A model generated the notes under the pieces. That model searched no databases, was not told the DNA's origin, and saw only the letters and a list, made by a program, of their open reading frames with translations. Positions 1 through 64,000 of a stretch of 64,000 nt of DNA are shown here, piece by piece; positions within the stretch are counted from its first letter, which is position 1, and each line of letters opens with the position of its first letter. The position numbers were made by a program, and so were the translations under genes. The DNA lies in the NCBI GenBank assembly GCA_025558095.1, contig JAIVFI010000016.1, positions 434,001-498,000 on the forward strand. The letters are read 5' to 3'. The stretch is from Hyaloraphidium curvatum SAG 235-1. Lineage: Eukaryota; Fungi; Monoblepharomycota.

Positions 1-997
1 CATAGGCGTCGATCGGTGTCCGGCTCACCCCGTGACCGCGTGCAGCCCCTTGCATCGACGCCGACGGTCCACGAAGTCGCAGGCTACATGCCGGGGCGCA
101 TGGAGTTTGAGCACGAGGCGGAGAACGAGGCCGAGGGTCCCGTCAAGGACATGGTGTTTGACGACCCCGTGGACGGCGACGAGGAGCTCAAGCTGGCCGT
201 GCTGGACATTTACAACGACAAGCTCGCGATACGCGACGAGAGGAAGGCGCTGATCTTCGAGAGGGGCTTGCTGGACTTCAAAAAGATACAGACGCAGGAG
301 CGCCGACGGTCAAAGGAGGAGAAGGACATGATGTTCCGCTTCAGGGCGTTTGCGCGGATGATGACCAAGGAGGACTTTGAGTTTGCGGAGCGGAACTTTA
401 CCAGTGGGGTTGACGGCATTCGAAGGGTTACTCCGCTGACCGACCTCTTGCTTGGCAGCCGAGATCGAGCTTCGCAACCGCATTGCCCAGCTGCAGGAGT
501 GGCGGAGGATGGGCGTGACCACCGCTGCGCAGGGGCTGCAGTACGAGAAGGAGAAGGGTCTTCGGCAGCAGCAGCGGGGCAACGCGGGCTCCCTCATCAG
601 CTCACGCATGCCTCCTCGCCCCATAATTGCCACGCCGGACCTGGGCCAGTTCACCCCGCGCGCCTCTCCCACACCTTCGGCTGTGCTCGCGGCGACCGCT
701 GCCGGCCACAACCGCAGCCGGCCGGCGCCTGCCGCCCTGGACCTCGCCAACGCCGAGGGCCTGGAGCTTCTCTCGGAATCCGAGGTCTCGCTGTGCTCGA
801 TGCTCCGCATCATGCCGCACGCGTACCTCGCCATCAAGGACAAGATGATTTCCGAGTGCCAGCGCCTGCAGGGGCTGCGGAAGCGCCAGGCGAGGGAGCT
901 CATCAAGATCGACGTCAACAAAACGTCGCGGTTGTGGGACTTTTTCCTCGAGAGCCGGTGGATTTACCTGCCGAAAGAGGATTTGGTTCCGACGTAG
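1..997 (+). CDS. ADA2: Transcriptional adapter 2 (SAGA subunit), 5'-partial
   Basis: GYMPGRMEFEHE..NEAE, KLAVLDIYN..L..R..RK and a C-terminal SWIRM domain (LLSESEVSLCSMLRIMPHAYLAIK...IKIDVNKTSRLWDFF). GT-AG intron 404-458 joins the two ORF frames. Confidence 0.93.
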
Positions 998-1164
998 CCG
1001 GACTTGGGGGACACATGCGGGAGGGCAGCCGTATGGCTTATTCTTGAACATGGCGGACGCGAGGGAGGGGCTAGGGCACAGTGTAGCTACGGACACGGCA
1101 TCAATGGACGATTTCTGGCGATTTCGGACGGGGTATGGCCGTGGGATGGGGCAGGTACTCGGCA

Positions 1165-1971
1165 TTAAATGCTTCTGCGGACCTCAAAGAACCGCTTGAG
1201 GTAGTAGACCTGCCACAAGCAGACCGCAGTGAGGGTTGCCGACTCGAAGAGAGACCACCACATGACGCGCGAGTTGGTGGACTCGGCAGCTGCAGGGAGT
1301 GGTGTCAATGGTTGCCCACACAAGCCCTGTCGCTCGAGAAACTCACTGGCCTGGTGCGTCCTTTCGCGGGCCATCATGTAGGCCTGCTCGTCGCGGATCG
1401 ACCGGAGCCCGTCGGCCAGCATGCGGATTTCCGATTCCAGCGGAGTCACGGCTGGGGATGCGGAGTGAGTCCGGGCCGTCAAGACGACATTCGGGCAAGC
1501 CCACCGTCCGTGTTGTCTGCCTGCTCCATTTTCATCGAGATCGTGCTGCGCTCGTCCGGGCCCATGACGGAGAACGCGACGGTCTTGTCGCTGACCGACG
1601 ACATCTGGTTGCTGAAGCAGTACGTGTACTTGCCGTCAGTCTCGGCCACCACGCCGTACGTGGCCGTCGATTGCCGAAACACCGAGTACAGCAGCCGGTC
1701 GTCCGGCGAGGACACCTGCAGGGAGCAGTCGGCGTCGGTGCCACGGCCATGTTCCGGGTGAACGCGGCACACCCACCCAAAAGTCGATGTCCAAGCTCCC
1801 GCCGGAGCCGACCTCGAAGCTCAGGTCCAACCGGTCGCCGCGATCCAGCTTGTCCCAGAAGCACTGCTTCTCCTGCGGCCGCAGCTTTATCGAAAACGTC
1901 GAGAACGCGTCGCCGACGCGCGCGAGCCCGAGGAGCGCGGCCGCGAGGAGGGCCAACGCGGCAAAACGCAT
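1165..1971 (-). CDS. EMP24: p24/EMP24 GOLD-domain cargo receptor
   Basis: Signal peptide MRFAALALL, EKQCF, GKYTYCFSNQMS, AESTNSRVMWWS and C-terminal YLKRFFEVRRSI. Three short introns. Confidence 0.92.
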
Positions 1972-2127
1972 GGCCGGCGAGGAATGTGCGCCGCCAGCGC
2001 GTCGCTGGCGTCGCGCTTCCATGGGGCGGGACAACGGTGAACAGGCCTCGTTTGACTGCCACGAGGATGCGCGCACTCTCATCATGCACGCCCGCCTCAA
2101 GTCTTCACATCGATTGATGGAGGAGTT

Positions 2128-4626
2128 TCAAGCCACATGACTGCTACGACTTGGCGGAAGCTCCTTCGGCAGCGCTGGCTGCTTCGTTGGGACGATCCGG
2201 TCGGCTGCTTCACCCATCTGCAGCAACGGAATGAGTCCGATCTTGAGATCCACTTCGCCGATCGCGTCAATCAGGGCCACCGTTTCCGGTGCCAGGTGAC
2301 TCCATTTCTCTCCCTTCAGCCGCGAGATGGCGTGGCCGAGCCCATCCCTGAGTTCGGCGTACTGCTGCATGCTGCGGCACGCGAATGGGACTTCCGCCAC
2401 TGAATGGCCGACAATCGAGAAGTTTGAAATGGTGCAGGCATCATGGTCCTTCCACGCCAGCAGGCGCGACGACCTCAAGATCTTCCATGAGCGGTACTGG
2501 GGGCCCGACCCCGGCTGCGCCGCCGGGAGGACAGTGGGAGTGTCCGTGAGGCTCTTCAGGTAGGTCTCAAGCACAAAGTCCGTCGCCCGATCACGCTCCA
2601 TGCGCTGCCTGTGACGCACGGCGAAGCCGCCGAGGAACCCTGCACGCTTATCCTCGCCGCTCGAGATGTACGACTCCATCAGCTCTGCGATCGCGACATC
2701 CGACATGTTCCTTTCGAACCGCGACCAGTCCGTGTCGCGCAGGCACCTGCGCAGGTGGAACCGAACCAGAGAGGCGATCCTTGTTTCGATCGTTTCCAGG
2801 GCCGAACTTCCAGAAGCGGATTGCAGAGCAGCTTGACGGAAACCTTGCGGAGCTTGCTGAAGCAAGCGGTGAAACAGCCGAACAGCAGAAAGATGGAGCG
2901 GAGAGCTGCCGGGCGAATACATGGGTAGGAACGGATGCAGGTCCGTGGAGATGGGGAAGCCGGTGCCGATTTCCCAGAGGTCGCAGATCATCTCGTCGAC
3001 AAGGATCGAGACGGGCGCAAGGCGGAATGTCCGCAGCTCGTCGAGCAGCATCTGCCGTGGCAGCGGGGAGTGAGCGCAACGATGCGCACAGCACTCACGA
3101 ACTCCTACCTCGCCATTTGTACCGATCTGGGTTGCGAGCAGCCCTCGCAGGTGGTGTAGACCAAGGCAACCGGTCCCTGCGAACGAAAGTCTCAGTGCCT
3201 CCCCGCTCAACCCAAGGTCGGCCGCGCGGTGCAGCTCAAGTTCTGGCAACCAGCGTTCCTCCGTAACAGGTTCCGCTTTCCTGCTCTCCAGGTCCCTGTG
3301 CCAAGTCTCAAGCAGGGCCCGCGCTTCCGGATAACTGCCAGCGTCCGTGTGCCGAACGATTGCAGAACCGATCCCCGTCTCATCGAACAGCCGTACATCG
3401 AGGAAGACGGGGCTCTGAATCAGACGCATGGTCTCTACCACAAACGATGCGATCCATGGCAGCGAAAGCAACGCCGCAGAGTTCCGCAGCACCTCGTCTT
3501 TGCGAGCTTCCAGCACCGGTCGGAGAGCTCCAGAGGTCGCCATGCGTGCAAGGAGACGGATAAGGGTACCAGCTGCTCGCTGCCACTGAGGCGCTTGCGA
3601 AAGATGTTCGACAAGCTTATGAGACTCGGCGATCGCGGTCTCCAGGTGGGTCGCAACATCACGACATGCCAGGAGCGCCAGAATGGTTTGGCAACTGTAG
3701 GCGAGGGTCTCGGGTTCGAAGGGACAGCCGCCCGTGCAAGTCAGGTCCAGCAAAGCGCGAAAGCCGCCTCTGATTCGAAAGTGCTCGACCGTATCGGCCT
3801 CCCGTTGGCAAGCTTGGAGGGCGAGCAAAGCTCTTCGTGCCTGTATTCCGCGCCTGTGAAGGCCTCCGCGATCCACGTCATCCACGATCCCTTGATCGTT
3901 CTTCGCGGAACACCGCAGGGCATCGATGAGGAGCTCGGCTTCAACGTCGGGCGGAGGGCACAAGAGCAGGTGGTCGCCTTCCTTGAGCTGTTGGATGTTC
4001 TGCGGCCGGCGAGAGCGGATTCAGACATGAAGCCGTTCTGTCCCATGAGTCGATCTTCCACCAACCGATCGATCCAGCAGCGGTCGCTCCGCGACGACGG
4101 GAGATTCGAGATCCATGCGGGCTCCATCGAGATCCAGCGTGCCGTTCGGTAGCATTCGGAGGCGCATGTCGGCAAGATCGACGAGGCTTCTCCTTCCGAG
4201 CGCGAGGGAGGCAATGAGCTTGTCCGTGGCCTCGTCCGGCTCCCGGCTCAACGAGCTCCAAGCAAAAGTGCTCGATGTAATGCTTCTCGTAACGTCCACT
4301 TTGCCAGGGATCCCGCTTGGAAAGCTCCGTCCGATGAGCTCCTTGAGCGCGTCCACACCGCGTGCCGCATAGGCGGCGACGGGGAAGTCCACCACTTTGG
4401 ACGGCCAGGGCGGCAAGTGCACATTCACGCGTACTGTTCCTTCTCCTGACGCGCGACCGTGGATAAGGGGCGCCGGGAACGACTGGAGCCGTCGCAGATG
4501 GAGGCCGCCCGGCGAGCTTGAGGAGCGCGAATAGCCGGACGAAACGGAAGGCCGCGGGAGGCCAAGGCCGACCGCCGCATTTCCACGCGTCGGGCTCGAA
4601 TTCGTTCGCGTGAGCGGCGTCTTCAT
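2128..4626 (-). CDS. Hypothetical protein, helical/ARM-like
   Basis: ORFs 4021-4737 and 2128-3963 are joined by a GT-AG intron (LLDRS|NIQQLKEGDHLLLC). The body is long, Leu-rich and helical; no family recognised. Confidence 0.6.
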
Positions 4627-4745
4627 GCTTCGTGAGCGGTTCTCGTCTGTTTCACCGATGCGGTGACTCACCCAACGCTTGATCGGCTTCCGACATGAAA
4701 CAAGAATCAAAAGCTTGAAGCATCTATCTGGTATCAACAGGGAGC

Positions 4746-5890
4746 TTACAAGTCGCTCAATTCCTTGATCGCCCTCGAACAGGTGCTTATGGCGTCGACG
4801 AGCCGGCAGGATTCGTCTAGAGCGCTCGTGTCGCCCATCGGGAGAGGCTGTTCCGCGATGAAAAGCGACAGCGAAGCCAGCCTCGCATTGAGGACATCCA
4901 GATGGTTCGTCAGCGCCTCCCGTGTCGCGCCAGGCGCGGCCGCCTGGCGCATGCTGCCCGGTGCGGGAGGCGAAACGGGGCCGGCGGTGGCGTGCTGCAC
5001 GTCGGAGCGGAGGCGTTTCGCGTCAGGCTGGGCAAAGATCCAGAACACCGCAAGTCAAAGCGACGGCCGGACACCAACCTGCGCAAGCCCGTCCGAAGAA
5101 GCCCGGCGCTTCGACGGCGAAAGCGCGGCCGACGACGCCGCGGCGGCCGGCGGTTCCCGAGCCTCGACGGGTAAAGGAGGCTGTTCTGCCGGCACGTCCG
5201 CTTGCGGCGCCGGCTGGGAAGACTCTGCAGGGTATAGCGTCTCGCAAATGACGCAGAGCTTCTCGCGTTGCCGGTTCCGGATCAGTGGGATCCCGATACA
5301 GTCCGGATTGGTGCACGTGTCGCCGAGCAGCGCCCAGCCGGAAAGCATGCGCTGCCCTATGAGCCGAGCTGCGCGGTCGCTCTGTTCCCTGGCCCGCGTG
5401 GTATCGTACGAAGCAGGTTCGTTCATGTCCTCGTCCGCTCCGCCTTCTTCTGCGTCTCGGGACTCGGGCGCACGCTCCACCGGAACCTCGGCTTCCCCTG
5501 AACGGGCATAACGGTCATGGGCGGTAGCGGACGGGGGTAAACGGGCCCACCTCTCGCTTCGCTCCGCAGCCTCTGCTGGACCGCACCGATCTCCGCCTCC
5601 AACGCGTCCTCTTCGGTCCTCTCGATTCGTGCCGGCGCAGGCGCGCCGCGTCCCGCAGCAGCAGCCGCCAGCGTCTCGCCCGAGTCCCACGCGCTTGCCC
5701 CGGGGGGCACCGGGGCACACAGCGCGCAGAACGCGAACGCCCCGTCCTTCGACCGCATGAGCGGCACCTCGCACCGCGCGCCCCCGCCGCGCGGCCGCCC
5801 GCACTCCGTGTCCGTCATGACCCAGCCGCCCAGGAGGTAGCGGCCCAGCTCTCGGATCGCGCGCTGCTGCCGCGCGTCCTCGTCCTCCAT
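4746..5890 (-). CDS. SSSCA1/ZNRD2 (autoantigen p27)-like protein with two Zn-ribbon domains
   Basis: Two motifs: LGRYLLGGWVMTDTEC...CEVPLMRSK..FCALC and IGQRMLSGWALLGDTC..C.GIPLIRNR..LCVIC. C-terminal helical region; introns present. Confidence 0.82.
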
Positions 5891-6134
5891 GGCCGCGGCG
5901 GCGCGCTCCACCGGTATTCCCATCATATGGAGAAAAGGAGCGGCCCGTCCGACGCCGGGAAACACGGCAGCGAGACCGAATGGAAGTGCGGTGAACACTG
6001 GTCTCGTCGCGAGCGCTGGCGTGGTCGCGATCAACATTGGAAGGCCCGTGCCTCTCCCATTGCCAAGCAGCCTTACACTCCGAATCCCGGACAAAGGACA
6101 CGGTTCGATTTAGCACAGAGCAGCCGGAGACGCG

Positions 6135-7222
6135 ATGGGTCGGTTCCCGTCTCGCAGCGGCCCCGGCGAGCCCTGACCCCCCCCCCCCCCCCGTTTCCAG
6201 ACTTCCAGAACCGCGCGGGCTCCAAGCCCGGGTCCGGAGGCGTGGCAGGATGGTCCGAGTCGAACGTGGATCGGAGGGAGCGGCTTCGGAAGCTGGCGTT
6301 GGAGACGATAGACCTGGCCAAGGATCCCTACGTGGGCTCGGAACCGCTGCGCAGTTGCGGGACGCTGCTGATTGCTCCCGGTGCCGGTGGGCGTCTTTGC
6401 CCCGAAATGGCACGCCATGCGGTGGCTCTAGTTCATGAAGAACCACCTGGGGAGCTACGAGTGCAAGCTGTGGGTCCCTGCGCGACCAGGAACCGCGGAC
6501 GAGGACTGAAGCACCGTTGCTTTCCAGCTGCCTCACGCTCCACAGCAACGAGGGCTCCTACCTTGCGCACACGCAGGGCAAGAAGCACCAGACCAACCTC
6601 GCCCGCCGCGCGGCCAAGGAGGCCCAGGACCGCGAGCTCAAGGGCGGCGGCCCGCTGCTGCTCGAGATGGCGCGCAAGGTGCCGGCCATCATGCCCAAGA
6701 AGAACGCGGTCAAGATCGGCCGGCCCGGGTACAAGATCACCAAGATCCGGGACCCGCTGACGAAGCAGATGGGGATGCTGTTCCAGGTCATGTACCCCGA
6801 GATCGGGGAGGGGGTCAAGCCGCGGCACCGGTTCATGAGCGCGTACGAGCAGAAGGTCGAGGCGCCAAACAGGGCGTACCAGTACCTGATTTTTGCAGCG
6901 GAGCCGTACGAGAACGTGTCATTCAAGCTGCAGAGCCGGGAGGTGGACAACTCGGAGGGGCGCTTCTGGACGCACTGGGACCCCGGTGGGTCTGCGGCTG
7001 AGGTGGCGTCGTCGAATTGAAGAAGTTGATTTGGTGGCGACAGATTCCAAGACCTTCTCGCTGCAGTTCCTGTACCGCGCGGAGCCGCGGCCGGGGGTCG
7101 GCGGCTTCGGACCTTCCCCGTACCAGAACCTCGCGCCGCCGATGATGCGGCCCCCGATGGCATTGCCGGGGAATCCGCTGAACCCTTTCGTGCCCAACGC
7201 GCCGTCGCCGTATGGACAGTGA
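6135..7222 (+). CDS. SF3A2: Splicing factor 3A subunit 2 (SAP62/Prp11)
   Basis: MDFQNRAGSK..DRRERLRKLALETIDLAKDPYFMKNHLGSYECKLCLTLHSNEGSYLAHTQGKKHQ. Introns at 6139-6200, 6332-6431, 6470-6527 and 6986-7043. Confidence 0.97.
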
Positions 7223-7411
7223 CGGGCGTGCCGGGTTAAGGACTGATACCCGCCGAGGTTGCGATAGATACCCCTTTGTCTCATGGCACTGAACGTTCAA
7301 TGCACCACTACCCACGGACCCGGACGCCAGCAATGCCACAAAAACCCCGCCGCCCGCCGCGCAAAGTCTCGGAAGAGTCCTTTATCGGTGGGAGGTATTG
7401 TACACGGCCGA

Positions 7412-8107
7412 TTACGCAGCGTTCTTCGGAGCGTCCGTGGCCTTGATCTTCTTCCCGTCCTGCAAGCAACGGAGGTGAGCATGGACCTCGCCACGAGTCG
7501 GCGTGCTCGGAACGCACCTTGAACCTCGGGCGAGCGGGCGGCGCGCGGTTCTTCCGGCCCTCGCGCGAGCGCACACGCACGACGTGGGAGTGGATGGCGC
7601 ACGAGACGCAGTACTGCATCTTGATGTACAGCTTGGGCAGTGCGTACTCTGACATACGGACCCGTGTGAGCAGAGGCGAGGCGGAGAGCTCCCCGGCAGT
7701 AACCCACCGGCAAAGACCGAGGCCTCCGAGATATCCCTGACGGCGGCCTGCTCCACGATGTTCCTGATCACGAAGCGCTTGATGGCCTTGTCCTTGGGGA
7801 CGCAGCGCGCGCAGTTTGAGCAGCGCACGGCGACGACGTGCCCGCGCCCGCTCTTGTTGCGTCCGCCATTCCGCCGCTTCTTGGTCTGCGCGGACGGCGG
7901 AGAGATGGTCACAGGCTGTCCCCTCCAAGCAGTGGCCCGCCCGCTGCCCGCAGCCGTCTCCCGTCCGCAGCCGACGCGCGCCCGACCCGGTCGACCCCCG
8001 CACCTCCGCGCCGGGCCGCAGCAGCCCTCCGGTCCCCGTTCCGCACATCGCACCCTCCCGCACCGCAGTCTGCCGGCCCCCGTGGCCCTCAGGCCAACAC
8101 GCACCAT
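7412..8107 (-). CDS. RPS26: 40S ribosomal protein S26 (eS26)
   Basis: M|[35 protein letters not shown]...YCVSCAIHS. The first coding exon is ATG only, followed by intron 7886-8104. Confidence 0.97.
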
Positions 8108-8240
8108 CTTGGTCAAGGAGTTCCGAGGTGGTGTGTGCAAGGGCTTGCACTTTGTTTGGGGCCCGAACTCAAGTCGGGGTTTGGCAACCCAAGGAGGCGC
8201 CGCGGGACCGGGGACCCGACACTCCCAAACAGCCGCTCTC

Positions 8241-10931
8241 ATGGGCGGCACCGGCAGCGGGGGCGCGGCGGGACAGGCGGCGGGCGAAGATCGCGCCCCG
8301 CGCCCCGCCGCAAAGCCGCTGAAGCGGTCGCTGCACGGCGCAGGCCGCCCCGCCGCCGCCATGGACGTCGACCCCGCGCCCGCGCGCCTGCCCTCCACGC
8401 CCACAGCCCGCCTCAAGTACGCCGTGCACGGCTTCTCGTCGTACGCCGCCGCATACCACCCGCGCCACATCCTGCACAACAAGCCCGGCGACCAGTCGTC
8501 GCGCTGGGCCTCGGCCACAAACAACCACAACCAGTTCGTCACCGTGCGGCTGGACCGCATGGCCGTGGTGCAGACAATCACCTTCGGCAAGTTCCACAAG
8601 CCGCACGTGTGCAACCTGAAGGAGTTCAAGGTCTACGGCGGCGTGTCGCCAGAGGGCATGGTCGAGCTGCTGCATGGCGGCCTGCGCAACGACCCGGAGC
8701 CGGAGACCTTCTCGCTCAAGCACAAGGTCGACGACGTGGTGTTCCCGTGCCAGTTCATCAAGATCGTGCCGCTGGTGTCGCACGGCGGCAACTTCAACTT
8801 CTCCATCTGGTACCTGGAGCTGCGCGGGATCGCCAACCCTGACATCGTCAAGGCGTGCCACACGCAGTGGATCAGCGTTGGTGCTTTGTGCCGCGGTGTT
8901 TCCGGCCGGGCCCGTGACGCGCGCCCGCCCGCAGCACCGCGAGAACCAGCTCTACCGCCTCTGCCTCAAGCACTTCCGGCAGCGCAACTTCCTCGAGGCC
9001 TTCGGCGCGCTGCAGTCGGCCACGCAGCTGCAGCTCGAGGACCCCATGCTGACGGAGCTGCACCGGCGCCTGGTCATCGGCGGCGACTTTGTGGGGGCCG
9101 AGGAGCTCATCGTCAAGGCCAGCGAGAAGAACATCTTCCGGGACTGGATCGTGAGCAGCCCGTACCAGCCAATGTGGAAGAAGGTCCACCCCGCCGGTGG
9201 GTGTCGCGGTCATCTTTGGAAGGGGCGGGACGGGTTTGGACGGTTTTGCCCCGCAGGGCCGGACGCACCGTGCCAACGCGGAGGCCACCAGATGTGCATC
9301 GACGTCAACGAGAGCAAGCTGTACCTCTTTGGCGGCTTCGACGGCCAGCGTGATCTCGCGGACCTCTGGATGTTTGACATTGCTTCCCAACGCTGGACCT
9401 GCCTGTGTCCCAACACCGAAGCGTGAGTACTGAGCTCGCCGTGCCTCGAGGGAGCGCCGTCCAAATACCTCCTCGCCCAGCGTTGGCGGACCGTCCGCAC
9501 GCGCCGTGCACAAGATGGTCTACGACCAGGCGACCCAGCAGCTCTACGTGCTCGGCCGATATGTCGTGCCGGACGCCAACTCGTCCTGGGATTGCGATTT
9601 CTGGCGGTACGACGTGCTGACGGGCCAGTGGTTCCTGATCAGCGAGAACACAAAGGTGGGATCTGCTTGTCCTTTCCGTTGCCGCGCTTTTGACGGTGCC
9701 CTGCAGAACGAGGGCGGCCCGGAGCTCATCCACGACCACCAGATGGTGATTGACTCGGAGAACCAGATGATCTACCTCTTCGGGGGCAAGATCCAGGGCC
9801 CGAGCCTGGCCTCGGACACGCGCTACTCCGGGTTCTACTCGTACGACATCACAAACAACCACTGGACCCTCGTCTTTGACGACGACTCCCTCGGCGACGG
9901 CCAGGTGCAGCTCAAGGGCCGCAGCGGGCACTCGATGCTCTTCGACCCGGGCATGCGCGAGATCTACATCTTCGCCGGTCAGCGCCAGAAGGAGTGCCTG
10001 GCCGACATCTACGTGTACGACATCGACAACGGGGTCGTGCACGAGGTCACGCGGGACTTTTTCAAGCAGGGCGGGCCGGACCCCGGCTTCACGGACCGGT
10101 CGACGATCGACCAGTCCGCGGGGGAGATCTACGTGCTCACGGGCCTGCTCAAGGAAAAGACCACGTCCGAGGAGGTGGTCAAGAGCTCCTTCTGGGTGTA
10201 CAACATGCACAAGGAGGCCTGGACAAAGGTGTACCAGAACGACAACATGGGGCCCGAGACGTGGACGGTCGCGCAGGACACGGAGCCGTGCCCGCGGTAC
10301 GCGCACCAGATGGCGTACGACCCCGTGCGCAAGTGCCAGCTGCTGTTTGGCGGCAACCCGGGCGATCCCGTCAACACCAGCGCCCGCTTGGACGACCTGT
10401 GGGAGCTCTGGCTGTTGCGGTGGGTCTGCGGTCGGCAACACCTCCTGTGGAGAGGCCTCACCTTTCGTGCCGCAGACCAACGATGGCGGACATTGTGCGG
10501 AGATGCCGCTTCTACATCCGGCGCCAGCACTTCCGGGAGCTCTGTTCGTCCAAGGACTCGTTCAAGGCCCTGCGCTACCTGCAGACGGAGATGAACGAGG
10601 TCGTGGACCACACGAACGAGGAAGAGGCGCGCGAGTTCCAGGAGCTCACGCAGCACCTTTTCGCCTCGCCGGCCGGCGCGGGCGAGAGCGGCGCGGGGGG
10701 GATGATCGGGGCCTCGAAGGACAAGGGGAGGCGCAGGGTCGGGCAGCCCGTGGAGAAGGAAGGTGCGTGGCTGCTCCCGCTGGATACATCCTGTCGTTCG
10801 CTCAAGGCATTGATGCAGATCCGACCGCGGAAGCGCACCGGGAACGGACGGAGCTCTACGAGAAGCTGTTAGAATTTTTCCCGCCGAGCATGAAAGAACC
10901 GCAGGAGCACCTGCTGGATCTCCTGCCGTGA
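8241..10931 (+). CDS. MKLN1: Muskelin (discoidin, LisH/CTLH, kelch repeats)
   Basis: [32 protein letters not shown], kelch repeats (RGGHQM, LIHDHQM, GRSGHSM, PRYAHQM) and C-terminal [12 protein letters not shown]. About 6 introns; the start may be 8361. Confidence 0.93.
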
Positions 10932-11020
10932 CAAACGATTGAGATTTATTGCTTCTGTCGTCGGGATACCCTCCGAATACTGTACATAGACGGAAAAGAA
11001 CGGATAGGCTCGATCACTCG

Positions 11021-12934
11021 CTAGTGTGTACCGTTGATCCCGTTTGCCGTCCCCGCTGGCAGAACCTCCTGTCCGAGGAAGGTCGCGACGAACGAAGCGA
11101 CGGGTCCGCCGTTTGCCTTGCCGAGGCTCAGGCCGCCTTTTGGCTTGTCCTCGCACGCCCCCGCCACGTCGCAGTGCACGAAAGCGAGAGGCTTCTCGGA
11201 ACTCCTGCCGTGATTCCTCAGGCCCGAAGCAACCGCGAGGAAAGCAGCTGGGTACTGGTGACCGCGTAAAGTGAGTGTGGACGGCTGACTGTTGGCTTGA
11301 ACGACGTCTTCGGTGCTGCTCGTCGGGGCGATGAACTTTGGGGGTGGATCCAGATGAGCGAGATCGGGCAGCGACACCGACCAAGAAGGAACCCACGTCA
11401 TAGTCTTCCCGCCGGATAGTGCTGGTTTCCCACGGATCACCCAAAACAAGCCCGGTGTCCGAAATGCGAGCGGCGATCGGAACCGCGGGTGCGGTGACGG
11501 GCACTAAAGCAGGGTACCCTCCGTAGGCCCTCACCACGTGGCCGGTGAGCGTGGCAACGGTAAAGAAGCGAGCCGTTGCCGGATTCACGGTCGCGAGGGC
11601 CTCCTCCTTGAGCGCGGCGAGAGGGTCTGTGAGCACCATGCGTCCCTCTGCATCCGTGTTGCCGACGTGCACGCGGACGCCAGCGCGCGACTGAATGATC
11701 TCGTCGCACGTGTACATATCCGCCCCGACACTGTTGCGGACAAAGGCCTGGAGGAGGGGGGGTAAGTGGGCGGATGAGTGATAGGGGCCGGAGGAGCCGA
11801 TGAGTGGTGATCAACTGAAAACATGACGAGCACCTCACCAAGTACGCGGTCGCGTTGATCGTCTTGGGCTGCAGAATCCCGATCGAGCACAGGATGCCTG
11901 CAACGACTCCGGCTCCGCCCTTGTCCCTCGACATCCCGCGCATGGCGCCCCCAACCTTGATACTGTGGTTAAGGGGAAGCATCAGTGCCAGGACGGACTC
12001 AAGCACCAGTCGGTTCTCACTCAGCTCCCCCGGTATCAAACGCGATCCCTTTTCCGACGAAAAAGAGGTTCTCCTTGACCAGGCTCTGGTCCGGCGAGCG
12101 ATACTCGAGCCGGACGACGGCTGGGGCGTGTGCGCCGCCGGCTGCGGCCAAGCTCGCGCGTGCAACGGCGTAGAGCAGGGGGTACTCCTTGGCCAAGACC
12201 TCCGGATCCTCCTGTACGGAAATCTTGACCGACGGGACGTCGGACAGGTGTGCCTTGACGATCTCGACGCACTTCTTCGGCAGCCCGCGGATCGGATCCG
12301 TCATGCAGATGTCCCGCGAGAGGTAACGGCCCCGTTCAGTGGCAGCGATCCACTTGCTGACAGCGTTCAGATCGGAGTCGGATCTATCGGTGACGAAGCC
12401 AACGGCCTTGACGGGGCTCGGCGCAAATTTGCCGCCCGCGGCAGCAAACTCGCGAGCCTGAAGCGGATCGTACAGCTCCTGCAATGCTCCGAGCACGGCG
12501 ACCTCCGCAGCATGCTGGTAGAGCTTGTCTCCCGCGGGCACGTCGGGACACACCAGCAGCGGCTTGGACGCGCCAATCGCGCGAATCTTGGCGAACGCTG
12601 CCTTGGCAGCATCTCCGTACCGGCGAGCATCGTCGACATCAGCGGTAAGACTGCCGACAGGCGCGAGCACGATGCGCTTCCCGGGGGCCGCGGTGGAGTA
12701 AATGACAGCAGCCGGAGCAATGCCGGCTCCTCCAGGGTTCACGGCCAACACATTCTCCAGGTCTGAGCTCACATCCGCAAGAGCAGAGGAGGTAGCAGAT
12801 TTGGTCTTGGCGGCAGAAGCTACACCTTCCAGTGAAGCGTAAAGAACGACCAAAGCATCGTGATCGGCCGAAGAGAGTGCCGCCGACAAGGAAGCCGGAT
12901 TGACGGCCACAACGGAGGGCAGAGCAGCCGCCAT
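11021..12934 (-). CDS. M17 cytosol (leucyl) aminopeptidase family protein
   Basis: VGKGIAFDTGGADIK, MSRDKGGA, GNTDAEGR and HCDVAG. Three introns. Confidence 0.92.
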
Positions 12935-13337
12935 CGGGATCAGCACTATCTCAACGCGGCACTCCGCTTCGGGGCGTCGGAGATGGATGCGCGATCGACG
13001 TTTGGCTGCTGATCGACGTCGCGTGATCGGAGTGACACCGACAAGGGCCTCGCGCCGTAGGCCAAGCGCGAGCTGATGCCCTGACCCACGGAGGAGCGCC
13101 TGCGCAGCCTCGAGGAACAGCTCGCCCGACCGACACGGCGAGGTGCAGCGCGGGCGCGATGCGGCCATTGAGGGCAAATTATGGCCTCCAGTACTCTCCG
13201 GCATCTCTCTCGTCATTCGTGCTCTCTTTCGGGACGCTCTCGGTCGGTTGCGGGATCGCGGTGCGTAGTCGCGTCACCCGGAAGAAGCTGTCTCGACTGA
13301 CAGGGTCGCCTCAAAGGCCTGGTACGCGCTAAGCAAT

Positions 13338-14012
13338 GTGCGCTATTACTCGGCGGCGCAGTTCTTTGGCGATCTCCTGTCCTCGACCGCCTCCGTCGTC
13401 GCGCTTTGTGCGGCAGCCCTCGCTGGATTCGGCGCGTTCTATTCCGCTCGGGCTGCCATAGACGTCGTCCTCACGAGCTTGGTGACGCGTCCTGTGGTAA
13501 CGCATCAGATGCTGGAATTAATGAGGACCCCGGGTTCTCCCGTACCTGCCTTTCTGGACGTCAAGTGCGGATCTGGGATGCTGGCCTCTCGGATTCTAGC
13601 GAAATACCCCTCCGCAAGAGTTGTCTGCGCCGATTGGGACGCGGACGAAAAGTCTTTGAGGCGCAATGTGGCAAAGGAGGGTCTACCTGTGGACCACGTG
13701 CGGTTCGAGGGCGTGGACATTGCGTATCTACCATTCCCCGAGGATCACTTCGACGTTGTCACCGGGACCATGGCGCTTTCTGCAGCCGCCGAAGGCAAGG
13801 ATGCTGACGCCGGAATTGAGGCGCAGAAAGCCCTGCTGCGGGAGATGGTCCGGGTCTGCAAGCCTGGGGGCCAGGTCGTGTGTTGGGACGTGGTGAACCC
13901 CGACGTGTACGGATCCGTACGTCTCGGAGAGTTTGCACCGAGCAAAGACTTCGTTGCGTTCGGCGGCTTGAAGAGCCGGATCGTGGTCGGGACCAAAGTG
14001 GGACGGGGATAG
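13338..14012 (+). CDS. Class I SAM-dependent methyltransferase with N-terminal hydrophobic segment (5' exon upstream at about 13160-13260 unresolved)
   Basis: FLDVKCGSG, LPFPEDHFDVV and LREMVRVCKPGG. Confidence 0.8.
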   Translation: MRYYSAAQFFGDLLSSTASVVALCAAALAGFGAFYSARAAIDVVLTSLVTRPVVTHQMLELMRTPGSPVPAFLDVKCGSGMLASRILAKYPSARVVCADWDADEKSLRRNVAKEGLPVDHVRFEGVDIAYLPFPEDHFDVVTGTMALSAAAEGKDADAGIEAQKALLREMVRVCKPGGQVVCWDVVNPDVYGSVRLGEFAPSKDFVAFGGLKSRIVVGTKVGRG

Positions 14013-14786
14013 CATCGTTTCCACGAATTTGGCCCGGCGCGCATGCGTCGTTTTTGGGACGCTTCTTCCTGCGCGCCGGATCGGGAGGGGGCGGCCGCGG
14101 CGACCGCGGATCCTCCGCTGCCGACTCGGGTTCGCCGACCTCGCCATCCCGTTCCACATCCGCACAGGAGATGTAGACACTAGCTTTACCCACATGGTTC
14201 TACCCGCGAACGTCCTTCACGCGCAGCTCGACGAGCCGTCGGCGTCCGAATCCGAATCGCGTCCGCCGTCCCCCGCGCCGCCCCCGTCCGAATCGCCACC
14301 GCCCGACGAAGAGGCGGAAGCGTTCTCGACCCCTTTGCCGGGCCCGCCGTCGTCGTCCTTGTCCGCGTCGTCCTTGTTGCCAGCGCCGGGACGGCCGCGC
14401 GCCGCCGCGCGCGCGCCCCGCCCACCGCGCCCGCCGAGCTTTTCCGCGCGCTCGGCCCCCCGATCTCCGGCAAAGCACCCGTCTTGTCCCGGCGCCGAAC
14501 GGATGCATCGCTTCCGGTTTTGGCGGCCGCTTTTTTCGTCGGCGCAGGCCCCCGATGGCCTCCCGTCCGAGCCTCGTCATCGGTCGATCCCCGCGAAACC
14601 TTCCGTCCGCCCGTCTTCAACGACGCCTCTTCTGGCGCCATCAGCTTTTCGAGCGCGGCCTTGGCCGCCGCCCGCGGCGGGGGCATCGGTGCAGAGCGTA
14701 TGTTTTTTTTTCGTCCGAGTCACCGCACCGCGCCGCCGATCACAATCCCGACGACACAATGACACATGCATACATACATAGTGGCT

Positions 14787-17700
14787 TCAGCTGCCCAAAT
14801 CCAGTCCCGCACCGTCGTCCAAATAAGACCCCGCTGCCTTGGATCCATTGGTTCCAGCCGCTCCCCGGGAGCTCGTCCACGTCTTCATGTTCTCCAGAAC
14901 GGCACTCGCGCGCTGCGTGGGGTCCATCGAGCTCGAGCCCGCCGGGCTAACAAGGGGCGACGAAGGGTCCTCCGAAGCCACCGACGGCGCATAAACGCGC
15001 TTGCTCGCCGGCGCCTTCATGATATCGTCGAACGACGGAACCTCGGAACTGCTGTCGTTGCGTTCCACCTGCGCCGTCGGCTTCGCCTTCCGCGTGCTCC
15101 GGGAGCCCGAAGACGAGGGCGCGCCCGACCAGCGCGCGCGCTGCGTCGCCGGGCTGGATGCCGCGGAGCTCGTCGCCGGCGGCACCTTCGAGGTGCCGAA
15201 AGAGAGCGTGATGGGCTCGGGGTTGTACCCCGGGAGCAGCCGGTCCTCGTCCGTGTAGTGCGGGAGCGAGCCGTCCTCCTCGGCGTACCCGACCGCAGTG
15301 TCGTCCGACGAGTCCCCGTCGGTCGAGTTCTGCGTCTTGCCGTTGAGCGGCACCCGCGCCTCCACCGAGCCGTCCAGCTCCACCGAGTCCAAGCTCCGGG
15401 CCTTGCCCTCCCTCCGGCGCGTGGCGAGCAGGATGATGTTCTTCCAGAGCGTGTACATGATCCAGACGCCGCAGAGGACGAGGAAGATGCAGAGGATGAC
15501 GATGGTGGCCGCCGACAAGTTGTAGCGCGTGTCGTACGAGTAGGCGGGGTTGCAGCTCCAGAGAAGGATAAGCGCGAGCAGCATCACGCCCGACTGAACC
15601 AGCTGGAAGAAATTCCTGAGGGTCGAAGCGTGTCAGGCGCGAGCAGGGATGCGACCGCAACGGTTCAGGCCTACCTCTCGCGCCTCGAATAGGGCATCTG
15701 GAGCCCGACGAGAAGAGCGTGGACAATGATGACCAGCGCCCACAGCGATGACTGCACGTAGCCGTTCGTGAAGCCCATGCCGACAAAGATGCCGGACATG
15801 AACCGGTACATGAAGTCCACGACGATGAACCAAATCTGCAAGAGTTGAATCAGCGACCGTCCGGTCCAGCGTCGCGGGAAGACGACCGACCTTGTTGCCC
15901 TTGAGCGTGTTGTAGAAGGTTCCCAGCACGATCACGGTCCGCTCGTGGCTGTACAGCGCGTCCTTGGGCCACGTCGACAGGATCTTGTAGCAGATGTACC
16001 CCGGCAGCGCGATGAGCGCCGACAGGAACACGACGACGCACCAGAAGGTCATGTACCACGGCACGTAGTCGTTCTTGTTGTCGTAGCTCATCTGGAAGAC
16101 GCAGAACAGGACCAGGGGCATGTACATCAAGTTCCAGAAGCGCACGAGGGTCGAAAAGGTGACGGTGACGGCGGTCGAGCGCACGGTGCGGTACTTGGGG
16201 ATCGAGCGGACCTCGCGCACGATCTCCATGACGAAGAGCGTGAGGGCGCCCAGGAGGATCAGTGCACCGGCGATGATGAGGAACAGGAAGAAGGACGTGA
16301 TAAAGTAGTCGCTGAGGGACACACGGATCAGCGAAGTCCGGAAGCATGGCGCCCGCAGGAACCCACCCGAGGTTGATCCCGATCTCGAGCGCCGTCGCCT
16401 GCATCCCCTTGTCCATGTGCTCACGGTAGGGATCGTAGTCCCTGCCGACCATCGCCCGCACGAACTTGGGCATCTGGCCCGGCGGCATGGGCCCCCTGCC
16501 GGTGGCCGGGGGCGGCATGGTGTAGTACTGGTCAGTGCCGTAGATCGAGGCCGCGAACGACTGCAGGAACGGCACGCGGAAGACGAGCACGCTCCAGCGG
16601 AAGTTGGCCGCAAACTCGTTGAAGATGTCGGCGGTGCCGAGGTTGAGGCATCCGAGCATAAACAGGTGCTGCGAGAGGATAAACACGTCGTAGAACGAGG
16701 GCAGAGTGTTAAACATCTTGGGCCGCGCCGCCTCGACGGTCGTGTCGGTCGAGAGGTCTCCACCAGCGGCGGCCTTGACCCCCGCGGCGGCCAGGGCAAT
16801 GCCGCCAAACGCCAGCGCGAGCCAGCCCATGACACCCGTGGCCAGGAACCCGTTGTTGTACAGCCCCGAGTAGTCGTTCGGCCCGCCCGAGGGCGGCGGG
16901 AGCGGCCCCTCGTCGCCGCCGTTGCCGTCGGGATCCGGGTTGGGGTTGGACGTGTCGAAGTTGTTGCCCACGTTGAAGGGCGCCGAGACCTCGAGCTCCA
17001 CCAGCTCCTCCATCTGCGGGATCTCGCCCTGCCGCGCCACCAAGCCGTACCCCCTGGGCTTGAACCACGACGACCGCGCGCGCTTGCGCTGCGATGCCGA
17101 TCCCTGCATCGGGTAATAGAGCCGAATCCTCGCGACGGCGGTGAACTGCCGCTCGCCCTGCAGGTCCGCCTCGGGGACCAGCGCGTCGGGGGTACCCTGC
17201 GTCGGGGTAAAGGAGATGACGGCGCGGCCGGTGCCCGTGTCGATGGGCTGCGGCCAGGCGACCTGCATGTCCCTGCCCAGGTCCGTGGGCTGCTCGTCGC
17301 GGACCACGTCGCGGGGCCTGCCGTCCGCGTCGGCCGAGACAGTGAGCGAGACCAGGACGATGGTGGTCAGGGGGGCGTCGGTCTCGGAGGACTGCGCCTG
17401 CAGGACCAGGCTGACGGGCTGGCCGAGGGGGTAGTTGGGCTCCGCGGCGCCCTTGTCGGGCTCCAGGTCCGCGGCGATGCCGGCCAGGGCCTGCGTGTCC
17501 TGGGTGGGGTCGGAACACACGGTGGTCCCGGGGGGCAGGGTGAACTGGGCGACGTAGGGCTGGTCGCAGTCGGGGTTGGACGGGTCCGCGCCGGGCGCCG
17601 CCGCCGTGTCCTGGCAGCGGTCGTACGTGACCGTGTATGTCCCGCTGGAAGCAGAGGCGGGGGGTTGATGCGTGTTCACGGATGATAGCGCACGGATGTC

Positions 17701-18863
17701 CCACCTGACGTCGCAGACCCCGTCGGCCAGGTTGGCGACAATCTCCCCGCCGCGCGTGCACAGCATGGCCCCCGTCGGCGCATTGTCCGCGCAGTCGGGC
17801 GCAGCCACGATGAACCTGATGGATCCCTCGGTACCGACGTTGTCCGGGAAGTCGACGCCCTTCGGCGAGAGCACGAAGGGGTTGAAGTAGGACGCGGCGA
17901 TGAAGATGTACAGTCTGCGGTTCTCCCCATTGCGCACGCGGCCCGAGTTGTCCACGGCCACCTTGACGACGCGGTACGCGTTCTGCGTGGCCAGCTTGTT
18001 GCCGGCGTCGGCGTCCGGGTTGTTGAGGTCCACGTCGTCGGGCGTGCCGTCGTCCGGGTTCACGCTCGGGGTCGGGCGGCTCGGGTCCGGGTCCGTGGGG
18101 CTGGGCACCTGGGTTTTGGAGAAGGTGACGGTGACGGGTGCGCGGAGGCCCGTGGTGTGGGTCTGGGGGATCGGGGATCAGCAACCGTCCGGAGGGTGGC
18201 GGCCCAGCATCGACGCCCATCGCCGGCGGGACACCCACGTAGTAGCCTCCCAGCGGGTTCTTCACATTGTCGTACACGCGCACGTGGATGGTGTTGTTGA
18301 GCGACAGCGTCGTGTCGGTCTCCGTGGACTGCCACCCGCACGTGCGCAGGTTCTCCCAGGTGTCGCGCAGCAGGTACAGGTCCTGGCAGGTGGTGAAGTC
18401 GGTCGAGAAGACCGACGAGCGGGAGCAGATGGGGTTCGTGCCGTTGGGGCCGAGGTAGACTTCAATCTGGGTTTCGAAGGGCCGGGGCGTGAGCGGGGCG
18501 GCGGGCCGGATCGCAGCGCCGGCGCACCTTTCTGTCGATCACGCGCGGCGACGAGATCGTGAATGCCAACATGTCCGGGCCCAAGTCGTCCTTGACTGGG
18601 AGCAGGGCGTTCCGAGGCGGGGTTTAGGCGAGTCAGAGGAGTGCGAGAGCGGGTGCGAAAGCGGGGTTCTCCGAGTGAGATTGGCGATTCCCGGCGACCC
18701 GAGGGCGCCCACCGATACGCGGCAGCTGGTCCGCGCCCAGCGTCGGCGGCGCGGGCGGGCAGAGCGTCGAGTTCTGCGCGGCGGCGGGCGCGGCGAGCAG
18801 CAGCAGAAAGGCCGCCGCCGCCGCGAGCGCGCGCGCCGCCCGGCGCCCCGCGCGTCGCGCCAT
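14787..18863 (-). CDS. Large secreted-ectodomain multi-pass membrane protein with C-terminal TRP/FLC-like (PF06011-type) TM domain
   Basis: Signal peptide (AAAFLLLLAAPAAAQ), Cys-containing ectodomain and an RKRAR site. Then FYDVFILSQHLFMLGCLNL..FNEFAANFRWS and LGTFYNTLK..WFIVVDFMYRFMSGIFVG with multiple TM helices. Several introns. Confidence 0.75.
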
Positions 18864-19333
18864 GCGCGGTTCGAGTGGCAAGACCATATCTAAGGATGCC
18901 GCAGGCCCGCGGGCATCGATTCCCTGAAGGTGACGACAGGTGGATCGAAGGGACTTGGCCGGGGCGCAGTTCGGCGGTGAGCCGCAGTGCAAAATCGGGG
19001 ACTCCAAGCCCCGCGGCAGCCAGCCGTCCCCGACATTCTCCATCAGCAAGCGCCGCTCGCTTCCACGTTCACACTCCGAACTTGTGACAGTGTCGCGATC
19101 GACGGCTCATTCGCACACCTTCTCACGCCCGACAGCGTCACAGTGATCAGATACCTCCCCGATCCCAAATCCGATTTCTTGAGCGCCTGTAGATATTGTA
19201 GAGATGATGAACATGAGGCGCCAAAGGGAGATCGTCGCCTAGTCGAGCTATTCGTGATCGCGGCCAGCACCGCCCTGATCGCCCTGTCCGCGCGGACAGC
19301 TGGGATTGAAGTCCCATCTCACGTCGAACCAAA

Positions 19334-20364
19334 ATGCTGGCCTCGATGGAGGTAGCAGCGGGGGAGCACCCCGAGCAGCAGTACCTGTCGCTGGCACGTC
19401 GCATCCTCGAGGCCGGCGAGGCGCGCGCGGACCGCACGGGCACCGGCACGCTGTCGCTGTTTGCGCCGCCGCCCGCGCGGTGGCCGCTCGGCGCGGCGTT
19501 CCCGCTGCTCACCACGAAGCGCGTCTTCTTCCGCGGCGTCGCCGAGGAGCTGCTGTGGTTCGTGCGCGGCCGCACCGACGGCGCAGAGCTCTCCAAGAAG
19601 GGCGTCAAAATCTGGGACGGCAACGGCTCGCGCGCGTTCCTCGACTCGCGCGGCCTGCACCACCGCCGCGAGGGGGACCTCGGCCCCGTGTACGGCTACC
19701 AGTGGCGCCACTTTGGCGCGCCATACGCGGACGCGGACGCCGACTATGCCGGGAAGGGAGTCGACCAGCTGCGCGAGGTGGTGGACAAGATCTGCCACGC
19801 CCCCGCCGACAGGCGCATCATCATCTCCGCGTGGAACCCGGCGGGTGGGCTCCTGCTCGACCCGGGCCATTTTCCTGGCGGACAAGCTAACCTCCCGGTG
19901 CAGACATCCCGCAGATGGCCCTGCCCCCCTGCCACATGATGGTCCAGTTCTTCGTCTCCCTCTCCACAACCCCCCCGACGCTCTCGGCCCAGATGTACCA
20001 GCGGTCCGCCGACATGGGCCTCGGTGTGCCCTTCAACATCGCCTCATACGCCCTCCTCGTGCGCATGATCGCACACGTCACGGGCACACAGCCCGGGGAG
20101 CTCGTGCACGTCCTCGGCGACGCGCACGTGTACGCGGACCACGTCGACGCGCTGAAGGAGCAGCTGGGCAGGGAACCGAGGCCGTTCCCGGTGCTGAGGA
20201 TCGAGAGGAGGGACCGGAGGGGGGTGCCCGAGGCCAGGGAGGGCGAGACGAGGGAGGAGAAGGTGGACAGGATGGTCAGGGAGCTCGAGACGTTCGAGGT
20301 CGAGGACTTTGTGCTCGAGGGGTACGACCCGCACAAGGCCGTCAAGATGGAAATGAGCGTGTGA
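19334..20364 (+). CDS. CDC21: Thymidylate synthase
   Basis: [33 protein letters not shown] and [18 protein letters not shown]. One intron. Confidence 0.97.
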
Positions 20365-20474
20365 GCGCCGCGGGACTGCTGGAACGATACCGAACTTTGA
20401 ACGATACCGGGTTCTGGAAAGGAGATACCAATCATTTGATACCTGTACATCGACCGCGTATTGGATTAGCTAGA

Positions 20475-21614
20475 TCACTTGCCGGCCTTGCCCGCCGACT
20501 TCTTGATCGCCTTGAGCACCGCCTTTGCCCGCTGTCTCCGCTCCTCCGCCTCGTCCTTCTTCTTCTCCAGCTCCGCCCGCTCGTCCTCCTTTCCCTCGTC
20601 CCCCTTTAGCGCCTTGAGCGCCTTCTTCACCTCGTCCTTCTCCCTCTCGGCCGCGTTCCTGGACTTGATCGCCTCCTCCCTCACCCGCTCCCTCGCGTTG
20701 CCCTGCAGCCCCTCGGCGTACCCCTTCGCGGCCTCGAAATCGTCCCCTTCGAAGGAATACAGCACCCGCGGCTGGAGCAGGTGCGTGCTCCGTGCCTTGC
20801 TGAACTTCCATTCGCCCTTGCCGGAGCGGCTGTCGCGCCAGGCGCGGAGGTACGCGATGTCAAGGGCGACGGCGTCGGCCTCGGGGGCCGGGGGTTCAAC
20901 GGGCTTCGGGGATGGCTTGGGGGCGGGCTTGACGGCCGGTTTTGGCGCGGGTTCCACGTCCTTTCCCTCCTCCCCGTCGTCGCCTTCACCGCCTTCTTCG
21001 GCGGGCGGAGCAGGCCGCTTCAGCTTGCCCTGCGACTCCAGGATGTGCTTCGCGATCCTCTTCTTCTTCTTCTTGGCCTTGAGCTTCTGCCAGCCCTTTT
21101 TGCTCGCCGCCGAGGCTGGGGACGGCGCGGTAGCGGGCGCCTCGCCCGCCTGGCCCTCTTTGCCATCCTCCTGGCTCGCCTTTGCGCGCTCGGCCTTCTT
21201 CGCCTTCTTGGAGCCGGAGTCCGCAGCGTCCTCGCCATCCTCCTGATTGTTTTCCTTGGCGCGTTTGTCCTTCTTGGGCTTCTTTGCCCCGCCGTCCGCG
21301 GCGGAAGCAGTCACGCGCGCCTCCTCGGCAGGTGATGCCTCGGCAGCGGGCCGCTTCCGCTTCCTCGACCCCTCGTCGCCATTCGCAAGGTCCCCATTTC
21401 CATGCTCAGCAGCTTTCTTCTTGTCCTTCCCTTTCCGTTTGCTCTCGGCGACGGCCACATCCTCCTTGGGACCGGTCTCGGCGGGGGCCGCCTCCGCGAC
21501 CGCATCCCCGCGTTTGGGCTTTCTGCCCGGTTCGCCGTCCCCCTGAGAAGCATCTCCGTCGCGTTTCCGCTTCTTGGAGGGCTTGTCGGCCTCGGAAGCG
21601 GAGGATTTCGCCAT
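20475..21614 (-). CDS. Lys-rich WKF-domain (DUF2373/C7orf50-like) protein
   Basis: Low-complexity basic/acidic N-terminus followed by YLRAW....WKFSKAR..HLL...YAEGLQG.ARER. Confidence 0.82.
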   Translation of the reverse strand: MAKSSASEADKPSKKRKRDGDASQGDGEPGRKPKRGDAVAEAAPAETGPKEDVAVAESKRKGKDKKKAAEHGNGDLANGDEGSRKRKRPAAEASPAEEARVTASAADGGAKKPKKDKRAKENNQEDGEDAADSGSKKAKKAERAKASQEDGKEGQAGEAPATAPSPASAASKKGWQKLKAKKKKKRIAKHILESQGKLKRPAPPAEEGGEGDDGEEGKDVEPAPKPAVKPAPKPSPKPVEPPAPEADAVALDIAYLRAWRDSRSGKGEWKFSKARSTHLLQPRVLYSFEGDDFEAAKGYAEGLQGNARERVREEAIKSRNAAEREKDEVKKALKALKGDEGKEDERAELEKKKDEAEERRQRAKAVLKAIKKSAGKAGK

Positions 21615-21815
21615 CGCGGCTTGTTTTGAATTGTTTGCAGGGCCGTCCGTGCGCTCGCGGTCTCGACTCCGACGCTCATTCGCAATTCTCGGCACAGGGA
21701 ACGCCGAGCACCCGGCCTTCTCACCACCACGCATTTATCGATCACCAATCGTATCGATCCGTGGACCCGGCGCTCCGCGGCTCCCCATTCCGGCCCGTGC
21801 CGGGGCCGTCCGAGG

Positions 21816-23508
21816 ATGGGGCTCGCTGGAGCCGCATGGCTCGCGCTAGCGCTGCTCTCGCTCGCGGCAGGGACCTTCGGTGCCGCAATAGGGAGGAACG
21901 AGGAGAAGGAGTGGATCGCGGTGTTTTCGGACGGGTGGGACGGGATCGCCGGTGGGTGCACTTGGAACCGCAGAACTTGAAGGCAGTGAAGCCAATCCGT
22001 GCACCCCTCTGTTTAGCGTCGAGGGCATGGCTGCCCGAACTCCTCGCTGAGCACGACCCTGCTGCTTCGCTGGTGAGGTGGTTCTCGATCCCCGGCCCCG
22101 AACGCCCCGCGTCGGGCTCCCGCGAAGCCGACGCAGGGTTCCACGCCGCCCTCGTCGCCTCCCGCTCGCCTTCCCTCCCTGCAGCGCTCCGCGCCGACCG
22201 GCGCGTGCGCCTGGTGGAACCAAACGGCGCGGTGTGGATCGATCCCCTCCCCGCGCCCTTCCCTCCCATGCGCCATGCTGCGCCCGGTGCGGACCGCACC
22301 TGGGAGAACGTGAGCTTCGTCACGCAGCCCGGAGCGCCCTACAACCTCGCGCGGTTGTCGTCCCGCGCGCCGGGCCCGGACTGGTACTCGTACGGCTCCC
22401 GCGCGGGGGCGGGGGTGCGCGTGTATGTGGTCGACACGGGTGTAATGGTGGAGCACGCTGAGTTCCGGGGGAGGGCGGCGAGGGGGGCGTCGTTCGTCCA
22501 GGGGGAGGCGGAGGGCGACCAAAACGGCCATGGAACGCATGTAGCGGGTGGGTGGGACGTCTGGAGAGTCTGTTTCGTGGTTCAGAACCTTGCCGCAGGG
22601 ACGATCGCGGGGTTCACCTACGGCGCGGCCAAGGAAGCCTCCATCATCGAGGTCAAGGTGCTCAACAGCCAGGGCGGAGGCAGCTGGTCCAACGTCATCG
22701 CCGGGATCGAGTGGATCGTGGGCCAGGTGCGCGCCTCCCAGGACACTAGCATCATGCAGTGAGTTCCCCCCCCAAAATGAGTGCCAATCACCTGATTCCA
22801 AACCGCACCTCCAGCATGTCCATCACAGGCACACAGAGCGCCGCGGTACAACTCGCCATTGGCAGCGCCCTCTCGGCTCTGCCTGAAATGCTCCACGTTG
22901 TCGCGGCTGCCGGCAACACGGGCGGGAACGCGTGCGACTACACACCCGGCGCCGCCAGCCGCGTGGGCGCCATCACCGTCGCCGCGACGGATCGCAACGA
23001 CAGCGTGCCGGCGTTCAGCAACCGCGGCCCGTGCGTGACGATCTGGGCGCCTGGCACGGGGATCGTGTCGGCGGCGATCGGCGAGCCTCGCGGCCGGGCG
23101 CTGCGGGCCTTGAGCGGGACCAGCATGGCCGCGCCGCTCGTCACGGGCGCCGCGGCGCTGATCCTGTCGTACCGAAGGTCCCTGACTAGCCAGTCGCTGA
23201 GGGAGTTCCTTGTCTCGGTGGCGACCATGGGGGCGATCGGGGACCTGCCGGCAGACGGCTCGCCGGACGGCATCGCGTACGGCTTCTTCGTCGGCGGCAA
23301 CCCAAACGCGACAGAGCCCGACGCCCAACGATCCACGGATGAGGGCACCACGTCCGAGATCCGGCCGTCGGGTTCTGCCGACGACGAGCTTGCGAATGGC
23401 CGCTCCGATCGGCACAAGCTGTTCGTACAGCCGGCGCGGCCTGTTCGGAACATTGCCCACCGACCCGCAGCGGCGCGAAATGGCTGCTTGGAATCCCATT
23501 GCTGGTAG
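21816..23508 (+). CDS. Secreted subtilisin-like serine protease (S8A, proteinase K type)
   Basis: Signal peptide MGLAGAAWLALALLSL and an I9-like prodomain. Catalytic triad motifs VYVVDTG, NGHGTHVAG and SGTSMAAP, plus AAGN. The 3' end is uncertain. Confidence 0.9.
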
Positions 23509-23834
23509 AAGCCTCCAGGCGCCACCGATGCCCTGCGGTGGCTTATCCGTAAGCCAGTGATCCGGAACTCTGGTCGGTCCCAGTGGACCGCGGAAGCGCG
23601 CGCGTGAGATCCCTGACGACATCATTCTCTAATCAAATACCCGAACGAACGTGTAGCCTTGAGCCTGATGCCATGACCAAGAGATCATCACAACTGGAAT
23701 TTTGACTCGTCCGATCGCGCGACCGCCTCCTGCTCAGAAATGTCGCTGCTAGAAAGCGAGTCGAAAAAAGGGCCTAGTATCAGCAAACGCTGGCGATCGA
23801 GCGCCGAATCAGGACACGCACCTACGCCGGTCAT

Positions 23835-24573
23835 CTAGTATGAGTCGCCCCTCCCGTAGTCACCACCGCCCCTGCCCCAGCTGTCTCCCGAATCCCGGCG
23901 GTTGTACCCGTCGCGACCGCCGTACCCGCCACGGCCGCCGTACCCGCCGCGGCCGCCGTACCCGCCGCGGCTCCCGTAGCCTCCGCGGGGCGACCTGCGC
24001 TCGGTGCGCTCGCCCCTCGGCCCCGCCTTGTCCAGGCGGACCTGGCGGCCCATGAGGTCCTGAAATGGTTGCCATTAGCATGCGACGTCGGGGAGAAAAT
24101 GGAGGCGCCTGCCCACCTGCCCGTTCAGTGCCTGTACGGCGGCGTCGGCCTCGGCGGGCTCGGTGAAGGTGACGAACGCGAAGCCGCGGCTGCGGCCGGT
24201 GTCGCGGTCCCGCACGACGGTGAGCTCGGCGATCTGGCCGTGGGCGGAGAGCACCTCGCGCAGGGCCTCCTCGTCGGCGGACCACGCGAGGTTGCCGATG
24301 AACACCTTGACGCCTTCATATTGAACGGGGCATCAGGTACGGGAGTTCTAGGCGCTGCGAGCGAGGACACCCACCGCGCTCCTCCGGCGTCGGCTCGGCG
24401 GCGGGCGGCGCGTCCTCGGGTTCGTTCTGGAAGAGGCGCGCCGACGCGGAGAAGGCGCGCGGCGCGGCGGCGCGCGGGGCCGCGGCCAGCAGCGCGGACG
24501 CGGCGGGCTGCGCGCGCGACAAAGAGCCGGAGAGCGCGGAAGCGACGCGGACGACGGTTCGGAGGCCGGACAT
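23835..24573 (-). CDS. Glycine-rich RRM RNA-binding protein, probable mitochondrial transit peptide
   Basis: RNP2 VFIGNL, RNP1 RGFAFVTF and an RGG tail. N-terminus is R/A/S-rich (RAFSASARLF). Two introns. Confidence 0.9.
23905..23988 (-). repeat. 18-bp coding tandem repeat (RGGYGG)
   Basis: About 4 imperfect copies of ccgtacccgccgcggccg on the + strand. Confidence 0.8.
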
Positions 24574-24816
24574 CTTTGAGGTGGCGTACTTCCTTCAGCG
24601 CCTGATCGAGTGAAGAAAATCCGCCTCGATCCCCCAGCGGCATCAAGAGTCCGCGCACCCCTTTCACGCCGGGAGAGCATGGATGATGATCGGATTGCAT
24701 AACTGTACAGTACATGCATCTATGACAAAGCCGTCTATACACGCTCCCGCACCGAGCCAGAGTAAGAAGCAGCAGCCCCAAGTCCCGCCCCAAACAGCCA
24801 AGCAGACAAAACCAAA

Positions 24817-26561
24817 TCAGCTGAACCTGAAGATGTCCGGCATTGCCGGCCCCAATCCGTGCCCAGCATGCCCCAGCCCCGCAAACGGCGACGGCGGGTG
24901 CCCCGCAAACTGCCTCTGCGCAGGCTCCGAGGACGACCCGACGTCGCCCGCGGTCCAGTCCAGATCGTCGTCGAAATCCATGTGGTGATCCTCCTCCGCC
25001 GGCGCCGAGTCAGACCGCGGAGCCAGCGGCTCCTCCGCGGCATCGGGCGGCTGCCACCCGCCCGCGTGCGCCCCATCCGGCAACCCCTGCCCCGCCGGCT
25101 GCCCCGCCGGTCCCGGCGGAACCAGCCCCCCGCCCAGCGTGGGCGGCCCCTGCCCCGGCTGAGCCATCGCCTGCAGCGACGACAGCGCCTGCAGCTGCTG
25201 CATCGCCGCGAGCTGCTGCGGCATCGTCGCCATGAGACCGGGGATCGCGGCCTGCATGGCCATCTGCGCCATGTACGGGTTCGGCACCATGCCGCCGCCC
25301 ATGCCCATGTAGCCTGGCATGAACATGTCGCCGCCGGGAAAGGGGAAGGCGTTCTTGGACATCTTGTTGACCCTGTGCGGGGAAGGAGCGTTAGTGATTG
25401 CGCGACGAAGGGAAAGCAATAGACAGCTCACTTCCTGGCGTACCGAAGACCGCACGCGTTGCAGAGCCTGATTAGAGCAGGGTCAGTTGATGAAGAAAGA
25501 TGGCTGCCAGAGCGCGGCCGCCACCCACGTCTTCTGCCCGCTCGGGCCGCGGCGCCACTCGGGCGAGTCCGCCTTGCCACACTCCTCGCACTTGAACGGC
25601 GTGCCATCGGGGTTCTTCTTGGGCGCCGTCGACGCCTTGGAGCGCCGCATCTGCGGGGGCGATTCGGACAGGCTGCGATTGCCCGCGGGTTGAGCAAAAG
25701 AAGATAAGGACGCAGAGTCCGAAATGCCCACCCGAGGACGCTGCCAGACGAGGATTGCCCGGCCGAGATCGGGATCGGACCGCTGCCTTCGCCCTCCTCC
25801 TTGGCCCGCGCCGACGTGCCACTGGAGCTCTTGCGCGGCGGCGCCGGCCGAGGTGGTGGTGGCGTCGGGCGGACCGAAGGCGGCCTGCCCGGCGGGAACG
25901 CGGGCTGCGGCGACATGGGCGGCGGCGTCGCAAGCGTGCGGAAGGCGGGCACGGCGGAGCCGGCCAGGGCGTCGGAGGAAGGCTGGGGCGGGCCGAGGTC
26001 GCCGCGGCGCGGCACCGGGCGGCCGCGGTGGCCGTGCAGGTCCAGCAGCTCCGCGGCGGCGACGGCCAGCTCGCGCACGGTGTCGTCGATGTCCTCCAGC
26101 AGCGGCGGCAGCGCGTTCGCGGCGATCGGGCGCAATGCAGCGGCCTGGACGGGGTCGCCAGCGGCAGCCGAGAACAGGTCCTGGGCAAACTGCCTGCGCG
26201 CCAGGTAGTAGCGGTCCAGCACGTCGTGCATGGCTGCGGTGTCCGCGGCCTCGGCCTTGATTTCCACGTCGTCTGCCCCGGGTGCTGCGGGCGGGCCGCC
26301 CTGCGGCACGGGCGGGGTCGCGGCCGACACGCCGCCGCCGCCCAGCACCATCCACAGCACCAGCGCGGCGGCCTGCTGCACGGCGCCGTCGGCGTCGATC
26401 ACGAGCGGCCGCACGAGGCCGACGATGTCGTTCGCCCGCAGCGCCGCCCGCAGCGGCGGCTGCCCCGCGAGCTCGATCAGCGCCTTGACGAGCACGAGCT
26501 TCTCGCGGTTCCACCGGTCGAGCCCCGCGACGGGCGGTGCCTTCGCCCCGCGCGCCTCCAT
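24817..26561 (-). CDS. GATA zinc-finger transcription factor (C-X2-C-X18-C-X2-C) with N-terminal ARM-like repeats
   Basis: Spliced finger CEECGKADSPEWRRGPSGQKT|LCNACGLRYARK. M/Q/P-rich C-terminal region and two helical SPAG6-like units at the N-terminus. Confidence 0.88.
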
Positions 26562-26828
26562 CCTCGCGGCCGGCGGAGGCGGCGCGAGCGGGCAGGCGCC
26601 AATGGCGGTTTTGGAGTGCACCGCCCGCCACCGGGCGCCCAGCAATCGCACGGAGCGGAAGACGGAAGGCGTCCCCAAACGGGCACAAACCAAGTTCCGA
26701 GCCCGCCTGTCTCTGGCTGATTTTAGAGAGGATGATTTGACCAGCAATCGGGCTGGCTGCCCGGATTCGTGCAAAGCGGCGTGCGGGCGGCGTGCGGAAA
26801 TGATCCATGATTCATCGCAGCCGATAAG

Positions 26829-28469
26829 GTGCCAAGCTCGAGATCGGAGCCTCAGCGAGCTTCTGTTACTGCTCTCCGTCTCTCTCTCAAGGAATGTAAT
26901 CTCCCTGATGCGTCGCTTTGCACCGATCGCGTGCGGAGCGCGAATGCCGCCCGGAGGCCTTCACCTGCCCGTGTGGCATTCAGGGCTCCAAAGGTAGCTC
27001 CGAAGCTCAGGGCTCGGTCACCAACCAGCGCTCCGCGGCAGCTCGACACGCCGTCAGCGGTGGTCCCCAATGCGCAGGCAGCGCCTGCCCCCCCCAAAGG
27101 ACGCGATGGCAAGGCCGCGCCCGACCACGGCACGGTCTTCCCGCAGGACCGCGTGTCGCAAATGACCATAACTATCGCGCCAGCCGACTGGGCGGCGATG
27201 CAGGAGGACATGGAAAAGATCTACGGTTCTGCTTGGAGGATGTACGAGTCGGCGAAGGACATGGCGCCCGACGAGAAGATGGCCTTCATGAAGCTCATGG
27301 CGTCCATCAGGTCCGCGGGCAAGCCGGGCGCGCCTCCGGTCGACACCTCGCTCCTGACGCCGGTCCAGGTGGACGCGGCTAGGAAGCTGGGCGAGGAGGT
27401 CGCGGCCAAGGGCAGCAACACCGAGGTGCCGACGCCCATGTGGGTCCCGGCGACCGTCAGCTTCGGCGACAACAAAGGCAAGTGGGAGAACGTCCAAGTC
27501 CGCTACAAGGGCGCGAGCTCCCTGAATCCCTGGACGAGGGGGATCCTCTACCTGCCCTTCAAGTTGAAGAGCAAAGACAAGTTCTTTGGATTCAAGGAAC
27601 TCGCGGTCGCCAACAACTACAACGACCCGGCTGGGATGCGCGACATCCTGATGTACGGCCTCCTCCGTGACGCAGGTCTCCCCTCCTTGGGCACAGCGCC
27701 CTACGAGGTGTCCCTGGACCACGGCCAAGGGCCCCAGCGCCTCGGCCTCTACACCGCGACCGAGGTGGTCGACGACACGGGGATAAAGGCACACTTTGGG
27801 GACGACGACGGCAACATCTACAAGGTGGAGGGCACCGCCGCCTCCCTGGCCGAGGGCACGCGCGGGCAGATCCCCGAATCGTTCGAGAAGCGGAACAACA
27901 AGAAGTCCCCAGGATGGGCCGACGTAGAGGCGCTCTACGATGCCCTGCATGCGCTGACCCGCACGTCGGACCCGGCTGCGTGGCGCGCCGGCCTGGATGC
28001 CGTCTTCGACACCGACATTTTCCTCGGCTGGCTGGCCATCGTGACCTTCGTTGCCCATGCGGACACGTACGGTACCGCGGCGCACAACTTTTACGTCTAC
28101 AACAACCCAAAGTCGAAGAAGCTGACCTGGGTTTCCTGGGACAACAATAGCACATTCTTTCCCAAGGACATGGAGAGGTCCCCGCTGGACCGATCCAAGA
28201 CGGCCGCCACGTGGCCGCTCATCCGCTTCCTGCTCGACGACCCCGCCTACGCCGAGCGCTACCGGACGGTGATGGCCGGGCTGGCAGGCACGGTGCTCGC
28301 CAAGGACACGCTGGTCGAGCGAATAAGGAGTGTGGGGGCGGTGATCGGGCCCCGGGCAGAGGCGGACCTGGGGAAGGAGGGGTACGAGACCGCGGTGCAG
28401 GATATCGTGGGGTTCGTCGAGGTGAGGGCGAAGGAGCTGGAGGCGTTCCTTGCGGGCGCATCGGTGTGA
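26829..28469 (+). CDS. CotH kinase family protein (start uncertain)
   Basis: VRYKGASS, LPFKLK, DPAGMRDIL.Y, LGLYTATEVVDD, GNIYK, HNFYVY and WVSWDNN. Confidence 0.9.
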   Translation: MPSSRSEPQRASVTALRLSLKECNLPDASLCTDRVRSANAARRPSPARVAFRAPKVAPKLRARSPTSAPRQLDTPSAVVPNAQAAPAPPKGRDGKAAPDHGTVFPQDRVSQMTITIAPADWAAMQEDMEKIYGSAWRMYESAKDMAPDEKMAFMKLMASIRSAGKPGAPPVDTSLLTPVQVDAARKLGEEVAAKGSNTEVPTPMWVPATVSFGDNKGKWENVQVRYKGASSLNPWTRGILYLPFKLKSKDKFFGFKELAVANNYNDPAGMRDILMYGLLRDAGLPSLGTAPYEVSLDHGQGPQRLGLYTATEVVDDTGIKAHFGDDDGNIYKVEGTAASLAEGTRGQIPESFEKRNNKKSPGWADVEALYDALHALTRTSDPAAWRAGLDAVFDTDIFLGWLAIVTFVAHADTYGTAAHNFYVYNNPKSKKLTWVSWDNNSTFFPKDMERSPLDRSKTAATWPLIRFLLDDPAYAERYRTVMAGLAGTVLAKDTLVERIRSVGAVIGPRAEADLGKEGYETAVQDIVGFVEVRAKELEAFLAGASV

Positions 28470-28670
28470 GAGAAGCGATGAGATCGCGGGGCCGTTCCCA
28501 CATCTCGTGCTCCGGGATCCGCAAATAAACCGTTCGCGTGAACGATGCGTATCTCTGGATGCGAGGATAAGGCAAGCTCTCACTTCGGGGTCCGATACGA
28601 ACGTGCTGGGCGGTCTCGATCGCGTGCTCCGCACCGTGACTCCTGCCCCTGCCCTCGAATCTCCCCCGCG

Positions 28671-30554
28671 ATGGCCCGCATTCCGGCCGTCGCGCTGGCC
28701 GTCGCGGCGGCGATCCTTTTCTTCGCGTGTTTCGCCGCCGCGCAGATCTCGCCGCCCCCGACTGTCCTCCCGGAGGACCAGGTTATCCGGATTGTCACCG
28801 CCGACGGCCAGCCGGCCCGGGCCGGCGTGCCCACGCTGTTCAACCTTTCGATCCTCGATCCGTGGCGTTCGACGGCAGATAATCCTGTCCCGCTGCAATG
28901 GATGCAGCTCGTCGACCCGCGTGGTGAGTTTACCGGCCCCGGGTCGTTTGCCAACCGCGACGACGGCTCACACCATCTCCCAGGCGATGGAATTGGCAAG
29001 CTGCCCGTCTTCGTACGTGTTTCGCGTCAAGAGTTTCGTGTTGGATTCTTATTGTGCCTGTTCTGCCTCCGCTTGCGCTCCCCTCCTTGGTCGGTCAAAA
29101 CGACCTATCGTGCCCATCCCCTCCCCTCCACCTGCGCCTCTCGCATTGATCCGTCGCCTGCAGGTCGTCGCCCAGGACCTCGGCACGCTGTTTCACGTGA
29201 CCGCCGATATCGACTTTCCCCGCTACAACTGGGACTCCAACCAGTTTGAGTCGGTCTGGCAGATCGAGCTCCTCCTACCCCGCGTTGGCAACTACGGGAT
29301 CTATTCGAGATTTGAGGTTTTGCGCACCGACAACCCGCGACCGCCGACGATCACCTTCCCCAACCGTAACGATACCTCGCGGCACACGGGGTACGGCCGT
29401 ATCACCGTGCTCGCGTCGTCCCCGAACGACCCGACCATGGGCCCGATCGCCAACACCTCTCTGGTTCAGACCACGCGCGGACTTGAGCTGAACCCGTTGC
29501 ACCCGGACTCAGTGACAATCGGCATTACCCCTGCCGATCTTGCTCTGCCGCAGCCGGTCACGACCCCCCCGTCGGCGCTGTCGATAGATCGCTTCCAGCT
29601 TTCGCTGTCAATCCAGTACAATACGAGCAGGATACCTGTGCTGCCTACGGGATCGTGCGCGTTCTTCTTTGCAAACGCCAGCCTGTTGGAATCCATGGAG
29701 GGCGCCAAGCCGATGACCAGCTTCTCCCCAATCTACGAGGCGTACTCGCTTTTCACCGTCGTTCACGAGTCGATGCGGTGGTGGGACTCCAAGGGATCCT
29801 GGGTAGGGTCGGCCGATCGCCATTTGCCGGGCGCCTCTCAACCTCTCCTTTTGCAGATCGTTGGCACGAACCGCGCACCAGGTGGCCTGTGTCCCCCTCT
29901 CGACCCCAGCCAACGCTTCGTCGAGACCCCGCCGCCGTCGACAATGAGTCAGAGCGCCATCATCTCGTACGGCCCCACCGTGGGCACGCCCATCACCTTC
30001 CCTCTTCCCGGAAAGTACGCGATCTTCTTCCAAGCCGCGCGCGTGCCGTTCCAGGAGAAGCGGCGCACGATGCTTGTTGGGCAGTGGATCGTTGAAGTCC
30101 GGGGTATGTTGCCACGAGGAAGGGCGCGGATCTCTCTAAACCTCCCGCAGACGGCGTTCCCAGGGATGCCGAGGTCCTTGCGTACCTCTCCCGCGACAAC
30201 ACGGCGGGAGGCACGATCGGCCCCTACCCCAACACCAACAACTCGGCCTACGATCCGTCCCGGCCGCCTGGGTCGGGCGCGCCTGCCTCTGCCGCCCCGA
30301 CCTGCCCGCCTTCGGGGTCGGGCTCGCAGGCCGGGCTGATCGCCGCGATCGCGGTGCTCTCGATCGTCGCCGCAGGTGCGCTGGTCGGGCTCGGCGTGAC
30401 GCTTTACAAGCAACGCCCGCGGAACGATGACCAGACCTCGGCAAAGGGTGGCCCGGTGGAGCTGAGCATTACCAAGTCGGCGAAGGTCAGGGGCGAGGAC
30501 GACGGCCGACCCTTCGTGCGGATGGAAGATGTGGAGGAGGCCGTAAAGGAGTGA
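28671..30554 (+). CDS. Type I membrane protein with two Ig-like domains resembling a bacterial secreted putative metal-binding family
   Basis: Signal peptide; VVAQDLGTLFHV..LPRVGNYGIY and YGPTVGTPITFPLPGKYAIFFQ; TM segment LIAAIAVLSIVAAGALVGLGVTLY. Introns present. Confidence 0.7.
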
Positions 30555-30719
30555 TGCTTTGCTATGCCATATCCTGGATTGTTGCTGTATACTGCCGCGC
30601 GATTTGCTTTGGAACACGATCGCTTTGATGCGAGGACGATACATCTTTTTGAGGGGGCGGGGGGGGATCGCGACCACCATTCAAACAGGACCCTCATCGG
30701 GCCATCGCGGGATTTCCGA

Positions 30720-31151
30720 ATGTCATCTCTCGTGGTCAAATACGTTGAACCGGCCGAGCTCGCCGCCTGGCTCCGCCAGGGCAAGAGGAAGCTCGCAGTG
30801 ATTGACGTCCGCGACGCTGATTTCCCCTATGGGAACATCCGAGGCTGCATCAACATTCCGAGCCGGACTTTTCACGATACGGTGTCGGGTATCGTGGAGC
30901 GATTCAGGGGCATGGACGCTCTCGTCTTCCACTGCGCGTTGTCACAAATACGAGGACCCAAAGCAGCAAACAGTTTTCGGACCGCGGTGCTGGAAACGAT
31001 GTCGGATGGCGGGGAGCAGGCAAAGGTACCGGAGCTGTACGTGTTACGGGGCGGATTCTCGCGCTTCCAGGAGGAGTTCGGGACCGAAGAGGACCTGGTC
31101 GAGAACCTGACGGAAGAGGCGCGTGAGGCATGGCGGAACGGCTGGATCTAG
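30720..31151 (+). CDS. Cdc25-like rhodanese phosphatase/arsenate reductase (Ych1/Ibp1/Acr2 family)
   Basis: VIDVRD.DF..GNI.G..NIPS and the active-site loop VFHCALSQIRGP. Confidence 0.9.
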   Translation: MSSLVVKYVEPAELAAWLRQGKRKLAVIDVRDADFPYGNIRGCINIPSRTFHDTVSGIVERFRGMDALVFHCALSQIRGPKAANSFRTAVLETMSDGGEQAKVPELYVLRGGFSRFQEEFGTEEDLVENLTEEAREAWRNGWI

Positions 31152-31196
31152 GGGTTCAAATGCGGTTGACGATTGCTCTATTGCACCTTGTCGAGC

Positions 31197-32915
31197 TCAT
31201 CGCTTCCGCTTCTTTGCCGGCTCGCTCTTGCGAACCACTGCCTCGGAGTACTGCTCGACCATCCGGCCGAGGATTCGCTTCTCGCTGATCCGGATGGTCA
31301 GGGCCTGGAACAACCGCGACTGCTTCTCCGCCGCCTCGTACTGCGTCTCGTCGTCGCTCAGTGACGTCGGGTATCGCGCAAGCCTCGCCTTTGCAATCTC
31401 CACGAGGGCAGTACGAATCCTATCACCGGGAGCTTCCACGGCGGAGAGAGCGGCAGACACCACGGCCTGTGCTTGCTTCTTGGGTAGCCTTGCTCCCGCA
31501 GTCCATCCCTTCACGACTTTGGAGTCCATGCCGATGATGCCCAGCAACGCAAGGAGCATCTTCTCCGGCGTCCCACTGTAGTCGAACCTGAAGAACGCCG
31601 ACTCGGCGCCAGTCGCCTCCGCGTCCTGCATTCCGTCCTCGTCCTCTTCGTCCGAGAACAGCGACTTGAGCTCATCTGTCACAGCCGACCACAACTTGCA
31701 GCTGACGTCGACAACAGACGGTGGACCAAACGCCTTGGCGGCCGCCTCCTTCACGAGTGGCAGCGAAACGGTGACCACGTCGTACTTGTTTTCGCCCGGG
31801 CCATCGTCAACGAAGCCATACTTGTGCAGTAAGCTGGCGTTGCTGTGGGTGCCGTAGGTATTGAATAGCTCATCACCCTTCTTCGCTGGCCTGACGAGCC
31901 GCATCTCCATCATATCATCGGCTTTGCCATCCGACGCCTCGTCACCATCAGAATCCGAATCGGAGGCCGTCCCTGATGCTCCGTTCGCACCATCAAGCTC
32001 GTCCGACGAATCGTCCGAGATCGGCTCCAGCACGTCGTCTCCGAGGGATCCTCGCTTTCCGTTTTCCGCTTTCGGGTGAGCACCACCAGGGTCGCCGTTG
32101 GCCGACTTTCTCTGCTTCTTGGCTGGCCCTTCCGTGCCCCCTTCTTCGTCGTGGCTTTCTTCGCAGTCCGGGTCATGGCACGCGTGTCCGTCTCCTTCGT
32201 CGTCGGATGACTCGCCCCCCTCGACCACGAGCTCGGCGTGTTGCGGGCACGGCCAAGGACCTCCGCACAGCGGGCACACGTCCTCGTCCGTTTCCAGGTG
32301 CACGTGCTCATTGTCAGTTAAATGATTGAATGCGTCCGCCAGCGGGACCAAAGAGTCCCCGTGGAAGGCATCGACTCGGAAAGCACGCGAGGCAACGATG
32401 CTGCTGGCCTTCGAAAACGCTTCGAAGGTGAAGTTTGGGCTGTCGGCCGGGAAGAGGTCGCGGTTCTTCTCGAGAATCGGCACGACGAGCGTTTCAAAGT
32501 CCTCGCGAAGATACTGCTTATCCTGCTCCACGACCTCCAGAGGCTCCGTTCCCTCCAGCATCGTGAGCTCCTCGGGAGACCAAAAGGGAAGGGCCGTTTC
32601 GAAATCCGGGAGGCTCCGAAGGTAATTGTAGAACGGGGACTTTTCGCCCTGCTCTCGCTCAAACATGAGGGCAAGCGACAAGGCAGCGCCACCTCCCAGC
32701 TCCGCCTCTTCTAGAACATCGCCGATCGCGGTCGTCCTCGTGGATAGGACCGCGTCTTTAGGGATCGTTGCCACGACGGTGTCGACGGCCAGGTCCTCGA
32801 GGGCGATGACTCCGACGGACTCTCCGGAGCCGCGAACGCCCGCACGGACATCGATGCCGTTGAGCTTGATGTCGTGTTCCTCGAAGAACTTCTTCAGAAA
32901 CGCTACGCAGTCCAT
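31197..32915 (-). CDS. SET-domain N-lysine methyltransferase (SETD6/Rkm-like)
   Basis: IPKDAVLS, SRAF.VD..HG.SLVPLADAFNH and GDELFNTYG.HSNA.LLHKYGF. Acidic insertion; intronless. Confidence 0.9.
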   Translation of the reverse strand: MDCVAFLKKFFEEHDIKLNGIDVRAGVRGSGESVGVIALEDLAVDTVVATIPKDAVLSTRTTAIGDVLEEAELGGGAALSLALMFEREQGEKSPFYNYLRSLPDFETALPFWSPEELTMLEGTEPLEVVEQDKQYLREDFETLVVPILEKNRDLFPADSPNFTFEAFSKASSIVASRAFRVDAFHGDSLVPLADAFNHLTDNEHVHLETDEDVCPLCGGPWPCPQHAELVVEGGESSDDEGDGHACHDPDCEESHDEEGGTEGPAKKQRKSANGDPGGAHPKAENGKRGSLGDDVLEPISDDSSDELDGANGASGTASDSDSDGDEASDGKADDMMEMRLVRPAKKGDELFNTYGTHSNASLLHKYGFVDDGPGENKYDVVTVSLPLVKEAAAKAFGPPSVVDVSCKLWSAVTDELKSLFSDEEDEDGMQDAEATGAESAFFRFDYSGTPEKMLLALLGIIGMDSKVVKGWTAGARLPKKQAQAVVSAALSAVEAPGDRIRTALVEIAKARLARYPTSLSDDETQYEAAEKQSRLFQALTIRISEKRILGRMVEQYSEAVVRKSEPAKKRKR

Positions 32916-32982
32916 CGAGGCAAAGCTTGTTGTGATGATTGGGACGATCGACCCTAGAGGACCTCCTTCACGTGTCGGCGCC

Positions 32983-34662
32983 ATGGCTGTTGCAGCCGGT
33001 AAGCCGGCCTCCAATGGGGCCCCGTTAAGTGCATCGCACTCGGACTCGTATTTTGGGCCGGATTTGCCAACCCCACCCGATGAAATCGTCCGGAGAACTT
33101 GCCAGGGACTCGTTTTGGGCTACCTTTCCGGATTTGGACTCTCCTTCGTTCCGCGGCTCGGAGGCCTCGTCATTCAGGCAGTTTTGCGGCCTAAGAAAGG
33201 TGATCGGCCGCCTCGGCCGCTTGTATCTGCCATTGTCGAGCTGCTGGGCAAGTCCGCAAAGGGAGATGGCGCTGCTTTCCTTGCGACGCTCATGGGGGGG
33301 CTGCGGGCTTTCGAAGGGCTTGGAGAATGGATGGCACATGGATGGACGAAGTTCAGAAGACAGGACGAGGCTGCGAAGGCGCGGTTCGTCTCGACCGTGG
33401 CCGCAGCCTGGCTGGCCGCCTTTCTTGCCATACGGCGAGTTGGCGACTACGGCCGAAGGACCGACATCATGCTCCTTGCTGCCGTGCGGGCCGGTGATGT
33501 CTTCCTGCGAGGCGTCGTCGCGGCACCGCAGCGGCACGGGCACCGTTCGCGGGACGGACACGGACACCGGCACCACACCCTAACGAGCTTGCTTCTGGAG
33601 AATGCAGACACGCTCGTCTTCGTCGGCTCGTGCTGGGCGGTGATGTGGTGCTGGTTCTACGAGCCTAGAGCTCTTCCAAGGAGCTACAACAATTGGATCT
33701 CGCGGATGAGCGAGCTTCATCCGTCCCTCCACAGAGGGCTGCGGTACATTCGCGAGGGCAAGCTACATTGTGAGCTAGTTGCCGCCTTCGCAATCGTTTG
33801 AGCTGGATGTCTGATTCTCATTCTAGATGGAAAAGAGAGCCCGCACAACCATCTCTTGTTCGAAGTCGCCGACGGATACGGGATGCCTCGCCACATGGGC
33901 GATATTGCTAGCTTCGGTCCCAGCAATCCGCACGGCTTCCAGCAGATTCCGTGCCTTCTGGTGCACAAGGGCCTCACGGATTCCTGCCCCGGCCATTGGA
34001 AGAACGTGTGGACGAACGGCTTCAAGCGGAGCATTCTCATCTATCTCCCCATCCACGTGATCGCCCGCATCGTTTCGATCGGCACGCGACCGAAAGGATC
34101 GCCGAGGGTCAATCTCCTGGAAGTGGCCCGTCGGACGGCGGAGGACGTGGTGCTCTCCACATCATTTCTCTCGACCTTCATCACCTTGGTGTGGATGCCG
34201 ATCTGCACCTTGAGGTCGCACGTGTTTCGGCCCGGATTTGCAGACACAGTGGGCTACGGCCCAGGGCTCGGCTCGTTCCTGTCTGGCTTTTCGATTCTGT
34301 TGGAGCGCAAGAGCCGTCGGAGGGAACTCGCTCTCTTTGTGTTGCCGCGTGCCCTCTATGCTTTGGGGTACATGCTTCTCGGCAGCGCTCGGATTGCCAC
34401 GGGAGGCAAGCGCGATCCGAAGCACGGCCGCCAGATCATGAGGGCCGGGGAAAGGCTCCTTGTGGACGCCGTCGCCTGGCCGTTGGCGGTAGCTATTCTC
34501 GTTTCTTGCCTGCGATACGGAGAGAGCCGTTTCTACGGGCGCAGCAGCTGGGTGAAGCTGCTCGTTACTTTTGTTGCTGGGCGCAATCGGCGGGGAGCGC
34601 TCGGCAAAGGTGAACAGGACGGCCATAACGGTTCTCATACACAGTCTGTTGCTCCGAAGTGA
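32983..34662 (+). CDS. TMEM135/PXMP4-like peroxisomal membrane protein
   Basis: VMWCWFYEPRALPRSYNNWI, IPCLLVH..C and ERKSRRRELALFVLPRAL. One intron at about 33770-33826. Confidence 0.85.
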
Positions 34663-34741
34663 CGGCGGAAGTAGATACACGAAGACCAAGCATCTTGCCC
34701 TAAGACGCTCAAAACCCCGCGGCCCCGGCGCTGCGCCTCCT

Positions 34742-36652
34742 CTATGCCGAAAAGACCTCGCGGTCTTTTTCGTCGTCCGCCTTGAGCTGGCGAATGCCGC
34801 GCTCCAGGCTCTTAATGTCAGTGTCGATCTCGCGACCGAGCGTATTGATGTCCTTCATGGTCGTGATCGGCCCTTCCCACATCTCCTGGAAAGCCGTGGG
34901 CTTCAGAGAAGCCCGGATCCACTGCGTCTTGTTGTCGACGGGGCAATCGTCCGTGGGGAAGTCCTCCAGTCCAGAGATGTAGTCCGGACCGAAACGCTTG
35001 ACGGAGAGCAGGTCAAAAAGCTGCGGCGCGTAGGTGGTGATGCCGTTCTTTTTCCGCGCGGCATTGAGGGTGCGCTGCCGCTCCTCGATGGCCGTCTTGT
35101 TCCGGCTCGCGGCGCTGAAGTCTTTTGCCAGGATCGCAGCGTTCACGTCCGCCCATCTAACAGGCAAGTGAGCGAGGCTGCCAACCATCGAACCCATGGC
35201 ACCACTCACACTTGCTGGCTCTCGTTCGACGCCTGCTTTTCCGCCGGTTTTTCGACGCGGTGCTTCTTCAGCTTGTCCGTCCCGGCCATGTCAATCAGCA
35301 CGAAGGACTTGCTGGTCTTGACGTTCGTGATGGTGATCCGACCTTGCCAGTCTCCCGTAAAGGTGTAAAGGATCTTTTCGCCAGGGTAAAGATCCTTTTC
35401 CGGGTTCTTGAGGGCGGGGAGCTCCTCCTGGGTCGGCTTCATTCGCGCAATGAAACCCTCGATGGCGAAGGTCCGAGAGACGCTGTACCATTTCTGTCCA
35501 CACGAGTAAGAATTCCGTGTCCTCGACATGCTGCTAGCCGCCCACCTCATCCTTGTAGTGGATGACAGTCCGGAGACCCGTCTCCGGACAGTAGATCATG
35601 GACACGTCCTCCAGCTGGACGTAGGGCGACAGCGTGACGAACCCCTTGATGGACCCGCGGGGGAATGTCATCCGGTACCGCTCCATCCGGTTCCCGCGCG
35701 GCGTCGTCAGCTCCATCCCGTACTGATGCCGCAGCTTGACCGAGGTGCCCGTGAACCGGCCCGAGATGTGGCATATGCCCGTGAACGACAGCTGCCGCGC
35801 CGGGCACGCGTAGGCAAAGGCCATTTTCGGCGGGTGGTGCGAGACCTGCTCCGTGATGTAGATGATCCGGCCGTCGTCGGCGCCCAGGCGTGACTCGATG
35901 CTTCCGTTGCTGCTGACCTTGTCGCCCACGGTCGCGCTCTCGGGCACGGAGAATTCGGAAACGGCGTCCAGCTGCGTAAGCATCGTTTCCGCGTCGGAGA
36001 ACTGGGTGGAGGTGGAGAATTTGGAGGAAGCGGAGGCGCGGGAGGAGGCGGGAAGGGAGCTCGAAGGCTCCGCGAGTGGAAGGGGCTTTTCCGGCTCAAA
36101 GTAGCAGGTGTAGCGTTCGCTGAGGATGGGGTTGTAGCTGCGGGCAGCGGGCATCAGGGCCGGAACCCGGCGGGGATCGCAGCGACGGACGCCACCTCTT
36201 GTACAGCTTCCGCATGTGGACGCCGTTGGTGCTCAGCAGGAACCGGAGCACCGCAATCATCTGCTGCTCCGCCTCCTCGTACTCAGGGATGGCGAGGAAC
36301 ATCTGGGGCTGGTCCATGAGGACCATGTGCTCCAGGAAGGAGAGGGGGTCGCAGACGGAGGCGGGCAGGCTGATCCGGCTGCAGGCGCGAACGGAGCGAT
36401 CGCGGAGCACATCGTGCGGTCAGAAGAGCCGCAAAGTACGGCGATTCAGTGGGCGGGAACCCACAGGGAGCCCAGGTCCTTCACGCCGATTGCGTTCTTG
36501 AGGAATCCCAGGATCGCGGAAACCTTGCCCTTCTCCTCGTGCACGGGGGCGGAAGCGGCCGATGCGGAGAAGCCGGCGGCAATGGCCTGCTCCTCCTCGG
36601 CGGTGGGCATGGCACCCGGCAGGGAGCCGTCGTCTTCGGCAGGCGGCGGCAT
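34742..36652 (-). CDS. Oxysterol-binding protein (OSH/ORP, short form)
   Basis: RISLPA...PLSFLE, YNPILSE, signature EQVSHHPP and KTAIEERQR. Four introns. Confidence 0.92.
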
Positions 36653-36957
36653 GACGGCCGGTCCCAGCCTGGGGGGACGACCCCGGAAACGGGGAGGTTC
36701 GCGGGGGGCGGGAGGCGGGACGCAGACCGCGGTCTGTGGAGCACAGGGAGCGACGGAACAGAGGCAGTCGCTGCTTCTCCGTCGGCCGCAAGAATGTCCT
36801 TCCGGATTTCCGCACGGTCCGCCGGAGTCGGAGATTCTCGCGCTGCGCCGGGGAGTGGCGCATGCGCCGGCAGAAGTTCCACCCGACAACCACGTGGAAG
36901 CCGCCGAATCAACACTTGCAAAGCCGCGCAAACGTGCCGATCGCGTCCGATTCCACC

Positions 36958-37852
36958 ATGACGCGGTTTGCTCCCGCCGTTCGCGCCCTGACGCGCGGAT
37001 TCGCGTCCGACGCGTGGCCCGCCACGCGTTCTTTGGAGCCGACCAGAATGTTCGACTTGGCCGCCGCCGATCCGTCCGTGCGATTCTCGCCCTACTGCTG
37101 GCGGATCACCATGGCCTGCGCGCACAAGGGGATCCCGCTGGAACGCGTGCCGTGGCGAATCTTTTCGGACAAGCCCGTGCTGCCGAGCCCCAACTCCGGA
37201 ACGGTGCCCGTGATCGTGGACCCGAACAACGGCGGCGCGGTGGAGCACGACAGCCTGAGGATTGCGTCCTACCTGGAACGGACGTACCCGGATTTGCCCT
37301 CCCTGTTCGGCAACGCGCCGGGGGCGCCGCCCAACGAATCCGCCGAACGCCTCACCCATTTCGTCGCCGCGTGGGCGGAACGGGTGCTCGTGCCCCCGAT
37401 GGGGCAGTTCCTCGTCGCGGACATCTGGAGCCGGATCGACCCGTCGGAGCAGGAGGTGCGTCCTTCTCGCGATCCTCGGCATGGTGATCGGCTGACCTGT
37501 AGTTCAGTATTTCCGCCGGACGCGCGAGAAATGGTACAAGGGTCGCACCCTCGAGGAGGTCCAATCTGAGCGCGACTCGAAGCTCGCCTCGTTCCGGCAG
37601 CTCCTCAGCCCCGCGCGCGCGGTCCTCAAGGGCGACCTGGGCGACCGCCGGCCACAGCCCTGGCTCGGATCGCCCTCGGGGCCGACGTTCGCGGACTTTG
37701 TCGTGTTCGGGCTTTTCCAGTGGGCGCGCTGCATCAGCCCGGGGTTCGCGGCGACGATACTCAAGGAGGACGATCCCCTGGCGGCGTGGTTCGAGAGGAT
37801 GCTGGACCTGTACGGCGGATTGGGCCGCAACGCCCCCGTGTGGAAGGAGTGA
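36958..37852 (+). CDS. Glutathione S-transferase, LigE/beta-etherase-like
   Basis: FDLAAAD...FSPYCWR..MACAHKG, VPVI, DS..IA.YLE.TYP..PSLFG, YFRRTREK and FADFVVFG.FQWARCIS. One intron at about 37456-37506. Confidence 0.88.
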
Positions 37853-37907
37853 GGCGTTCCCAGTCGGCGCGGCTGCAGTCAGGCCAACGATACATAGTCC
37901 AACCAAG

Positions 37908-40268
37908 CTACATGTACTGCTGCTTGAGGATGACCCCGCCGCTCTCCGGCTTGAGGTCGCCGACCTGCCTCAAGAACTCCTTGAGCCGGCCCATGTTGAC
38001 GTCCATGTTCCGGCGGATCTTGTCCTTCAGGGCCGCGATGACGCTCTTGGCGGGCACGCGCTGGCCCAGCCGCGAGGTTGGCAGGAGGACGTCGACGACC
38101 TCCTGCTTCGTGATGAGGGCTGGCGGGGATCGAGCGTCAGCACAGCAATCGGCGGCCCGTTGCCTGCGCGGTACGCACTCGGATCCGTCTCCTCGGGTTC
38201 GCGCTTGATCTTCTTCCGCGGCCCACCCCCGTCCGACATCTCCCCGTCCGACATCTGCCGGTCGCCTGTCTTGTTCCCCCCCGCCGGCGGCGGCGGGGAC
38301 GCCGTGGCCGGCGCCGAAAACAGCCTGATCTTGAGCACCGGCTGCTGCGGCGCCCCCGCCTGGCCGACAGGCGAGGACGGCACCGCCGGTGGCGGCGTGG
38401 GCACCGCCGGTGGCGGCGTGGGCACCGCCGGCGGCGCCTCCGCCTTGACCTGCACCGGCGCCGGTTCCCCCGCGACGGGGCTCAGCGCTTCGACCCGCTT
38501 GCGCTTCCTCCCCGACGCCGACCCCACGTCCGACAGCTCCGAATCCGACCCCGCCGGCCGCGCCTGGCTCCGCACGGGGATGCGGAGCTTGATCGGCGCG
38601 CGCACCTCGGGGCTCGCCGCCGCGCCCTTCTTGCCCGCCGCGGGATCGCCGTCCTCGCCCTCGGAGGTCCGCCCGGACTCGCGGGCCTTTTTGCGCTGCA
38701 GCTCGCGCTGCCGCATGCGCTGCTCCTCCTCCCGGCTGAGGATCATCGCCTCGTCCTCGTCCTCGTCGTCGGACGAGGAGCCGGCCTGGTCGTCCGAGTC
38801 CAGGTAGGGATCCTTCTCGTCGTCCCCGTCCGCGTCGTCCCCGTCCTCCGCGTCCTCCCCGCCCTCCTCCTTCTTGCGCCGCTTCCCCTCGAGGGCCTTC
38901 TTCATCCGCCTGTGCGCCTTGGAGAGCTTCTCCTTGCCCCTCTTGCCCGGCGGCGGCACCCCGTCCGCATCCCCGTAGGCCTCCTCCAGCGCCCCCTCGA
39001 CGTCCTTGCCCTCCGTCTCTGCGAGCACCTTGGTCGCCCTGTACCTCCTCTCCTCCTGCTCCGCCCTCTCCTTCGCCATGTTCTTTGTCCCCTCGTCGTC
39101 CCACGCCGCCCCGCCATTGTCGCTCCCCTCGTCGTCCGACACGCGCATCTCAAAGTCCCAGTCCTCGTCGCCGTCGTCGTCCCGGCCCGTCTTGCGCACC
39201 GGCCGCGGCGGGGGGCGCGAGGCGAGCCGCTTGGCCTGGGCTTCGAACTCGGCCTCGGATTTGATCTTGACGCCCGCGGCGCCGAGGAGGTCCTGGATCG
39301 CGCGGTAGGCCGAGGGCTCGTCGCGGAGGTCCTGGGAGTGCTTGAGGAAGGCGGCTTCGCGGGCGGCTTCGGCGCGGCGCCGGCGCTGTCCGGAACGGGG
39401 GGGTTCAGTGGTCGCGCAAGGGACGGGAGAGGGGGAGGAAACGCACCTTCATGCGCTCCTCGGCCTCTTCGAGGGTGAGCGGGACGACGTTGGGCTTGGC
39501 GGTGAAGTTGTAAAAGTGCTGCACGGGATGCACCGTGAAGCCGTCGGCCTGTGGGGCAACCAACCGGCGCGGGGTCAGCTCTGGGAGGGATCCGACGCCC
39601 CCGTGCGGCCCCACCGAGAAAGCCAGCAGCATGTACTGGTCCCCCGCCAGCCCCTCCTCCAGACGCCCCTCGAACTCGTTGTCCCCGCCGGACGAGTCTG
39701 CCAGAGTAAAGGGCAGCTGCGCGATGGCGCGCTCCTTCTTCGCCTCGTCCCCGTCGCCGTACAGGCCCTGGCTGCGGAAGGTGCGCAGCTTCCTGTTTAT
39801 CGCCTTCTGCTTCTTGCGCGCGGTCTTGCGGTCGACCTTTGTCAGGTCGATCTCCTCCTTGGGGCCGGACGGCGGCGGCGGGGCCAGCTCGGGGTCCTCA
39901 TCCTCGTCCCTGCGGCCCCACTTGCGGGGCGCCAGCGGCTCGTCGGGATCTGCCGTGAATCCCTCCGGCTCGAAGCGGTGCATTTTGAGCGGCGGCGCCC
40001 AGCGCGCGAGGTCTGCGGCGGCGGGGGCCGCGCCGGGGAAGCGCATCACCGACAGCGGCGCGTCGCCGGCGGCCAGGCGGAAGCGCTGCACGGTCGGCGG
40101 CGCGGCGTCCTCGGCCTTGACCTTCGGGGCCGGCGCCGCGGGGCGCGCGGGCCGCGCGACGGGCTTCGGCATCGCGACGGGCTTCACGCGCGCGGACCGC
40201 AGCCCAGACGACGGCGCCGCGAGCGGGTTGGCCGGGCCGCCGCTGGCCGCGTCGGGCGCGCCCTCCAT
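37908..40268 (-). CDS. TFG1: Transcription initiation factor IIF alpha subunit (RAP74/Tfg1)
   Basis: FEGRLE..QYMLL..GFTVHPV.HFYNF.AK....LTLEEAEERMK, an acidic linker (DFE...SDDE) and a C-terminal winged helix (ITKQEVVDVL). Confidence 0.82.
38379..38436. repeat. 21-bp coding tandem repeat (PPAVPTP)
   Basis: About 2.7 copies of ggcaccgccggtggcggcgtg. Confidence 0.75.
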
Positions 40269-40567
40269 GGCGAGCGAAGCTTGCTAAAAAGGAGCGGGGA
40301 GGCAGGTCCCGTGATGGCGACGCGTCTCACGGATTGGTTTGGAATTTCCGTCCTATCAAAGGTGCTTGAATCCGCGGAAACCCTATGATCGTCCCTTGAG
40401 AACCACCCTGACCTAACCACTGCCTGGTTTCAGCCAGGGACGCCACCAGACACAAATCGCCGAGCGGCCTGTGATTCAACATCCGTTTCTCTTCTCTTCG
40501 CCCCGCTCGCCGCAGACCCCCGGTCCGCCTTTGCCCACCCCTCCACACCGTTTCCCCCCTCTCCGCA

Positions 40568-41892
40568 ATGCCCGTCCGCGAGGAAGTCACCGCCGCCGTC
40601 GGCCCGGCGCGCGAGCTCTTTGCCTCCACGCCGCTCGCAAAGTTCATCGAGGAGCGCCACAAGGACCTGCTCACCGTCGACGAGGCCGCAACCGTCGGCG
40701 ACGCCCTGAAGCTGCTCAGCGCAAACAAGATCCTGTCGGCGCCCGTGACGGCCGGCGACGCCAAGCAGGCAAACGGCGCCGCCCAGGCAAAGGCCTACTA
40801 CTCGGGCTGCATCTCGCTGGCCGACATCCTCAAGGGCCTCGTCAAGCAGGTCGAGGCGCGCCGCATCCTGCACGGCACTACCTGGGACGAGAAGGTCGCC
40901 TCGGTCAAGGAGGCCGACCTGATCGAGATCGGCCGCGAGCTCCTCGCCAGGCCCGTGAGCCACTTCTGCCACGCAGGCAGCCTGCTGCTCGAGGCCGAGG
41001 AGGGCGTCAACCTCGCAGAGGTGCTCGAGAGCGGATTCAACATCCACGACGTGAGTAGCGGGACAGAGCAGCGGATGGACAGCCGGAGGCAAAGCACGTG
41101 AACGCGGGCCGGAGGACGGCGCGACCCCGTCCCGGCGGCCACGGCCCCGGAAATGCCATTCAATGGCCGATGAAATGTCTCCGCGTTCTCCTCTGCTTGA
41201 ATCCGCGCTCACACGCCCCCCGCCCGCAGAGCCACCCCCACCACCGCATCTACGTCTGCCACGAGGCCCTCAAGCCGCACGACCACGCGGCCGGCAAGAC
41301 CCACTCCGCCGCCGGCTGGCGCGCCACCGACGTCATCTCCCAGACCGATCTCCTCGCCTTCCTGCAGGCCAACGCGGCCGCCTTCCCCGCCCTCGCAGGC
41401 ACCACCCTCGAGGCCCTCGGCCTGACCGCCACGGGCGTCTGCACCACGGGCGGCAACACCACCACGGCGCTCGACGCCTTCCACAAGATGCTGGTGGACC
41501 ACCACTCGGCCATCGGCCTGCTGGACGAGGCCACGGGCAGGCTCGTGGGCAACCTCTCCATCACCGACCTCCGCGGCCTCGGCTCCGGCCCCGAGTCCTT
41601 CGCCGCCCTCGCCAAGCCCGCCCTCGAGTTCGTCAAGCCCACCGCGAGGCCGATCGTCACGCTGCCCCCCACCGCGACGCTGGGCCAGCTCCTCGAGACG
41701 CTCTCGGCCAACCGCCTGCGCAGGGTCTACGTGGTCGCGCAGGAGGACGGCGCGGAGAAGCTCGACGGGATCGTGAGCATCACCGACGTGCTGCGGATCG
41801 TGGCGAACCCGCCGATCGAGGAGGAGGGCGGCGAGCGGGACGACGACGAGGAGGAGATGAACGGGGAGGCGGACGAGGAGGAGCAGGCGTGA
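40568..41892 (+). CDS. CBS-domain protein (SDS23/AMPK-gamma-like)
   Basis: ALKLLSANKILSAPV, VISQTDLL, LVGNLSITDLRGL and LRRVYVV...GIVSITDVL. One intron of about 180 nt. Confidence 0.87.
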
Positions 41893-42098
41893 AAAAGGCC
41901 GATTGGCCGGATCGATGGGACGGTGGGGCTGCAGCACTTGACATCCGGCCCTCTGGCGGGGAACCCGGCGGGACGCTCGGGCTCTCGGGAGAGGCCACGT
42001 TACCCAGATAGATAGGATAGACATAGAACGCCGCTATTCATTCGCATATATCCTGCGCTCTGGTCGTCCGTTCCGTTGGCGCACCGCACTGGGTCGCC

Positions 42099-43145
42099 CT
42101 ATAGCTGGACCTCGGCGAGGAGCGGCTGGCCCCTCGCGCCCCGCAAGGCATTCTCCGCCGCCATCACGGCCATGTCCTCCATCACCTCCTCGGCATCCGT
42201 CCCCATGTGCGGGAGCACCACCACGTTCCTCATCTTGAGCAGCGGATGCCCCGCCGGCAGCGGCTCGGGATCGGTCACGTCCAACCCGGCGGCGGCCAGC
42301 CTGGCACCGCGGAGGGCGTCGACCAGCGCCTCGGTGTCGACGATCCCCCCGCGCGCGACGTTGACCAGCACCGCCGTCGGTTTCGCGAGGGCGAGCAGAC
42401 GGGCGTCCACCATCCCGCGGGTCTTTTCGTTGAGCGAGCAGGTAATGAAGATCACGTCCGATTCGCGGAACAGCTCGTCCAGGGCGACGTGCCTGCAGGC
42501 CCCGCCCGACCGCGCCTCGGAGTCTGGCTTGGCCCCACCCGACCCGGAATAGAGCACGGTGGGGTCCACCCCGAACCCGCGCAGTCGCTTGGCCACCTCG
42601 ACGCCAATGTTGCCCAGCCCCACGATGCCACATGTGCGCGCCGCGAGCGTCGACGCCAGCCGCGGGTTCCACTCTCCCCCGAGCTCCCCACCGGAGGCGC
42701 CGCCTCGCGGATCGGGCTCCTGCCCCGCACCGTCGGGGAAGTAGCACGAAAACGCGGCCTCCTTGATCCTGCGGCACGCCATGAGCGCCAGCGCGAGGGC
42801 AATCTCGGCGGTCGGGCCCGCGACGACGCCGGGGGTGTTGGCCAGCTTCGCGCCGCGCGCCTTGACGGCGGGTTTGTCGACGTGGTCCGTTCCCACGGAG
42901 ACAGTCGACACGACGCGTAGCTGCGGGCCGCACGCGTCGAGCAGGGCGCCGTCGATCTTCGTGTCCGTCGCGAAGCAGATCAGCCCGTGTGGTTTCAGTT
43001 CGGAGACGCCGGCAATAATCTCATCGCGCGATTTGCTCGGGGAAACGGCGAGGCGCACGTCGGGCTGCCGCGCGAGAAGCTCCGAGGCGCGCTTCTCGAG
43101 GGGCCGCGTGAGGAACAGCCGGAGGGGCTCCGCGGGGGCGGACAT
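42099..43145 (-). CDS. Glyoxylate/hydroxypyruvate reductase (D-2-hydroxyacid dehydrogenase)
   Basis: GIVGLGNIG, VNVARG, GLDVTDPEPLP and LPHMG. Confidence 0.92.
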   Translation of the reverse strand: MSAPAEPLRLFLTRPLEKRASELLARQPDVRLAVSPSKSRDEIIAGVSELKPHGLICFATDTKIDGALLDACGPQLRVVSTVSVGTDHVDKPAVKARGAKLANTPGVVAGPTAEIALALALMACRRIKEAAFSCYFPDGAGQEPDPRGGASGGELGGEWNPRLASTLAARTCGIVGLGNIGVEVAKRLRGFGVDPTVLYSGSGGAKPDSEARSGGACRHVALDELFRESDVIFITCSLNEKTRGMVDARLLALAKPTAVLVNVARGGIVDTEALVDALRGARLAAAGLDVTDPEPLPAGHPLLKMRNVVVLPHMGTDAEEVMEDMAVMAAENALRGARGQPLLAEVQL

Positions 43146-43428
43146 CGCGCGGCGGGTGGAACGAAAGATGATGCGGGGGAAGAGGCGCTGGAAAGATGGA
43201 TTCCAGGTGCAGAATCGAGGAATCGCGGGCATGAAGCGGGTGAACTCGGCCCGGGCGGCGCGGCGGCGATTTCAGAAATCTTCAGATCCGTTTCACCACA
43301 TCCAGGAATCTCGGCGGCTCCAAAAGCAGCAATCGGAGCTCGGTTCCTTGTTTCTCGAACAGCTGCTGAGCGCGAAACGGGGCCTTTGAAGGGCACAGGC
43401 CCCTACAGCAGCTCGTACGGGCGTCGCC

Positions 43429-45201
43429 ATGGCTTCCTGGTTACCCCGCTTCCTGCGGCGGACGGGCAAGCTGGCCGCCCTGACCGGGGTCCTCTACGTC
43501 GCCGACGACAAGCTGAACTATTCGTCGGCGACCCGCTCGATCCGGACGCTGTGGACCGGCCTCCTCATAACCCTGGATTACAAGCTCAACTGGACCAAGG
43601 ACGCCGGCCCGCACCTCCTCGAAATCCACGCCCGCGCGGGCCAGCGGATCCTGGATACTTGCAAGGCCAACGGCGGCCTTTACATCAAGCTCGGGCAGGG
43701 TATCGCGAGCCAAAACCACGTCTTGCCCCCTCAAATTAATGAGCGTTTCCGCGAGCTTTACGACGAGGCGCCCGCGGAGCCCTTCAGCGTCGTGCGCAAG
43801 CTGATCCGGGAGGAATTTGGCCGCGAACCGGAGGAGCTGTTCGCTTCCTTCGAGCCCGAGGCGATCGCTTCGGCGTCGATCGCCCAGGTGCACCGGGCCA
43901 CGCTCAAGGACGGGACGCCGGTGGCCGTCAAGGTGCAGAAACCGGCGGTGCGCTGGCAGATGGGATGGGATCTGCTCTGCTACCGGATCATCTGTGCGGC
44001 GTTCGAGTTTGCCTTTGATCTCCCGATATACTGGTCGGTCGACTTCACGGCCGACCACCTGAAGAGGGAGACGGACTTTACCATCGAAGGCCGGAGTTCG
44101 GAACGGGCGCTGGCGGAGCTGAGGAAGGAACCCTCGCTGCGGAACGACGTCTACGTGCCGACCGTCCACTGGGACCTGACGACGAAGCGGATCATGACCG
44201 CGGAGTGGATCGACGGCGTGTCCTTGGCGAAGGTCAAGGAGGTTTCGAAGCAGTTTGACAAGCACTGGGTGGTGCAGAAGGTCATCGAGGTGTTCAGCCA
44301 CCAGATCTTCCATTCTGGCTTCGTCCACGCCGGTAGGAGAAGGATTCGCGATGGACAGTCGCACTTGCTGACGCCAACGTCAACCAACAGACCCGCACCC
44401 CGGCAACCTGATGGTACTGCGGCAGAACGGCCGCCCGCAGCTCGTGCTCTTGGACCACGGCCTCTATGTGCAGGAAACGCCCTCATTCGTTCGCTCCTAC
44501 GCCGAGTTTTGGCGCGCCCTGCTCCTCGCCGACATCCCGACCCTGGAAGCGATATGCCATAGCTGGGGGATTAGGGATGTGAAGATGATGTCTTCGGCCA
44601 CGCTGCAGCGCCCGTACGATCCCGAAAAGGCGCTCAAGGCAGGCAAGTCTGCACTCGAGAAGCCCACCTTTGCCGAGATCTACGAGTTGCAGATGGAGGC
44701 CAAGGACAGGTACGAGCTTCCGCGGATGGAAATGAAGGTCGGGATGATGCTGACATGACGGAAAGGGCCAAGGAAATGCTCGGTGACACATCCAAGGTCC
44801 CGCTCGAGATTATCTTCGTCGCCCGCAACATGAACCTGATCCGATCGGTGAACAAGTCGTACGGATCACCCGTGGACCGCGTCGGCGAGATGGCTCGCTG
44901 GGCGGTCTCTTCCTTCTCCCGCCCCTCCCTTCCCTCTGTGTGGCTCGGCGCCGACGCGAACCGCGCTTCGCCGGGAATCCGGGACTACTTCTCCTCCCTC
45001 GTCACCTACATCCGGTTCAACGCGGCCCTCTTCGCCGTCTCGCTCGGTTTCACAGCCACCAAGGTGTGGGCCTGGATCCAGGGCAACATCCTGCGGCGGG
45101 ACAAGGTGCTGGACTACGAGGAGGTGCTGGATCAGCAGGCAAAGGAAGCCATGAGGCAGCAGTTCGGAATGGTGCTGGACGACAACGCCTTCGATGCCTA
45201 G
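43429..45201 (+). CDS. ABC1/UbiB atypical kinase (ADCK1/5, Mcp2-like)
   Basis: GGLYIKLGQ, IASASIAQVHRA, VAVKVQ, HA|DPHPGN and LLDHGL. Two introns. Confidence 0.93.
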
Positions 45202-45783
45202 GGTTGTGACCATGGCTGCGAAGACGGATGGTGGGATTGGGGAGGAGGGGATGGGCGTGATCTGTGACGTGGCGTCTGTACTGCTTGTTTCTGCGTTTTG
45301 CCCCAGACGGGAATATAGATTGCTTCCGACACTGTTGGACGATCTGGCGAAGAGTTGCCAATATCGCCTGTGTGTCGATGGAAGGTTTGGGAGGGGGGGT
45401 TGGCTGGCAGCTTCACCGCAGCCGCCCGACAAATAGCGCGGGCCATGGGCAATGATATCCTTTTTCAGGCGTTGCGTGAGGGCAAGCCCCGGGCGAGGCG
45501 GCGGTAGCGGTCTTTGATTTGTATACGCACTGGAGCCCAACACGCCCGAGCACTCCGCGCGTATGTAATGAGGAGCTAGCAACCCACCGTACACTTAGAA
45601 ATCCCCCTACGCCCCAAGAATCAGCTCCTCATCTACATTCAAACCAAATGCCTCCGCGCGAAGATCACTCTCAGACCACTCTCTCCTGAGAGAGGAGGCG
45701 GCTCCGAAGCAGCTCGCCGTTGAGGCGTCTGCGAAGGCGTTTTCGGCTCGCGACCCCCGGCCGGGCCTCCGTGCCGGGCGGCC

Positions 45784-47234
45784 ATGCCGGCCGGTGCCGC
45801 GCGGCTCCCCGATTCCCGCGAATCGGCCTCCGCGGCGACCGCCGATCCCGCCGCACACGCGGACGACAACTCCGGGCTCGACATCCTCGCCTCGGTGTCC
45901 GCACGGTCGCTGATGGACGGCAAGGGGACTTCCCGCCGCTCGGGCGTGCGCGGCAAGACCGGCGCCGTTGCGGTCGCCGGCGACGGTGCACCGCGCTGCG
46001 CGGACCGCTCCGACGCCTTGGCAGGCAGCAGTGATTTCTGCCAGGGTCGGCTGATACTGTGCAAGAAGCTCGACGGCAACTGGCGCTGTGGGTTCCTCCA
46101 GACTGGCCCGTTCTCCGCTTCGAGCCGCTTACTTTGTTCTCCCGCCACAGGCAAGCGGCATTACGACCGCCTGTTGACCAAGGCGCCCAATGGAGCTGCG
46201 GAGGAGGAGGAGGAGGACGAGTTGGCCGGGCAAATCGACGAGGAGCTGCCGCTTGCTGCCCCGCCGGTCGAGGAAGAGGAGGTCCTGCCGGCCGGTGCCC
46301 CCTACGACTCTGCCGCAGGCGCCTACTACTACCAGGAGGAGGGCTACGAGGTCGCGGCGGATGGCTACGTGCCCGACTTCTCGCACCAGTACCTGCACGG
46401 CGACGAGCACGGCGAGGAGGACGAGGGCTACATGGACCTCGATCCGGACGGCGAGGTCACCCCCGAAGCCGCGGTCGTGGACTTCGAGCACCACCCGCTG
46501 GCGGGCCGGGTTTCTGGCCGGGCCAAGGCCCCGAAGAAGCCGAGGAACAAAGCCGAGAAGAAGGAGGGCGCGAGCCTGTTCCGCAAAAACAGCGTCAAGG
46601 CGCAGTGCCGGCCCATCCACGACCAGCCGCAGTGCCTGGCGCGGGACTGCTACGGCGAATGGGAGGCCGTCAACGGCCGCTACCGCGTCCCGGTGCACTA
46701 CGTCACGGTCACGGAGCGCAACAAGTCCATGGTCGTGAGCGACTACAAGGAGATCAAGCACCTCACGGGCTGCGATCTTGTCACCCTGCTCTTCCCCGTG
46801 CCCGGCACCCTGCGCTGCAACCAGTGCGGCACCACCTTCTCCACCTCCTTCAACGCCAACTCGCACGCCATGTGCCGCGATAACCACTTCCGCTGCGCGC
46901 CGTGCGGGAAGGGCGTCACCACCCTCGCCGCGATCCAGAAGCACTTCAAGACCCCCAGCCACCGCGCCAGGATGGATGGCTGGACCGTCGACGGGGTGCT
47001 GAAGTCGAAGGCGGAGCTGGACCGCATGCACGACCGTGGGTATCTCACCCGAGGAGTTGGTTTTACCGTTGATGCTGACGGATCGCTCGCTCTGCAGACG
47101 CCCTCGAATTCGCCAGCAGCAGAGAGCGGGTCGAGAAGCCTCCCCGCAGCGAGTCGAGCGGACGGGGTAGAGGTCGGGGCCGGGGCAGACCTAGAGGGAG
47201 CGGCCGCGGGAAGAAGAGCGCCGTGGATGGGTGA
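45784..47234 (+). CDS. Zinc-finger (C2H2-like) protein with C-terminal AT-hook
   Basis: CNQCGTTF..H and CAPCGK...IQKHFKTPSH. Removing intron 47036-47097 gives a last exon with RGRGRPRGS and a stop at 47234. Confidence 0.7.
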
Positions 47235-47340
47235 AGGGTGGAGGGCATGGCACCGAGAGCGAAGGCTCAGATGATGATTCCTTTTCGATTACTACAAATG
47301 ATGCTCTTTTCAACAGGCGCTTTGTGTCAAGGATGGTCCG

Positions 47341-49063
47341 CTAGTACCACTTAAACGGCTCGCTTGCGACGTGTTCGCACAGTTGAATCTTGGTGAGGTA
47401 AGCGTTGAGTCCGTCCACGCCCAAGTCCTTTCCGAAGCCCGACTTCTTGAGCCCGCCCCACGGCAGCTCGATGAGGGTCGGTTGCGAGCAGTTGATCCCT
47501 GCGCCGGCGGATCGGTTAGGGGGCAGCCGCAGAGAGGCAAGGCGATTCCCTCACATTTGATACCGGCGCGAATCTTGCTGGCAACCTGGCGAGCTTTTGC
47601 GGGATCGCCCGACATGACAGCGCACGCAAGGCCGTCTGCAAGCCGACGAATGAGGTTGAATCAAAAGCGTCGCCGTGGTACCCACACTCGGTCTGATTGG
47701 CCAATCGGACGGCCTCGTCAACCGACGAATACTCCATGACCGCCAAAACCGGGCCGAAAACCTCCTCCGTCCAGATTGCCATGTCCTCTTTAACGCCCGT
47801 GAGAATGGTAGGGCGCAAGAAGTACCCCTTCTTCAGATCGGCCGGCCGATCGGGACCGCCGGTCACGAGCTTGGCCCCCGCGGCGACAGCATCCCGGATG
47901 TACCGCTGGATCTTCTCGTACTGCCCCTTGCTCACGATCGGGCCCATTTTGGTGTCCTCTGCAAAGCCGTCGCCGACCTTGATGGCCTCGGCGTGCGCGA
48001 CGAGCTGCTTCAGCACCTCCTCGGAAATGCCGCTGGGAGCGAGCACGCGCGAGGTTGCAGAGCAGACCTGGCCCTGGTTGAAAAGAGGCACATCAGCGTC
48101 ACTCTCAGGGTGAAGAAAGAGCATCAGTTCTCGCCTGGTTAAAGAAAATGCCAAAGGAAATCCATTCGATCGTGTCCTTGCGCCCGGAGAGGGCATCTTC
48201 AAGGAGAACGAGGGGACTCTTGCCACCGAGCTCCAGGGTTACAGGGATGGGACCCGCGCTGGCTGCCATCATGATCCTGCGGCCCGTAGGGACAGATCCA
48301 GTGAAGGAAATCTTGTCGACGCCCTTGTTCGTCGAGAGAGCCTCGCCCGCTTCCGCGCCAAGACCAGGCACGATGTTGACGACGCCTTTCGGCAGGCCAA
48401 CAGCCAAAACGATCTTGCCAAATTCGATCGCGGAGATGGGCGTGAGTTCAGAGGGCTTCAAAACTAAAGACCGAGGTGAGCTAGAGTGATGACGTCTGTT
48501 GAGGGAGACCAACCGATTGTGCAGCCCGCCGCTATTGCCGGCGCCAGCTTCCAGGTCGCCATCAACAGAGGGTAGTTCCAGGGTACGATAGCGCCGACCA
48601 CACCGATGGCCACGCGCTCGGTTTCGGCAAGGTAAACGTCGGCCTGACCGTGCTCCACCTTTTCCGTGACAGGGATTTGCGTTATGAGCTTGGCGTAGTA
48701 CCTGAAAGTCCCCGCGACGTCGGCAATGTCTCCTTCGGCTTCCGTCTTGGGTTTGCCGTTGTCGAGGACCTCGATCTGCGCGAGCTTCGCCGCGTTCTTT
48801 TCCACCTCATCGGCAATGAGGTTGAGGTACCTTGCCCTCTCCGCGGGAGGAGTGTTCGACCAAGAATCAAAGGCTTCGCGAGCGGCCTCGACGGCCTTGT
48901 CCACGTCCGGCTTGCCCCCGAGAGGCATCTGGAACATAACCTCTTCGGTCGCGGGATTGACGATGGGAAGATATTTCCCGTTGGCGGGCTCGATGAACTC
49001 GTTGTTCACGAAGATGAGGCCCCTCTCGGCGACTCCGAGGTCCTTTAGCGTCGGCGCGGCCAT
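47341..49063 (-). CDS. Betaine/amino-aldehyde dehydrogenase (ALDH10 family)
   Basis: PWNYPLLMA.WK.APA, KPSE, FTGS, LELGGKSP, GQVCSATSR, EEVFGPV and C-terminal FKWY. Confidence 0.93.
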
Positions 49064-49352
49064 GATTCCGGGCGCGATGGCTTGAATCGGGCGCGGAAGC
49101 GGGGAAGAAGATTTGAGCGTGCGGCGGTGCGCGCTCAGCCCGCCGGAGTGATCACCTTCGCAACGCCGTTGCGCGCCCTACCTACAAGGAGGCAACAAGA
49201 GGGGAAAGAAGATGTCGCTGCGGATGGCACCGCTAGCATCGCTTTGTCTGACTCGAGGCTCGAGCTTTCGGGCCGAGTCCCGGGACGATGCGGGCGACCC
49301 AAAGGCACGTGTGATCGCGTCACTCGCCGACCGGCAAACAAAGACTTGAAAT

Positions 49353-50443
49353 ATGAACCACGAGCGAGACCACGCTGTTGCGGTCGACGGCGCCGGGGTG
49401 GAGGACCTCGTCAGAGATGTCACCATCGCGATCATCGGCGGGACGGGTCTCTACTCGCTCGAGGGGCTGAAGGTGCTCGGCGAAGTGTACCCGGAAACGG
49501 TGGGCTCTCGGCGCCTTCCGCGGACGCATCGCGGTCCTTCTGACATCCGTCCGATGAATCGCGCCATTCGGTCGTTTTTCAGCCCTGGGGATACCCTTCC
49601 GCGCCCATCACCATCTCGCAGACTGCGTCGGGGAACAAGGTCGCGTTCCTGGCCCGCCACGGCAAGGGCCACGCGATCAACCCCTCCGAGGTGCCCGTGC
49701 GGGCCAACATCGCGGCGCTGAAGCACATTGGCGTCCGCGTCATTGTTGCGTTTTCGGCCGTCGGCTCTCTCCAGCTCGAGATGAAGCCCAGGGACTTTGT
49801 CTTGCCCGACCAGATCATTGACCGGACCAAGGGCATCCGGCCCTCGACGTTCTTCGAGAGCGGGCTCGTGGCACACTGCTCCTTCTCGCACCCGTTCGAC
49901 GAGAAGCTGGCGGGCCTTATCTTTGAGAAGGGCGCCTCGTCGCTCCAGGGCGACAACGTCAAGATGCACAAGGGAGGCACGCTCATCGTCATGGAGGTGG
50001 GCCGCAAATTGGGTGAAAACTCATTGTCGCTAATGCCTGAGTACGTTTAGGGCCCTGCTTTCTCGACCCGGGCGGAATCGAACCTCTACCGGTCCTGGGG
50101 CGGCTCCATAATCAACATGTCGGCCCTCCCCGAGGCCAAGCTCGCGCGGGAAGCGGAAATCCACTACCAGATGGTGTGCATGTCGACCGACTACGACTGC
50201 TGGCACGAGGACGAGGAGCCCGTGACGGTCGAGGCCGTCGTGCGGAACCTGAACGCCAACAGCGCCAACGCGAAGAACCTCCTGAACGCTATTCTGCCGG
50301 CGCTGGAAAAGGCGGTGGAGGAAAAGGAGATTGGGTCGGAGCTGGCCGGGAGCATGAAGTGGGCTTGCGTGACCGCCCCGGAGGTGCGGAGCAAGGAGGC
50401 GCTCAAGAAGATCGAGTACATCCTCCCGGGCGTCTACGCTTGA
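49353..50443 (+). CDS. MEU1: S-methyl-5'-thioadenosine phosphorylase
   Basis: IIGGTGLY, TPWG.PS, FLARHG, ME|GPAFSTRAES, INMS.LPEAKLAREAE and STDYDCW. Two introns. Confidence 0.95.
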
Positions 50444-50624
50444 GATGTCAGTAGAGCAGCTGCAGTTTGCTTTTAGGATTAAACCTCAGAAGAAGCTACT
50501 CATACGGACTCGTTGGCGCAAAGACGCGGGCGTGCGCGCCTGCCCCTGGCCGATCACTCGGAACCGTTCGCCCGCATCGCCGCAATCCCGCTTCACTGCG
50601 CTGACCTCCGCACCGAGAGCCGCG

Positions 50625-51488
50625 ATGGCCGTTTCCCTCGCCCGAGTGAACCACGATTCGTCGTGGCTCCTCGCGGTCGGCGACGTCTGCGTCGTCCTCG
50701 ACCCATGGATCCTCGGCTCCAACATCGACTTTTCCCCCCACTTCTCGAAGCAGGACCACATCCTGCCCGTCGTTCCCATACCGGACCTGATCTCTCTCGC
50801 CTCCCGGCCGGGCGCGGAGACTGTCGTGGCCGTCTCCCACCGCTTCTCGGACCACTTCTCGCGGGAGACGCTGGTCGAGCTGCCGCGCTCCTGGCGGGCG
50901 ATCTGCGAGCCCCGGTGGGCGCTGGGCAAGGTCAAGGGGCTGCGACATTTCGGCACCGTGCTCGCGGCCGAGGAGTACCGTCCCGGGCTGACGCTCTCGA
51001 CGGCGGCGAGGGTGCCGGTCGGCAAGGCCGGCCGGACCATGTCGATGACCTTCTTCCGGGCCACGGGGATCACGGACGTGCTGCACAACCTGGTGCTGTT
51101 TTCCTTCTTCCTCCCCGGGGAGGAGAAGCCCGAGGCGGTGGTGGCCTACAGCCCGCACGGGTTCCGGGCCAACACGCTGATGGACGCCGTGGCCTTCCTC
51201 GCAGGCCGGACCGCGACGGTGCTGGTGTGCACCATCTCCGAGTACCGCATCCCGGAGCTGCTCGGGGGCACGCTCAACCTCGGCCTGGACGTGGCGGTGG
51301 GGATCGCGCGGGCGCTCGGGCCGAAGGCCGTGCTCGACACCCACTCCGAGGACAAGACCAAGGAGGGGTACATCGGCGGGCAGTCGCAGATGGTTCCGTC
51401 GGACCACGCGCGGGCGCAAACGGCGTTTGCCGAGGCGGGCACGCGGTACATCGAGCCCCCCGAGCTGGGCAAGTGGGTCGAGGTGTGA
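50625..51488 (+). CDS. Metallo-beta-lactamase-fold protein
   Basis: DSSWLL....VLDPW..G, SHRFSDH, YSPHG and DTH.E.K. Intronless. Confidence 0.75.
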   Translation: MAVSLARVNHDSSWLLAVGDVCVVLDPWILGSNIDFSPHFSKQDHILPVVPIPDLISLASRPGAETVVAVSHRFSDHFSRETLVELPRSWRAICEPRWALGKVKGLRHFGTVLAAEEYRPGLTLSTAARVPVGKAGRTMSMTFFRATGITDVLHNLVLFSFFLPGEEKPEAVVAYSPHGFRANTLMDAVAFLAGRTATVLVCTISEYRIPELLGGTLNLGLDVAVGIARALGPKAVLDTHSEDKTKEGYIGGQSQMVPSDHARAQTAFAEAGTRYIEPPELGKWVEV

Positions 51489-51562
51489 CCTGTGCGTATT
51501 CCACACAAGGAGAGAGATTGGAACGTGACGTGCTCAATCTGCACAACAGTCCGCCGCTTTCA

Positions 51563-52039
51563 TTACTTCGCTTTGCGCCTCCGTCTCGTCACTCTCCCAG
51601 TGGGTGGAGTTTCGCGTCGCGACGAGGGCGCGGGTTGCCTCGCTGCTGAGGTCGCCGACGCCCGGGCACGCCGCTTGGCGGGCTTCGGGGGCGACGCCTC
51701 CGCGAGGCGCGTTCGCAGCAGCTGCTCGACGAGCGCCCGCGGGAGCCCTTTGCCGGGATCGAAGTGCAGCGCCGACTTTGTGCGGCTGTACCCTGCGAGC
51801 TCCCCAACAAGCGCGTCGAGGGTTGCGCCGCTGAACGGGTAGTACGAGCAGCCCTTTGCGGTGGCGAGGAAGCCCGCAACGACTTTGCCGTCCACGCGGA
51901 ACGCGGGCATCGAGTACTTTATGCACTCCTCGGCGCCGGGCATGAGCTCGTGGATCGTGCGGCGCAGCGCCTGGAGCGCATCGCGGCGGTCGGGCTGCAA
52001 GGTGCGCAGATACGCGTCGATGGACGTCGGCGGGGCCAT
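51563..52039 (-). CDS. DUF1801/YdhG-like protein (bacterial type)
   Basis: IDAYL..L...RDALQALRRTIH...PGAEECIKYSMPAF..DGK.VAGF.A....SYYPFSG...LHF...LP..LV. Confidence 0.88.
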   Translation of the reverse strand: MAPPTSIDAYLRTLQPDRRDALQALRRTIHELMPGAEECIKYSMPAFRVDGKVVAGFLATAKGCSYYPFSGATLDALVGELAGYSRTKSALHFDPGKGLPRALVEQLLRTRLAEASPPKPAKRRARASATSAARQPAPSSRRETPPTGRVTRRRRKAK

Positions 52040-52173
52040 GGAATACACGAACACGCGATATCCGACGCGACAAGAGGCGCGCGCAGCTCGAAAGCTCGAA
52101 CGCATGCAGGTGCGCGTCGCTCGTGAGTGTCCGCAACGGCGTCGATTTCGATTCATCACCGCAGCGCGTCGAA

Positions 52174-54521
52174 ATGGCATCAGCGGCGTCGAATGAAATT
52201 GGAGCCGACGGAACAGCGCCAGCTTCCGCGGCTCCCGCCGCCGCCGGGCAGTCAGCCGCGCTGGACGGCGCCGAATCCACCGAGACGGACCCCGCCCAGA
52301 GCGAGGAAAACGCCGCCGCGTGGGCATCCCTGGACATATCCCTGTCGTGGCCCTCTTCTCGGCCTTCCTCCAGGAGTTTTATGCCGCGTACTCCCCCATT
52401 TTGGACGCTGCCAGGCCGCCGGCCCCCTCCTGTCGCTCTACTCTCTCCCTCCCGGCGCTGCTCCCTCTCCGGACGCGGTCACCACCTCCGTCGGCCCTCC
52501 AACCAGGATGCCTACATCATCGTCAAGGGGAAGGTCTACGACGTGTCCAAGTTCGCGGCCGAGCACCCAGGCGGCAAGAAGATCCTCCTGAACGTCGCCG
52601 GCAAAGATGCCTCGAAGCAGTTCGCCACCTTCCACTCCCCCGCCGTGGAATCGCAATGGTTGCCGAATCTTTACGTCGGCGACCTCGTCTCGGCGCTGCC
52701 CGCGCCGGCAGCCGGAGGAGCCGTGGCCGGAAAGAAGAACCAGTGGCTGACCGGCGACAACGAAGTCTTTGGGGACCTCGCGCCCTTCTGCGAGCCCGCC
52801 TGGTACCAGGACAACTGTGAGGATCGCTGCCACGGGGCCCTGCAACCTTATTCCCACACGGATGTCTCCGCCAGACACGCCGTACTACACCGAATCGCAC
52901 CGGAAGCTCCGCGCCTTCATGCGCAGCTGGGTGCAGGAGCACATCCTGCCCCAGGCGGAGGAGTGGGAGGAGCGGGCGGCCCGGCACGGCGAGTACCTCC
53001 CCAAGTCGGTCCACCAGGCTGCTGGGCGGGCGGGCATCCTTCGCGCGATCGCGGGGCCGGCGTCGTGGGGCAAGGGGAACGCGGTCGGGAAGATACCGGG
53101 GGTGCCGGCGCTGCCGGCGGGGATCCCGGAGGGCGAGTTCGATTTCTTTCACTGTCAGTCTTTTGCTTCGTCCCGCAGCGGGGAGACTCTGACGAACTTT
53201 CGGCCGACGAGAGCAAATCGTATGGGACGAGCTAATAAACAGCGGCAACCAGGGCCTGATTTCGGGCATCACCATTGGCGCCGCCTTTGCCGTGTCTGCG
53301 GTTGCCAAGTACGGGCGGATCGAGTTGGTCAGGAAGGTCGTGCCGGAGGTAATGAGGGGCGACGAGCAGATCGCGCTGATGATGTGAGTTAAGGGCATCT
53401 GGTGTCGACCATTGGCCTGACCCGGTATTCATCTTCAGCACCGAGCCTCACGCCGGATCCGACGTCCAAGGAATCCAGACCACGGCCAAGCTCTCTGACG
53501 ACGGGAAGCACTTTATCGTCAACGGCGAGAAGAAGGTTTGTATGCGAAAGTTGCCCCCATCCCTCTAGATCCGGTCTGAGTTGCTGCCCGCAGTGGATCA
53601 CGAACGGCAACTTTGCCACGTACTTTGCGACGGCCGTCCGCACGGGCGGCAGCGGCGGCGCCGGCATCTCGATCCTCCTCCTCAAGCGCGGCCCCGGGCT
53701 GACCACGCGGCACGTGTACACCGCGACCAGCGTGTTGGCCGGCACCGCGTACGTGTCGCTGGAGGACCACCTCGTGCCTGTGGAGAACATCGTGGGGGAG
53801 CTGAACGGCGGGTTCAAGGCGCTCATGCGTGGGTGCTTTGCACGGATGCTCGGGTTCGAGTGTGCTGATGGTTCGCGAAGTCAACTTCAACCGGGAACGC
53901 CTCACGCTCTGCAACCAATCCGTGCGCATGAGCCGGGTGGTCTTTGCCGATGCTCTGCACTACGCGGTGCGCCGTCCTGCGCTCATTTGCACGTCTCGCT
54001 GACCCCGATCCCCAGCACCGCCGCAAGACCTTTGGCAAGAACCTCATCGAGCACCCCGTCATCCGGGACAAGTTCGCGCAGATGGCGCGGCAGATCGAGG
54101 CCACGGCCGCGTGGCTGGACTTCATCGTTTACCAGCTCACCAGGTTCCCGGACGTGATTGCCGACACGAGGCTGGGCGGGCAGTGCGCGCTGCTCAAGCT
54201 GCAGGGGAGCAGGACGTTCGAGTACTGCGCGAGGGAGGCGTGCCAGATCATGGGCGGGATCGCGTACACGCGCGGCGGGCAGGGCGGGAGGGTGGAGCGG
54301 TGGGTGGCCGTTAGAGTGCGGGTGTGCATTGTTGATCGGGCCCGGTGCAGGATGTACCGCGAGGTCCGCGGCGTCGCGATTCCCGGTGGGTCGGAGGAGA
54401 TAATGAGCGATTTGGGGATGCGACAAAGTCTCAAGTGGGTCTCGTTGGCTCGGGGTGATCGTTTGTTCTGATGTCACCGTGGCATTGCAGGGCTGCCGAG
54501 CTGGCCGGCGCAACACTTTAG
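52174..54521 (+). CDS. Cytochrome b5-acyl-CoA dehydrogenase fusion (5' end uncertain)
   Basis: b5 domain VYDVSKF..EHPGG..I...AGKDA; ACAD motifs TEPHAGSDV, NGEKK|WITNG, FNRER and AIPGGSEEIM. Many introns; the protein ends ...AGATL. Confidence 0.9.
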
Positions 54522-54591
54522 GAGCCAGTAGTCCAACCACACTATATGGCCGGCCCAGATACGACCAAAGGACTTCTAATCGATCGCTGTC

Positions 54592-56300
54592 TCACATCCT
54601 CGGTTTGCAGCTATGTTTCTCGAGACTCCTCTTTGCGCCGTACTGCGGTAGGACAAATGAGAAAGCGCGGAACCAAGACAAAGCCGTAGCTCACCTCAAT
54701 GCCACACACTCCGCACTTGTAGAACACTCCCTTGTGCTTTCCATTGATGTGGCTAAAACAGGCCCCATTGGATTTGTACTAGCAACCCTTCAGCGGCGGC
54801 GCGGTCCGAGGGGACGAGATCACATACCTTCTGCCCGCACACGGAGCACGCCCACGGCTTGTTGCCGCTAACGCGGATCACCCGAGGCCGAGAATCCTGT
54901 GGGGTGCGTCAGTCAGTGTCCGAGAGAAAAAGACGCACAAGCCGCGGCGCGCCTCGTCGGATTTGCCCGCAGTGGCCTTCATTGTGGCCAAAAGCGAAAT
55001 CACGCCTCCCTCCTTCCCCTTGAGATCCTGCGCAATTGCCGGACCAAAGAGCTTGTGAACGACGTCCGAGACGATCCGCTTCTTCGCATCGGTCGACTTG
55101 GTCTCGTCCTTGATCGCCGACATGAGCGTCGGGTCCCCACGGAGCTGCTCGAGCCTAACGCGTCCAAGCACACGGAGTGCCTCCTGCCTCAGGTCCCCAA
55201 TCGCCTGTCCGCCGATAGAGGGGTTCACGCTGTGCGCCGCGTTGAGTGCCAGCCCGCCCTCTAGCCCCCCCATCTCGTCCCTCGTGTCCGGGCCAAGGTA
55301 CTCCTCCACCAGGTCCGCGGCCTTCATCCGCTGCACGCCCTCGGCGAGCTTGGGCGTCAGCCGCGCTCGCTGTCGGATTTCTCCTGGAAGACGAAGGCAG
55401 ACAGCAGCGCGACCACCTCGGCGGGCTCAAAGTCGGCGAAGAAATTGTCCAGCACGAGCTCCGTGAGCGCCAGCGCGTCTGCAGCGCGGCATGCGGCCGT
55501 TAGCGTCCGCAGCTGCGGCGCCGCCTCCAGCCGCCGGAAACCCACCTCGCACGCCACCCTCCCCTTGAGCCCCACCGTGCCGTCCTCGGCGATGTACTCC
55601 TTCCGCCGAAGCACCTCAACCAGAGGCAGGAAACACACGTGTTAGAGGAGGTCGGGGCACTGCATGCACTTGTACCTGAAAGCCCCTTGATCGTGCTCCG
55701 CCTCTCGGAATACAGCAGCTGGAAATCGAATTCCTTGATCTTGGCAAAGTCCACCTCGGCGATCGCCGGCCCGCGGTTGGTCGCCTCGGCCTGCTGCAGC
55801 AGCATCGCGGCGGCCTTGGCGACCTCGGCGGGCTTGTTCGCCGCCAACGCATCGAAGTCGGGTTTGACTGTCGCCGAGGTTATGCACGCGATCTCGGTCT
55901 GCGGGACCGTGAGCAGCTTGCCCTCCGCCGGATCCCGCTCCGGGGGCACGTGCACGCGGTTCGCGGGCAGCGAGGCGGCCAGCAGCCCCGGCGCCTCGGG
56001 CGTCGGCGGGTGCCACGCCCTGTCCCACAGCGCCAGCACCACCGCCGCGTCCCCGTCCCTCTTCACCAAGACAGCCACCGTGTTCGGGGGCGCCTGCGGC
56101 GACGACAGGGGCGCTCGGAGCGCTCAGGCGGCCCTCCATGCCCCTGGCGATCGACACCGTCTGCACGTACGCGCCGTAGACCACCCCGGGGAGCAGCGGC
56201 TGGATCTGGATGGCGCGGTTGGGCGTGCTCATGACCGTGATCTGCGCCGGGTTGTCGACCGGGTACCACGTGACCTGGTAGCGAGCGGCGCCAGCCCAAA
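54592..56300 (-). pseudogene. Chimeric pseudogene: FN3 fragment + Ski2 helicase fragment + C2H2 zinc-finger gene 3' part
   Basis: FN3-like YQVTW....I.PLLPG..Y..YV. Ski2-like YKCMQCPD and LKGRVACEV..ADAL.LTEL...FF......VALLSAFVFQEK, with frameshifts and a TAA. Spliced 3' exons encode WACSVCGQKYK...HINGKH..YKCGVCG. Confidence 0.72.
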
Positions 56301-56689
56301 GTTGACCGAGACGAGGGCCGAGAGCAGGGGGGCACGGCAAACGACGCGTCGGAACTCGGCCAGCGGGAGCGGGCGCGGTGCGGCGAGCGGCGCGCCGCGG
56401 CCAAGCGCACGGGGCGTGTGAAGCCTGTTCGGGAAGAGGACGGTCCATTCGCGCTGAGAAAAGAACGGCGTGCCGGCGTCGGGCGCCTCCATCTCGCTCC
56501 CCGTCTTCGAGGACATCGCGGCCAATGGTCATCATCTTCGCGGCGGGTCCCTCTTAGGCGGGATGCGAATTTCCTCGCCCGGGACTGCCGGGGGTTTGCG
56601 AAACGCCCGAGGTCGCTACAAAGCTCGCGACGGGCGCCGTGTTCGCCAAACTGCTGGGAGGGCCGAAGGTCCCTGGTGTTTCCGGCGCC

Positions 56690-57652
56690 ATGGAGCGGAT
56701 GCTGTTCCCTGAGGGAGCCGCGGAACCCGCGTGCGAGATGCCGCAGAAGATGAAGGCCACGCTGTCGTTGGAGCTGTTCCGGGCCGGGTATCCCATCTTG
56801 AGGCCCACCGTCGCCGTGTTCTACGAATGTTGACCACATGGTTGCGTGGAAAGAGCCGGGCAAGTTTTTTGGTGGGGAGGCTTTCGAGGCCGCCTTCGCC
56901 GCGCCGTCAGCTCTCGCAGTCTCACTGCTTCTGCACCTCGCCTTGGCCTCCAAATTCGTGCGGAAGCGGATGGCGGATGACCCTGAGCTGCTGCTTGCCA
57001 TCATGAGGTCTGCCGTGGCCTGCGTCTGCGGGGGCCGGGCGGCCGTCGCCGCGACAGCCGGCATGGGGCTCCGTTGCTCGCTGCGCAAGAACACACGATG
57101 CTCCTGACGTCGGTCTTGGCCGAGAGCAGCAAGGCGCTCTCAGCGTACCTCGCGGGATCGCGCGGGAAGACGGCGGGTAACGTTGCGATGGACGTTCTGA
57201 GGCTCTTCCACAACACGTGGTTCTCCAACGGCAAAGGCCCCGAGCGCAGGCCCACCGCGGACGACCCGTTCCTGGACCTTGCGTGCAGCTCCATCTGCAT
57301 CGTGCAAATGGTGAGACCCGACCTGCTGCGCTCGCACCCTGCCCAGGTGGATTTTCAGTCGACCGCCAAGAAGATCCGGGAAGCCAGCAGGAGCCTCCAG
57401 TGGCCCGCGGCGTCGGCGGAAGCGCGGGACCGTTGCGATCACTGCGACGCCGAGGGCAAGCTGAAGCGGTGCGCGCGGTGCGGGGTGGCGAGGTACTGCG
57501 GGGCCGAGTGCCAGCGCGCGGCGTGGGGCGAGCACAAGGCCCTGTGCACGGCCCAGCGGCAGACCGAACAGATGAGGGACGAACCGTGTGGGTGCTGCAC
57601 TGGCGGACACGTGCACGCAGCGGACGTTGCAAAAAGAGGAAAGAGGAGGTAG
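56690..57652 (+). pseudogene. MYND zinc-finger gene, apparently frameshifted
   Basis: MYND motif CDHC.....LKRCARC..ARYCG.ECQRAAW..HKALC. Upstream coding-like sequence is split over three frames (breaks at about 56830 and 57070). Confidence 0.55.
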
Positions 57653-57752
57653 TGCTGGGCTCCGGGAGCTTCGGCAAATGGGTCGAAGTGCGAAGCTAAG
57701 CATTCCATTCCCAAGCAATAGGCTTCCCTCCGCCCCTCTGGGGCGGCATAAA

Positions 57753-59457
57753 CTACCCCTTGTGTTGCACGATCTCGGTCACCACCTTGCCGTCCTTTAT
57801 CTTGGTGATGAACTGCTCCGGCACCGCCTTCTCCTCCCAGTCCTCCCCCTTGGGGAAGCTCACGTTGACCTCGGAGCTCTTGCTGCTCAGCAGCTCCGTG
57901 TCCAGGCCCTCGGCCGAGAGGAAGAGGTGGAAGCCGTCCGTCTTGTCGACCGAGACCGTGGGCGCCTTGCCCGTGACCTGGACCTGCAGAGACTTGGAAT
58001 TGACCACCTCGACCGAGGAGACGACCGATTCGAGGAGGATGCCGGTCTTGCGGCAGTTGTCTGCACGACACAGCCCGCACGTGAGCTCATTTGCCAGCGC
58101 CGGAAGCCGGTTTCGTACCCACCGATCGCGACGGCGTTGACCTTGCCCTTGACCTGCACCGTGCAGTCCTGCAGGTTGTAAATGTACACGATCTGCTTGG
58201 CCTCGACGCCCTCGACGACGATCTCCTTGTCCCCGACAAAGTTTTCCACGGACCACTTGTTCCCGTCCAGCTCCTTGCGCGGCGGCTTTGCCGGCGCGCT
58301 CGCCGCCGCCGCCGGCGCCGCGGCGGGGGCCTTCTTGGCCTTCTCCTTCTCCAGATCCGGCACGGTGCCGCCGGCCCTCAACGCCGGGTTCTTGTGCGTC
58401 ATCTGGCTCTTGTCCACGTGCTTGAGCCCGGCCGTGACGGCGGCGCCCTTGTTGAGCTCCGAAAAGAGCGCCTGCGCGCCGCCTTCGGCCGCGGGGGCGG
58501 GGGGACCGCCGTACTTGTCGAGGTAGTCGGCCGGCGGGGGAGGAGGAGGCGGGGGAGGGCCGCCGGCGGGGGGAGGAGGCGGGGCGGCGGCGGCCGCGGG
58601 CGCGGCTGCGGGCTCCGGGGCGGGGGCGGCGGCGCCGGGCTTGGCGTCGCCGCCTTTGGGGTTCCAGGCGAGACCGGTGGTGTGGTGCTGCTTCACGTAG
58701 GATTGGACCTCGGAGAGGAGCTTGATCCAGCTCTTGGCCCAGTCGACGGAAACCGGGTCTCTGCCGTCGCGAGATCATCAGCACGCGTGCCGGAACCGCG
58801 TGAATGCCACCGACGACCCACTTTTCCTTGTTGTCCTTGATCACGCGGTTGGTATAGAATTCTGCAGAGGCCTTCATCTCCTCCACGAACGGCGCCGGCG
58901 CGGGTTCCTTTTGGTGGAGTCACCCCCGGATTCCATGCTCGCACGACGCCTGCTACCCACGATCTGAACCCATCCCAGCGCCGGTATCCCCTCCGCCACC
59001 GCGCTCAGGTGGTTGAACTGCGGGCTCGGCCTGTTCTTGTCCTTGAGCTCGACGATCTTGCCGATGGCTTCGCCCAAAGGCTTCAGGAACTCGGGCAGCG
59101 CGGTCGCGGCGGGTTTCTTGGACTGCGACGCGGTGACGACCAGGGAGCCGACCGCGGCAAAGGCGTTTTTGACGGCAGCGGCCTGTTCGACGCGGGTGAG
59201 CGCGTGCTGGGGGTGCCGGGGCAAGCGGACCCGACCTGCTCCTGCACCAGGCCGCCCAGCTTCTCCGACAGCCCCGCGAACTCGGCCAGCGCGCCCGTCG
59301 ACACGTCATCCCACGCCTTGGACGCCGCCGACGACGCAGCAGCCGGGGCAGCGGCGGCGGCGGCCGGTGCGGGCGCGGCGGGGGATGCGCCGGACGCGGC
59401 GAGCGCCTCGAGCTTCGCCGCGACGGCCTCGAGCCGCGTGACGAGCGCGGCCTCCAT
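57753..59457 (-). CDS. SRV2: Adenylyl cyclase-associated protein (CAP/Srv2)
   Basis: RLE motif, FNHLSAVAEGIPALGWV, AEFYTNRV, poly-Pro, WH2 (ALFSELNKG..VTAGLKHVDKSQMTHKNP) and a C-CAP domain. Confidence 0.96.
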
Positions 59458-59697
59458 CGTCGGGCGGACAAGGCGCGGCGTCGAATGAATGCCGGGAGTT
59501 GAGGCCTGCCGTGAACAGGGTCCGCTCGCCAGAAGGCAAGGGGTTTCCCCTGCAAACACAACGCCGGTGCAACGGCGCTCTCGTTGGCGACTAATAGGAA
59601 AGGAGGCGCGGGCGGATCTTTGCGAGCTTTGAGTTTACCCGGCCTCGGGAAAGCCCGCTTGCTAGCCTTGGCCGCCTCACCGCCACCGATCCACGAA

Positions 59698-60900
59698 ATG
59701 GTCTCTCCTCCGCCGACCGTGGCGTACTATGTGAGCGGCCACGGCTTTGGCCACGCGACCCGAAGCGTGCAGACCATCTCGGCCCTCTGCGACCTCGGTG
59801 TCCGGGTGCGGATCGTCTCCTCGGCCCCCTCCTTCCTCTTTTCCGAGGTGCTGGAACGGCACCCGGACCTCGCCTCGCTGAGGGAAGCGTTCCTGGACGT
59901 CGGCGTGGTGCAGGCCGACGCCCTGTCGATCGACGCCGGGGAAACCATGTCCCGCCTTCGGGAGTTCATGTCCTCCGCCGACGCCCTCGTCGCCGAGGAG
60001 GCCGTCTGGCTCCGCCGGGCGGGCGCGGACCTCGTGCTCGCCGACGCCTCGTTCGTCCCCTGCGCCGCGGCCAGGATGGCGGGGGTGCCGTCGGCGGTGG
60101 TCTCGAACTTTACTTGGGACGCGATACTGGAGCCCTACCGGGATCCGGAGGGCAAGGACGACGCGGCGATGCGGCGGGTGTTTGGCATGTGCGCGGCGGC
60201 GGACTACCTGCTGCGGATGCCGGGGTGGATCGACGTGCCGGCGTTTCCGGACCCGGAGGGCAACCCCAGGGTGTTCGACACCCCGCTCGTCGTGCGCCGG
60301 GCGAGGAAGCCCCGCGGGCACGTGCGCCGCGAGCTGGGGATCGCCGAGGGGGAGAAGGTGGTGCTGATTTCGTTCGGGGGGCACCACCTCGCGCGGGACG
60401 GCTGGTCCGCCGACGGGTTCCTGCCCCCCGGGTGGGTGGGTTTGGTGTGCGGGCCGGGGAAGCAGGTGGCGTCCGGGGCGCGCGGGCAGGCGGGCGGGCC
60501 GCGGCTGATCTCGATACCGATGGAGTCGGTGTACGTGCCGGACGTGACGGCGGCGGCGGACGTGGTGCTGGGCAAGCTCGGGTTCGGGACCTGCTGCGAG
60601 GTGCTGGACGCGGGGGTGCCGTTCGTGTTCGTTTCCCGGACCGGGTTCAGGGAGGAGCCGGGGCTGCACCGGCTGATGCTAGAGTGCAACCCCGAGGGCA
60701 GCGTGGCCGAGATGTCGCACGCGGACTTTGCCGCGGGGAACTGGGCGCCCGCGCTGCTCGCGGTGGTGGGGGCCCGGGGCAACCCGCCGCGGCGGACGAT
60801 CGGGAGCGACGGGGACGCGTGGATCGCGGGGTGGGTGGCGAGGTTCCTGTCGCGCGGGGCGGCCCGGGCCGGGGCCGATGCCGATCCTATGGTCAGCTAG
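59698..60900 (+). CDS. GT-B glycosyltransferase-like protein (L-arabinokinase N-terminal domain type)
   Basis: AYYVSGHGFGHATR, VSNFTWD, LISFGG and YVPD..AAADVVLGKLGFGTCCE. No GHMP kinase domain. Confidence 0.85.
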   Translation: MVSPPPTVAYYVSGHGFGHATRSVQTISALCDLGVRVRIVSSAPSFLFSEVLERHPDLASLREAFLDVGVVQADALSIDAGETMSRLREFMSSADALVAEEAVWLRRAGADLVLADASFVPCAAARMAGVPSAVVSNFTWDAILEPYRDPEGKDDAAMRRVFGMCAAADYLLRMPGWIDVPAFPDPEGNPRVFDTPLVVRRARKPRGHVRRELGIAEGEKVVLISFGGHHLARDGWSADGFLPPGWVGLVCGPGKQVASGARGQAGGPRLISIPMESVYVPDVTAAADVVLGKLGFGTCCEVLDAGVPFVFVSRTGFREEPGLHRLMLECNPEGSVAEMSHADFAAGNWAPALLAVVGARGNPPRRTIGSDGDAWIAGWVARFLSRGAARAGADADPMVS

Positions 60901-61037
60901 GGGAAGGAGTAGATGGTGTCGATCGTGGCGGGGGGTAACGGGCGGCCCCTCGGGATCGGTCCCATCCCTGCATCGCAGTCCGCATTGCTGCAGCATGCCT
61001 CCGTATTTTAAAATCGTGGCTCCGTCTCTGCCGGGGG

Positions 61038-63185
61038 GTGATTTGCGCCTCGGCGCACAATGGCGCAGCGGGAAGCCGCGGGAAGCAGGGTCCCTTCGAG
61101 CCGACGGCCGGCCACCCCCCTGCCTGCCCCGGGGCCTCCTCCGGGCGACGGCGCCTCACGATGACGACGTACAACGCCAGCGCTGCGCGCGCGTTCCAGC
61201 GCTACGGCCACGGCGTCGACGCGGTGTACGACGAGAGCAGCGGGCGGTACCTCGTTGTGTACTCGCTCAACACGGCGGCGGCGGGGGCCGCGTGGCGCCA
61301 CGACGTGCGCGGCTTCTTCGTCGACCCCGGCCGCGGCAACGCGACGGCGCCGTTCGACCTCGCCGCGACGGGCAACGCGAAGGAGCCGTCGTCGGCCGCC
61401 GTGTCGTCCGCCGGCCGGCTGCTCGTGACGGCCGAGGAGGGCGCAAAGGCCGACGGCTGGGACGCGCTGCCGGCCGCCGCCGCCCTGCAGACGTCGCAGT
61501 CGTTCGGCGTGTGGGACCTCAGGGGGCTGGCCGCCGGCGCAAACGGCCCCCCGCCGGTGACGCGCCTGTGGGGCGCCGCGGACATCGAGGGCGGCCACTC
61601 GGGCCACGTGTCGGCGCTGGGCGAGGACTTCCTCATCGCGTACGGCGAGGGCCGCACCGCAGTGCAGGACGACGGCGCCGGCCTGGGCCCGCTGGTCGGC
61701 AACACGGTCAGGGCCTGGCGCGTGGCCTCGGACGGCAGCCTCAAGGAGCCCGGCCCGCTGGTCGTGTCGCCCGACACGGGCGGCGAGGCAAAGGACTTTT
61801 GGCCGCTGGTGGCGTCGTCGGCCGACGCGGGCAACTGGATCGTGGTGTGGCAGCGCTACCCGTCGCGGCAGCTGTGGTCGCAGCTCGTCTCCTCCGCCGG
61901 CCAGGTGCTCGCCGACCCGGGCGCCGTGCTCGTGGCGTCCAACATCATGTGGTACCACTACACGGTCGAGTACTCGCGCCAGCTGGACCGCTTCCTGGTG
62001 CTGGGCCGAATGGTGGAGGCGCAGTACCCCGCCTCGGCGCAGCCGCTGGGCTCGACGGGCGGCTTCTTGGCGAGCATCTCGCCGAAAACGGGCGAGATCG
62101 ACTTCATCTCGACGGGGCTGCTGAGCCCCGTGCGCGAGTGCAAGATGATCTTCGTGGACGCGCCGAAGACGCCCAGCCAGGGCGGGAACCCGTACGGCCG
62201 CCGGCGCCTCAACAGGCGGTCTGGCCCGGGAGACGGCGGCAGCGGCCCGCCGGTAATGCGCAGGGTCGAGCAGCCTGCCGGTCTGTGGGAGCACGTCCCC
62301 GTCTCCCCGGGCGAGCCCGGCTACCCGTACGCCTCCTTCCCGGACTTTGACCCGCACGACGACCCGCACGGCCACCTCGCCCCGCGGCAGGCCGCCCCCA
62401 AAACCGTCGCCTACGTCGTCTACCCCACCGACGTGAACCGTCTGGCGCTCATCAACGTCACCGTCACCGAGGCCACGCCGTGGTACAACCTCACCGTCAC
62501 GGAGTTCTTCCCCGGGGTGGGCACCGACGGCTACGCGTACCAGAACGGCACGACGCAGCTGCAGCGCGTCGCGTTCCACTCCCTGACCGCGCGCGGCATG
62601 CGCAACACCCACCACTCGGTCGACGCCTTTGCGACCGGCAGCGAGGTAAAGACCGGCACGGGGGACGGGTACCAGCCCACCCCGATCGACCCCTCCGCTG
62701 CCGACGGCGCGTTCACCATCCTCGCCGCCATCTTCACCACCCTCTTTGTGTTGTTTACGTTCGGCATCGGCTACTGGAAGATGTGGGAGGCCGGCGACGG
62801 GTGCTTCAAGCGGTGCCCCCGCAAAAAGCGCTCCCGCCCGCCGGGGATCCAGGCGCCGACGCCCGGGCCGGCCCCGCAGCAGGCGATGCAGGCGTACGCC
62901 CCGCCGCAGGCGCAGGTGCCGGAGGACAGGGTGGCGCTGATGCACGCCGACGCGCAGTCGGTCGCGGACGGGTACGGGGGCAACGGGTACCCCCCGCAGG
63001 CGGGCAATGGGTATCCCGCGCAGGCGGGCAACGGGTACCCCCCGCAGGCCCAGCCCCAGGGGGGGAACGCGGTCTACCCCGGGGTGGAGCGGTACCTGGA
63101 AGATCCGATGCCGCGGCCGAGCGAGGACGAGTTCGAGGTGCCGACGTGGGACATGGCGGTGGACAGGCGGAGCCCGGTGCGGTAG
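61038..63185 (+). CDS. Single-pass membrane protein with beta-rich ectodomain (start uncertain)
   Basis: Long ORF with strong GC3 bias and N-glycosylation sequons. TM segment FTILAAIFTTLFVLFTFGIGYW and a Pro/Gln/Tyr-rich tail. Confidence 0.72.
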   Translation: MICASAHNGAAGSRGKQGPFEPTAGHPPACPGASSGRRRLTMTTYNASAARAFQRYGHGVDAVYDESSGRYLVVYSLNTAAAGAAWRHDVRGFFVDPGRGNATAPFDLAATGNAKEPSSAAVSSAGRLLVTAEEGAKADGWDALPAAAALQTSQSFGVWDLRGLAAGANGPPPVTRLWGAADIEGGHSGHVSALGEDFLIAYGEGRTAVQDDGAGLGPLVGNTVRAWRVASDGSLKEPGPLVVSPDTGGEAKDFWPLVASSADAGNWIVVWQRYPSRQLWSQLVSSAGQVLADPGAVLVASNIMWYHYTVEYSRQLDRFLVLGRMVEAQYPASAQPLGSTGGFLASISPKTGEIDFISTGLLSPVRECKMIFVDAPKTPSQGGNPYGRRRLNRRSGPGDGGSGPPVMRRVEQPAGLWEHVPVSPGEPGYPYASFPDFDPHDDPHGHLAPRQAAPKTVAYVVYPTDVNRLALINVTVTEATPWYNLTVTEFFPGVGTDGYAYQNGTTQLQRVAFHSLTARGMRNTHHSVDAFATGSEVKTGTGDGYQPTPIDPSAADGAFTILAAIFTTLFVLFTFGIGYWKMWEAGDGCFKRCPRKKRSRPPGIQAPTPGPAPQQAMQAYAPPQAQVPEDRVALMHADAQSVADGYGGNGYPPQAGNGYPAQAGNGYPPQAQPQGGNAVYPGVERYLEDPMPRPSEDEFEVPTWDMAVDRRSPVR
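62978..63052 (+). repeat. 24-bp coding tandem repeat (GNGYPPQA x3)
   Basis: Three imperfect copies of ggcaacgggtaccccccgcaggcg. Confidence 0.8.
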
Positions 63186-63327
63186 CGGCCGCGGGGTGCG
63201 CGTGCCAGGTGCCATCTCTATGCGCTGTATGTATGGATGCCGCGGCGCGGTCTATGTAGCCAGATGCCTCTCTTGTGCCGCATGGACCGATATCCCGCAC
63301 ACCAACCTCCGAACGCGCACCGGGCGG

Positions 63328-64000
63328 TCACGCCCCCTTCTTTGCCTCCGCTCCCACCGCATCCACCCCCCCGGGCGCCAGCATTACCGCCGCCAGCGGC
63401 GCCACGGCCGCCTGCGCCAGCCCGAACCCGAGGGCATCCCACCCCGGGTATCCCTGCAGGAGGTAGAAGGGCGCCGTGAAGGCCGCCAGCATCACACCGT
63501 TGTTGCCCTCCTCCAGCACCTCCTTGTCCTTCCCCGCCTCCGGGTCCCGGAGCAGCAACGGTTCCAGCAGCTCCCTGCTCATGCTCCGGATCCCCATGAG
63601 CGCGAAGAAGGCCTGGACCAGGTTGACGCCGGGGAGGAGCGACAGCGGGGCGGCCAGGAGGAGGAGCGTCCACTGGCCGGTCTTGTAGAGGTAGAAGGAG
63701 CCCAGGAGGGGCACGACGAGGGTGCGGATGGGGCGGTAGCCGAGGGCAAAGTGGGCCAAGAGGGAGACGGATTGGGTCTGCAGGGTCCTGGCCCCGAACA
63801 GCGCGACGGCGCGGCGGAAGGGGATCTTCTGCGATTGCGGGGCGAGGGATCGGATGCGGGAGGCTTCGGCGGACGCCGGCTTGGATGCCGATGGCGGCGG
63901 GAGGCCGGCGAAGAAGAGGGCGTCCAGCGGGGCCGAAAAGACCTGCCGCACGAAGCTGAGCCCGATTTGAGTGAACCGAGCCGTCCTGACGCGCTCTTCG
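63328..64000 (-). CDS. Multi-pass membrane protein, 5'-partial
   Basis: The ORF is open toward the window end, with several hydrophobic helices and coding-like bias. Confidence 0.6.
   Translation of the reverse strand, partial: EERVRTARFTQIGLSFVRQVFSAPLDALFFAGLPPPSASKPASAEASRIRSLAPQSQKIPFRRAVALFGARTLQTQSVSLLAHFALGYRPIRTLVVPLLGSFYLYKTGQWTLLLLAAPLSLLPGVNLVQAFFALMGIRSMSRELLEPLLLRDPEAGKDKEVLEEGNNGVMLAAFTAPFYLLQGYPGWDALGFGLAQAAVAPLAAVMLAPGGVDAVGAEAKKGA

Follow-up and report, generated by a model that had tools for sequence, protein, structure and literature searches.

The window, a stretch of 64,000 nucleotides of Hyaloraphidium curvatum DNA, carries on its minus strand a gene (24817-26561) which most probably codes for a single GATA-type regulator whose N-terminus consists of the initial ~70 residues of the flagellar protein SPAG6/PF16, present twice in tandem, this module being used as a protein interface. 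To this reading as a whole we give a probability of about 0.78. The sequence-only reading of the same DNA had proposed that a duplicated piece of an axonemal gene was recruited into a DNA-binding regulator and, in view of the homology of the units and of the fusions contained in one open reading frame, this proposal appears to be largely right.

Gene model and GATA finger

The gene is composed of four exons (24817-26561, stop included) and codes for a protein of 521 aa. Its exon-by-exon translation is identical to the deposited protein DFJ74DRAFT_671279 (hereafter P0001; 521 aa, annotated as hypothetical protein of Hyaloraphidium curvatum), in agreement with the coding range previously given for this gene. 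The exons were searched individually and the database record was used as the full-length protein. The parts of the gene and of its product are as follows.

25732-26561, minus strand: exon 1, codons 1-276 plus two bases of codon 277, with the two-unit N-terminal module and a P/S-rich linker
26334-26534, minus strand: unit 1 (residues 10-76), SPAG6/PF16-like N-terminal helix and ARM-1
26244-26333, minus strand: linker between the units (residues 77-106), G/P/A-rich and then acidic, predicted to be disordered, not conserved
26034-26243, minus strand: unit 2 (residues 107-176), diverged second copy of this unit with a HEAT-like second half
25673-25731, minus strand: intron 1, 59 nt, GT..AG
25529-25672, minus strand: exon 2, basic stretch and N-terminal half of the GATA finger (C305, C308)
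25468-25528, minus strand: intron 2, 61 nt, GT..AG, within the GATA finger
25432-25467, minus strand: exon 3, C-terminal half of the GATA finger (C327, C330) and start of the basic tail
25373-25431, minus strand: intron 3, 59 nt, GT..AG, with an ACTAAC branch-site-like motif inside
24817-25372, minus strand: exon 4, C-terminal tail, M/Q/P-rich and acidic, conserved FRFS and then the stop codon
Residues 177-284 of P0001: P/S-rich linker
Residues 285-297 of P0001: basic stretch
Residues 305-337 of P0001: GATA finger, CX2C-X18-CX2C, split by intron 2
Residues 338-521 of P0001: tail, M/Q/P-rich and then acidic

At the junction of exons 1 and 2, P0001 reads SVLG followed by LSESPP. The intron formerly placed at about 25653-25725 is present, but its actual borders are 25731-25673, and two further introns, one inside the finger (25528-25468) and the other at 25431-25373, were absent from that earlier model. 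The two units were recovered at the positions previously proposed (26534-26334 and 26243-26034) and the M/Q/P-rich tail is real: it is 49% identical to the tail of the orthologue, both ending in the conserved FRFS. Between orthologues, the units, the finger and the tail form conserved islands separated by variable linkers, the inter-unit linker being poorly aligned. Since the former are conserved whereas the linkers are not, the units, the finger and the tail should be under constraint. A divergent CotH-like ORF (26829-28469) begins 268 bp upstream of the start codon of the GATA gene, and therefore the N-terminus cannot extend much further; the region between them (26562-26828) is probably a bidirectional promoter region shared by both. 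Immediately downstream, the GATA gene is followed on the minus strand (23835-24305) by a gene for an RRM protein whose tail is RGG-rich.

Pfam analysis detected the GATA family (PF00320) over residues 305-337 with a score of 51.8 bits for a cut-off of 26.8. The finger is built on the cysteines C305, C308, C327 and C330 with a loop of 18 residues, which confirms the X18 finger (CX2C-X18-CX2C) initially seen in the sequence. As part of the main reading, the gene product is predicted to be a sequence-specific DNA-binding regulator with a single X18 GATA finger. In fungi, the white-collar factors WC-1 and WC-2 are single-finger X18 GATA factors with PAS/LOV domains, and they are paired by their PAS domains. 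The H. curvatum factor resembles them by its one CX2CX18CX2C finger, the core of which (SPEWR.GP...LCNACGL) is very similar, and by the possession of a distinct domain for protein interaction, through which two paralogous factors could be paired. The interaction domain differs, being PAS/LOV in the white-collar factors and a putative SPAG6-derived helical module here. No PAS domain was found in P0001 or in P0003, an orthologue of the paralogue described below, in which Pfam finds GATA only, and in this respect these proteins are unlike white-collar factors. Among GATA factors, a known class of regulator, this combination of domains is new.

Likeness of the units to the SPAG6/PF16 N-terminus

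Exon 1 was compared by phmmer with all PDB sequences. Chlamydomonas PF16 was the first match (E 0.0031, query 14-71 to PF16 10-67), followed by mouse SPAG6. In an independent search with the N-terminus of the paralogue, SPAG6 (E 0.0046) and PF16 were again on top, over residues 10-79. In the three separate single-sequence searches of the PDB, SPAG6 or PF16 was always first and always through SPAG6/PF16 residues 8-79; the SPAG6 N-terminal pattern that the sequence-only reading had given agrees with the SPAG6 and PF16 chain sequences in the PDB. Profiles of five sequences each were then used, A3 for unit 1 and A4 for unit 2. Against the PDB, profile A3 gave 59.2 bits with PF16 (E 3e-15) in a single ungapped stretch (4-64 to 9-69) and 48.8 bits with SPAG6 (E 5e-12), versus 21.6 bits with ODAD2, the best other natural ARM protein. 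With hhalign, unit 1 matched a SPAG6 N-terminal profile of 12 sequences at 98.6% (E 8.6e-16). The earlier claim that SPAG6 is a better match than generic ARM/HEAT repeats is thus borne out for unit 1. The alignment with SPAG6 residues 8-69 is ungapped and covers the N-terminal helix and ARM-1, and the unit is found at residue ~10 in both SPAG6 and the GATA factor. The name of armadillo unit formerly given to these repeats was right as regards the likeness to SPAG6, but each unit corresponds to the SPAG6 N-terminal helix plus ARM-1 and not to an armadillo repeat alone. At the level of sequence, these comparisons establish that unit 1 is homologous to the N-terminus of SPAG6/PF16.

A profile of the two paralogues was run against 1.84 billion representative proteins and gave 37 matches at E <= 0.001. 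Four of them are members of the family, and SPAG6 N-termini (defined as matches to canonical SPAG6 starting within its first 15 residues) account for 30 of the other 33, including those of the chytrid Gaertneriomyces and of Ciona. With the canonical SPAG6 of diverse eukaryotes, the unit 1 profile reached 48-62 bits. None of the other ARM repeats inside SPAG6 was matched by the unit profiles.

Unit 2 is related to unit 1 beyond chance, as previously suggested: in hhalign comparisons of the five-sequence profiles, the two units aligned in the same register at 90.6% (E 1.3e-6). Its likeness to SPAG6 is also found, but is weaker. Alone against the PDB, unit 2 had SPAG6 residues 8-64 as top match, which was not significant (E 1.2); profile A4 gave 28 bits with SPAG6 (E 1.6e-5, 7-65 to 8-66) and hhalign with the SPAG6 N-terminal profile gave 93.5%. 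The second half of unit 2 scores equally with profile A4 on SPAG6 and on HEAT repeats (PP2A-A, designed alphaRep), and it has drifted in the direction of a HEAT-like consensus.

SPAG6/PF16 is the 'spring' protein of the central-pair C1 microtubule (PDB 7N6G, 7SQC, 9IJJ), of which residues ~8-69 are shared with unit 1 and, more weakly, with unit 2. It differs from the GATA factor by its ~510 aa, its 11 ARM repeats, its conserved C-terminal motif and its binding to tubulin tails on the C1 microtubule, whereas the GATA factor has only the first ~70 residues, twice in tandem and ahead of a zinc finger, and its organism has no flagellum. No SPAG6 match was obtained after residue 176 of the GATA factor, so that the ~500 aa, the 11 ARM repeats and the C-terminal motif of a SPAG6 are not found in it. 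Judged by these features, the GATA factor is not a SPAG6 and would contain a SPAG6-derived module only. With the generic ARM/HEAT proteins (APC, beta-catenin, importin-alpha, PP2A-A, designed ARM), the predicted module has in common the class of helical repeat fold (VIA Z 6-7); the natural ones do not exceed 22 bits for unit 1, leave the N-terminal helix unmatched and have no GATA finger.

Related genes and flagellar context

A search of the whole H. curvatum genome (G000) with the module revealed one paralogue, located on a contig other than that of the window gene, C30 (E 9.5e-6). The third match of this search, on G000:C3, was rejected as a chance match inside a membrane protein.

G000:C30:155000-157200 (L004:2042-4168 and a downstream exon at ~L004:2010), minus strand: paralogue, two units, long Q-rich linker and X18 GATA finger
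L010:8240-8833 and L011:7457-7609: RRM gene in the two related assemblies, the order RRM - GATA - TMEM135-like region being conserved

In the paralogue, a single ORF of 708 codons contains the two units, the long Q-rich linker and the first half of the finger. The second half follows an intron, the position and phase of which are those of intron 2 in the window gene and in the orthologous locus L010. The family members from the search of representative proteins are P0002 and P0004, orthologues of the window gene, and P0003, an orthologue of the paralogue, in which module and finger are carried by one ORF of 904 aa. P0002 and P0003 come from the Logan assembly of SRR26194948 and P0004 from that of SRR23967301. 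The loci of P0002 and P0004 (L010 and L011) are syntenic with the window: the finger lies just downstream of the module on the same strand, the flanking genes being a TMEM135-like gene and, on the opposite side, the RRM gene. Residues 9-521 of P0001 are matched by L010. In the word-indexed set of 5.8 billion proteins, P0002 retrieved only itself and P0001, and the open frame over exon 1 retrieved P0001 only, the sensitivity of this search being limited by alanine-rich words.

The deposited model, the 708-codon and 904-aa ORFs and the synteny all agree with the fusion of module and GATA finger first proposed from the sequence, and indicate that both belong to one gene. The sequence-only reading had also raised the idea of other fusions with this module, and the paralogue on G000:C30 is such a fusion. 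As the architecture is present in both paralogues and in three genomes, the fusion should predate the duplication into paralogues and the divergence of these genomes. On proteins other than SPAG6, the module was not detected outside H. curvatum and the two related assemblies, either in the 1.84-billion library or in the 5.8-billion word index. That no SPAG6-GATA fusion had been described was stated at the outset, and a search of the literature likewise found no description of one.

H. curvatum belongs to the monoblepharid fungi and has been described as non-flagellated (PMC8371127, PMC10459994), which is the situation in which the fusion had been expected to be of special interest. According to the same papers, a possible independent loss of the flagellum in Hyaloraphidium "needs further analysis", and for Galindo et al. 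2021 it still needed genomic confirmation. Model searches of the H. curvatum genome gave no match for Tektin, Radial_spoke (radial-spoke-head) or IFT46. The genes found were the following.

G000:C23:214175-214857: CFAP20 domain, one gene in the genome
G000:C38:207016-207378, C4:807854-808180 and C16:334465-334864: dynein heavy chain, three loci
G000:C30 ~375900-379500 (L009 ~2400-6000), plus strand: eroded full-length SPAG6-like gene, found with a chytrid SPAG6 query

The loss of flagellar genes looks extensive but incomplete. As for an intact SPAG6, a full-length homologue is present in the genome, but it is eroded: its product is only ~25% identical to chytrid SPAG6, with which it is collinear from the N-terminal unit to the C-terminal motif, and it carries a long low-complexity C-terminal extension. 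This gene is on the same contig as the GATA paralogue, at a distance of ~220 kb. Orthologues that are 55-56% identical to it were detected in two metagenome contigs as well as in both related assemblies (L013-L016). The two metagenome contigs, L015 (ENA ERZ28593542) and L016 (JGI 3300043314), encode a close relative of the eroded protein, so relatives of the lineage occur in sampled environments. Another metagenomic protein, P0042, was set aside: it is a canonical SPAG6 but comes from unrelated metagenomes, and is uninformative on the relatives of this lineage.

For residues 5-77 of SPAG6, the two GATA genes were the only matches of the chytrid SPAG6 search in the genome. The eroded gene is of the same ancestral family as the GATA units, but its own N-terminal unit resembles SPAG6 less closely than GATA-factor unit 1 does: the unit 1 profile gave 22 bits on it and 8-15 bits on its orthologues, versus the 48-62 bits on canonical SPAG6. 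From this difference, SPAG6 was most likely still canonical when the module was copied, and the module would then have been kept under tighter constraint than its parent gene.

Origin and role of the module

The N-terminal region was modelled with AF2 over residues 1-180 and 1-185 (pLDDT 76.6 and 78.6, pTM 0.67 and 0.68, respectively). In both models each unit consists of four helices, of which the first is long and the other three are shorter, and disorder is restricted to the inter-unit linker; the pLDDT is 85-92 over unit 1 and below 50 over linker residues 77-95. This suggests that the N-terminal module would be one compact domain. With Foldseek, PF16 chains were ranked first for both models (E 0.004-0.012). 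The VIA structural aligner superposed PF16 with a Z of 6.6 over 72 residues at 28% identity (model 7-79 to chain 3-74), a score with which other ARM proteins tie (Z 6-7), so that it does not separate them. Because structure alone shows the ARM class only, the specificity for SPAG6 rests on the sequence comparisons. Many VIA matches lay both units onto two consecutive ARM repeats, which fits a packing in cis into a small ARM solenoid. The complex prediction for unit 1 with unit 2 scored 0.01 and counts neither way.

The units could be ordinary ARM/HEAT-like repeats whose likeness to SPAG6 is due to chance or convergence in alanine- and leucine-rich helices. Such repeats would account for the tie in VIA, for the language-model neighbours (the ESM Atlas feature search gave generic ARM/HEAT clusters only) and for the high summed scores of designed ARM and alphaRep proteins; the signals of Pfam HEAT_EZ or Arm, which would also be expected, are sub-threshold only (on exon 1 no Arm match and HEAT_EZ at E 1.7; in the orthologue P0002, 18.4 bits for Arm, PF00514, the threshold of which is 20.6), Pfam being without a model for this N-terminal part of SPAG6. 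The summed scores, however, are made of half-unit matches, 5-9 of them in the designed ARM proteins, of ~17 bits each with profile A3, whereas the 59 bits of PF16 come from one ungapped stretch which includes the N-terminal helix. Moreover, the remote matches among 1.84 billion proteins are almost all SPAG6 N-termini, SPAG6's own other ARM repeats are left unmatched and the unit has the same place in both proteins. Ordinary repeats are therefore already largely refuted as an explanation, and their probability is minimal. Hardly more credible is a wrong merging of two genes, the first for a small ARM-like protein and the second, further downstream, for a GATA factor that begins at Met285. An in-frame ATG (25650) does lie just past the intron acceptor formerly proposed, and prokaryote-style gene callers split the orthologous loci. 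The paralogue and P0003 nevertheless have one continuous ORF each that covers both parts, three genomes agree in the order, strand and spacing of these parts, and in the window the frame of exon 1 is open to the GT donor, the 59-nt intron restoring the frame as in the deposited model.

The source of the module could also be a relative of SPAG6 and not canonical SPAG6 itself, namely the lineage's eroded SPAG6-like gene or a paralogue of the FAP194 type; this we consider unlikely. A divergent SPAG6-like gene is indeed on the contig of the paralogue, and FAP194 is highly similar to PF16 in sequence and in dimerisation interfaces (Han et al. 2022, PMC9113940). The profile of unit 1, however, prefers canonical SPAG6 to the resident gene and to its orthologues by the scores given above, and FAP194, which is modelled in the central-apparatus structure of PF16, did not provide a single chain among the 42 PDB matches. 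If the ancestor of the eroded gene was the source, it would still have been canonical at that time, and this explanation merges with a copy from canonical SPAG6.

In the origin from canonical SPAG6 that we favour, a 5' fragment of the still-canonical gene would have been copied, with the copy being doubled in tandem and attached to a GATA gene; the fusion would have taken place before the duplication into two paralogues and before the divergence of the three carrier genomes. Exon capture was considered and rejected: in the SPAG6 of Gaertneriomyces (L020, one fungal gene), the first intron lies after residue 100 and not at the end of the module (~76-80).

PF16 is composed of an N-terminal helix spanning residues 4-29 along with 11 ARM repeats, and the N termini are where its molecules dimerise (Han et al. 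2022, PMC9113940). Because the same region lies at this dimerising end, the module is most likely a protein-protein interface and, by analogy with PF16, would probably serve in dimerisation or partner binding. It may bring together two molecules of the factor, or the factor and its paralogue, as do the PAS domains in the white-collar GATA factors; alternatively, the two units may pack in cis to form a small ARM solenoid docking a partner. Binding to GATA-type sites would be the task of the finger, and activation of transcription that of the M/Q/P-rich acidic tail. A bolder idea, to which we give little chance, is that the module may still recognise a SPAG6-type N-terminus, both GATA factors pairing with the product of the eroded SPAG6-like gene or, in an ancestor that still had a flagellum, with unassembled SPAG6. 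Such recognition would explain why an eroded SPAG6 coexists with a near-canonical SPAG6 head on factors kept in all three genomes. If true, the pool of this flagellar structural protein would be linked directly to transcription, by a connection that would have outlived the loss of the flagellum and been rewired.

After the loss of the flagellum, axonemal genes are usually simply lost and, to our knowledge, the reuse of a single domain of such genes has rarely been documented. Here, the dimer-forming head of a core protein of the central pair appears to have been copied, doubled and put on a DNA-binding factor, and to have been kept as two paralogues in at least three genomes. This would be a clear example of a structural flagellar module exapted into gene regulation, in which the full-length SPAG6 of the lineage has moved further from the canonical form than unit 1 has. 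It would mark off residues ~8-69 of SPAG6 as an evolutionarily separable unit, and it may serve as a molecular marker with which to date what happened around the independent loss of the flagellum proposed for Hyaloraphidium.
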